DNA from: Desulfocapsa sulfexigens DSM 10523
Lineage (GTDB): Bacteria > Desulfobacterota > Desulfobulbia > Desulfobulbales > Desulfocapsaceae
Direction: 5' to 3'
Length of the DNA stretch: 32,000 nucleotides
Assembly (NCBI RefSeq): GCF_000341395.1
Contig: NC_020304.1
Coordinates: 2,880,001-2,912,000 of the forward strand
In this document: one piece after another, positions 1 to 32,000 of the stretch
How the letters are laid out: each line of letters begins with the position of its first letter
Numbering within the stretch: the first letter of the stretch is position 1
Notes under the pieces: model-generated
What the model was told of the DNA's origin: nothing
The model's input: only the letters and a program-made list of their open reading frames with translations
Databases searched by the model: none
Program-made: the position numbers and the translations under genes

Positions 1-1
1 G

Positions 2-1645
2 AAAGACACAGGTGAAGAGCCTGTTGAAGAAGGTTTTGTACCAGATGAAGATGGCTTTGTTGCTGCATTAAGCGGTATTACTGAAGAAGATACCGAAGAA
101 GATACGAAAGAAGAAGCAACAGTAAGTGATGATACTGAAAATGTTTTAGTTTCTGCTGAAGAAGAGATTCCAGCAGCACTTAGTGACTTTGCTGAAGATG
201 ACTTCCAGCCAGTCCTTGAAGAGCCTGACTTCGCAGTAGAAGAAGAACAGACTGAAGAAGACGATTCTGAACCTGTCTTTACTGCAGTCGAGGAACCGTC
301 TCTTCCTGAAGGAGTGTCAGAAGAGAATGTGGAAGAGCAGCTTTCATTTTTTGACGAAGAAGAATCTGGCAACTCCGAACCTGATGAGCCATCCGTTGTT
401 GAAGACATGCTTCAAGACGAAAATCCTGAAGACCAACTTTCGTTTCTTGATGAAGAAATTCCTGCTCCAGAGTCAACAGAGTCCGCAGATGATATAGATA
501 CGTTTTTTAACGATTACGATGATGACGTTGAGGAGGCATTATCCTACACTGATACAGATACGTCACCGACTCCTGCTCTCAGTTCTGAGCTTGAAGATGT
601 GGACGGAGAAGAGAGTAGAGAGATTGGGGCTTCTTTCTTCGAAGATGCTGATGGACCTGAGAATACCCTTGATGAAGAAAGTCTCTCGTTTTTCGATGAA
701 GAGAAGGAGTCTCTATTTGAAGAAGAACCTGGTGAAGCAATCGTTCTGGAAGAAGGTGATGAAGGTGATGAAATCCAGTTTACCGTTCCTGGAGAAATTG
801 CTGCTGATGATGATTTACAAGATACTGTACTTAAAGATTCATCATTTGATGATATTATTGAATTTAATGTACCAGGAGAAGAAGATTCTTCGGAGGTACT
901 AAATGATAGTATTGAGGATTCTGAGAGCTCTGAAGTTGTTTTTGAAGTGGTCGACGATGATGTGGAAGTCGATCCGCTTCCTGGTGAAGAGTATGCCGAT
1001 GAGTATGAAGATTTGGCAAATTCTGATCAGAAAGAAGATGTTGTGTTCCTTGAAGCCCAGGATGTTGGGTTCTCAGTTGAAGACTTTCAGGATATTAATC
1101 TTTTTATAGGACTTTTAAGGGATGATATTACAGAAGATGGTATTCAAAATGTCTTAACAGAACTTAATAGACTTAGAAATAACAGTGCTTCCACTCCCAC
1201 CATCAAAATATTCCTGCAGTTACTCTCAACGGTCTGTCAAAGTCTTGAGAAAATAACTTCTGCGGATTCCATTGCGGAAAGGCTTGAGTTGATAGAAGAA
1301 ATTTATTCCGGCCTTGAATCATGTGTTACTCCTGAAATCACAATAGAAGCGGTTCAGACGCGGTTACTCGGTTGTACCACTCGGGTATTACTTATGCAGA
1401 ACAATGAGGTGACGCAAACGGAAGCCCTTGTGGTTGAGGATGAAGAGGAAGTGTCCGCTGAAGTTTTAAGCAGTGTAAGTGATTCAATGGTTGATGACTC
1501 TGTCGATGATGAGGAAATATTCCCCGATGAATCTACTGAAAGAGATGATCAGCTGAGAGAGTATGTCCATGAGGAGTTAGCTGACATTAAAAAACTTTTT
1601 ATCGATGAAATTGCAGCACTTAGGAAAGAATTTATTGATAAGTAA
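2..1645 (+). CDS. Hyper-acidic protein, 5' end outside the window (D/E-rich low-complexity region followed by a ~170-aa helical C-terminal domain); no family recognised
   Basis: Frame 2 is open from base 2 (KDTGEEPVEEGFVPDEDG...), so the tracked start at 314 (a GTG) is internal. Stop TAA 1643-1645. Three in-frame copies of LSF(F/L)DEE. An intrinsic terminator follows. Confidence 0.7.
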   Translation, partial: KDTGEEPVEEGFVPDEDGFVAALSGITEEDTEEDTKEEATVSDDTENVLVSAEEEIPAALSDFAEDDFQPVLEEPDFAVEEEQTEEDDSEPVFTAVEEPSLPEGVSEENVEEQLSFFDEEESGNSEPDEPSVVEDMLQDENPEDQLSFLDEEIPAPESTESADDIDTFFNDYDDDVEEALSYTDTDTSPTPALSSELEDVDGEESREIGASFFEDADGPENTLDEESLSFFDEEKESLFEEEPGEAIVLEEGDEGDEIQFTVPGEIAADDDLQDTVLKDSSFDDIIEFNVPGEEDSSEVLNDSIEDSESSEVVFEVVDDDVEVDPLPGEEYADEYEDLANSDQKEDVVFLEAQDVGFSVEDFQDINLFIGLLRDDITEDGIQNVLTELNRLRNNSASTPTIKIFLQLLSTVCQSLEKITSADSIAERLELIEEIYSGLESCVTPEITIEAVQTRLLGCTTRVLLMQNNEVTQTEALVVEDEEEVSAEVLSSVSDSMVDDSVDDEEIFPDESTERDDQLREYVHEELADIKKLFIDEIAALRKEFIDK

Positions 1646-1671
1646 TTAGCGAATTTATAACAGATAAAGAA

Positions 1672-1703
1672 GACCTGCTCCGATGGAGCGGGTTCTTTTT
1701 TTT
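1672..1703 (+). terminator. Rho-independent terminator after the acidic-protein gene
   Basis: ACCTGCTCC (1673-1681) pairs with GGAGCGGGT (1685-1693): 9-bp stem with one G-U, 3-nt loop, then a T8 run at 1696-1703, 27 nt after the stop codon. Confidence 0.8.
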
Positions 1704-1825
1704 GTTTTTATCGTCTATTTTCCACGAGAATTTTATAAAAACACCATGATCCTGGTGAATTATCGTTTTTTTCATACATTAATAGCGTAAGCTATCTGTT
1801 TACAAAATGATATTGAGAGATTTGA

Positions 1826-2662
1826 TTAGCGGTTCAGTCCTATAACGGACAGGATTGCATAGAAAAAGAGCCAGCTGAGAACAAAGAGAAGGAGAAGAGT
1901 GAATTTACTGTTTTTCTTTTGTAGATACGCAATGGCAAAAAGTAGGGACGCAGGGAAGATCACTCCAGCGAGTAATGGTGGCAGGTAACGTAGGAGTTCC
2001 TGTAAACCAAGAAAAAACCACGGGCCATTGATGTGGGTCACTCCAAGGTGGTCAGGTTCAAAGGGTGCAGTCACAAAAACAGAAAAAATGAAAATGGAGA
2101 TGGACAATATGATATGACGGTTAAATGGGACTCTGTATTTTTTCACATGACTCCAGGCAAGCCATCCCCAGAGAAGACCAAATCCAATGATATGGTTAAG
2201 ATAGATCCTTTTCATTCCACTGTCTGAGATGGAAAAAAGGAGATTGTTTATTGTTGATCCAATAAAAGGGATATCAAGAAGTATTGCTTCTGCGATCATT
2301 CCTGCTGAAAATCCTGTGGCATCGCCGCGGAGAACATAGCCGGTGAAGAGAATAAGGAGGGCTACTGGAAGTGTTGCTGTGAGCATCACCCACTGTTTGT
2401 CTGAATAACTTTGAGCCTGAGAAAAAATTCCAATTAGGTGGCAGATGCTGAATAGAAAAAAGAGCTGACTGGAATAGAAATGGAGAGAACGGAAATATCC
2501 TCCAAATGGTACAAGCATATCGAGGGTTGTAACAGAATACAGTGGGGTGGCGGGATCATACTGGAGACCAACAATTATACCTGAGAGAACGGAAATGTAC
2601 AGCGAGAGAAGTGAGAATTCACCCCAACGTATATCTTCAAATGTTTTTCTGATCAGTTTCAC
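1826..2662 (-). CDS. Cytochrome b (b6-like, fused with a subunit-IV-like C-terminal part) of a Rieske/cytochrome b complex
   Basis: 278-aa polytopic membrane ORF. His pairs are spaced as in dihaem cytochrome b: SLHFYSSQLFFLFSICH (H-x13-H) and NHIIGFGLLWGWLAWSH (H-x14-H). GPWFFLGLQELLR sits where the PEWY Qo-site segment is expected. The gene lies 19 nt downstream of a Rieske gene. Confidence 0.85.
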   Translation of the reverse strand: MKLIRKTFEDIRWGEFSLLSLYISVLSGIIVGLQYDPATPLYSVTTLDMLVPFGGYFRSLHFYSSQLFFLFSICHLIGIFSQAQSYSDKQWVMLTATLPVALLILFTGYVLRGDATGFSAGMIAEAILLDIPFIGSTINNLLFSISDSGMKRIYLNHIIGFGLLWGWLAWSHVKKYRVPFNRHIILSISIFIFSVFVTAPFEPDHLGVTHINGPWFFLGLQELLRYLPPLLAGVIFPASLLFAIAYLQKKNSKFTLLLLFVLSWLFFYAILSVIGLNR

Positions 2663-2681
2663 AGGCTAACTCTTGAATCGG

Positions 2682-3089
2682 TCAAATAATGACAATGTAT
2701 CCACCATTGTCCTTTAGTCTCTCAACTTTATAGCGAGGCAAAGGCTTTTTTGCAGGGCCATGGAGTACCAGGCCTTCTTTGGAAAATCGGCTTTGGTGGC
2801 AGGGACATTCGAGAAGGTTGTCCTTTTCGTGGAAATTGACAGTACACCCTAGATGCGTGCATTTTCTTGAAAGCGCCCATGCGTCTGTACCAGTGTCAAA
2901 AAGCACAAAGTCGGGGCCAAGGTGAAAGCCACCTGCTGGCAGGGGGGAGGCAATTTCAACAATTCGCGGTTTACGGGGAATTGAATAGCCAATGAAACGG
3001 ACAATAGGGTAGAGGGCTGCAATGCTTGCGCAAAGAAGAAGGAATCTGCGTTTGGTCGTCAAGTGTTTTTGGGGGGCAGGACATGTCAT
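2682..3089 (-). CDS. Rieske [2Fe-2S] protein with twin-arginine signal
   Basis: Rieske boxes CTHLGC and CPCHQS. Tat-like TTKRRFLLLCASIAA. Start set at ATG 3089 (M39 of the tracked ORF) because the 3203 start would overlap coaD by 80 nt. Starts at 3158 or 3203 are not excluded, and no clear SD is present. Confidence 0.85.
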   Translation of the reverse strand: MTCPAPQKHLTTKRRFLLLCASIAALYPIVRFIGYSIPRKPRIVEIASPLPAGGFHLGPDFVLFDTGTDAWALSRKCTHLGCTVNFHEKDNLLECPCHQSRFSKEGLVLHGPAKKPLPRYKVERLKDNGGYIVII

Positions 3090-3123
3090 AGAATGTTCAG
3101 GATGGAAAGAAAACCAGCCACAG

Positions 3124-3645
3124 TCAGGTAAATGCGGCGAGAAGTCGCTGGTTGACATGTTCTGGAACAAGTTCGCAGACATCTCCTCCATGTCTTGCTG
3201 CATCTTTGATAATAGAAGAACTTATATAAATCCATCTGAAACCCGGCATTAGAAAGATAGTATCCACTTCACGCTCGAGCTTTCTATTCATAAGTGCCAG
3301 CTGAAATTCATAATCGAAGTCTGAAACAGCACGTAGACCACGGATAATAGCATTGGCACCTTTATCTGCGGCATATTTCACCAGCAGTCCGGAAACCGTA
3401 TCAACTTCAATTCGAGAATAATCTTTGGGAAAACATTGTCGTGCCATCTCTGTTCTCTCTTCAAGTGAAAAGAGAGGTTTTTTGCCAGGGTTAATAGCTA
3501 TGGCAATAATAACTTTATCAAAGAGGTTCAGAGCCCGGTCAATAATGTCAAGGTGGCCCATGGTTATGGGGTCAAATGTTCCAGGGTATATAGCGAGGCT
3601 TTTCCGCTGATGGTCTGAGTTGTCATGAGGCATCATATTTTTCAC
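3124..3645 (-). CDS. coaD: Phosphopantetheine adenylyltransferase
   Basis: AIYPGTFDPITMGHLDII nucleotidyltransferase motif and full-length CoaD-like sequence. The tracked start is a GTG; ATGs at 3636 and 3633 are alternatives. Confidence 0.92.
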   Translation of the reverse strand: MKNMMPHDNSDHQRKSLAIYPGTFDPITMGHLDIIDRALNLFDKVIIAIAINPGKKPLFSLEERTEMARQCFPKDYSRIEVDTVSGLLVKYAADKGANAIIRGLRAVSDFDYEFQLALMNRKLEREVDTIFLMPGFRWIYISSSIIKDAARHGGDVCELVPEHVNQRLLAAFT

Positions 3646-3660
3646 GTGTTGCCTGGGGTT

Positions 3661-4251
3661 TTATAAGGACGGTGTGATAGTGTAAAACCAGAATCCGGTA
3701 TCACCGTAGCGCCGCGTGTCAAAAAGCGTTAAACGGGTGAATGACTTAGGTAATGTTACACTGCTCCTGTCTTCTGCTATAACCAGTGTGTTTGTTGCGA
3801 TTAGCTTACTACTGTCGATATCTTTCAAACTTTTTTCGGCAAGGCCTTTATTGTAGGGGGGATCAAGAAAAATAAGATCAAAGGTTCTTACTGTAAAAGC
3901 GTTGTCAATGGTGAAATTCAGTCCTCTATTAAGGTCATGTTTGACTATGATCGCTCTTTTTTCTGATCCTGGCTCCATGCTTTGCAAACACACTTCACAG
4001 TTTTTTCTGGTAAGTTCCAAGGCATTGTGATGTTTGTCTACAAATACTACCTGTGTAGCACCTCGACTAAGAGATTCTATGCCTAAGGCACCAGTCCCGG
4101 AGTATAAATCGAGGACACGGGCTGACAATATACGGTTTCCGATAATGCTGAACAAAGCTTCACGGGCACGATCAGCAGTTGGTCTGATAAGGTTGGAATC
4201 ACCCGGAGTGAATAGTTTTCGCCCCCGGGCATGTCCACTGATGATTCGCAA
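3661..4251 (-). CDS. rsmD: 16S rRNA (guanine966-N2)-methyltransferase RsmD
   Basis: N-terminal RIISGHARGRKL, SAM-binding VLDLYSGTGALGIE and the DPPY motif. TTG start directly abuts the asd stop codon. Confidence 0.88.
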   Translation of the reverse strand: MRIISGHARGRKLFTPGDSNLIRPTADRAREALFSIIGNRILSARVLDLYSGTGALGIESLSRGATQVVFVDKHHNALELTRKNCEVCLQSMEPGSEKRAIIVKHDLNRGLNFTIDNAFTVRTFDLIFLDPPYNKGLAEKSLKDIDSSKLIATNTLVIAEDRSSVTLPKSFTRLTLFDTRRYGDTGFWFYTITPSL

Positions 4252-5280
4252 TTACTTATATTGAGCAACAAAGGATTCGGCAATTTGAACAGCATTCAAG
4301 GCAGCACCTTTTAGGATATTGTCAGACACAACCCATAGATTTATTCCATTATCAATGGATTCATCTTCTCGAATTCGACCAACCAGAGTCTCAAAATTTC
4401 CAGCGCAATCTATTGCCATCGGGTACTTCAAATTGGCGGGATCGTCTACAAGTTTGACCCCTGGAGCATTTGCAAGGAGTTCTTTTACTTCTGCCACAGT
4501 AATTTTTGACTTTGTTTCAATATTTACAGCTTCAGAGTGACCATAAAAAACGGGAACACGAACCGCAGTTGCAGTGATCCCAATGGTATTATCTTCAAAA
4601 ATTTTCCGGGTTTCGTTTACCATCTTCATCTCTTCCTTGGTGTAGCCGTTTTCAAGAAAAGAATCAATATGGGGTAAACAATTGAACGCGATTTGGTGTG
4701 GGTATACAGAGGCTTTCATCTCTTTGGTTTCCGCATAGGCCTTCACCTGACTGTCAAGCTCTTCTATTGCTTTTGCTCCGGTTCCGGATACGGCCTGATA
4801 TGTCGAAATAACGAGACGTTTTATCCCAACCTTATCAAGGATAGGTTTCAGGGCAACCAGCATTTGAATGGTTGAACAGTTGGGATTGGCAATAATTCCG
4901 TGTTTGCTGTGCGCTGCAATGGCGTGGGAATTAACTTCTGGTACTACAAGGGGAATTTCAGGATCCATGCGATAGGCGCTGGAGTTGTCAATCACTACGG
5001 CACCTGCAGCAGCAGCAGCGGGTGCAAAATCAAGAGATCTTTGAGCTCCAGCAGAAAAAAGTGCGATATCAATTCCCTCAAAGGCATCTTTGCTGAGCAG
5101 TTGTACTTCAAGCTCCTGTCCTCTGAAGTTGATCTTTTTTCCTACTGAACGCTCCGAGGCCAGAAGGCGTAATTCATTAATGGGGAAGTTACGTCTTTGA
5201 AGGACATCAAGCATAGCCCCACCAACGGCACCGGTTGCACCAGCAATGGCTACATTGAATTTTTGTGAATTTTCGCTCAT
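4252..5280 (-). CDS. asd: Aspartate-semialdehyde dehydrogenase
   Basis: 342 aa. Rossmann motif VAIAGATGAVGG and active-site segment GIIANPNCSTIQM. Confidence 0.95.
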   Translation of the reverse strand: MSENSQKFNVAIAGATGAVGGAMLDVLQRRNFPINELRLLASERSVGKKINFRGQELEVQLLSKDAFEGIDIALFSAGAQRSLDFAPAAAAAGAVVIDNSSAYRMDPEIPLVVPEVNSHAIAAHSKHGIIANPNCSTIQMLVALKPILDKVGIKRLVISTYQAVSGTGAKAIEELDSQVKAYAETKEMKASVYPHQIAFNCLPHIDSFLENGYTKEEMKMVNETRKIFEDNTIGITATAVRVPVFYGHSEAVNIETKSKITVAEVKELLANAPGVKLVDDPANLKYPMAIDCAGNFETLVGRIREDESIDNGINLWVVSDNILKGAALNAVQIAESFVAQYK

Positions 5281-5526
5281 AATAAAACCCTATTTAGCAA
5301 AGTTATTAGTGAAATTATTCGGAATTTTGTGTTTTTTTTTGTAACGTGCTTCCATCAGTTTTCCAAGATTGACAATGGCGGTTGATGGAAAAATGATAAC
5401 GGAAGAAAACTCTAACAAATATTGTAATAGTCAGCAATATACATTGTATTAAAGCCCGCAATTAACAATAAGAAAGCTCAGAGGTACCTATTACCAGGAG
5501 TACTTGTGATCCTGGGAATAAAAGAA

Positions 5527-6285
5527 TCAGGGGTTTGGTTTATTAACCGGAGTTGTTGGTTTCTTCACAGATCTGACCTTCTTGATCAATCCAAAAACAG
5601 GACCTGACGCTAGGTAGACAAGGAAAAGAGCAAAGAGCATGATTTGGGGCTCAGCGGCAACCAGGATCAGGAGAAGTAAAAAACCAACGAGTACCTGGAA
5701 ACGATTAATTTTAAAAGGAGGCAATTCCTTAAAGCTATAGTATGTGTGAGTTGAAACCATCAGGTAGGACAGGATGTAAACAAGCAGGAGCAGAGAGATA
5801 TGCTTGACTTCTCCGGTAATACCAAGAAAATGGCTAAAGAGAACGGCAGCAGATACCATGGCAGCAGCTGCCGGACAGGGAAGTCCAACAAAGTTTTTAG
5901 ATTCTGAATTTGAATCCTGAACATTGAACCTGGCAAGCCGAAGAGATGTCATTGCTACATATAAAAATGCTGCAAGCCAGCCGTATCGTCCATATGGGTG
6001 GAGGGCCCAAAGATAGGCGAGCACCCCAGGTGAAACACCAAATGAGACCATATCACACAATGAATCAAGTTCTGCTCCAAATTGGCTTGTACACTGAGTC
6101 AAGCGAGCCACTCTTCCATCCAGGGCATCAAAAATAGCTGCAACAAGAATGGCAATTGCGGCTGTCTTAAAGTCAGAATTGATAGCAGAAACGATGGAAT
6201 AAAAACCGCAGAACAAACTTGCCAGAGTAAACATACAGGGCAGCGGATAAAAGCGGTTGTCTGTATCCTGTGAGTTGTTAGTCAT
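5527..6285 (-). CDS. pssA: CDP-diacylglycerol--serine O-phosphatidyltransferase
   Basis: CDP-alcohol phosphatidyltransferase motif DALDGRVARLTQCTSQFGAELDSLCD in a multi-TM protein. Adjacent to psd. Confidence 0.9.
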   Translation of the reverse strand: MTNNSQDTDNRFYPLPCMFTLASLFCGFYSIVSAINSDFKTAAIAILVAAIFDALDGRVARLTQCTSQFGAELDSLCDMVSFGVSPGVLAYLWALHPYGRYGWLAAFLYVAMTSLRLARFNVQDSNSESKNFVGLPCPAAAAMVSAAVLFSHFLGITGEVKHISLLLLVYILSYLMVSTHTYYSFKELPPFKINRFQVLVGFLLLLILVAAEPQIMLFALFLVYLASGPVFGLIKKVRSVKKPTTPVNKPNP

Positions 6286-6322
6286 ATGCGATATGCCCTA
6301 TGGGAAAAGGAAACAGAGTCGT

Positions 6323-6967
6323 TTAAGAGAAGGACGCGATGGCAGTTTCACCGGCGCGTACTTTCTGTCCTAACTTCACGTGAATAGTGCTGGTTGTTGG
6401 GAGATAGAGGTCCACCCGGGAGCCAAAACGAATGAGACCAAAACGTTTGCCACGTTGCACAGCATCCCCCACCTCAAGCCAGTTGACGATTCTTCTGGCA
6501 ATAAGACCAGCAACCTGGACAAAGGCTATCCGCCCACTTGCTGAAGTACTGATAATCACACCGCAACGTTCATTAAGGAGCGCACCTTTTTCACTATCAG
6601 CAGAATAAAATTGGCCAGGCTTATAGATGATTTTTTCAACGGTGCCGTCTATGGGGATGCGATTAACATGTACATTGAAGACATTCATGAAAATGGAAAT
6701 TTTAATAACCTTATCCTGTAAGTAGATGTCATCTGACTGTTCTTCAATAAGGATAATTTTACCATCAGCGGGCGATATAAGTTTGTCATATTCTGCATCG
6801 GTCATTCGTTCAGGGTCACGAAAGAAAGCGACGACAAAGGTAGTAACCGCAAGAGCCGGCCAGGCGAGGAACTCATACCCGAGGATGGCGGTAATAAGCG
6901 TCACAAAGGCGGCAAAAGCGATAAAGGGGTAGCCTTCACGGGCAAGTGGAATCCTTGGATGAGTCAT
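6323..6967 (-). CDS. psd: Phosphatidylserine decarboxylase (short, ~215-aa type)
   Basis: Two N-terminal TM segments, a Psd-like core, and C-terminal RFGSRVD at the position of the self-cleavage G-S motif. Paired with pssA. Confidence 0.88.
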   Translation of the reverse strand: MTHPRIPLAREGYPFIAFAAFVTLITAILGYEFLAWPALAVTTFVVAFFRDPERMTDAEYDKLISPADGKIILIEEQSDDIYLQDKVIKISIFMNVFNVHVNRIPIDGTVEKIIYKPGQFYSADSEKGALLNERCGVIISTSASGRIAFVQVAGLIARRIVNWLEVGDAVQRGKRFGLIRFGSRVDLYLPTTSTIHVKLGQKVRAGETAIASFS

Positions 6968-7098
6968 ATACAGTTTGTTTTGTAAGTGGGTGGACTGATA
7001 ACAGCAAAAGCAGATAACGATAGTTCGAGATCTGCTTTCAGCTTGTATATCCTTGCATATTTATTCAAGGTATGGTGGGAGTCCCTTGAATGATATGA

Positions 7099-7578
7099 TT
7101 ATTTCGGCGCCCGTGCCATGGCAATGGTTCCGGTACGAACGATTTCCTTGATCCCGATAGGACGAAGGATATCTATTATAGCCTGAATTTTCGTGGCTGA
7201 TCCTGTTACTTCAACAGCGTATGCCTTGGGACTGACATCGACAACTTTTCCACGAAAAATATCTATAACGCGAAGAACTTCAGCGCGAGTGGTGTTTTCA
7301 GCTTTTACCCTGATTAACGCCATCTCCCTTTCAACATATTCGCTTTCGCTGATATCGGTAACCTTGATAACGTCAATAAGCTTGTGCAGCTGTTTTGTGA
7401 TCTGTTCTACAATAGCATCGCTGCCATTTGTTACCAGGGTGAGGCATGAGAGAGAGGAATCCAGTGTTTCGGCAACAGAGAGACTCTCAATGTTAAAGCC
7501 GCGGCCACTGAACAATCCTGTGACCCGAGAAAGGACTCCAGGTTTATTTTGAAGAAGAACTGAAAGTGTATGTTTCAT
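7099..7578 (-). CDS. ilvN: Acetolactate synthase small (regulatory) subunit
   Basis: ACT domain HTLSVLLQNKPGVLSRVTGLFSGRGFNIESLSV. Start set at ATG 7578, which is preceded by AGGA with ~7-nt spacing. The tracked 7647 start has no SD and adds 23 atypical residues. Confidence 0.9.
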   Translation of the reverse strand: MKHTLSVLLQNKPGVLSRVTGLFSGRGFNIESLSVAETLDSSLSCLTLVTNGSDAIVEQITKQLHKLIDVIKVTDISESEYVEREMALIRVKAENTTRAEVLRVIDIFRGKVVDVSPKAYAVEVTGSATKIQAIIDILRPIGIKEIVRTGTIAMARAPK

Positions 7579-7678
7579 CGGTTTATCCTGTGAATATAGA
7601 AAATCTAGTTGTTCATAAGGTGCCTGAGGGTAGGCACCTTTAACCATTTTACTTTAGTGTTGCTATGGACAAAAAGTA

Positions 7679-9382
7679 TCAGACAAGAAGCATCTCAGTG
7701 GTAGCTTTACCAGCAGGCACCATTGGGAATACACCTTCTTCCCGGGAAATACGGAAATCCAGGATAACGGTATTTTTCTTTACTGCTTCCAGGGCCTGTT
7801 TTATGGTCGCTTCTACTTCACTGGTTTTGTCACATCGAATACCCACAGCACCGTATGCTTCAGCAAGGAGAACGAAGTCGGGAGTGACTTCCATAACAGT
7901 TGCAGCGTAGCGTTTGTCGTAGAAGAGTTCCTGCCACTGACGAACCATACCAAGGTAGTTGTTGTTTAATATGCAAACAATGACAGGGCAGTTGTACTGT
8001 TTTGCTGTTGCCAGTTCCTGGATGTTCATCTGGATGGAGCCATCACCGGCCACATCAATGACGGTGGCATCTGGGAATGCCATCTTGGCGCCAATGGCAG
8101 CAGGAAGACCGTACCCCATGGTTCCTAAACCACCAGAGGTGACCAGGCGTCTTGGTTTGTTAAATTTATAAAACTGGGCTGCCCACATCTGATTCTGGCC
8201 AACCTCTGTTGTGATGATGGCATCGCCACCGGTCAGTTCGTCGAGTTTTTCAATAACGAACTGTGGTTTAATCACTTCCCCCTCATCGAGGTATGCCATG
8301 GGGTGTTTCTTTGTCCATTCTGCGATTATTTCGATCCATGGGGTGTGGGAGGCCGCTGCCTCTTCAATGTTGGCACCGGAAGAGTCAAGCCAGCTGTTCA
8401 TAGCAGTGAGTGCATGCTTACAGTCAGCAACGATTGGAATGTCAACGGTAACATTTTTACTGATGGACGTAGGGTCGATATCTATGTGGATGATTTTGGC
8501 GTGTGGTGCAAAGGCGTCAATCCGGCCGGTAACACGGTCATCAAAACGAGCACCAACTGCGATAAGGACATCACTTTTGGCAACAGCCATATTCGCAGTA
8601 TAGCTTCCGTGCATGCCAAGCATTCCCATGGAGAGAGGGTCTTTTCCAGGGAAACCACCGAGGCCCATAAGGGTCATGGTAACGGGAATATTCAGTTTTC
8701 TGGCCAGCTCTGTGACTTCTTCATTACTGTTGGAAAGGATGACTCCACCGCCAATGTAGAGAACGGGCTGTTTGGCCTTCAGGATGGTTTTGCATGCTTT
8801 TTCCACCTGTCCCATATGGGGTTCATAGGTGGGCTGGTAATTCTGCATGCGGATGGGTTTCTTTTCCGTGAACTCAACCATGGAAGCAACCACATCTTTT
8901 GGCAGGTCAATAAGGACAGGACCGGGACGACCGGTACGGGCTATGTGAAAGGCCTCGCGTAGGGTCGGAACCAGATCTTCAGCTTTGCTCACCAGATAAT
9001 TGTGTTTGGTGCAGGGCCGGGTAATACCTACGATATCAACTTCCTGAAAAGCATCGTTACCAATAAGAGGTGTGGGGACCTGACCAGTAAGGATAACCAT
9101 CGGAATGGAATCCATATAAGCAGTGGCGATGGCAGTAACACCATTTGTGGCGCCGGGACCAGAAGTAAGAAGCGCAACCCCAACCTCTCCAGTTACTCGG
9201 GCAAGTCCATCTGCTGCATGAACAGCTCCCTGCTCATGACGGACAAGGACGTGCTGAATTTCGGAATCCAGAAGCGTATCATAGAGGTCGATAACTGCAC
9301 CGCCAGGAAAACCAAAGATTGTTTTAACCCCCTCTTCAAGGAGGCACTGTATGATAGCTTCAGAGCCTGTTATTTTTTCCAT
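7679..9382 (-). CDS. ilvB: Acetolactate synthase large (catalytic) subunit
   Basis: 567 aa. ThDP motif GDGSIQMNIQEL, plus GLGTMGYGLPAAIGA. Immediately upstream of ilvN. Confidence 0.95.
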   Translation of the reverse strand: MEKITGSEAIIQCLLEEGVKTIFGFPGGAVIDLYDTLLDSEIQHVLVRHEQGAVHAADGLARVTGEVGVALLTSGPGATNGVTAIATAYMDSIPMVILTGQVPTPLIGNDAFQEVDIVGITRPCTKHNYLVSKAEDLVPTLREAFHIARTGRPGPVLIDLPKDVVASMVEFTEKKPIRMQNYQPTYEPHMGQVEKACKTILKAKQPVLYIGGGVILSNSNEEVTELARKLNIPVTMTLMGLGGFPGKDPLSMGMLGMHGSYTANMAVAKSDVLIAVGARFDDRVTGRIDAFAPHAKIIHIDIDPTSISKNVTVDIPIVADCKHALTAMNSWLDSSGANIEEAAASHTPWIEIIAEWTKKHPMAYLDEGEVIKPQFVIEKLDELTGGDAIITTEVGQNQMWAAQFYKFNKPRRLVTSGGLGTMGYGLPAAIGAKMAFPDATVIDVAGDGSIQMNIQELATAKQYNCPVIVCILNNNYLGMVRQWQELFYDKRYAATVMEVTPDFVLLAEAYGAVGIRCDKTSEVEATIKQALEAVKKNTVILDFRISREEGVFPMVPAGKATTEMLLV

Positions 9383-9470
9383 GAACCTTCTTCCTCTTGT
9401 ATGTATGTTAAGGTTTTATTAGAAAGGTTGTCAGTAAATAGATACGACATTAATTTGCATAAGAGGATGA

Positions 9471-9499
9471 AATATATCTAGGAACCGTCTGGATGTCAA
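9471..9499 (-). promoter_or_regulatory. Sigma70-type promoter for ilvBN
   Basis: On the minus strand: TTGACA (9499-9494), a 17-nt spacer, then TATATT (9476-9471), about 90 nt upstream of the ilvB ATG. Confidence 0.5.
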
Positions 9500-9569
9500 T
9501 ATTTAGAAGGGGCTGAAGGAGAAAATTGCCACAAATAGTCGGTTTTTAAGGCTCACAGCTATTCACTAC

Positions 9570-9598
9570 TTGACAAGTGGGCTCTATGGTGATTATTT
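9570..9598 (+). promoter_or_regulatory. Candidate sigma70-type promoter for the leu leader / leuA
   Basis: Perfect TTGACA at 9570-9575. The -10 is weak: TGaTTATTT at 9590-9598, extended -10-like. A TATAAT at 9607-9612 is too far from this -35. Back-to-back with the ilvB promoter. Confidence 0.35.
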
Positions 9599-9643
9599 AT
9601 TCTGACTATAATTATTAAATAAATTAAACCTTAAGAGATTTTC

Positions 9644-9724
9644 ATGTATCTTCAAACCATCCTACTAGGCCTGCTACTATCCCTGCTTAGGGAATCGTCT
9701 GTGGTGGGAATTGGAGAGTTCTGA
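9644..9724 (+). CDS. Leucine-rich leader peptide (26 aa, MYLQTILLGLLLSLLRESSVVGIGEF) of a leuA attenuator
   Basis: ATG 9644, TGA 9722-9724. 8 of 26 codons are Leu (four are CTA), clustered at codons 3-15. Weak SD AAGAGA at 9633-9638. Lies between the promoter and a perfect terminator that precedes leuA. Confidence 0.6.
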   Translation: MYLQTILLGLLLSLLRESSVVGIGEF

Positions 9725-9756
9725 AACGTACATCGTTAAAATTACTTAATAATCCG

Positions 9757-9788
9757 AAAGGCCGCAGCGTTTACTGCGGCCTTTTTTT
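9757..9788 (+). terminator. Intrinsic terminator (attenuator) upstream of leuA
   Basis: GGCCGCAG (9760-9767) pairs with CTGCGGCC (9774-9781) around a 6-nt loop. The stem is extended by AAA/TTT and followed by a T7 run at 9782-9788. It ends 62 nt before the leuA ATG. Confidence 0.8.
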
Positions 9789-9850
9789 GTTTGGGCTGGG
9801 ATAAACGGTTTGAAAGCGACTGGCATCGGGCAACAAAAAAGAGGAAGAGT

Positions 9851-11530
9851 ATGAGATCTGAAACTGTGAAAAAATACAGGCCTTATCCTGGAATTGATCT
9901 GCCGGATCGTTCCTGGCCAAATAATACCATCAGTAAAGCTCCAATCTGGTGTAGTGTCGATTTGCGGGATGGTAACCAGGCGCTGGTCCAGCCAATGAAT
10001 CTGCAACAGAAACTTGAGCTTTTTCAACTCCTGGTCGATGTGGGTTTTAAAGAAATTGAAATAGGCTTCCCATCGGCATCCGAGGTTGAATTTGCCTTTG
10101 CAAGAAGGCTAATTGACGATGGCTTGATTCCTGGAGACGTAACGATCCAGGTGCTTACTCCTGCCCGTGAAAGTCTTATCCATAAAAGTTTTGAGGCGGT
10201 TAAAGGTGCCCGCAGGGTTGTGATGCATCTTTATAATTCCACTTCCACTCTGCAGCGCCGTGCGGTTTTTAAGATGAGTCGTAATGAGATAACGGCACTT
10301 GGTGTGGAAGGGGCGCGTATTATTAAGGAAGAGGCCGAGAAATGTCCGGAAACTGAATTTCGCTTTGAGTATTCTCCGGAAAGCTTCACTGGAACAGAGC
10401 TGGATTTTGCTCTGTCCATCTGTGAAGCCGTCATGGATGTGTGGCAGCCAACGGCACTCAAACCAGTCATTATCAACCTTCCCTCCACCGTCGAAATGGC
10501 GACACCGAATGTGTACGCTGATCAGATCGAATGGTTTTGCAGACATATGAAAAATCGTGAAGCCGCTATTGTCAGTCTTCATGCTCACAATGACAGAGGC
10601 TGTGCGGTTGCGGCAACTGAACTTGCTTTAATGGCAGGTGGTGACAGGGTTGAAGGTACCCTTTTCGGTAATGGTGAACGTACCGGAAATGTAGATATCA
10701 TCACTTTGGCACTTAATATGTTTACACAGGGGGTAGATCCCGAACTTAATCTTCATGATATGAACCGGTTGATAGCCGTCTCCGAGCAGGTGACTGACAT
10801 TCCCGTTCACGTCAGGCATCCCTACGCTGGAGAGCTTGTGTATACCGCCTTTTCAGGTTCGCATCAGGATGCTATTAATAAAGGAATGGATCTCTGTGAA
10901 CGTGAAGGGCAGGGGAAATGGGAAGTACCTTATCTGCCCATTGATCCCAGGGACGTTGGCAGGACCTATGAGTCTATTATTCGAATCAACAGTCAATCTG
11001 GAAAGGGGGGAGTTGCCTACGTAATGGACAGAGAGTTTGGGCTGAAGATGCCAAAATCCATGCATCCTGAATTTGGCTCCATCGTCCAGAAGGTTACTGA
11101 CAGTGTCGGGCGGGAACTTCAGCTCTCGGAAATATGGGCAGCATTTGAAAAGGAATATTTGCTCGGAAAAGCTCCTTTTTTCTTGAACAGCTTTGATGTA
11201 GTGAAACGCCATATTGATAATGATGAGCAGGCATCATCTGCAGAAATTGAAGCAGTGGTTTTGGTAAATGGAGAGAAGAGGACAATACGTGGTGGAGGAA
11301 ATGGTCCACTGGATGCTTTTTGTGCAGCACTGAAATCAGAGATCGCCGAGGATTTTCTTCTGAGCAGTTATCATGAGCACGCCTTAACAGAAAGTTCCAG
11401 TTCCAGGGCAGTCGCCTACATTCAGGTTACGCAACCAGATGGTACAAAAAAATGGGGTGTTGGAATGGATACTGATATTATTGTTGCATCCATCAAGGCG
11501 GTGCTAAGTGCCTTGAATCGATTTGTCTGA
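9851..11530 (+). CDS. leuA: 2-isopropylmalate synthase (long, ~560-aa type)
   Basis: CSVDLRDGNQ and LHAHNDRGCAVA catalytic motifs plus a C-terminal regulatory domain. Start set at ATG 9851 with SD AAGAGGAAGAG. The tracked TTG at 9791 overlaps the terminator tail. Confidence 0.93.
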   Translation: MRSETVKKYRPYPGIDLPDRSWPNNTISKAPIWCSVDLRDGNQALVQPMNLQQKLELFQLLVDVGFKEIEIGFPSASEVEFAFARRLIDDGLIPGDVTIQVLTPARESLIHKSFEAVKGARRVVMHLYNSTSTLQRRAVFKMSRNEITALGVEGARIIKEEAEKCPETEFRFEYSPESFTGTELDFALSICEAVMDVWQPTALKPVIINLPSTVEMATPNVYADQIEWFCRHMKNREAAIVSLHAHNDRGCAVAATELALMAGGDRVEGTLFGNGERTGNVDIITLALNMFTQGVDPELNLHDMNRLIAVSEQVTDIPVHVRHPYAGELVYTAFSGSHQDAINKGMDLCEREGQGKWEVPYLPIDPRDVGRTYESIIRINSQSGKGGVAYVMDREFGLKMPKSMHPEFGSIVQKVTDSVGRELQLSEIWAAFEKEYLLGKAPFFLNSFDVVKRHIDNDEQASSAEIEAVVLVNGEKRTIRGGGNGPLDAFCAALKSEIAEDFLLSSYHEHALTESSSSRAVAYIQVTQPDGTKKWGVGMDTDIIVASIKAVLSALNRFV

Positions 11531-11576
11531 TTTCGTCATATGTGCCTGATAGTTTCGTAAGGTATCCTTTGCGGAA

Positions 11577-12419
11577 CTATCGGTTTAATAGATAGAAAAA
11601 AATACCACCTGCAGCCAGCCAGATATTGGTAATATTGGAAATAGTGATGTTGAGTATAGCGGCGAGTGGTTTTTTACGGCTGAGCAGGGCCAGACATGAT
11701 TTAAATTCGGGCCATGATGTGAGGGAGGCAAGAACCAGGAATCCTATTACTCCTTTTGGCGCTTTAGAATGTTCAGCCGCAAATGTAACCACAGGGTCAA
11801 GAAAATATCCAGAACTAAGCAGGAGTAAGATTGCAGGTATCAGCCAGCGTCTGGCACCCTCATGATACATTTCGTCACTCTCTTCTTCGCCTTCATTCGG
11901 GCGTAGAAAAAAAAGCGGCAGGGTCAGTAACAGCGCCGTAATCAACCAGTATTTGTAATAGGATGTTGGTATGCAGTAGAAACCGATGGCAAGAGTTGCT
12001 GTGCTCAGGATTGTGACAGTGCTGTAGAGCGGTTTGGTTTTCACTGTCTGCCAGGTCATTTTACAAATCACTGCGGCAGTAATCAGAAGAATAGGGTTCA
12101 TGAAATTTGAACCAAGGGGTGTAGATGCGGCAAAAAGGACATCACCGGCAGCAAGACCGACAATAAGACAAAGTGCTTCCGGGCCATTGGTTATGAATCC
12201 TGTGACGGTACCAATTCCTTTAATATGCTTAATGGACTCAATAATAATTTCCACAGACAAGCCGATAAGCATCATCTCAATTATGATTCCGGATGCTCCA
12301 AGAAAAGAGAGCTGGACATTGCCCTGAAAAATCAGACTGCTCCCGCAAAAAAATGCCAGAACCAGAACCCACACCACTAGATCTAAGCGTGTTACTGAAC
12401 TGAGAATAAGCTGTCTCAC
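11577..12419 (-). CDS. Short CaCA-like (Na+/Ca2+ exchanger superfamily) membrane protein
   Basis: 280-aa polytopic protein with two alpha-repeat-like segments: ITNGPE...LGSNFMNPILL and LTSWPE...ISNITNIWL. GTG start overlaps the upstream stop codon (GTGA, 12416-12419). Confidence 0.6.
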   Translation of the reverse strand: MRQLILSSVTRLDLVVWVLVLAFFCGSSLIFQGNVQLSFLGASGIIIEMMLIGLSVEIIIESIKHIKGIGTVTGFITNGPEALCLIVGLAAGDVLFAASTPLGSNFMNPILLITAAVICKMTWQTVKTKPLYSTVTILSTATLAIGFYCIPTSYYKYWLITALLLTLPLFFLRPNEGEEESDEMYHEGARRWLIPAILLLLSSGYFLDPVVTFAAEHSKAPKGVIGFLVLASLTSWPEFKSCLALLSRKKPLAAILNITISNITNIWLAAGGIFFYLLNR

Positions 12420-12667
12420 GGTTTCCGTACCTTTGTCAGAAATGCTTCGATTTTATCTCGATTGAGGAGGATACCGCTGATTTGTCCTTCGCCGTATTTC
12501 AGGGTCGGAATAAACATCACGCCATCTTTAAGAGCTCGCAGAGGGCTGGTTAGTATTTCGACTTCTTCCAGTTCTATGTCGTTCATGTTTGCCAAGAGTT
12601 CATCCAGAACTTTTTTTGCCATATGGCAACGAGGTCAGAGACTTGAGTGGTAAAAAGTGATGGTCAT
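12416..12667 (-). CDS. Thioredoxin/glutaredoxin-fold selenoprotein candidate (in-frame TGA at 12635-12637; active site U-P-R-C)
   Basis: Reading from ATG 12667 gives MTITFYHSSL-[TGA]-PRCHMAKKVLDELL...GVMFIPTLKYGEGQISG... The TGA sits at the first Cys position of a CxxC, right after beta-strand 1. The FIPT cis-Pro loop is present. The tracked ORF (start 12622) lacks beta-strand 1 and the redox centre. Confidence 0.6.
12597..12611 (-). other. Candidate SECIS-like hairpin downstream of the UGA
   Basis: mRNA AGUUC-UGGAU-GAACU: 5-bp stem, extendable by A-U pairs, with a G-containing apical loop at +32 to +36 from the U of UGA. A second small hairpin, UUGCC-AUAU-GGCAA, lies at 12616-12629. Neither was folded computationally. 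Confidence 0.3.
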
Positions 12668-12801
12668 AATTTTCAGTTTATATGAGTTTGTGATAGTTGC
12701 TTTATTGAAATACAAAGGATACTATCAAAAGGAAAGAATGTCACAGAAGATACACTGAAACCCTAAAGCTGTTCAACAAGAGTTTTTTTGTTCCGGGACC
12801 T

Positions 12802-13761
12802 ATGAATTCATATCCTCCTCTGATAATTGTTGATGATCAGCGTTTTCTCCAGCATGATACCGGTGGTGGGGATCATCCAGAAACAGCAGCCAGACTGCAG
12901 GTTATACGCAGATCTCTTAAGTCAAGTGACTGTTATCCGTCTCTCTCTTTTTTGTCACCACAGGCAGCTACCCGCAGTGATCTTACCCGGGTTCACAGTG
13001 AAAACTGGCTCTTTCGTTTTGAAGAATCAGTTCTTGCCGGTCAAACCTATATTGATCATTTCGACAATCAGGTCTGTTATGACTCTTACGATATAGCGTG
13101 CCTTGCTGCAGGTGCCGGAATTTCCGCCATAGATCTCATTGAAGAGGGAAAGGGGGATAACATATTCTGCCTGGTTCGTCCTCCCGGACATCATGCGGAA
13201 CGCAGTGTTCCTTTTGGCTTCTGTTTCTTTAATAATTGTGTGGTAGCCGCCAGATACTGGCAACATAAATACCATAAAAGACGAGTTCTTATTTTTGATT
13301 TTGATGCCCACCATGGTAACGGGATTCAGTCTGCTTTTGAGGAAGAATCTGATAGTTACTACATAAGTATACATGAGCATCCGAGTTTTAGTTACCCTGG
13401 AACCGGGTATGGTGATGAGCACGGAATGGGTGATGGAAAGGGGACCATTCTGAATCTCCCACTTTCGCCAGGGGCGAATGACGGGGATGTGGAAAATCTT
13501 CTTAAAAAAGTTATTTTACCGAAGCTTGAGGAGTGGCAGCCAGAAGCAATTATCATTGCAGCGGGCTTTGATGCTCACATTGCTGATGATATGTCAGGGC
13601 TCCATTACTCCACTGACCTGTATTTTACTCTTGGCCGCCAGGTGAAGTCCTGGGCAAATCGATTTACCAATGGGAAATTGCTTTCCATTTTAGAAGGCGG
13701 ATATGAACTCTCTGTTCTTGGAGATTCCGTTGAGGCATACGTGAGAGGTATACTGGAGTAG
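12802..13761 (+). CDS. Histone-deacetylase-family (AcuC-like) lysine/polyamine deacetylase
   Basis: RPPGHHAE, FDFDAHHGNG and EGGYE catalytic and metal-binding motifs. 319 aa. Confidence 0.9.
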   Translation: MNSYPPLIIVDDQRFLQHDTGGGDHPETAARLQVIRRSLKSSDCYPSLSFLSPQAATRSDLTRVHSENWLFRFEESVLAGQTYIDHFDNQVCYDSYDIACLAAGAGISAIDLIEEGKGDNIFCLVRPPGHHAERSVPFGFCFFNNCVVAARYWQHKYHKRRVLIFDFDAHHGNGIQSAFEEESDSYYISIHEHPSFSYPGTGYGDEHGMGDGKGTILNLPLSPGANDGDVENLLKKVILPKLEEWQPEAIIIAAGFDAHIADDMSGLHYSTDLYFTLGRQVKSWANRFTNGKLLSILEGGYELSVLGDSVEAYVRGILE

Positions 13762-13803
13762 ACCCGGTTATACTAAAATTTAAATCTTTTAAGCGAGGTA
13801 GAT

Positions 13804-14445
13804 ATGTACATTTTACGGCATATGACACCCGATCCTATCACCGTTTCTCCAGACATGCTTCTCCCTGAAGCCAGGGCTCTGTTAAATGACTTTCATTTCC
13901 GCCATCTCCCAGTTGTTGATGGACAGGGACAATTGGTAGGAATACTCACAGATCGTGATCTGCGTTCAGCCTATCCTTCTTCTGTTATCAGCGACAGTGA
14001 AAGACGACTGGTGTATGAACGTGTACAGCAAACATCGGTCTCGGAAATCATGTCCACCGATTGTGTTACACTCGGCACTGATTCAACACTTGACGATGCT
14101 CTCTTTCTCTTTGATAGAGATCAGCCTGGGGCTCTCCCCGTGCTTGATAAGGAGGGTAAAGTGGTTGGTATCTTTTCCATTAGAGACCTCAATGCTGCCT
14201 ACAAAACACTTTTTGGAGTTGGTGAAAAGGGCGCGGTTCTTATTGGTATCCATGATGATGGTAGCCCGACTATCATGACTCGAATTGTGACACTTCTTGA
14301 GCAGGAAAAAATTCCATTCACCAGGGTTCTTCGTATCTTTGATAAAGAGGTGGGAGATACTATTTACCTGAGGATAAATACTTTCAAAATTGCCGCGGTT
14401 CTTGATCTTCTGGAGGAGAACGGTTTTGACGTTAAGAAGGAATGA
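13804..14445 (+). CDS. CBS-pair plus ACT-like domain protein (AcuB-like)
   Basis: Two CBS modules (HLPVVDGQGQLVGILTDRDL and ALPVLDKEGKVVGIFSIRDL) and a C-terminal ACT-like segment. 213 aa. SD GAGG lies 6 nt before the ATG. Confidence 0.85.
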   Translation: MYILRHMTPDPITVSPDMLLPEARALLNDFHFRHLPVVDGQGQLVGILTDRDLRSAYPSSVISDSERRLVYERVQQTSVSEIMSTDCVTLGTDSTLDDALFLFDRDQPGALPVLDKEGKVVGIFSIRDLNAAYKTLFGVGEKGAVLIGIHDDGSPTIMTRIVTLLEQEKIPFTRVLRIFDKEVGDTIYLRINTFKIAAVLDLLEENGFDVKKE

Positions 14446-14525
14446 GCGTTCAGGTTTGTCGGAACCTGGAAGATTGTTAATATACTGTAAATATTGCCGT
14501 AAGGCAGAATGTCCCTGGTGTTTTT

Positions 14526-16634
14526 ATGAGTATCGATACGCTGTTTAACCCGAAAAGTGTTGCGGTCGTTGGGGCCTCTCGAACCGATGGGAAGATTGGT
14601 CATACCATTCTTGCTAATATCATCAGGGGTGGCTTTCAAGGTGCTATTATTCCAATTAACCCTGCAGCCAAAGAGATACTTGGCCTTCCCTGTTTTCCAT
14701 CTCTTGGGGAATGTGGCCAGGAAGTGGATCTCGTGGTGTCAGCCTTACCGCAGTCACTGGTTAAAACAGTGGTTGATGAGTGTCCAAAAGTGAAGGCAAA
14801 AGGCCTGATTGTTATAGCGTCGGGATACCAGGAAACCGGTCCCGATGGTGCCATCCTTGAGCAGGAACTTGTTGAACTCTGTACTCGTCGTGAGCTGAGA
14901 CTTCTCGGTCCGAATTGTCTGGGGTTTATTAATACCGCCAACAATCTCAATGCTTCTTTCGCAGGAGATATGCCGGGTAGCGGTGATGTTACACTTTTTT
15001 CTCAGTCTGGGGCACTCTGCAGCGTTATGCTCGATATGGCCAATGATCGTCATATGGGGTTGGCCAAGCTGGTAAGTGTAGGAAATAAGGCGGATATAAG
15101 CGGTGTTGATATGCTTGCCTATCTTGCAAAGGATGATGATACAAAGGTTATCGTAGGGTATCTTGAAGATATAGTGTCTGGTAAGAATTTTATAAAGGCG
15201 GCAGAAGATGCCGCATCAAATAAACCGGTAATTATTTTAAAATCCGGGACCACTTCCGCAGGACTGAAGGCGACAGTGTCTCATACGGGTATACTGGCTG
15301 GCGCTGATACAGCATATGGAGCAGCTTTTAAACGATCGGGTGTGATACGAGCGGATACCTTTGAGTCTCTTTTTGATTTTGCATCGGCGTTTTCCCTGCA
15401 GCCACTTCCAAAAGGAAATAACGTTCGTATTATCACGAATGCGGGTGGAGCTGGAATTATGGCAGCCGATGCGGTGGAACTTGCTGGAATGAAAGTCCAA
15501 GAGCATGGTCAGAATGAAAGAAAGGCTGCGATTCAGCAACCGCAAAAGATTTTCAAACCTGTTAATCCTGTTGATATACTGGGTGATGTTGATCCTGGTG
15601 TATATGTAACTGCGATAAAAGCTGCTCAGACCGACTCCGATGTTGATGCCATCCTTATTGTCCTGACTCCACAAGCAATGAAGCGTCCTGCAGAAACAGC
15701 CAGTGCCATAGTAACCTGTATTGATGGAACCAAACCGATAGTGGCTGCTTTTATGGGTGGCCATGAGACAACCCTTCTGCGTAAGGAACTCGTTGCTGCT
15801 GGTTTGCCTCTGTATAAATCACCGGAAAGAGCAGTGGCTGCCCTCAAGGCAATGGGTGAATATGCTGCCTGGAAAAAGCGCCCACCACGCACGGTTACCA
15901 GATTTAAAGTAAACAGGCGCAGGGTGGAACGAATTCTTTCACGTCGTCAGCGTACCGGGATGCTTCAGCTTGGTGAGGTGAAGGGGAAAGATGTTCTTGG
16001 TGCCTATGGCTTTCATGTACCGACCGGGGCCCTGGCCTCGACGGCAGAAGAGGCAACGGAGATTGCAGAACGTATAGGATATCCTGTGGCAATGAAGATT
16101 GTATCTCCTGACATTGTCCATAAGAGTGATCTTGGCGGAGTGTTCTTAAACGTTTCCAACAGGGAATCTGCTGAGGACACTTATGACTTGATGACCTTAA
16201 AGATTCGTAAAAAGGTTCCCGGTGCTCGTATTGAAGGGGTGTATGTTGAAAAGATGGCCAGTAAAGGGCTCGAGGTGATCATCGGTATGACCAGAGACCC
16301 CCAGTTCGGCCCCATGCTAATGTTTGGTCTTGGTGGGATTTTTGTAGAGGTAATGAAAGATGTGACTTTTCACCTTGCCCCTATCACCGAACAGGAAGCG
16401 ATACAGATGCTGAAATCCACTAAATCCTACGCAATGCTGCAGGGGCGTCGAGGTCAGAGTGGAGTTGATGTGGTTGCAATAGCTTCGGGTCTGCAGCGAA
16501 TCAGTCAGTTAACGACGGATTTTCCACAGATTTTAGAGCTTGATATCAACCCCTTTATTGTCGGTGAGTTTGGATCCGAACCTGTGGTGGCAGATGCGCG
16601 AATGACATTGGCACCATTACCGGAAGAGAAGTAA
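14526..16634 (+). CDS. ADP-forming acetyl-CoA synthetase (fused alpha/beta, NDP-forming acyl-CoA synthetase family)
   Basis: CoA-binding N-terminus SVAVVGASRTDGKIG, phosphohistidine loop VSHTGILAG, and a C-terminal ATP-grasp domain. 702 aa. Confidence 0.88.
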   Translation: MSIDTLFNPKSVAVVGASRTDGKIGHTILANIIRGGFQGAIIPINPAAKEILGLPCFPSLGECGQEVDLVVSALPQSLVKTVVDECPKVKAKGLIVIASGYQETGPDGAILEQELVELCTRRELRLLGPNCLGFINTANNLNASFAGDMPGSGDVTLFSQSGALCSVMLDMANDRHMGLAKLVSVGNKADISGVDMLAYLAKDDDTKVIVGYLEDIVSGKNFIKAAEDAASNKPVIILKSGTTSAGLKATVSHTGILAGADTAYGAAFKRSGVIRADTFESLFDFASAFSLQPLPKGNNVRIITNAGGAGIMAADAVELAGMKVQEHGQNERKAAIQQPQKIFKPVNPVDILGDVDPGVYVTAIKAAQTDSDVDAILIVLTPQAMKRPAETASAIVTCIDGTKPIVAAFMGGHETTLLRKELVAAGLPLYKSPERAVAALKAMGEYAAWKKRPPRTVTRFKVNRRRVERILSRRQRTGMLQLGEVKGKDVLGAYGFHVPTGALASTAEEATEIAERIGYPVAMKIVSPDIVHKSDLGGVFLNVSNRESAEDTYDLMTLKIRKKVPGARIEGVYVEKMASKGLEVIIGMTRDPQFGPMLMFGLGGIFVEVMKDVTFHLAPITEQEAIQMLKSTKSYAMLQGRRGQSGVDVVAIASGLQRISQLTTDFPQILELDINPFIVGEFGSEPVVADARMTLAPLPEEK

Positions 16635-16717
16635 GGACGAATAGAATATCTCAGAATTATAATTTAATCGGGAAATATAACTTTTCAGTTGTCTTGTTGA
16701 TGAGTTATGAGGGAATT

Positions 16718-18595
16718 ATGGAATACGACGCCAATTGGAAAGAAACCTATAAAGACATGATTAAAACCCCAAAACGGGCTTTGTCACTGTTGAAATCAGG
16801 TCATCGGGTTTTTATTGGAACCGGCTGCGGAGAGCCCACGGTACTCGTTGAGGCAATGACACGAATTGCAGGGAATCTTGCAGATGTGGAAATTGTAGAA
16901 CTCTTAACCAAAGGAAATGCCCCCTATGCCGAGAAAAAATTTGCCAACTGTTTTAAAATCAACTCACTTTTTATAGGCCACAATGTACGCGAGGTAATCA
17001 AAGAAGGACGCGGAGACTATACACCTGTTCTTATGTCCGACATCCCACGTCTTTTTAATTCTGGTCAGTTGCCTCTTGATGTGGCTCTTATTCAGGTTAC
17101 TCCTCCTGACTCCCGAGGAAAAATGAGCCTGGGAGTATCCGTTGACATTGTAAAAAGTGCTGCTGAAAATGCATCTCTTGTTATAGCTCAGGTCAATCCG
17201 CAAATGCCCTGGACCCGCGGTGACAGCCTTATAGATGTCTATGACCTTGATATTCTGGTGCCAGCCGATGTTCCTCTTCTTGAACGTAAATCCAAACCAC
17301 CTCATCCAATCAGTTTGAAAATTGCAGAGTTTGTCGCCGGTCTTGTGCCAAGCGGGTCCACTGTAGAGTTTGGACTTGGGAGGATTCCAGGTGTTGGCCG
17401 TATCCCGCAGGCCGTTATAGGTGCCTTGAAGGACAAGCATGATATTGGCATCCATACAGAACTTATCACCGATGACATTCTCGATTTAATACGGAGTGGG
17501 GTAGTAAGCGGCAATAGGAAATCCACGGATCGGGGCAAAATTGTGGCTAGTTTTTGTATGGGAAGCAGGGAGCTTTACGACTTTATAGATGACAATCCAT
17601 TGTTCTCCTTTCGCCCTACGGAATATGTGAATGATTCAAACATTATTGGCAAGCAGAATCGGATGGTATCCGTGAACATGGCCCTGCAGATTGACCTCAC
17701 GGGGCAGGTGTGTTCAGATTCGGAAGATGGCTTTTTCTATTCTGGAGTCGGAGGACAGGTTGACTTTAACCGTGGTGCTTCTCGCTCCGAAGGAGGGCGT
17801 GCCATTATCACAATTCCATCCACAACAAGTGACGGAGAGTCGCGGATCAGGGTGCATTTGAGCCCGGGTGCCGGTGTTGTTGTGAGCAGGGCGACGGTTC
17901 ATTACATTGTGAGTGAGTATGGAGTGGCCTATCTTCATGGAAAATCTGTTCAGGATCGAACCCTTGCTCTTATCTCCATTGCCCATCCTGATCATCGTGA
18001 ACAGCTATTAAAGGATGCTATTGAAGCCAGGTATATCCGTCAGGATTTTGTGGATGTTGAAGGAAAATTTGTTGTTGCCCCACAGGGTATGATGAAAGCC
18101 ACTTATCTGATGGATAACGGGACAGAATTGTATTTCAGGCCCATTCATCCAACCGATGAACCATTGATGCGCGATCTTCTCTATGATCTTTCCCAGGAAA
18201 CTCTGTACTACAGATTTATGAGTCATAATCAGCATTTCGGGCATAAAGAAATTCAAAATTTTGTCTATGTTGATCATCGTAAGGATGTTGCCATTGTTGG
18301 AACATTGCCAGAGGCCCATGGAGATGATATCGTCGCCGTTGGCAGGTATTACCTGGATGAAAGAAGCAACAGGGCTGAAGTTGCCTTTGTTATCCGGGAC
18401 GAATGGCAGAATAAGGGGTTGGGAACATTTATGTTTAAACATCTTATTACCCTCGCGAAGGCGAGTGGTATTGCCGGGTTCACTGCAGAAGTCTTACGTG
18501 ATAATAAGCGGATGCAGGCGATATTTAATCACTCCGGGTATAAGGTCCAAAGTGCAGTTGAAGAAGGTGTTTATAGCTTTCGGATTGAATTTTAA
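16718..18595 (+). CDS. Acetyl-CoA hydrolase/transferase-family domain fused to a C-terminal GNAT acetyltransferase
   Basis: CoA-transferase motifs IGIHTELITD and GVGGQVDF. GNAT motif A: VIRDEWQNKGLGTFMFKHLI. Start set at ATG 16718 (SD GAGGGA at 16709-16714). TTG 16694 and ATG 16700 are alternatives. Confidence 0.88.
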   Translation: MEYDANWKETYKDMIKTPKRALSLLKSGHRVFIGTGCGEPTVLVEAMTRIAGNLADVEIVELLTKGNAPYAEKKFANCFKINSLFIGHNVREVIKEGRGDYTPVLMSDIPRLFNSGQLPLDVALIQVTPPDSRGKMSLGVSVDIVKSAAENASLVIAQVNPQMPWTRGDSLIDVYDLDILVPADVPLLERKSKPPHPISLKIAEFVAGLVPSGSTVEFGLGRIPGVGRIPQAVIGALKDKHDIGIHTELITDDILDLIRSGVVSGNRKSTDRGKIVASFCMGSRELYDFIDDNPLFSFRPTEYVNDSNIIGKQNRMVSVNMALQIDLTGQVCSDSEDGFFYSGVGGQVDFNRGASRSEGGRAIITIPSTTSDGESRIRVHLSPGAGVVVSRATVHYIVSEYGVAYLHGKSVQDRTLALISIAHPDHREQLLKDAIEARYIRQDFVDVEGKFVVAPQGMMKATYLMDNGTELYFRPIHPTDEPLMRDLLYDLSQETLYYRFMSHNQHFGHKEIQNFVYVDHRKDVAIVGTLPEAHGDDIVAVGRYYLDERSNRAEVAFVIRDEWQNKGLGTFMFKHLITLAKASGIAGFTAEVLRDNKRMQAIFNHSGYKVQSAVEEGVYSFRIEF

Positions 18596-18673
18596 TAAGG
18601 GTCTATCAGGCTTGCTCCGACAAAATCGAATAACTGGACTTCTTATTACTCACATTTTCTCTGTGGATAAAAT

Positions 18674-19102
18674 ATGGACATTAGCCTGACAACTCCAGCA
18701 TTACTGTTTCCCGCCGTCACATTTCTGCTGGTCGCTTACACCAATCGTTTTCTTGCACTTGGTTCGCGTATCCGTCAACTGCACGATCGATATTTGGAAA
18801 ACCCCAATGATGTTCTTCTTTCTCAGATAAAGAGCCTGCGACATCGAGTGGTACTTATTCGTAATATGCAGTTTTTTGGTGTTGGGGGATTGTTTCTTTG
18901 TGTGTTCTGTATGTTTCTTCTTTTTGCAGGTAATGAACTGGGTGGGAAAATAACTTTTGCTATCAGTTTGATAATGTTACTTGTTTCTCTTGCTATATCC
19001 CTGCGGGAAATCCTGTTGTCGGTGGAGGCTTTGAATCTGGAACTGAGCAGTATGGAGCAGAGTAAACACTCAGGTAAAGAGAAGTTGCATGTAAAACAAT
19101 AA
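18674..19102 (+). CDS. Small membrane protein, DUF2721-like
   Basis: 142 aa with three hydrophobic segments. N-terminal TTPALLFPAVTFLLVAYTNRFLALGSRIRQLH resembles DUF2721 as I remember it. Confidence 0.6.
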   Translation: MDISLTTPALLFPAVTFLLVAYTNRFLALGSRIRQLHDRYLENPNDVLLSQIKSLRHRVVLIRNMQFFGVGGLFLCVFCMFLLFAGNELGGKITFAISLIMLLVSLAISLREILLSVEALNLELSSMEQSKHSGKEKLHVKQ

Positions 19103-19131
19103 CGCTGAGGGGGAAGTGATAAAGGATGCTG

Positions 19132-19629
19132 TTACTGTTTTGGCGAACGGACGGGTAAGGCTCGTCTGTTGCCCCCCGTTCCCCTTTTTAATCTTTTTGT
19201 GACTCCATAGTTAAATCCAAATGCTATGGCCTTGTTGTCCGAGGTTCGTCTGTCGGTCCAGACGTAGGGGGCGCTGATGTTGATTGTTTGTGTCACAACA
19301 TCAATAGACCCTGAATAGTCCTGCCCCTGCACTTTCTTTCCATTACCATAGAGTGATTTGAGCTCGCTGGATGCAGGCATTCTCCAGTCATTGTGCCCGC
19401 CAACTGCAAAGTTTTTGCAATACTCTACGGCCCCGGACCAGTTAATGCTTGAACCGTTGTCGGTTGCAGCCCATATAAGGCCGGTTTTTTCATCCCGTAC
19501 TGTTCCATCGGATAGGGTCTTGAATCGGACATCTGCTGCTCTTGCATTAAAAATAAGAAGGCAGAGCAGGAGATAAAAAAAGGCGCCGGTGATGGATGCT
19601 TTTCTGAGTAGACAGTTGGTACTATTCAT
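19132..19629 (-). CDS. Secreted DUF1566 (Lcl C-terminal, lectin-like) domain protein
   Basis: Signal peptide ending NARA-AD. DUF1566 signature TGLIWA...GHNDWRMPASSELKSLY. Start set at ATG 19629, overlapping the upstream stop codon by 8 nt. The tracked 19671 start lies inside the upstream gene. Confidence 0.75.
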   Translation of the reverse strand: MNSTNCLLRKASITGAFFYLLLCLLIFNARAADVRFKTLSDGTVRDEKTGLIWAATDNGSSINWSGAVEYCKNFAVGGHNDWRMPASSELKSLYGNGKKVQGQDYSGSIDVVTQTINISAPYVWTDRRTSDNKAIAFGFNYGVTKRLKRGTGGNRRALPVRSPKQ

Positions 19630-21223
19630 TGTTCTCTTTTTCCTGTGGTGGAGTAGTGTCAATCTTTCCAAGCGATAGTGGCGGACTCCAGGTTAGCCAC
19701 TTGTCATTCGGATCCCTGTGAAGAACAAAATGTTTGCCGTTGGCAACACGATTTCCCATGTCATCCTTGTCAGGTGTGGAAAAGGAAATGCCACCGCCGA
19801 TAATTGCTGCAACAGATTCTGTGCTGATCCGCATTTCAGTCATAAGTCCTCCTTTAATGCGAAACCCGGTACTGTTCCAGAATTTGGTGTTTTCCCGGAC
19901 AAGATTTACGTAGGGCTCGTGAATGTTGACGTAAATGAGAACATTTTGGCCAGTGGGGGAGAGTTCGTAGCCCGTTGTGTGGCCAACCTGTACCTGACGA
20001 TAATAGACAGGCTTGTTATAGCCAAGAGATCCAAGTCGATCCGTTTCAAGTACCAGATTCAGGCCCGTATTGTCTGTAATATTTACGGGGCGACTGTTAT
20101 GTACTTCAAAGGTACGCGCACTCTTGCCTGTACCTGGAAGAATATTGACGTATGCCCCTTTTATAAGGGTATCAAGATTGGATATTCCTTCGGCGTTAAA
20201 GCGTGCATTTACCGTCCAGAAATAAGCATCTGCACCGAGCAGTGCCTCCATTGATTTGTCGATGTAGGCTGTTGCGTTGACAGTTCGCAAATCACTCTTC
20301 ATTTCAATGTCAGTGATATGACCGATTTTTATACCATTAAAACGGATTTCAGCATCAGGCTGCAGACCATGATCTGCAGAAAAGGTGAGGTGTATTTTAA
20401 TGTCATCTGCCCGAAGGGCATCGTCCATACTGTCGTAGAGTAGAAAAATATTTTTGCTGTCAACTTTTTCACCACCAGTCGGAGTGAAAAAGCTGATGCC
20501 GCCACGTAAAATGCTTTTTATGGAATCCACCTCCATAGAGATTTTGGGGAGATTTGCCTGGAAACGGATACCGCTACTGATAAAAAATCTAGAAAATGAA
20601 GTTACGTGGCCAACATATTGAGGATGGATGAGAAGTTTTGTTTCAATGGTGCCATCGGGTAACAGTCTGTTGGATACAATTTCTCCAACAGCAATTTTTT
20701 TAAAAGAAACAGGAGAGCCAGCTTCCAATGAAACAGAATCTTTATTATGTAGGGTTAAATGAAGTCCAGGAACCCGCATGGAAATAGGAGGAGGGTCTGG
20801 CAGGGCTGTAAATGAATCAGTCTGCTCCGTAGAATTTCCCGGTTGTACTTCAAAGTAACTGCCTTTAATCAGGGTATCCAGGCCTGTGATGCGGTTCATT
20901 GAGATTTCAGGACGAACAACCCAGAAGAGGGTATCTTTGGTTAATTTTTCTCTTGCCTGTTTAACCATCTCTATTTCTGCATTGATGTGTTTCAAATCGG
21001 GACTCACGGTAAAACCTTTAAGCGTTCCCACCGGTAGCCCTTTGAAAAATACCTGAGTTTTTCCCTCCGTGAGCCCATTGGCGTCTTTTATGGCGACGGT
21101 TATCATAATGCCCGATTCCTGATAATCCTTATAGATCAGATAGGCACCGATAAGAATTGCAACCAGTGGAAGTATCCAGATGGGTGAAATTCCGATTTTT
21201 GGTTTTATAATTGGGGTTTCCAT
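19622..21223 (-). CDS. MCE-domain intermembrane transport protein (PqiB/LetB family) with four tandem MCE-like repeats
   Basis: N-terminal TM segment PIWILPLVAILIGAYLIY. Four repeats each carry a (K/R)x(I/L/V)xVG core. Repeat ends alternate: GLDTLIKGSYFEV / NLDTLIKGAYVNI versus ILRGGISFFTP / IIGGGISFSTP. Confidence 0.88.
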   Translation of the reverse strand: METPIIKPKIGISPIWILPLVAILIGAYLIYKDYQESGIMITVAIKDANGLTEGKTQVFFKGLPVGTLKGFTVSPDLKHINAEIEMVKQAREKLTKDTLFWVVRPEISMNRITGLDTLIKGSYFEVQPGNSTEQTDSFTALPDPPPISMRVPGLHLTLHNKDSVSLEAGSPVSFKKIAVGEIVSNRLLPDGTIETKLLIHPQYVGHVTSFSRFFISSGIRFQANLPKISMEVDSIKSILRGGISFFTPTGGEKVDSKNIFLLYDSMDDALRADDIKIHLTFSADHGLQPDAEIRFNGIKIGHITDIEMKSDLRTVNATAYIDKSMEALLGADAYFWTVNARFNAEGISNLDTLIKGAYVNILPGTGKSARTFEVHNSRPVNITDNTGLNLVLETDRLGSLGYNKPVYYRQVQVGHTTGYELSPTGQNVLIYVNIHEPYVNLVRENTKFWNSTGFRIKGGLMTEMRISTESVAAIIGGGISFSTPDKDDMGNRVANGKHFVLHRDPNDKWLTWSPPLSLGKIDTTPPQEKENNE

Positions 21224-21269
21224 AATAGTGTTTTCTGTTAAACGAATTGGGTGATGATGTTAATAACTT

Positions 21270-21869
21270 CTAATTGGCATCCCAGAGGAGACGCGAGTCA
21301 AATGTGAGAGCTGCACTCATGGTACAAACCACAACGGCGGAAAAATATGTTACAGCGGGAGCGGCAATGGTTGAGGTGAACCCTCCAAAGCTTACCAGCG
21401 TTGACATAAGGGCGATGACAAAAATGTCGAGCATGGACCAGCGGCCGATAAATTCTATGAAACGAAACATGGCAATCTTGTGTCGCAATCCTCTTTTCCA
21501 CTTAAAGTGTATTGAGAGCAGGATAATAATCATGCCAATGATCTTAAAGGTAGGCACCAGCACGGAGGCAGTAAAAATGATAAGTCCAATAAAATATTCA
21601 TCCTCGTGAAAAAAGTAGACGATACCGTCCATTATGGTGGAGGATTCCATGGTACCCAGGAAATTAACTCGCATGATAGGTAGCAGGTTTGCCGGGATGA
21701 AGAGGAGTATGGAGGTGATGATCAGGGCCCATACCCGCGTTAAGGAGTGTGGTTTGCGGAAATGGATTTCAGCATTACATCTGGGACAGGTGAGAACTTC
21801 GTTTTTTACAGTTTCTCTGGTCTTGAGTAACTTTCCGCAGTCGTGACAGGACATCAGTCCGGCTTTCAT
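21270..21869 (-). CDS. PqiA/LetA-family membrane protein, second half-size gene
   Basis: Zinc-ribbon CHDCG...CPRCN followed by four TM segments. Start set at ATG 21869, 10 nt after the upstream stop. ATGs at 21890 and 21893 are alternatives. Confidence 0.8.
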   Translation of the reverse strand: MKAGLMSCHDCGKLLKTRETVKNEVLTCPRCNAEIHFRKPHSLTRVWALIITSILLFIPANLLPIMRVNFLGTMESSTIMDGIVYFFHEDEYFIGLIIFTASVLVPTFKIIGMIIILLSIHFKWKRGLRHKIAMFRFIEFIGRWSMLDIFVIALMSTLVSFGGFTSTIAAPAVTYFSAVVVCTMSAALTFDSRLLWDAN

Positions 21870-21879
21870 GGCAGTGGCT

Positions 21880-22524
21880 TTAAATGGCATCATCCATATC
21901 CCGGCTGGAATCGGATCTGATTTGTTCGATATTTTTCCAGAATGTGTCGGGATCCAAAGCTGAGGTAGATGCACGGGTCATAAAAACTAGAAAAACAAAA
22001 CAGAAGAAGCCAATGTTGTAGTCAATGCTGGCAACGCTGATGATCTTGATAATACTGACAAGGAGTGCAATGAGATAGACATCGGGCATACCCCATTCAT
22101 CCATGTGAAGAGCTGTACGGAAAAGAAAGGGGAGTGAACGGCTATAGCGCTGTGTCTTTAATTGCAGGGAAACGGAAAAAAGCAGGCTTAGATTCAGGAG
22201 CGGAAAAAAAACGGAAGTGATAAAAACGAGAACGGCTACAAAATAGTATTTTTGATGGTAAAAGCTCAGGAAAGCATCAAAAATGGAGCCATTTTGAGAC
22301 ATTCCCATTGAGTGTAAGGTAAGAAGAGGCAGGAAGATAGCTGGTATATAGGCAAGAAGGCCACTGATACTGATAGCAAGTACTTTGGTGATTGAATTTA
22401 CTTTTTTATGAAGGAGTACAGTGTTGCAACGGGGACAAAAGAGTTTCTTACCGGGGTGGGCTTCAATCTTTTTAAGAAGCAGATCACATCCGGGACAGGC
22501 TATAATAGTAGTGGTTGCAGTCAT
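21880..22524 (-). CDS. PqiA/LetA-family membrane protein, first half-size gene
   Basis: Zinc-ribbon CPGCD...CPRCN followed by TM segments. 214 aa. Confidence 0.85.
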   Translation of the reverse strand: MTATTTIIACPGCDLLLKKIEAHPGKKLFCPRCNTVLLHKKVNSITKVLAISISGLLAYIPAIFLPLLTLHSMGMSQNGSIFDAFLSFYHQKYYFVAVLVFITSVFFPLLNLSLLFSVSLQLKTQRYSRSLPFLFRTALHMDEWGMPDVYLIALLVSIIKIISVASIDYNIGFFCFVFLVFMTRASTSALDPDTFWKNIEQIRSDSSRDMDDAI

Positions 22525-22724
22525 AAGCTTTACACGGGATCCATATAAATAAGTTCCTGAAAGAATAGCATATTCAAAGCTAAATCTGAAAGAAATATTT
22601 AATCAAATGTCTAATTTTACCAAATAGGGTATATGTTTGATTGACTAGGAAAAAAAGATCTATCGAGCCTGGGACGAGATGGATATCATGTATATTAGTA
22701 AGTGGATTGGTAAAAGAGATCGGT

Positions 22725-23387
22725 ATGATTATACAACAGACAAGCTGTAAACAGTGTGGAATTTGCTGCACTAAAGGAGGGCCGGCACTCCACGGGGCGG
22801 ATATTGATCTCTTGCGGCAGGGATCTATTCCACGAAAGAATCTTATCACCATCCGCAAGGGCGAGTTTGCCTATAATCCTGTCGCAGAGATGGTGCAGGC
22901 TACTCAGTCTGAAATTGTGAAATTGAAAGGTAGTGGGGGAGATTGGACCTGCTGCTATTATGATCCTGAATCACAAGGTTGTAGCATCTACGATAATAGA
23001 CCTCTGGCCTGTGTAATTCTGCAGTGCTGGAATCCTGATGCAACTCTTGCCCTTGTTGAGAAAGATCTCCTTAGCCGCCTCGATATAGTATCAGGTGACA
23101 AGTTTCTAGTGAAATTGATAACAGAGTATGAACTTGCCTGTCCCTTACCCGATTGTGAAAAACTTTCCATTGACCTGCAAAATAACTCTGAATCAATGAT
23201 TGCAAATCTTGAAGATCTTGTGAATCGTGATCTTCAGTTCCGGAATAATGTTGTTGCCGGGTCGGATACAGTTTTAGACGAGGAGATGTTCCTCTTTGGC
23301 AGGCCATTGTTTCAAATAGTTCAGTCCTTTGGTTTACTGGTTTCTCAATATGAAAACCGTCTACGCTTGAAAATGAAGAAATTATAG
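22725..23387 (+). CDS. YkgJ-type cysteine-cluster (CxxCxxCC) protein
   Basis: CKQCGICCTKGGP near the N-terminus, with further Cys (WTCCYY, CSIY, CVILQC). Start set at ATG 22725; the tracked start at 22641 is a TTG. Confidence 0.7.
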   Translation: MIIQQTSCKQCGICCTKGGPALHGADIDLLRQGSIPRKNLITIRKGEFAYNPVAEMVQATQSEIVKLKGSGGDWTCCYYDPESQGCSIYDNRPLACVILQCWNPDATLALVEKDLLSRLDIVSGDKFLVKLITEYELACPLPDCEKLSIDLQNNSESMIANLEDLVNRDLQFRNNVVAGSDTVLDEEMFLFGRPLFQIVQSFGLLVSQYENRLRLKMKKL

Positions 23388-23473
23388 TGGGAATAGAAGT
23401 GAAAAATATAGGGATCGATTATAGGGGCGATTGCTGAAAAGGCTTCAAGGACGTGCGGGCACGTCTAGGCAAA

Positions 23474-23620
23474 ATGGTTCGAGGCCATGAGTTTCAGTTT
23501 ATCTGTGCCAATGATATGGCAGGGAAGATGGATCGGGTCGTGCAAATTAATGGTGGGGTGGTTCGTTCCAAGGAACAGGGCGAAGATGGCACCATAATTA
23601 CTGTAATGAAGGCGGAATGA
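23474..23620 (+). CDS. Possible 48-aa small protein (MVRGHEFQFICANDMAGKMDRVVQINGGVVRSKEQGEDGTIITVMKAE)
   Basis: ATG 23474 with weak SD AGG at 23467-23469. TGA at 23618-23620 ends 4 nt before a 13-bp terminator stem. Too short for the ORF track. No family recognised. Confidence 0.3.
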   Translation: MVRGHEFQFICANDMAGKMDRVVQINGGVVRSKEQGEDGTIITVMKAE

Positions 23621-23624
23621 AAAC

Positions 23625-23654
23625 AAAGAGGCAGCATGCAGATGCTGCCTCTTT
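23625..23654. terminator. Shared hairpin terminator between convergent genes
   Basis: AAAGAGGCAGCAT (23625-23637) pairs with ATGCTGCCTCTTT (23642-23654): perfect 13-bp stem, 4-nt loop. The minus-sense tail is U-rich (UUUGUUUUC); the plus-sense tail is weaker. Confidence 0.75.
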
Positions 23655-23683
23655 ATGACAATACATTCTTTTGTCAATTGGTT

Positions 23684-24430
23684 TTACCAGTTTTTACGAT
23701 CTATTACGGCACCCTGGGTGGAGAGAGTGACTTGTTCAACAGGAACGCTTTTTCCTGCACGCTCTATGGCCTGGCTGATGATACCGTTCATAGATGAACA
23801 GCAGGGAACTTCCATAATAAGAATGGTGAGGCTGTTGAGATTACAGGTGGCAATGATTTCACTGAATTTCTGAACATAGCTCTCTGCATCGTCAAATTTA
23901 GGACAACCCATCATTACAACTTTTCCGGTGAGGTAATCCAGCTGAAAATTTGGAGCGGAAACGGCGCAGCAATCGGCGGCAACCAATAAATCTGCACCCT
24001 GAAGGAATGGAGCTGTGGGAGGTATGAGGCGAATCTGTACCGGCCAGTGGGTAAGTGATGAGGCACCACCTCCAGCAGCCATTGCTATGGGTTTGTTGGC
24101 TGTCTGGCATGGCGTCTGGGGGGTAAAGGTCTGCAACCGCGCGGAAGGACATCCTGAAGTCTTTGGTTTATCTACAGCAGCTCTCTGTTTAGCCAGATGT
24201 TCTTCAACCGCCTCCTCATCAAAGTCTTCAGCTTCACGCTCGATGATTTTGAGTGCGCCGGTGGGGCATGATCCAAGACAGGCACCAAGACCGTCACAAA
24301 GCTTATCCGAGACCATCTTTGCTTTTCCGTCAATAATAACAAGAGAACCCTCCGCACAGTCAGGAACACAGAGACCGCAACCATTGCAAAGTTCTTCATC
24401 GATTTCAATAATTTTTCGCATAATTTTCAT
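23684..24430 (-). CDS. 4Fe-4S dicluster ferredoxin-domain protein with a Cys-rich C-terminal domain
   Basis: CNGCGLCVPDC and CDGLGACLGSCP cluster motifs. The C-terminal domain carries ADCCAV, GCPKFDD and MEVPCCSS. Confidence 0.8.
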   Translation of the reverse strand: MKIMRKIIEIDEELCNGCGLCVPDCAEGSLVIIDGKAKMVSDKLCDGLGACLGSCPTGALKIIEREAEDFDEEAVEEHLAKQRAAVDKPKTSGCPSARLQTFTPQTPCQTANKPIAMAAGGGASSLTHWPVQIRLIPPTAPFLQGADLLVAADCCAVSAPNFQLDYLTGKVVMMGCPKFDDAESYVQKFSEIIATCNLNSLTILIMEVPCCSSMNGIISQAIERAGKSVPVEQVTLSTQGAVIDRKNW

Positions 24431-24480
24431 AGTAGTATCCTCAAGAGTGAATGTCTTTTAAATCAAATTGTGCTACTAGT

Positions 24481-24492
24481 ATAACATGTTAT
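24481..24492. promoter_or_regulatory. 12-bp perfect palindrome ATAACATGTTAT in a divergent promoter region (candidate operator)
   Basis: It overlaps extended -10-like elements on both strands: TGgTACAAT (24492-24500, +) and TGtTATACT (24486-24478, -). Confidence 0.3.
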
Positions 24493-24500
24493 GGTACAAT

Positions 24501-24535
24501 CTCCTTGACTTGGGTCAAGGAGTTCTGTTTTTTTT
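24501..24535 (+). terminator. Orphan intrinsic terminator 46 nt upstream of the antiporter gene
   Basis: CTCCTTGAC (24501-24509) pairs with GTCAAGGAG (24514-24522): 9-bp perfect stem, 4-nt loop, then TTCTGTTTTTTTT. There is no upstream plus-strand gene. Confidence 0.6.
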
Positions 24536-24580
24536 GAATCATTTGTTATTCTTCTTTCTTTGGATGAAAAGAGGTGATTG

Positions 24581-26182
24581 ATGGACATAATAATGATTGT
24601 GGTAGCCTTTGTTCTCGGTTTTTTTGTGAAACAGATGGGGCTACCGCCACTGCTTGGCTTTCTTGCTGCAGGTTTTGTTTTGAACGCTTTTGGCTTTCAG
24701 GGAGGGGAAAATCTTCATCAGCTTGCTGATGCCGGAGTTCTTCTCCTTTTGTTCACTATAGGGCTGAAAGTTCGGGTAAAGAGTCTGTTTGGGCCTGAAA
24801 TATGGGCTGTCGCCTCGATCCACATGATTGTAACGGTGGTTACTCTTGGCTCTTTTATTTATCTCCTTTCGTATACAGCACTTTCCGCCTTTGCAGGAAT
24901 TGACTGGCAAGTCTCGCTTTTAATAGCCTTTGCGCTTAGCTTTTCCTCCACGGTTTTTACCGTAAAGGTAATGGAAGAAAAAGGTGAGATGAACTCCAAG
25001 CATGGAAGAATTGCAATTGGTATTCTTATTATTCAGGATTTTTTTGCCGTTATTTTTCTAACGTTTTCAAGTGGCAAAATACCCTCACCCTGGGCAGTGT
25101 GCCTGATTGTCTTACTTCTTTTGAGAAAACCAATTCTTGCTCTATTGACTCGTAGTGGTCATGGTGAGTTGTTGGTTCTCCTTGGACTCATTATTCCAAT
25201 TGCCGGTGCAAACCTTTTTGAGCTTGTCGGGCTCAAACCCGATCTTGGTGCCCTCCTGATTGGAATGCTCCTTGCCGGTCATCCGAAAACCAGTGAGCTT
25301 GCAAAAGCGATTCTGAATTTTAAAGATTTCCTCTTGGTTGGTTTTTTTCTGACCATTGGCCTTTCAGGTCTGCCGAATCTGGCAACTCTTAGTGTTGCTG
25401 CGCTCCTAGTCCTTGTCATACCGGTGAAGGTAGCTTTGTTTTATCTTCTCTTGACCCGATTTAAGCTACGAGCACGGACGTCCACCCTTTCTTCCCTGAG
25501 CCTTGCAACATACTCGGAATTCGGCCTTATAATCGGGGCACTTGGTGCGTCAAAAGGATGGCTGAGCAATGAGTGGCTAGTGATTTTTGCTCTCTCGCTA
25601 TCTCTCACGTTTATACTGGCTTCACCTCTCAATAACGCCTCTTACGCGATCTACAGCCGGCTTCATCAACTTCTGCGGCACTTTGAAACAGAGGAACGTT
25701 TGCCTGATGATAAGGTCGTCTCAGTGGGAGATGTTGACGGGATTGTCTTTGGAATGGGACGAATAGGTGAAGCAGCCTATGAGAGCCTGAGCAAACGTTA
25801 TGGAAAAAGAGTGATTGGAGTGGATTATGATATTGAAAGGGTAAATGAACATAAAGCTGCTGGATCAAATGTTATTCAGGCCGATGCCACGGATCATGAT
25901 TTTTGGGAACGTATTCAGATTCAAGGTAGTACGATTAAGATGGTGATGCTTGCAATGCCAAATTTTGAGGCAAATCTCTATGCCGCGAGGCGGATTCATG
26001 GCGCATATCCGGAAATAAATATTGCCGCCATAGTTGCATTTGATGACCAGATTGATGTCCTTCGTGAAGCAGGTGTGGATATGGTTTTTAATGTCCATAA
26101 GGAAGCTGGAACTGGTTTTGCGGATCATGTCTGCGCTAAGATGCAACAAGGTGAGATCGCACATCCTCAAATTCTTTCCTGA
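24581..26182 (+). CDS. CPA2 cation:proton antiporter with C-terminal RCK/TrkA-N domain (KefB/YbaL-like)
   Basis: About 12 TM segments, then Rossmann motif GIVFGMGRIGEAAYE. ATG 24581 is preceded by GAGGTG; the tracked start at 24578 is a TTG. Confidence 0.88.
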   Translation: MDIIMIVVAFVLGFFVKQMGLPPLLGFLAAGFVLNAFGFQGGENLHQLADAGVLLLLFTIGLKVRVKSLFGPEIWAVASIHMIVTVVTLGSFIYLLSYTALSAFAGIDWQVSLLIAFALSFSSTVFTVKVMEEKGEMNSKHGRIAIGILIIQDFFAVIFLTFSSGKIPSPWAVCLIVLLLLRKPILALLTRSGHGELLVLLGLIIPIAGANLFELVGLKPDLGALLIGMLLAGHPKTSELAKAILNFKDFLLVGFFLTIGLSGLPNLATLSVAALLVLVIPVKVALFYLLLTRFKLRARTSTLSSLSLATYSEFGLIIGALGASKGWLSNEWLVIFALSLSLTFILASPLNNASYAIYSRLHQLLRHFETEERLPDDKVVSVGDVDGIVFGMGRIGEAAYESLSKRYGKRVIGVDYDIERVNEHKAAGSNVIQADATDHDFWERIQIQGSTIKMVMLAMPNFEANLYAARRIHGAYPEINIAAIVAFDDQIDVLREAGVDMVFNVHKEAGTGFADHVCAKMQQGEIAHPQILS

Positions 26183-26448
26183 TTACCATCGAAACTTAGC
26201 TTTGCAACCCGGAGTTGTTCCGTGTCGATTATATGGGACGCCATAAACCCATCCCTGGGGGCTTTGCTGCGGCCATCCAGGCCGCAGATGCCCATAAAAT
26301 CAACACGAAAAAAACTCCTCCTCATGCGGGTAGGCTGAGGATTAGTGGTAATCAGAAATTCTTTAGTTTCCGGTATCAGGAACCTACAGGTTGCATTCCA
26401 TTAACAGCAAACACCATGGAGAATCTATTTAAGGAGTTAGTTATATTG

Positions 26449-26476
26449 TTGACAGGCCTGCGGCAGAGTTTATATT
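26449..26476 (+). promoter_or_regulatory. Sigma70-type promoter for the thioredoxin-like lipoprotein / ccdA pair
   Basis: TTGACA (26449-26454), a 16-nt spacer, then TATATT (26471-26476), 67 nt upstream of ATG 26543. Confidence 0.5.
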
Positions 26477-26542
26477 ACTGCCTGTGTTTTGAAGAAAACG
26501 ACATTATTTAACACTTTAAACAGAATACTCCTCAGGTTAACT

Positions 26543-26974
26543 ATGCAAAAATATATTGTTTTGTTCGCATTGCTCTTTTTCGTAACCTCCTGTTCTAACG
26601 ATGAACAGCCAGAAAACGTTTCACATCCCGTCACAACTGCAACACAAAGTACCACGTCTGCCAGCGCTCCTTCAGCAACTCGCCAGCTGGCATCCCATAA
26701 ACTGGTTTTCTTTTTGGATCCCAATGGAGGACCATGTCGTTTACAGGTGTCCATCCTCAATGACATGGCCACGGAACTCCGTGGAAAGGTGGATATTCAA
26801 TATGTACAGACGGTGGTTCCTGCTGATAGGGCTCTTTTTTCACAGTATGGTATTCGTGCACTTCCTACCCTGCTCCTTGCCGACGCCAGTGGCAAAGAAA
26901 TTAAGCGAATGACTCCAGGTGTAAAACAGGCTGACGATATCCGTCTTCTGCTTCAATCCATTCCTCAATTATAA
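26543..26974 (+). CDS. Thioredoxin-fold lipoprotein with a degenerate active site (G-G-P-C instead of C-x-x-C)
   Basis: Lipobox signal MQKYIVLFALLFFVTSC. Thioredoxin-like VFFLDPNGGPCRLQ and cis-Pro segment RALPTLLL. Start set at ATG 26543; the tracked start at 26489 is a TTG right at the predicted transcription start. Confidence 0.75.
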   Translation: MQKYIVLFALLFFVTSCSNDEQPENVSHPVTTATQSTTSASAPSATRQLASHKLVFFLDPNGGPCRLQVSILNDMATELRGKVDIQYVQTVVPADRALFSQYGIRALPTLLLADASGKEIKRMTPGVKQADDIRLLLQSIPQL

Positions 26975-26982
26975 TAACGATT

Positions 26983-27648
26983 ATGCCTCTAGACCTCAGT
27001 GTAACAACCCTTTTAATGGTGACTGTTGCAGGTGTTGCCTCCATAGCTTCCCCCTGTGTATTGCCCATGGTTCCCATCATTGTAACGGGAACCAGTGACG
27101 ACCATAAATATAGGCCCTTACTTATTGTTACCGGACTTAGTATCAGCTTTATTATCATGGGAGTTCTCACCTCCCTTTTTGCTGGGGCTGTGGCAGGAGT
27201 GATGCCAGTCGTCGAAAAAGTTGTTGGTGTTATAATTATTCTTTTTGGGTTCTCAATGCTTTTTGGCATAAATGTTTTTAAAAAATTCACTTTCTTTTAC
27301 AAAGCGCAGCAGTTTCAGAGCAAGGGAACATTTTCAGGACTGATTTTAGGAATGACACTTGGTGTGATTTGGATTCCCTGTGTAGGGCCCATGCTTTCAG
27401 GAGTCCTGGCACTGGTGGCAACGCAGGGGAAACTTGCTTCAGGCCTGATACTGCTTGCTTTTTATTCCCTGGGCTTTGCTATTCCCATGTTACTGGCAGG
27501 CTACGCTTCACAGACTATTCGACACAGGATTCGTGCGGTTAACAGTCACCCAGTGGCTGTTCGTCTGGTGAGTGGTTTGCTGCTTATCATTTTTGGTTAT
27601 TTTATTCTTACAGCTGGTATGCTGGCGATTGGGAGTTCTTTTAGCTGA
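26983..27648 (+). CDS. ccdA: CcdA/DsbD-family thiol-disulfide electron transporter
   Basis: Six TM segments with the two conserved Cys motifs SPCVLPMVP and IPCVGPML. Confidence 0.88.
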   Translation: MPLDLSVTTLLMVTVAGVASIASPCVLPMVPIIVTGTSDDHKYRPLLIVTGLSISFIIMGVLTSLFAGAVAGVMPVVEKVVGVIIILFGFSMLFGINVFKKFTFFYKAQQFQSKGTFSGLILGMTLGVIWIPCVGPMLSGVLALVATQGKLASGLILLAFYSLGFAIPMLLAGYASQTIRHRIRAVNSHPVAVRLVSGLLLIIFGYFILTAGMLAIGSSFS

Positions 27649-27673
27649 TTGAATATGGTGAATAAAATCTGAA

Positions 27674-28552
27674 TCAGGGTAGCATTCGGCTTACGTAGAG
27701 ATCGCCTCGATCACAGTCGCCACTGGTTGTTATCTGGAAGCTACTGTCACTGTTAATGTGATGAAGAAATAGGTCTCTGCGTTTCCCCTCTGTGGTGCTC
27801 ACCAACCACTGAGGGCTGTTTGACCAAAGTTGATTGTCAAACTGTTTACCTGTCGGAGCATGTATCTGACCGATCTTTTTCAGGCTGTCCCATTGGTGTA
27901 TATGGAGGATACGGTGCTTCCCGCCGTTTACAGTAACCTTGCTACCATCCGGGGAGATGCTAGCTGAGCACCCCCTTGACACCGTATGGTTTGAGTTGCT
28001 TTGTAAGTCGTATATTCGTACTTTGAATCCTGTAAGGCCGCGTACCGTGGCAGTAAGTCGTTTGCCGTCTTTCGCTATATCAACCTCATAAAACTGCTCC
28101 CCCTGCAACAGTGTTTTGATTTTCCTGCTTTTGATATCCACCCGGCGTAGCAATTTGTCATCGGTAAAGATAACGGACTTGCCGTCCGGGAAAAAACATA
28201 ATGCTTTTGCCTTACTCGCTGTTGCAAGTTGTTTTACCGTGCCATCCTTTACTGTGAGAATCAAAATCGCATTGCCGTGTACAAAAGCGATCTGTTTTCC
28301 ATTCGGGGACCAGCGAGGATTTGTTCCATAATTCAAAAGATGCTGAGGAGATTTTTCCCCTACTGTAATCATGTATATTCCATCGGGGCGTTGGTAAACT
28401 ATTTTACCGATTAATTTATCAACAAGTGCTGTTTCAGTGGCAGCATGGGAATACGAAGGGCCAAAAAAAATTCCCATAAAAAGAAATATAATAGCGGTGA
28501 TGAGCGTTCCCGGTTTTAAAAATGGCATCGAATCAGATTGTCTATATCTCAT
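27674..28552 (-). CDS. Secreted TolB-like beta-propeller (PD40 repeat) protein
   Basis: Signal peptide ending SHA-ATE. Repeats RWSPNGKQIAFV, FFPDGKSVIFT, IAKDGKRLTAT and ISPDGSKVTVN. ATG 28528 is an alternative start. Confidence 0.75.
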   Translation of the reverse strand: MRYRQSDSMPFLKPGTLITAIIFLFMGIFFGPSYSHAATETALVDKLIGKIVYQRPDGIYMITVGEKSPQHLLNYGTNPRWSPNGKQIAFVHGNAILILTVKDGTVKQLATASKAKALCFFPDGKSVIFTDDKLLRRVDIKSRKIKTLLQGEQFYEVDIAKDGKRLTATVRGLTGFKVRIYDLQSNSNHTVSRGCSASISPDGSKVTVNGGKHRILHIHQWDSLKKIGQIHAPTGKQFDNQLWSNSPQWLVSTTEGKRRDLFLHHINSDSSFQITTSGDCDRGDLYVSRMLP

Positions 28553-28637
28553 CTTTTAAGCTATTAAAGCCACAGGATGGTGGTGGGCGCTGCGAAATTT
28601 CACGAATCTATTCTGTGTTTAGTTGATACTATGCAAT

Positions 28638-30017
28638 TTACTCTGTGGCGATACCGTTCTTTTCGTATTTCTTCAGCTTTCTCCATAGAGAAACCCTGTC
28701 GATACCAATTATTTTGGCAGCTTTTGTCTTGTTACCATCAACACCTTTGAGAATTGAAAGGATATAGTCCCTTTCATTTTCTTCAAGGCTAATATGGGGT
28801 TTTTCTGTGTCTACATGTGAAAGGTGGAAGCTTTTGTGTCCGTAGATGTCTGCTGGAAGGTGATGTGGCTGAATTTCAGAGTCATCACAGATGGCAAGAG
28901 AGCGTTCGATGATATTTTCAAGCTCCCGAGCATTGCCGGGATAGTCGTGGTCCAGCAGGCGCTTCATGGCTTCCTTGGAAAAATTTTTAGTTTCTGTGTT
29001 AGGCAGGGAATACTTTGCAAGAAAATAGTTTACCAAAAGAGGAATGTCATCTTTTCTGTCACGAAGAGGAGGAATGTGAAGGTTAATGACATTGAGCCTG
29101 TAATACAAATCCTGGCGGAACGTTCCTTTTTGTACCTCTTCTTTAAGATCCCGGTTGGTGGCAGCTAATAAACGAATGTCTATTGGTATCTCTTTGTTTC
29201 CTCCCACTCGGATAATAGTTTTCTCCTGTAGCACCCGCAATAGCTTTACCTGCATAATCAGAGGCATTTCGCCAATCTCATCAAAAAGAACCACACCACC
29301 ATTGGCAGACTCAAGAAGACCGTTACGGAGGCTTCCGGCGTCGGTGTAGGCATCCTTTTCATGACCAAACAGTTCGTTTGCCATCAATTCTTCTGTCATT
29401 GCTCCGCAGTTGATTGGAAGAAATCTCTTTTCGGATCTTGGGCTCAGCTCATAGATGGTCCTGGCCACTAATTCCTTGCCAGTTCCGGTTTCACCGGTAA
29501 TCAGGATGTTGCAGTCAAGCTGGGCAAAATGGGCTATTGAATCTTTGAGTTCCAGAATTGCAGGATTCTGACCAATGAACTGGGTTGTTCCCTGTTGCGC
29601 TCCAATGCGTAGCTTGAGGCGACCAATCTCACGTCGCAGTAGAGTTTTTTCAGTAGCTCGTAGAACAAGAGCGTGTAGCTCTTTCAGTTTTATTGGCTTA
29701 GGGAGGTAATAGAATGCCCCCTGGTCCATGGCTTCCACGGCAGAGTTTACAGTGGCATAGCCGGTAACAATGATAACTTCAATCTCTGGGTGAAGTTCTT
29801 TTGCTGTCTTCATCACCTGGACACCATCGACATCACCCATCTTTAAATCCGTTATCACAAGATCAAAGTGAGACTGATTCAGCAGGCTCAAGGCTTTTTC
29901 ACCACTGGTCGCAGTTGTTACACTGAACCCCTGTTGTTCAAGGAAATGACCAACATTCTGGACGTTTATTTCCTCATCATCAACCAGTAGGATAGTAATA
30001 TTATTTTTTTTAGACAT
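28638..30017 (-). CDS. NtrC-family response regulator (REC + AAA+ + Fis-type HTH) with an atypical GAFTGA loop
   Basis: REC domain DDEE...ITDLKM...YLPKP. Walker A GETGTGKE and Walker B VLFDEIGE. HTH NKTKAAKIIGIDRVSLWRKLKKY. ELFGHEKDAYTDA replaces GAFTGA. Confidence 0.92.
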   Translation of the reverse strand: MSKKNNITILLVDDEEINVQNVGHFLEQQGFSVTTATSGEKALSLLNQSHFDLVITDLKMGDVDGVQVMKTAKELHPEIEVIIVTGYATVNSAVEAMDQGAFYYLPKPIKLKELHALVLRATEKTLLRREIGRLKLRIGAQQGTTQFIGQNPAILELKDSIAHFAQLDCNILITGETGTGKELVARTIYELSPRSEKRFLPINCGAMTEELMANELFGHEKDAYTDAGSLRNGLLESANGGVVLFDEIGEMPLIMQVKLLRVLQEKTIIRVGGNKEIPIDIRLLAATNRDLKEEVQKGTFRQDLYYRLNVINLHIPPLRDRKDDIPLLVNYFLAKYSLPNTETKNFSKEAMKRLLDHDYPGNARELENIIERSLAICDDSEIQPHHLPADIYGHKSFHLSHVDTEKPHISLEENERDYILSILKGVDGNKTKAAKIIGIDRVSLWRKLKKYEKNGIATE

Positions 30018-31482
30018 TGGTACCTCTGGATGTTGAATACTTTCCGGGCAGCATTGTTTCTGCAGGTTCAGAGTGAAGCGGTAAGGTTATGATGAAGTTG
30101 GTTCCTGTCCCCTTTGTTGATTCAACCCTGATCGAACCGCCCTGTTTTTTGATAATGCCGTAGACGACAGCCAGGCCAAGTCCGGTACCATTGCCAGCGG
30201 TTTTGGTGGTGAAAAATGGATCGAAAACTTTGGCCAGATTTTCCGGATCTATTCCCGTACCGGTATCAGCAACGGTGATAACGGCCTTCTTTTGCTCTTC
30301 ATCCTTTTCTGCTTTAATACATACAGTCCCTGGTGGTTCAGGGATGGCCTGGATTGCATTGATTGTAAGATTAAGCAGGGCTTCAACCATTTTTTGCACG
30401 TCGACGTAGAGTACTACATCTTCGGGGATATCCGTCTCTATATTGATACCTGTTGGAATTTCACTGGCAACAAGGAGTTTCACTTTGTTTACGATTTTTG
30501 CTAGCTGACAGGGTTGAGAGGAAAAAGTATGGGCTCTGGAAAATTCCAACAGACCACGGACAATTTCTCCAGCACGCTGTGTTTCCTGATCGATGGTTTT
30601 TAGCATCCTGGCAACAAAAGAATCCTTATCATCACCCATATTCGCAAGAGCCAGCTGGCAGGAGGTGGAAATATTATTGAGGGGATTGTTAATCTGATGG
30701 GCCGTGCCAGATGCCAGGGTGCCGATTGATGAAAGTTTTTTGGCCTGGAAAAGCTGCTCCTGCTGCTCTTCCAGGTCAGTGACCATTTTATTAAAGGCAC
30801 GCAGGACACTACGAACCTCTCCTTTTTTATCATCTACAGACAGCCGGGAAAAAGTACCATTGGCAATATCAATTGCAGCGTTTTCAACCTTTTTTAATGG
30901 CTTAACGATTGAGGTATAGAGGAGGGAAATGGTGAAAACAGACAAAAGTACAAGAAAGAGTACAGTGTTTATAAGTCGAATGGTAAATTTCTCAATAAAG
31001 ACGGTCATCTTATTTTGTTCAAAAAGAACAAGGTCTTCAGTGATGTTGACAAGTTCCTGTCCAAGGCTACGAACTTTTTCCCGTAAGGGACAGACGGTGA
31101 CATCCTGTCCAATGGTGCATTTTCCCTTGAATTCCTTGAATGTCTCTTCATATGCCGTCAGTTTGGCGGTAAGGTCCTGCAGGTGTGTCGGGTGTGGCAT
31201 GATTTGTAAATCATCAATGACCTGGGGGACAAATTGTTGTGCCTCATCTACATATTCAAGAACTTTGTTGAAATCGGTGTTGTCATGACGAATGATGAAG
31301 TTCTTCTCATAGCGTCGTATTTCAAGGCTTATATTGCTGAGATTGCCGGCATGCATAAGCAGGGTGACATCATCATTGAACATGTTGAAATCTTTTAAAA
31401 ACGTGATCCCAACAATGATGTAGAAGAGCAGATGCAGGCAAAAACAGCCAATCATCTTCTGGCGAAGATTTAAAGCGAACAT
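30010..31482 (-). CDS. Sensor histidine kinase (two TM segments, periplasmic sensor, HAMP, HisKA, HATPase_c)
   Basis: H-box [14 protein letters not shown] and G-boxes DTGTGI and [15 protein letters not shown] lies upstream. The stop codon overlaps the regulator start by 8 nt. Confidence 0.92.
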
Positions 31483-31629
31483 AGTGTTTCACTCCTGTGT
31501 AAACCGGGTAAAAAACGACCCGGTGCGAAGGCGCAATTTGATCCGGCCTTTACTCTATTTAAAAAGAACTGATACATATGTCACCCAAAGTTAAAAGGAA
31601 TGAGTATGTATTCTATTTTGCCCATGAGA

Positions 31630-31645
31630 AGCAAATTTGAGACCA
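31630..31645 (-). promoter_or_regulatory. Candidate sigma54 (-24/-12) promoter facing the kinase operon
   Basis: Minus strand TGGtctcaaatTTGCT has the exact GG-N10-GC spacing of TGGCACG-N4-TTGCW. It lies about 150 nt upstream of the kinase ATG. Confidence 0.4.
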
Positions 31646-31742
31646 AATGAAAAATAAAATGTGATTTTAATCATTCGCCCATTGTTGCTGATTGCAAAGT
31701 GAGTTTGTTTCATACACCCATTGGGACAGCTTGCCACCAATC

Positions 31743-31917
31743 GTTGCGTAATCGCAACAACATTGCAAGGTGCAACGTTACAATGTGTAACATAGCTACT
31801 AAAGAAAAAGCTATATCTCCTTTTACTATATAAATTATTCCTCCAATCTGCTCCAGAAAGGCTCAACTCTTACCTTCGCCTAAGCTGTTACATCCTGCAA
31901 CGGACAAGTGTTACAAT
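31743..31917. promoter_or_regulatory. Cluster of repeated half-sites and inverted repeats (candidate enhancer/UAS)
   Basis: GTTGCG-TAAT-CGCAAC (31743-31758). TTGCA-AGG-TGCAA (31763-31775). GTTACA-ATG-TGTAAC (31777-31791). TGCAACG and GTTACAAT abut at 31771-31784 and recur 7 nt apart at 31896-31917. Confidence 0.5.
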
Positions 31918-31985
31918 CATTTCACAGATCCACCTGAAAAAGGAAACAGATCTTATACGTAAATTTCAGTTCTCCTCGTAAAAAA

Positions 31986-32000
31986 CGGCATACGGGTTGC
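31986..32000 (+). promoter_or_regulatory. Candidate sigma54 (-24/-12) promoter pointing out of the window
   Basis: cGGCAtacgggTTGC has the exact consensus spacing. It ends at the last base of the window, so the target gene is not visible. Confidence 0.4.

Follow-up and report, generated by a model that had tools for sequence, protein, structure and literature searches.

In the 32,000-nucleotide stretch of the Desulfocapsa sulfexigens DSM 10523 genome analysed here (positions 2,880,001 to 2,912,000 of NC_020304.1, hereafter the window), a gene read as coding for a 68-residue "hypothetical protein" most likely encodes an 83-residue thioredoxin-fold protein with an active-site selenocysteine (Sec) specified by an in-frame UGA, a reading to which we assign a probability of roughly 0.88. 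The proposed coding sequence occupies positions 12416-12667 of the reverse strand, on which all features described below are located, and runs from an ATG at 12667-12665 to a TGA stop at 12418-12416. As the original prediction had stated, the list of open reading frames contains a 68-residue frame at 12416-12622, and reading the same frame further upstream yields M(12667)TITFYHSSL-TGA(12637-12635)-PRCH-M(12622)AKKVLDELL. The UGA, codon 11, would thus open a U-P-R-C redox motif (codons 11-14, 12626-12637) with invariant proline and arginine residues, and it is preceded by an N-terminal extension, M-T-I-T-F-Y-H-S-S-L (12638-12667), which corresponds to strand beta1 and is absent from the annotation. 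Upstream of ATG 12667 the frame reads ...KLKI, with further stops beyond. The start chosen by the gene callers is the internal ATG of Met16 (12620-12622), and the suspicion that standard annotation truncates the gene was borne out by the databases, in which all Sec-form entries retrieved start at this methionine, are about 56-74 residues long and in no case cover the extension. Similarly, 36 of 36 homologues from the first pass were truncated calls of 56-70 residues, and in about 34 of the best 150 family representatives (at 50% identity) the truncation falls at profile position 16. A crude search for further selenoprotein genes within the window, that is, for frames extendable through a TGA in a Cys/Ser/Thr-x-x-U-type context, otherwise returned out-of-frame or antisense noise. 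In a promoter scan matches were no more numerous than in shuffled sequences; its lone match is a weak promoter-like GTGACA-17-TATCCT at 12744-12716.

The extension and the UGA are conserved as parts of a protein. Both the ATG at 12667 and the TGA at codon 11 are retained in the DNA of 32 of 32 non-redundant orthologues from Desulfocapsa and its relatives, mostly metagenome assemblies, and TGA also occupies this site in the more distant L057 and L058, which represent independent Sec lineages of the family. Changes within the ten codons upstream of the TGA are mainly synonymous, and conservation ends upstream of ATG 12667, where stops occur; the homologues do not, as could have been the case, start only at the internal methionine. 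Residues Y6 and S8 are invariant and L10 is found in 31 of the 32 orthologues, with codons that vary synonymously only (TAT/TAC, TCA/TCC/TCT/TCG and CTC/CTT/CTG, respectively). Residue 14 is a cysteine in 29 and a serine in three of the orthologues, and these natural U-P-R-S variants are devoid of any cysteine. Met16 is encoded by ATG in all 32 Sec forms of the Desulfocapsa clade and in L057, and is replaced by GTG (Val) in L058. A further candidate from the metagenome scan, L040, was dropped as an unrelated KaiB-like match.

The original prediction also called for homologues which align a cysteine to the Sec position and cover the MTITFYHSS segment, and such proteins were readily found: P0037, P0038, P0088 and others all read L-C-P-R-C at this site, and CPRC is invariant in the ten full-length Cys forms. 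Their DNA carries TGC or TGT in place of the UGA codon; among them, P0038, with TGC, is a positional orthologue that occupies the corresponding place in its genome. Position 16 is occupied by M, L or Q in the Cys forms.

Profile and structure comparisons place the full-length product within the thioredoxin fold, and the strand beta1 and active site said to be missing from the 68-residue frame are restored by the extension: with the U read as C, the best Pfam match, PF13192 (Thioredoxin_3), reaches 29.7 bits for the extended protein compared to 17.1 bits for the 68-residue frame, at a gathering threshold of 24.8. Once the extension is added, the Glrx-like and Glutaredoxin profiles align from their first position; PF00462 is barely above its cut-off (23.8 vs 22.9 bits) and PF00085 stays below (20.6 vs 23.5 bits). 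Among solved structures the best matches are 1FO5 (E=4.3e-10), in which the first cysteine of CPHC aligns to the U, and 1NHO (E=2.3e-6). The assignment of F-I-P-T (residues 52-55, 12503-12514) to the cis-proline loop ahead of strand beta3 likewise held, as P54 is invariant, aligns to VPT of 1FO5 and is followed by beta3 in the model. This AlphaFold model is that of the Cys homologue P0037, 65% identical to the window protein; it has a pLDDT of 92.9 and the topology b1-a1-b2-a2-b3-b4-a3, with beta1 spanning residues 2-7, C11 next and alpha1 spanning residues 12-25, so that the motif caps the N-terminus of alpha1. P54 of the window protein is represented in the model by P56, ahead of beta3, and Foldseek searches with the model returned thioredoxins at a TM-score of about 0.75. 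Together with the alignment to 1FO5, the homologue model shows the product of the window gene to have a minimal thioredoxin fold.

None of the more specific families claims the protein. All 32 members match the MJ0307 family (TIGR00411), all far below its cut-off, and the window protein, at 33.9 vs 92.75 bits, is therefore not a member. The models for mycoredoxin (TIGR02200, 34.3 bits), NrdH (17.3), Grx3 (21) and YruB (18.1) have cut-offs of about 86-90 bits, none of which was reached, and the same applies to the TrxA and Grx models of NCBIfam. SaoT (NF040730) and HUIPC (NF047660) gave no match at E<=0.01 among the 32 members; Uxx-star (NF041212/NF047338) matched eight of the 32 with a best E of 4.8e-4 and 13.4 bits for the window protein against a cut-off of 66, and PDO_seleno_TRX (TIGR02187) matched one of the 32, below cut-off. 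The family may possibly already be catalogued in BSepDB or elsewhere under a generic name.

Downstream of the UGA, a stem-loop resembling a bacterial SECIS element was predicted and is present at 12597-12611: a 5-bp stem, AGUUC/GAACU, with the apical loop UGGAU, located 28 nt after the UGA and part of the minimum-free-energy fold. It agrees with the rules for bacterial SECIS elements (bSECIS) given in PMC13188914 (5-bp stem, 28-nt spacing, G residues at loop positions 2 and 3). Over 48 nt the minimum free energies range from -8.4 to -15.3 kcal/mol, with values of -7.5 kcal/mol or lower in 32 of 32 sequences; the hairpin by itself is weak (-2.8 to -5.9 kcal/mol), and the fold of the single sequence does not exceed chance expectation (z = -1.09), as 32 of 200 shuffled sequences fold equally well. 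It is the comparative data, not the single-sequence fold, by which the hairpin stands out from chance. The stem is conserved in the orthologues, being paired in 160 of 160 cells with two pairs changing on both sides, and its covariation score was reached by none of 500 shuffles, the underlying events being few (four cells in two pairs, with one event from a Cys-form orthologue). Every Sec form has a UGGAY loop. Within codons 14-23 the synonymous entropy amounts to 0.31, compared to 0.73 elsewhere (Mann-Whitney p = 4.9e-5, for a region picked post hoc), and around the hairpin alanine is encoded by GCT in 27 of 27 and leucine by CTG in 32 of 32 orthologues. In L058 a separate hairpin, with an 8-bp stem and a GGUC loop, lies 18 nt downstream of the UGA. 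A second, smaller hairpin closer to the UGA, UUGCC-AUAU-GGCAA at 12616-12629, also occurs in the minimum-free-energy fold; this doubtful element did not hold up as a functional structure and was rejected, as its outer two pairs are broken in 7-12 of 22 sequences and constancy is confined to three pairs that the Cys and Met-Ala codons dictate. The codon usage at this site (Cys TGC in 29 of 29, His CAT in 23 of 24) hints at a degree of constraint on the nucleotides. In distant Cys forms the SECIS-type hairpin is lost, with one to three of the five pairs left, while it is kept in the two closest ones. We read the latter as the likely outcome of a recent Sec-to-Cys change; at the same time, they show that a UGA is not needed for the stem to be retained.

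Based on these data, the following mode of decoding and action is proposed. By analogy with the standard bacterial mechanism, the hairpin at 12611-12597 would bind SelB-GTP-Sec-tRNA(Sec) and deliver it to a ribosome with the UGA in its A site, while UGA elsewhere in the genome signals translation termination; SelB dependence and actual selenium insertion are what we infer from this analogy. No selA, selB, selD or tRNA-Sec was detected within the 32-kb window by Rfam at gathering thresholds, ARAGORN and Pfam searches of the ORFs, the former two yielding no match of any kind. At the level of the lineage, the literature supports the use of Sec: a Desulfocapsaceae genome has been described to harbor 56 selenoprotein genes (PMC13326102), and a close relative possesses all genes for Sec biosynthesis (PMC7117923). 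Judged from fold and motif, the selenoprotein would be an 83-residue cytoplasmic protein of minimal thioredoxin/glutaredoxin fold, with the Sec right behind strand beta1, capping helix alpha1 at its N-terminus. As Sec would replace the attacking cysteine of a CxxC motif, a thiol/selenol oxidoreductase is to be expected, which may cycle via a selenenylsulfide formed between Sec and Cys14; the three U-P-R-S orthologues would have to work through the selenol alone.

Other explanations for the interrupted frame have to be weighed against Sec insertion. The true product could be the 68-residue frame from ATG 12622, with the TGA ending a 10-codon regulatory or coupled leader peptide. Every gene caller took that start, its ATG is invariant in the 32 Sec forms of the clade and also present in L057, and TGA is an ordinary stop in this genome. 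However, such a product would be devoid of strand beta1 and the entire active site, the supposed leader and the N-terminal segments of 1FO5 and the Cys homologues align residue by residue, and the Cys homologues read through this site with Cys at the position of the TGA codon. In addition, ATG 12622 is not preceded by a Shine-Dalgarno sequence and L058 has GTG (Val) at position 16, and we regard this explanation as highly improbable. A related scenario would have two outputs, the full-length protein when selenium is available and, under scarcity, termination at the UGA followed by re-initiation at Met16 12 nt downstream, yielding an inactive 68-residue fragment or sustaining translation of the coupled transporter gene described below. 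The strict conservation of the codon-16 ATG (32 of 32 clade Sec forms), set against M, L or Q in the Cys forms, would fit such a role, and so would the transporter, whose translation depends on ribosomes reaching 12419 because its start overlaps the stop of the selenoprotein gene (GTGA). The ATG may, however, be kept for the AUG-GC/UGC-C pairing in the proximal hairpin or for reasons of the protein, and both the GTG in L058 and the missing ribosome-binding site at Met16 speak against it as well. This scenario is pure inference, and we consider it very unlikely.

Alternatively, the UGA might be read through without Sec-tRNA(Sec), by near-cognate insertion of Trp or Cys or by a local variant of the code, which would be in line with the modest hairpin and with a window in which sel genes were not seen. 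Yet TGA serves as an ordinary stop for ten of the 27 genes in the window, including the selenoprotein gene itself, and the code is therefore not reassigned. Moreover, the site is that of the catalytic cysteine of a redox motif, a typical place of Sec/Cys exchange, the conserved G-loop hairpin at 28 nt and the separate GGUC hairpin of L058 at 18 nt fit recoding by SelB, and the lineage is rich in selenoproteins; we hold such read-through to be very unlikely. The TGA might finally mark a pseudogene, or an assembly or sequencing error in a Cys-type gene, given that TGA differs from TGC by one base and that the sequences stem mostly from metagenome assemblies. This explanation is effectively refuted by the recurrence of the TGA across independent assemblies, in 32 non-redundant sequences whose flanks are under purifying selection. 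Decoding of the UGA as Sec is thus the reading that we prefer.

The selenoprotein gene is probably co-transcribed and translationally coupled with an adjoining gene for a divergent membrane protein of 280 residues with a probable CaCA fold (11577-12419), whose GTG start at 12419-12417 forms the overlap mentioned above. Pfam PF01699 (Na_Ca_ex) matches its C-terminal half only, at 31.4 vs 24.9 bits. Searches of the solved structures in the PDB with the single sequence and a profile gave no sequence match, so that a fold comparison was needed; the best 20 Foldseek matches were all CaCA exchangers, at TM-scores of only 0.5-0.6. The protein has four invariant cysteines, C25, C84, C119 and C242, together with invariant E81 and E238 in the motifs TNGPE(81) and TSWPE(238), and two of these cysteines directly follow the two ion-site motifs. 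All Sec loci, and seven of nine Cys-form contexts examined, have the membrane protein gene behind the thioredoxin-fold gene; the exceptions are P0038 and P0122, which lack the transporter gene. Adjacency within the Sec clade says little because the entire neighborhood is syntenic there; the pairing recurs, though, in differing genomic contexts. On the basis of this gene order it might tentatively be suggested that the selenoprotein and the exchanger are functionally linked, a possibility to which we would give somewhat less than even odds. The selenoprotein may then serve the transporter by keeping its cysteines reduced, as a means of gating, or by taking charge of a cargo that reacts with thiols. 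Taken further, it might be speculated that an undescribed family of small U/C-P-R-C thioredoxin-fold proteins is dedicated to serving a Cys-rich CaCA exchanger from the cytoplasm, in redox gating or in the hand-over of a soft-metal or metalloid cargo, which we think doubtful. To our knowledge, no member of the CaCA superfamily has been described with either redox gating or a cargo-receiving role. If true, repeated Sec/Cys switching and the Cys-free U-P-R-S variants would mark a mono-selenol mechanism.

The window gene is a genuine and fairly ordinary example of an annotation-truncated selenoprotein, and one more U-x-x-C thioredoxin-fold selenoprotein in a selenoprotein-rich lineage is expected rather than surprising. 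Dozens of Sec-form clusters at 90% identity are stored as "hypothetical protein" without their active site, and automated pipelines will go on truncating them because the curated NCBIfam models all score below their cut-offs for this family; a family model with a Sec flag would be the remedy. Less ordinary are the recurring association with a coupled gene for a divergent, probably CaCA-fold exchanger bearing invariant cysteines by both ion-site motifs, the cysteine-free U-P-R-S variants and the Cys-form orthologues that retain the hairpin, the last of which provide a small, clean system for studying the gain or loss of SECIS elements.

UxxC thioredoxin and glutaredoxin selenoproteins of anaerobes are known from Thermodesulfobacteriota, with a bacterial SECIS element directly after the UGA (PMC13188914). 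The window protein shares with these Sec thioredoxins (PF00085) and glutaredoxins (PF00462) the fold class, the position of the U-x-x-C motif and, presumably, the selenenylsulfide chemistry, but lacks the additional N-terminal strand and helix of classical thioredoxins. The Thioredoxin_3 domain (PF13192) is also common to Sec.1 and Sec.2 of the same study (PMC13188914), which are set apart by their listed motifs, CxU and UxC in contrast to U-x-x-C here. MJ0307 (TIGR00411; 1FO5) and 1NHO are of the same size and have the same beta1-CxxC-alpha1 layout and cis-proline loop; they are, however, archaeal, carry Cys instead of Sec and are not known to have a CaCA partner. A small single-domain thioredoxin-like protein encoded beside a membrane transporter is likewise found in the MTH895/ArsE proteins (TIGR00412), which we take to be paired with ArsP-type permeases. 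In this case the transporter family is a different one, and the match of the window protein is weak (14.7 bits, cut-off 62), with six of the 32 members matching at E<=0.01. SaoT (CD2368 family, NF040730; 10.1101/2022.07.06.499078) is similar in its size of about 85 residues, its MJ0307-like thioredoxin fold, a U-x-x-C motif (UPTC) after strand beta1, coexisting Sec and Cys forms, database truncation at the UGA (to about 61 residues) and an operon shared with genes for membrane transport. In contrast, the motif of the present family is U-P-R-C, with no CxUC or CPCC variants, its neighbor is a probable CaCA-fold exchanger instead of the nine-gene sao ABC/organometallic locus, and it resides in Desulfocapsaceae, whereas SaoT belongs to clostridia or spirochaetes.

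The frame of the 68-aa ORF annotated at 12622-12416 on the minus strand runs on in the 5' direction to an ATG at 12667, beyond which stop codons occur. The codons of this extension, ATG(12667) ACC ATC ACT TTT TAC CAC TCA AGT CTC TGA(12637-12635) CCT CGT TGC CAT ATG(12622), are read across the TGA as MTITFYHSSL-U-PRCH-MAKK..., with U denoting selenocysteine (Sec). Frame reading and RNA folding placed the TGA, a FIPT motif (12514-12503), a proximal hairpin (12629-12616) and a distal SECIS-type hairpin (12611-12597), all on the minus strand, where they had originally been predicted. The observation of a hidden UGA-recoded thioredoxin-fold gene was confirmed, and the conserved UGA, Cys homologues, fold and hairpin support its interpretation as a real selenoprotein gene which, judged by comparative sequence analysis, is systematically mis-annotated. 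UGA serves as the stop of 10 of the 27 genes in the window, the selenoprotein gene's own included, so the recoding must be local. In the 32-kb window neither tRNAs nor Rfam matches were found, and none of the annotated ORFs is a sel gene. Among relatives, 'Ca. Desulfobulbus rimicarensis', described as close to Desulfocapsa sulfexigens, possesses all Sec biosynthesis genes (PMC7117923), and one Desulfocapsaceae bacterium with 56 selenoprotein genes is among the ten most selenoprotein-rich bacteria (PMC13326102).

The annotated product had been proposed to miss strand beta1 and the active site, and the extension restores both. Read with C for U, the 83-aa protein reaches 29.7 bits against Pfam Thioredoxin_3 versus 17.1 for the 68-aa call (cut-off 24.8), and with the extension the matches to the Glrx-like and Glutaredoxin profiles begin at profile position one. 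The family profile found the MJ0307 thioredoxin structure 1FO5 (E=4.3e-10) with 'kitfyhstlCPrchmakk' aligned over 'KIELFTSPMCPHCPAAKR' and 'iPt' over 'VPT', which assigns U to the first, attacking Cys position. The AlphaFold model of P0037, a database Cys homologue with 65% identity, is confident (pLDDT 92.9) and shows the minimal topology b1(2-7)-a1(12-25)-b2-a2-b3-b4-a3 with residue 11 as helix cap, and its Foldseek matches are thioredoxins at a TM of about 0.75. The 83-aa protein has neither a signal peptide nor a membrane segment, its N-terminus being directly strand beta1, and is therefore likely to reside in the cytoplasm. Another thioredoxin domain (PF00085, 24.8 bits) occurs in the region 26489-27648 (plus strand) in a 161-aa ORF. 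This ORF carries a lipoprotein-type signal and has N-G-G-P-C, and hence the second Cys only, at the expected CxxC. Directly 3' lies a DsbD_TM/CcdA-type membrane gene (26983-27648, plus strand), and the two resemble a periplasmic pair of single-Cys Trx-like and CcdA-type proteins.

An initial protein search gave 36 homologues, every one of 56-70 aa; by this length all 36 were called from the internal Met, as expected if standard annotation truncates the gene. At the DNA level, 21 loci from genomes, each of them a Desulfocapsa or Desulfobulbaceae MAG, and 19 from metagenomes yielded 32 non-redundant sequences, all of which keep ATG as codon 1 and TGA as codon 11. Residues Y6 and S8 never vary and L10 is present in 31 of 32, while the codons differ synonymously (TAT/TAC; TCA/TCC/TCT/TCG; CTC/CTT/CTG); directly 5' of the ATG, amino-acid and nucleotide conservation are lost and stop codons are present. 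Conservation from the ATG onward only, together with synonymous codon change, therefore argues for a translated extension, and a true start at the internal Met is at odds with ten upstream codons conserved in 32 sequences. A leader peptide ending at the TGA would not be expected to leave this pattern. In three orthologues (L001/L023, L008/L029 and L011) the selenoprotein carries U-P-R-S, with Ser (AGC/AGT) replacing the resolving Cys (12626-12628 in the window); L008 and L011 have no cysteine in the whole protein, leaving Sec as the only redox residue, so selenol-only chemistry must suffice for function. A motif noticed by eye, CAATAAAGCAAC (12696-12707, minus strand), also precedes the gene in orthologues. 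In many of them its end is about 3-5 nt from the ATG (just upstream in L008, L010, L012, L013, L014, L016, L020 and L021), and in the window it is placed about 29 nt further upstream; it may have a promoter or regulatory role.

A profile built from the 32 full-length sequences (U read as C) was used to seek full-length homologues, and those found (82-125 aa) carry L-C-P-R-C-[HY] at the position matching U. The database protein P0038 occupies the orthologous position (ACS-CBS-HDAC, Trx, ... leuA) with TGC in place of the window TGA, and a Cys form is present in the cultured Desulfopila aestuarii. Cys homologues spanning MTITFYHSS with Cys aligned to U, as predicted, thus exist. When 1.84 billion representatives were searched exhaustively with the profile of the Cys forms, the family proved to be small (243 representatives at E<=1e-3), and about 34 of the top 150 have 62-74 aa and start exactly at position 16 of the profile. 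Of the most divergent short ones, two were checked, and each carries an in-frame TGA at the corresponding site (MKEVIFYHSLL*PRCHM and MKTVTFYHSEN*GRCRV), so Sec forms occur in several family lineages. Short database members are not all Sec forms, since at locus L056 (3795-3974, on a 2.4-Mb contig) a Cys-form gene is wrongly annotated, with 59 aa beginning at an internal Met, its real start (MTTKIILYKSSLCPRCYL...) lying upstream.

The distal hairpin, located 28 nt past the UGA, consists of a 5-bp stem with a UGGAY loop (AGUUC-UGGAU-GAACU in the window). The window sequence alone is unremarkable (54-nt MFE -10.1 kcal/mol, z=-1.09; the 15-nt hairpin by itself -2.8 to -5.9 kcal/mol), and the 48-nt MFE ranges from -8.4 to -15.3 kcal/mol across all 32 sequences. 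Stem, loop, spacing and folding energy agree with published rules for bacterial SECIS elements (PMC13188914). The stem, which the original prediction required to be conserved, is paired in 160/160 cells (31 Sec sequences and the Cys orthologue P0038), with compensatory changes from C-G to U-A in three sequences, a U-G intermediate, G-C to A-U in one, and A-U/G-U variants. Its covariation score was reached by 0/500 shuffles, and slid registers all pair in <=43% of cells. Codon use near the stem is restricted (Cys TGC 29/29, His CAT 23/24, Ala+4 GCT 27/27, Leu+5 CTG 32/32), while 5-6 different codons are in use at each of the two Leu positions that follow; in codons 14-23, a region picked after data inspection, normalised synonymous entropy amounts to 0.31, versus 0.73 elsewhere (p=4.9e-5). 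In five distant Cys forms used as control, 1-3 of 5 positions pair, with no conserved loop and other codons and residues. The closest two Cys forms keep the stem, L048 (48-320) identically as AGCUC-UGGAU-GAGCU and L042 (5001-5258) as AACUC-UGUAU-GAGUU, which points to a recent Sec-to-Cys change; these hairpins look like fossil SECIS elements remaining after a TGA-to-TGC change. In the divergent member L058 another, stronger hairpin of 8 bp with a GGUC loop lies at a distance of 18 nt from the UGA, which would fit separate evolution of a SECIS in each lineage. The smaller proximal hairpin is not supported as an element by the orthologue comparison.

At GTGA (12419-12416) the selenoprotein stop overlaps the GTG with which the gene for a 280-aa membrane protein begins. 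This protein is named 'cation:H+ antiporter' or 'sodium:proton exchanger' in databases and matches Pfam Na_Ca_ex in its C-terminal half only. The best 20 structural matches of its model (pLDDT 80.6) are all CaCA exchangers (VCX1, CAX, NCX_Mj, YfkE; TM 0.5-0.6), and E81 and E238, which lie in repeat-like motifs (TNGPEALC and TSWPEFKSC, respectively), are invariant down to 60% identity, as are C25, C84, C119 and C242. Adjacency within the Sec clade proves little, because the whole neighbourhood is syntenic there; the pair also stands behind differing upstream genes in the Cys-form loci L048-L052, L055 and L056, and the partner gene is absent at those of P0038 and P0122. In view of the CaCA fold, invariant cysteines and recurring pairing, the selenoprotein is proposed to work for the exchanger, as an oxidoreductase that would control its cysteines or handle thiol-reactive cargo. 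Cys-form Trx(-CaCA) genes (L045, L050, L055, L056) repeatedly adjoin CreA, CxxCxxCC protein, AF_0155-type 4Fe-4S, NIR_SIR and hybrid-cluster (Prismane) genes; in the window, a CxxCxxCC gene (22641-23387) and a Fer4 gene (23684-24430) lie about 10 kb from the selenoprotein gene. A PqiA/PqiB-like cluster (19132-22524, minus strand) comprises, by Pfam, PqiA as two overlapping ORFs, each with a full domain (21880-22524 and 21270-21974), then a protein with three MlaD domains (19622-21223) and an ORF with an Lcl_C domain (19132-19671). For a 443-aa ORF (314-1645, plus strand), Pfam gave no match at a threshold as loose as E<=0.1.

The significance of the gene lies mainly in its annotation and in its puzzling association with a CaCA-fold exchanger rich in cysteines. 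None of the NCBIfam models reached its cut-off against the 32 members, the best being the MJ0307 family and mycoredoxin (about 34 bits versus about 90), and the curated models of Trx-like selenoproteins (SaoT, HUIPC, Uxx-star and PDO_seleno_TRX) were absent or far under threshold. Selenoproteins with a thioredoxin fold and a U-x-x-C motif form a well-known class in Thermodesulfobacteriota (PMC13188914), to which the sequence evidence supports assigning this gene. SaoT, the nearest described analogue in kind, is approximately 85 aa, MJ0307-like, UPTC-bearing, database-truncated and encoded in a transporter operon, but represents a separate family with another gene neighbourhood.

Follow-up and report, generated by a model that had tools for sequence, protein, structure and literature searches.

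Four adjacent genes in a 32-kb stretch of the Desulfocapsa sulfexigens genome (the window, meaning all of the DNA analysed) encode a deacetylase, an AcuB-like protein, an ADP-forming acyl-CoA synthetase (ACD) and a CoA-transferase fused to a GNAT acetyltransferase, raising the question of whether two acetyl-CoA enzymes are encoded here together with the machinery for their own reversible acetylation. The initial annotation, made from the sequence alone, read the cluster as a combination of Bacillus Acu components with a Pat-type acetyltransferase taken apart into separate proteins. We compared the four products with solved structures and protein families, followed their gene order across related genomes, and weighed the circuit that they may form against other explanations.

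Arrangement of the locus

All four open reading frames of the initial annotation are present on the + strand, separated, in order, by 42, 80 and 83 nt, the last gap being counted to the fusion ATG at 16718. The features are as follows.

12623–12801, no strand: intergenic/promoter region separating the deacetylase gene from a small divergent ORF on the − strand (12416–12622, from the ORF map)
12802–13761, + strand: class II zinc-dependent deacetylase, 319 aa (PF00850, 2.6e-87)
13804–14445, + strand: AcuB homologue (Bateman CBS pair plus ACT), 213 aa (two Pfam CBS domains)
14526–16634, + strand: ACD in fused alpha–beta order, 702 aa (Pfam domain set)
16718–18595, + strand: CoA-transferase::Pat-type GNAT fusion, 625 aa (Pfam, NCBIfam and homologue length)
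16745–18052, + strand: family-I CoA-transferase domain of the fusion, 4-hydroxybutyrate/butyryl-CoA:acetate type (catalytic motifs intact)
18104–18580, + strand: Pat-type GNAT domain of the fusion, proposed writer (PatZ GNAT alignment)

The ATG at 16718 is preceded at 5 nt by a GAGGG Shine–Dalgarno sequence and yields a protein of homologue-like length (625 aa, against 625–626 aa in homologues), which makes an alternative TTG start at 16694 unlikely. A GAGG Shine–Dalgarno sequence also lies upstream of the AcuB-homologue ATG, and none of the three intergenic gaps contains a terminator-like site. From the common strand, the short gaps, the Shine–Dalgarno sequences and this lack of terminators, we infer that the four genes form one co-transcribed operon; a 9-bp hairpin 3′ of the AcuB-homologue stop codon, however, counts against co-transcription. 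A sigma-70-like element (TTGAGT-16-CATAAT, 12643–12670, + strand) is a consensus match only, and the promoter scan was uninformative because it returned fewer sites than shuffled sequence. Across the 32-kb window there was no match to any Rfam family, and neither an AMP-forming Acs, the target of the Acu and Pat systems, nor any other AMP-binding enzyme was found.

The encoded proteins and their relatives

The third gene encodes the CoA_binding, Succ_CoA_lig and ATP-grasp_5 domains in the same set and order as 8wzu, the ADP-forming 4-hydroxybutyrate-CoA ligase of Nitrosopumilus, to which it aligns with 518 bits. In the alignment, the phosphohistidine of 8wzu, 9y43 and 4xyl corresponds to His253 of the loop VSHTGILAG, in agreement with the initial annotation of an ADP-forming acetyl-CoA synthetase that keeps this loop. 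The SHTG motif is kept in 97/98 fusion-linked ACDs and the HK[ST]D motif is conserved, as both the phosphohistidine loop and HK[ST]D are in 8wzu and the archaeal 4xyl. With its CoA-binding, ligase-CoA and ATP-grasp domains and SHTG phosphohistidine, the protein has the features of an NDP-forming acyl-CoA synthetase and is predicted to be a catalytically competent ACD. It does share the fold of the Pat regulatory domain, as had been proposed (a full-length match to PatZ of 312 bits), but the further idea of a Pat taken apart did not hold: the protein is closer to real ligases and keeps the phosphohistidine, whereas Escherichia coli PatZ lacks this His, having lost 4 residues at the site, so the likeness to Pat is one of analogy only. 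Conserved lysines were considered as markers of acetylation sites and set aside as uninformative, since those of the ACD (K23, K188, K233, K239, K403, K524, K533 and K611) are the usual catalytic or structural, family-generic ones, and those of the fusion (K268 and others) are equally generic. Unlike known ACDs, this one is encoded by a gene locked to that of an acetyltransferase; in the searchable literature we found neither post-translational control of an ACD nor enzymatic acetylation of any.

The fourth gene is the CoA-transferase::GNAT fusion that the initial annotation described, with AcetylCoA_hydro, AcetylCoA_hyd_C and GNAT domains by Pfam. Its CoA-transferase domain aligns with 2oas and, at 411 bits, with 9vag (Thermus TtCoAT), its closest solved homologue. 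The hallmarks of a family-I CoA-transferase, a catalytic glutamate (Glu248, in HTE) and the GxGGQ motif (G345-G346-Q347), are present. They show no variation across 20 aligned homologues, and each of the 81 Desulfobulbales fusions retains them; the domain is probably catalytically competent. Its score to TIGR03948 (266 bits) falls under the cut-off of 674.8, so membership is assigned at the family level only. The GNAT domain aligns with that of PatZ over 162 residues without a gap (E 2e-19); its significant solved relatives are all Pat-type (PatZ, SlPatA, Rv0998 and MsPat; E 2e-19 to 2e-11), the next match standing at E 0.005 and diamine acetyltransferases at about 0.2. NF058543 (mycobacterial Pat) also matches, at 8e-26 and at the domain level only. 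Conservation extends to Glu554 (AEVAF), the catalytic residue, and to the acetyl-CoA loop Q564-x-x-G567-x-G569, which together match the catalytic Glu and Q/R-x-x-G-x-G/A loop of Pat-type domains; AEVAF aligns with AEFAV of PatZ and QNKGLG with LKGLGLG. A search of PDB sequences with the domain returned no chain named AcuA at E ≤ 10. The domain had been equated with AcuA, an assignment that these Pat-type matches displace; we propose instead that it is a Pat-type protein lysine acetyltransferase and the writer of the cluster.

For the first gene, an HDAC-family deacetylase with an intact HH/D.H/GGY site was found as annotated: the product contains RPPGHH (126–131), DFDAHH (166–171), GFDAH (255–259) and EGGY (298–301), with zinc ligands D168, H170 and D257 and the catalytic Tyr301 within EGGY. 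Its best solved relatives are HDAC6 catalytic domains, 5ji5 and 5zmp, together with short bacterial enzymes; HDAC10 and APAH are among the weaker matches, and the best 60 structure matches include no class I enzyme. The enzyme is thus classified by its sequence as a class II/cluster 1 (HDAC6/HdaH-like) deacetylase and not, as first annotated, as the class I AcuC. Its HH pair, D-H-D ligands, tyrosine, RPPxHH and EGGY are those of the ‘robust’ members of this class, for which RPPxHH plus EGGY has been described as a signature (PMC11532494). Because RPP is a general deacetylase determinant for lysine and polyamine substrates alike (PMC11532494), the RPPGHH/EGGY pair cannot separate a protein from a polyamine substrate. 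The sequence predicts an acetyl-specific pocket, and we propose this deacetylase as the eraser.

The second gene was annotated as a CBS pair plus ACT corresponding to AcuB, and this identification stands. Residues 5–210 align with Bacillus subtilis AcuB structures (9s4v and 9qs7), and further matches include 9s4w, Thermus TTHA0829 (5awe) and AcuB of Geobacillus; the ACT part drew no Pfam call. R33, H34, R51 and D128 are conserved in 57–59 of 59 cluster homologues, the first three being nucleotide/Ap4A-binding residues of AcuB (PMC13039410). The protein is thereby recognizable as a true AcuB homologue. As AcuB binds adenine nucleotides and Ap4A and inhibits AcuC (PMC13121692, PMC13039410), the homologue may, by analogy, be an adenine-nucleotide sensor that gates the deacetylase. 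An AcuB–deacetylase interaction here would be an extrapolation, because the partner in Bacillus is class I and the enzyme here class II.

Three known systems resemble this assembly. Like AcuABC/AcsA of B. subtilis, the locus encodes a writer, a Bateman–ACT adaptor and a zinc deacetylase beside an acetyl-CoA-forming enzyme; in contrast to it, the writer belongs to the Pat type and not the AcuA type and shares its polypeptide with a CoA-transferase, a class II eraser takes the place of the class I (cluster 2c) AcuC, and the enzyme next to them is an ADP-forming ACD instead of the AMP-forming AcsA. With the type I GNAT acetyltransferase Pat/PatZ (YfiQ) of Salmonella and E. coli it shares the gap-free GNAT alignment, catalytic Glu and acetyl-CoA loop, a large acyl-CoA-binding domain N-terminal to the GNAT domain, and an associated protein of ACD fold. 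That N-terminal domain is, however, a family-I CoA-transferase with intact catalytic residues instead of a His-less ACD-like domain, and the ACD is a separate, apparently live enzyme with its His, whereas the PatZ domain is in cis. In Thermus thermophilus, TtCoAT (TT_C1083; structure 9VAG) is the major substrate of the GNAT acetyltransferase TT_C1711, the metal-dependent deacetylase TT_C0104 reverses the modification, and ADLP senses NAD+ (bioRxiv 10.1101/2025.10.31.685773). A homologous CoA-transferase, a GNAT writer, a metal-dependent deacetylase and an accessory protein with a known or putative metabolite-sensing role are thus common to both systems, but the Thermus writer is separate and not fused in cis, its sensor is an inactive alanine dehydrogenase rather than an AcuB-like protein, and the coupled ACD is particular to the locus here.

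Conservation of the cluster and distribution of the fusion

Synteny was assessed in GTDB species representatives of Desulfocapsaceae and Desulfobulbaceae, with assessable loci as denominators. The ACD gene lies directly upstream of the fusion in 70/70 assessable Desulfobulbales species, a count that takes in one locus (L051) missed by the script (69) in which the ACD is present. AcuB is found in 53/64 and the deacetylase in 37/56 assessable loci. The ACD–fusion gap has a median of 15 nt and is at most 38 nt in 63/75 loci, 6 of which overlap by 11 nt. Dozens of species-level genomes keep this gene order, at 58–95% identity, while the flanking genes vary, which argues that the arrangement is not due to chance. 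The cluster therefore holds, as the initial annotation had suggested, as a conserved unit of acetyl-CoA enzymes, acetyltransferase, deacetylase and a putatively adenylate-sensing CBS protein. Among cultured species, all four genes are present in Desulfofustis glycolicus DSM 9705, and the ACD–fusion pair alone in Desulfoprunum benzoelyticum DSM 28570. This pair occurs with no adjacent deacetylase in 18–19/56 species; as 10 of these retain AcuB, either AcuB may have another partner or the eraser may be encoded elsewhere.

The CoA-transferase::GNAT layout appears from sequence to occur in many bacteria. An ACD gene adjoins distant metagenomic fusions (40–61% identical) in 23/77 loci, upstream, downstream or divergently, and about two thirds of the distant fusions have no ACD nearby. 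A deacetylase of class I or class II adjoins them in 11–12 loci, and in 8 loci an AMP-forming Acs with the canonical Pat/AcuA target motif LPKTRSGKIMRR lies within 3.5 kb. Some polypeptides also combine CoA-transferase, GNAT and HDAC domains; in one case the deacetylase domain is class II, in another class I. In Verrucomicrobiota the class II version constitutes a large family, and cultured Rubritalea species carry the triple fusion. The AcuC-like domain of P0172 has HDAC1/2/3 and HDLP as its first matches. In Verrucomicrobiota the fusion genes stand alone, with no ACD gene in the vicinity, which shows that such writers can have targets encoded far away. P0168, a candidate ACD::CoA-transferase fusion with a low-complexity, frameshift-like junction, was treated as an assembly artefact. 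We found no description of CoA-transferase::GNAT fusions or of writer–eraser fusions in the searchable literature.

Beyond Desulfobulbales, the CoA-transferase active site has been lost in many lineages. Its loss shows a weak trend with absence of an ACD neighbour (intact versus lost, 23 vs 0 among ACD-linked fusions and 46 vs 8 among the rest; one-sided Fisher p = 0.049), which rises to p = 0.22 if L164, with a partial ACD at a contig edge and a degenerate CoA-transferase motif, is counted as an exception. A variant with five loci from Verrucomicrobiota added, near-duplicates among them, gives p = 0.009 and is not to be used.

A proposed acetylation circuit and its alternatives

The explanation that we favour, with slightly more confidence than doubt, is that the operon subjects two working enzymes of acetyl-CoA/short-chain acyl-CoA metabolism to a Pat-like, AcuB-gated circuit of reversible protein-lysine acetylation. 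In its favour are the intact catalytic residues and AcuB residues, the operon signals, the conserved synteny, the recurrence of ACD, deacetylase or Acs genes beside fusions in independent lineages, the polypeptides that join CoA-transferase, GNAT and HDAC domains in Rosetta-stone fashion, and the Thermus precedent. At high acetyl-CoA, the GNAT domain would acetylate and switch off acyl-CoA-forming enzymes at the acetate/acyl-CoA node, with the ACD, whose translation is coupled to that of the fusion, and/or the CoA-transferase itself as the most likely putative targets, alongside any AMP-forming Acs encoded elsewhere. The CoA-transferase domain, standing where, by reference to work on PatZ, that protein has a dead ACD-like domain, would link the acetyltransferase to the acyl-CoA pool, acting either enzymatically or as a sensor. 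The deacetylase would restore activity unless restrained by AcuB at low energy charge; on the model of Bacillus AcuB/AcuC, AcuB would read AMP, ADP, ATP or Ap4A, and its nucleotide state would decide whether it binds and blocks the deacetylase. Several observations count against this explanation. Lys5, the acetylation site of TtCoAT, is Thermus-specific and not conserved in the fusion; the conserved ACD lysines point to no target, and the searchable literature reports no ACD acetylation; some species have the ACD–fusion pair without a deacetylase beside it; the eraser differs in class from the Bacillus partner of AcuB; and the verrucomicrobial fusions stand apart from any ACD.

The classical target of Pat-type GNAT domains is the PX4GK lysine found in AMP-forming synthetases, and the fusion and deacetylase might accordingly form a global Pat-like regulator merely co-located with the ACD, acting on AMP-forming acyl-CoA synthetases or other proteins encoded elsewhere, while the ACD and CoA-transferase belong to the same acetyl-CoA homeostasis regulon and neither is acetylated. 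The Acs genes with LPKTRSGKIMRR beside 8 distant fusions, the stand-alone verrucomicrobial fusions and the silence of the searchable literature on ACD acetylation favour such a regulator. We nevertheless regard it as rather unlikely, given that the ACD adjoins the fusion throughout the assessable Desulfobulbales with nearly overlapping reading frames, that this adjacency recurs in unrelated lineages in several orientations, and that the homologous Thermus CoA-transferase is a proven acetyltransferase substrate.

Tight coupling of the ACD and fusion genes is also typical of subunits of one complex, and the ACD could instead bind the fusion and serve in trans as the acetyl-CoA/ATP-sensing regulatory subunit of its GNAT domain. 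The PatZ regulatory domain, whose full-length fold the ACD shares, binds acetyl-CoA as well as ATP and gives the Acs-binding pocket its shape (PMC12184503). Such a role is nonetheless improbable for an ACD that is nearer to real ligases and keeps the phosphohistidine that PatZ lacks, beside a fusion with its own large N-terminal acyl-CoA-binding domain and with distant relatives of which most have no ACD nearby. Members of the GNAT and HDAC superfamilies also act on small molecules, examples being diamine acetyltransferases and acetylpolyamine amidohydrolases, and the two proteins could acetylate and deacetylate a polyamine, an amino acid or an acetoin-pathway compound, with the CoA-transferase supplying the acyl-CoA donor. 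HDAC10 and APAH among the weaker deacetylase matches would fit this, but we consider it very improbable: the GNAT domain matches significantly only Pat-type protein acetyltransferases, relatives adjoin Acs proteins bearing the target lysine motif, and the cluster contains an AcuB homologue. The RPPGHH/EGGY motifs of the deacetylase also speak against it, though they fit lysine or polyamine substrates (PMC11532494).

The favoured acetylation circuit admits a more specific form. The fusion architecture is absent from the five-type scheme of acetyltransferases (PMC8556138) and from the 2025 PatZ survey (PMC12184503). It may represent a sixth type of bacterial lysine acetyltransferase in which the CoA-transferase, live in some lineages and a pseudoenzyme in others, is the acyl-CoA sensor, a role that falls in Pat to the dead ACD-like domain, and which together with the AcuB-gated class II deacetylase switches the Desulfobulbales ACD by acetylation; we offer this tentatively and somewhat doubt it. 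If true, this would be the first ACD controlled by lysine acetylation, extending such control to two groups of enzymes of central importance to energy-limited anaerobes, the ADP-forming synthetases and the CoA-transferases. Acetyltransferase classifications would gain an architecture that they now lack, and the AcuB energy sensor would be placed outside Firmicutes, with a different class of deacetylase. The fusion family spans a natural range from live enzymes to putative pseudoenzyme sensors and includes writer and eraser on single polypeptides, and its cultured carriers make the hypothesis directly testable.

A four-gene cluster of acyl-CoA enzymes and acetylation proteins

The ORF map of positions 12802–18595 contains four + strand ORFs separated by gaps of 42, 80 and 83 nt. 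Together with the Pfam and NCBIfam domain assignments, these ORFs and gaps confirm the four same-strand genes described in the initial annotation.

Genes of the cluster at 12802–18595 (domains from Pfam and NCBIfam)
First ORF, + strand, 319 aa: deacetylase of the histone-deacetylase family
Second ORF, + strand, 213 aa: CBS-pair protein
Third ORF, + strand, 702 aa: ADP-forming acyl-CoA synthetase (ACD), with CoA_binding, Succ_CoA_lig, Ligase_CoA_2 and ATP-grasp_5 domains
Fourth ORF, + strand, 633/625 aa: fusion of an AcetylCoA_hydro/AcetylCoA_hyd_C CoA-transferase and a C-terminal GNAT acetyltransferase domain

The 83-nt gap is counted to the fusion ATG at 16718, which is preceded by GAGGG and yields 625 aa, the length of every homologue; a start at the TTG at 16694 is therefore unlikely. 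The three gaps contain no terminator-like sites, and no Rfam family matches anywhere in the window. Just past the stop codon of the second ORF, a 9-bp hairpin without a U-run (14449–14470; UUCAGGUUU...AACCUGGAA) might act in attenuation or RNA processing between the regulatory genes and the enzyme genes of the operon.

The ACD aligns with the ADP-forming 4-hydroxybutyrate-CoA ligase 8wzu at 518 bits and with identical domain order, and with Escherichia coli PatZ at 312 bits. Its loop ATVSHTGILAG aligns with the phosphohistidine loops of 8wzu, 9y43 and 4xyl, bearing out the earlier reading that this loop is retained, whereas PatZ has a four-residue deletion at this position and lacks the histidine. 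We thus predict that the ACD is a live enzyme.

In the fusion, the CoA-transferase domain has as its closest solved relative 9vag (411 bits), the Thermus TtCoAT (bioRxiv 10.1101/2025.10.31.685773), and it has kept its catalytic Glu248 (HTE) and GGQ motif. The GNAT domain aligns with that of PatZ over 162 residues with zero gaps (E 2e-19), followed by SlPatA, Rv0998 and MsPat, after which the hits jump to E 0.005; Glu554, the catalytic residue, is retained, as is the acetyl-CoA loop Q564-x-x-G567-x-G569. The significant hits are exclusively Pat-type, and no chain named AcuA occurs among the hits to solved structures even at E ≤ 10, so the initially proposed correspondence to AcuA does not hold. 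The automatic annotation, ‘bifunctional acetyl-CoA hydrolase/transferase family protein/GNAT family N-acetyltransferase’, already names this architecture, which is missing from both the five-type scheme of bacterial GNAT acetyltransferases (PMC8556138) and a 2025 structure-based survey (PMC12184503). We found no experimental paper on it in the openly searchable literature, which is not proof of absence.

The CBS-pair protein matches Thermus TTHA0829 (5awe) and the 2026 Geobacillus and Bacillus subtilis AcuB structures, the B. subtilis alignment spanning residues 5–210, ACT part included. R33, H34 and R51, which are required for Ap4A binding and conserved among AcuB proteins (PMC13039410), occupy identical positions in this protein and are kept in 57–59 of 59 homologues from related loci. 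These matches identify it, at the level of sequence, as an AcuB homologue, as first suggested. The proposed AcuC counterpart fares differently. The deacetylase carries RPPGHH (126–131), the zinc ligands D168/H170/D257 and EGGY with Tyr301; its nearest solved structures are both HDAC6 catalytic domains and short bacterial enzymes (5ji5 and 5zmp), with no class I enzyme among its top 60 hits to solved structures. A bacterial deacylase survey (PMC11532494) places B. subtilis AcuC in class I (cluster 2c) and treats RPPxHH combined with EGGY as the signature of robust deacetylases whose foot pocket is small. Thus, the deacetylase is a predicted acetyl-specific class II enzyme rather than an AcuC orthologue.

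The locus would work like AcuABC and Pat, yet is a member of neither. It shares AcuB with the Bacillus system but lacks an AcuA-type writer (acetyltransferase), a class I AcuC and an adjacent AcsA; its GNAT domain is Pat-type, but the fusion lacks the ACD-like pseudoenzyme domain that Pat carries in cis.

Conservation and neighbourhood of the locus

The synteny check proposed with the initial annotation was run on 80 loci from GTDB species representatives, all Desulfocapsaceae/Desulfobulbaceae, the best being 95% identical (uncultured Desulfocapsa sp.). Among loci with sufficient flanking sequence, the ACD lies immediately upstream of the fusion in 70/70 (the scripted count of 69 scored L051 as a miss, although the ACD is present there), the AcuB homologue is found in 53/64 and the deacetylase in 37/56. 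All three genes occur in 37 of these 56 loci, ACD and AcuB only in 10, and ACD only in 8–9. A median of 15 nt separates the ACD from the fusion; the distance is ≤38 nt in 63/75 loci, and in six the two genes overlap by 11 nt. In the Desulfoprunum clade the pair sits after cdaA-cdaR-glmM, indicating that this two-gene core moves as a unit. Every fusion of the set has the CoA-transferase Glu and a GGQ or GGH motif, and all linked ACDs except one keep SHTG. In L002, L060, L064, L066, L068, L069, L072 and L074–L077, AcuB is directly upstream of the pair without an adjacent deacetylase; either the gene for the eraser (deacetylase) lies elsewhere in these genomes or AcuB works with a different partner.

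The flanks vary. In related loci L001, L002 and L055, the fusion is directly trailed by a CxxCxxCC-domain gene and a divergent 4Fe-4S ferredoxin-like gene, whose window counterparts (22641–23387, +, and 23684–24430, −) lie about 4 kb from the fusion. The intervening block (18674–22524), containing DUF2721, Lcl_C-domain, PqiB and two PqiA-domain ORFs, looks like an insertion. On the other side, a Na_Ca_ex-like membrane protein gene (11577–12419, −) is conserved beside the cluster in Desulfocapsa and Desulfofustis loci; a 68-aa ORF (12416–12622, −), with a counterpart in L001 at least, overlaps it by 4 nt and points away from the deacetylase gene. Farther away, a 443-aa ORF (314–1645, +) has no Pfam match at E ≤ 0.001.

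Fusions in distant lineages

A search of the full set of 50%-identity cluster representatives returned dozens of full-length CoA-transferase–GNAT proteins at 31–61% identity. The GNAT catalytic motifs persist in these, whereas many lineages have lost the CoA-transferase Glu and GGQ, HTE being replaced by HTQ, HTD, HTV or HSG. Two representatives have an added C-terminal deacetylase domain, class II in P0156 and class I/AcuC-like in P0172. The P0156-type triple proteins form a large Verrucomicrobiota family, including Rubritalea, Coraliomargarita and Haloferula, and their genes stand alone, with neither an ACD nor a CBS gene adjoining. P0156, P0172 and the loci L083–L086 (for example, L083:8001–10871) encode CoA-transferase-like, Pat-type GNAT and HDAC domains in 925–1013 aa, placing writer and eraser on one chain that has lost the CoA-transferase Glu and GGQ.

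Among 77 full-length metagenomic fusions 40–75% identical to that of the window, a complete ACD adjoins 23, upstream, downstream or divergently (a tandem pair once), and a deacetylase adjoins 11–12. Clustering of neighbouring ORFs also revealed, no more than 3.5 kb from the fusion in eight loci, AMP-forming acetyl-CoA synthetases (Acs) with the canonical target motif LPKTRSGKIMRR; in three loci, shorter acyl-CoA synthetases with PRNPTGK are nearby. This recurrence of distant fusions with acyl-CoA-forming enzymes and HDAC-type erasers is the pattern expected of a Pat-like acetyltransferase beside its clients.

Individual arrangements vary further. In L101 (2656–8824), two tandem ACD genes are followed by the fusion and an AcuC-like deacetylase, with a canonical Acs about 2.6 kb downstream; in L106 (2269–3801), the AcuC-like deacetylase directly after the fusion has an N-terminal response-regulator receiver domain, and a canonical Acs is near. 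P0207 joins a receiver domain to the CoA-transferase without a GNAT domain. P0129 and P0138 add an N-terminal extension of about 330 aa containing a 4Fe-4S dicluster domain, which suggests a redox-linked variant of the writer. We rejected P0168 as an ACD–CoA-transferase fusion; its junction is low-complexity and frameshift-like, which probably reflects an error of assembly or gene calling in the public data.

A proposed acetylation-controlled acyl-CoA node

Three precedents lead us to propose an acetylation-controlled acyl-CoA node. The N-terminal acyl-CoA/ATP-binding domain of PatZ activates its GNAT domain and shapes the Acs-binding pocket (PMC12184503). AcuB binds adenine nucleotides and Ap4A and, depending on nucleotide state, uses its ACT domain to dock on AcuC, which it inhibits (PMC13121692, PMC13039410). 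In Thermus, the principal acetyltransferase substrate is a protein closely homologous to the CoA-transferase domain, and a metal-dependent deacetylase resets it (bioRxiv 10.1101/2025.10.31.685773). The operon would accordingly encode an acetate/short-chain acyl-CoA node, ACD plus CoA-transferase, whose activity the fused GNAT domain would throttle by acetyl-CoA-dependent acetylation and the class II deacetylase would restore, with AcuB tying this restoration to energy charge. Whereas the domain identities, catalytic integrity and genomic linkage are shown by the sequences and their comparison, we infer that AcuB interacts with the deacetylase, that the CoA-transferase domain acts as a sensor and, above all, which protein is the target. 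The ACD is a plausible, although unproven, target because its adjacency is universal and near-overlapping; we found no reports of ACD acetylation in the searchable literature.

Writer and eraser might instead target Acs and further proteins whose genes lie elsewhere, their co-location being a matter of regulation only; the verrucomicrobial genes, which stand alone, and the Acs found near distant fusions support this reading, whereas the invariant ACD–fusion coupling argues against it. Alternatively, the ACD could serve as a trans-acting regulatory subunit of the GNAT domain, the ‘Pat taken apart’ of the initial annotation, in favour of which speak the tight gene coupling and the fold that the ACD shares with the PatZ regulatory domain. 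Against this, its active site is intact, it is more similar to real ligases and the fusion has an N-terminal domain of its own. Action of the GNAT domain and deacetylase on small molecules is a further alternative, against which stand the exclusively Pat-type similarity and the associations with Acs and AcuB.

The components are familiar; specialists would be surprised by how they are combined and how widely, by the gradation from live enzyme to pseudoenzyme and by the writer–eraser fusions, all of them directly testable in cultured strains.
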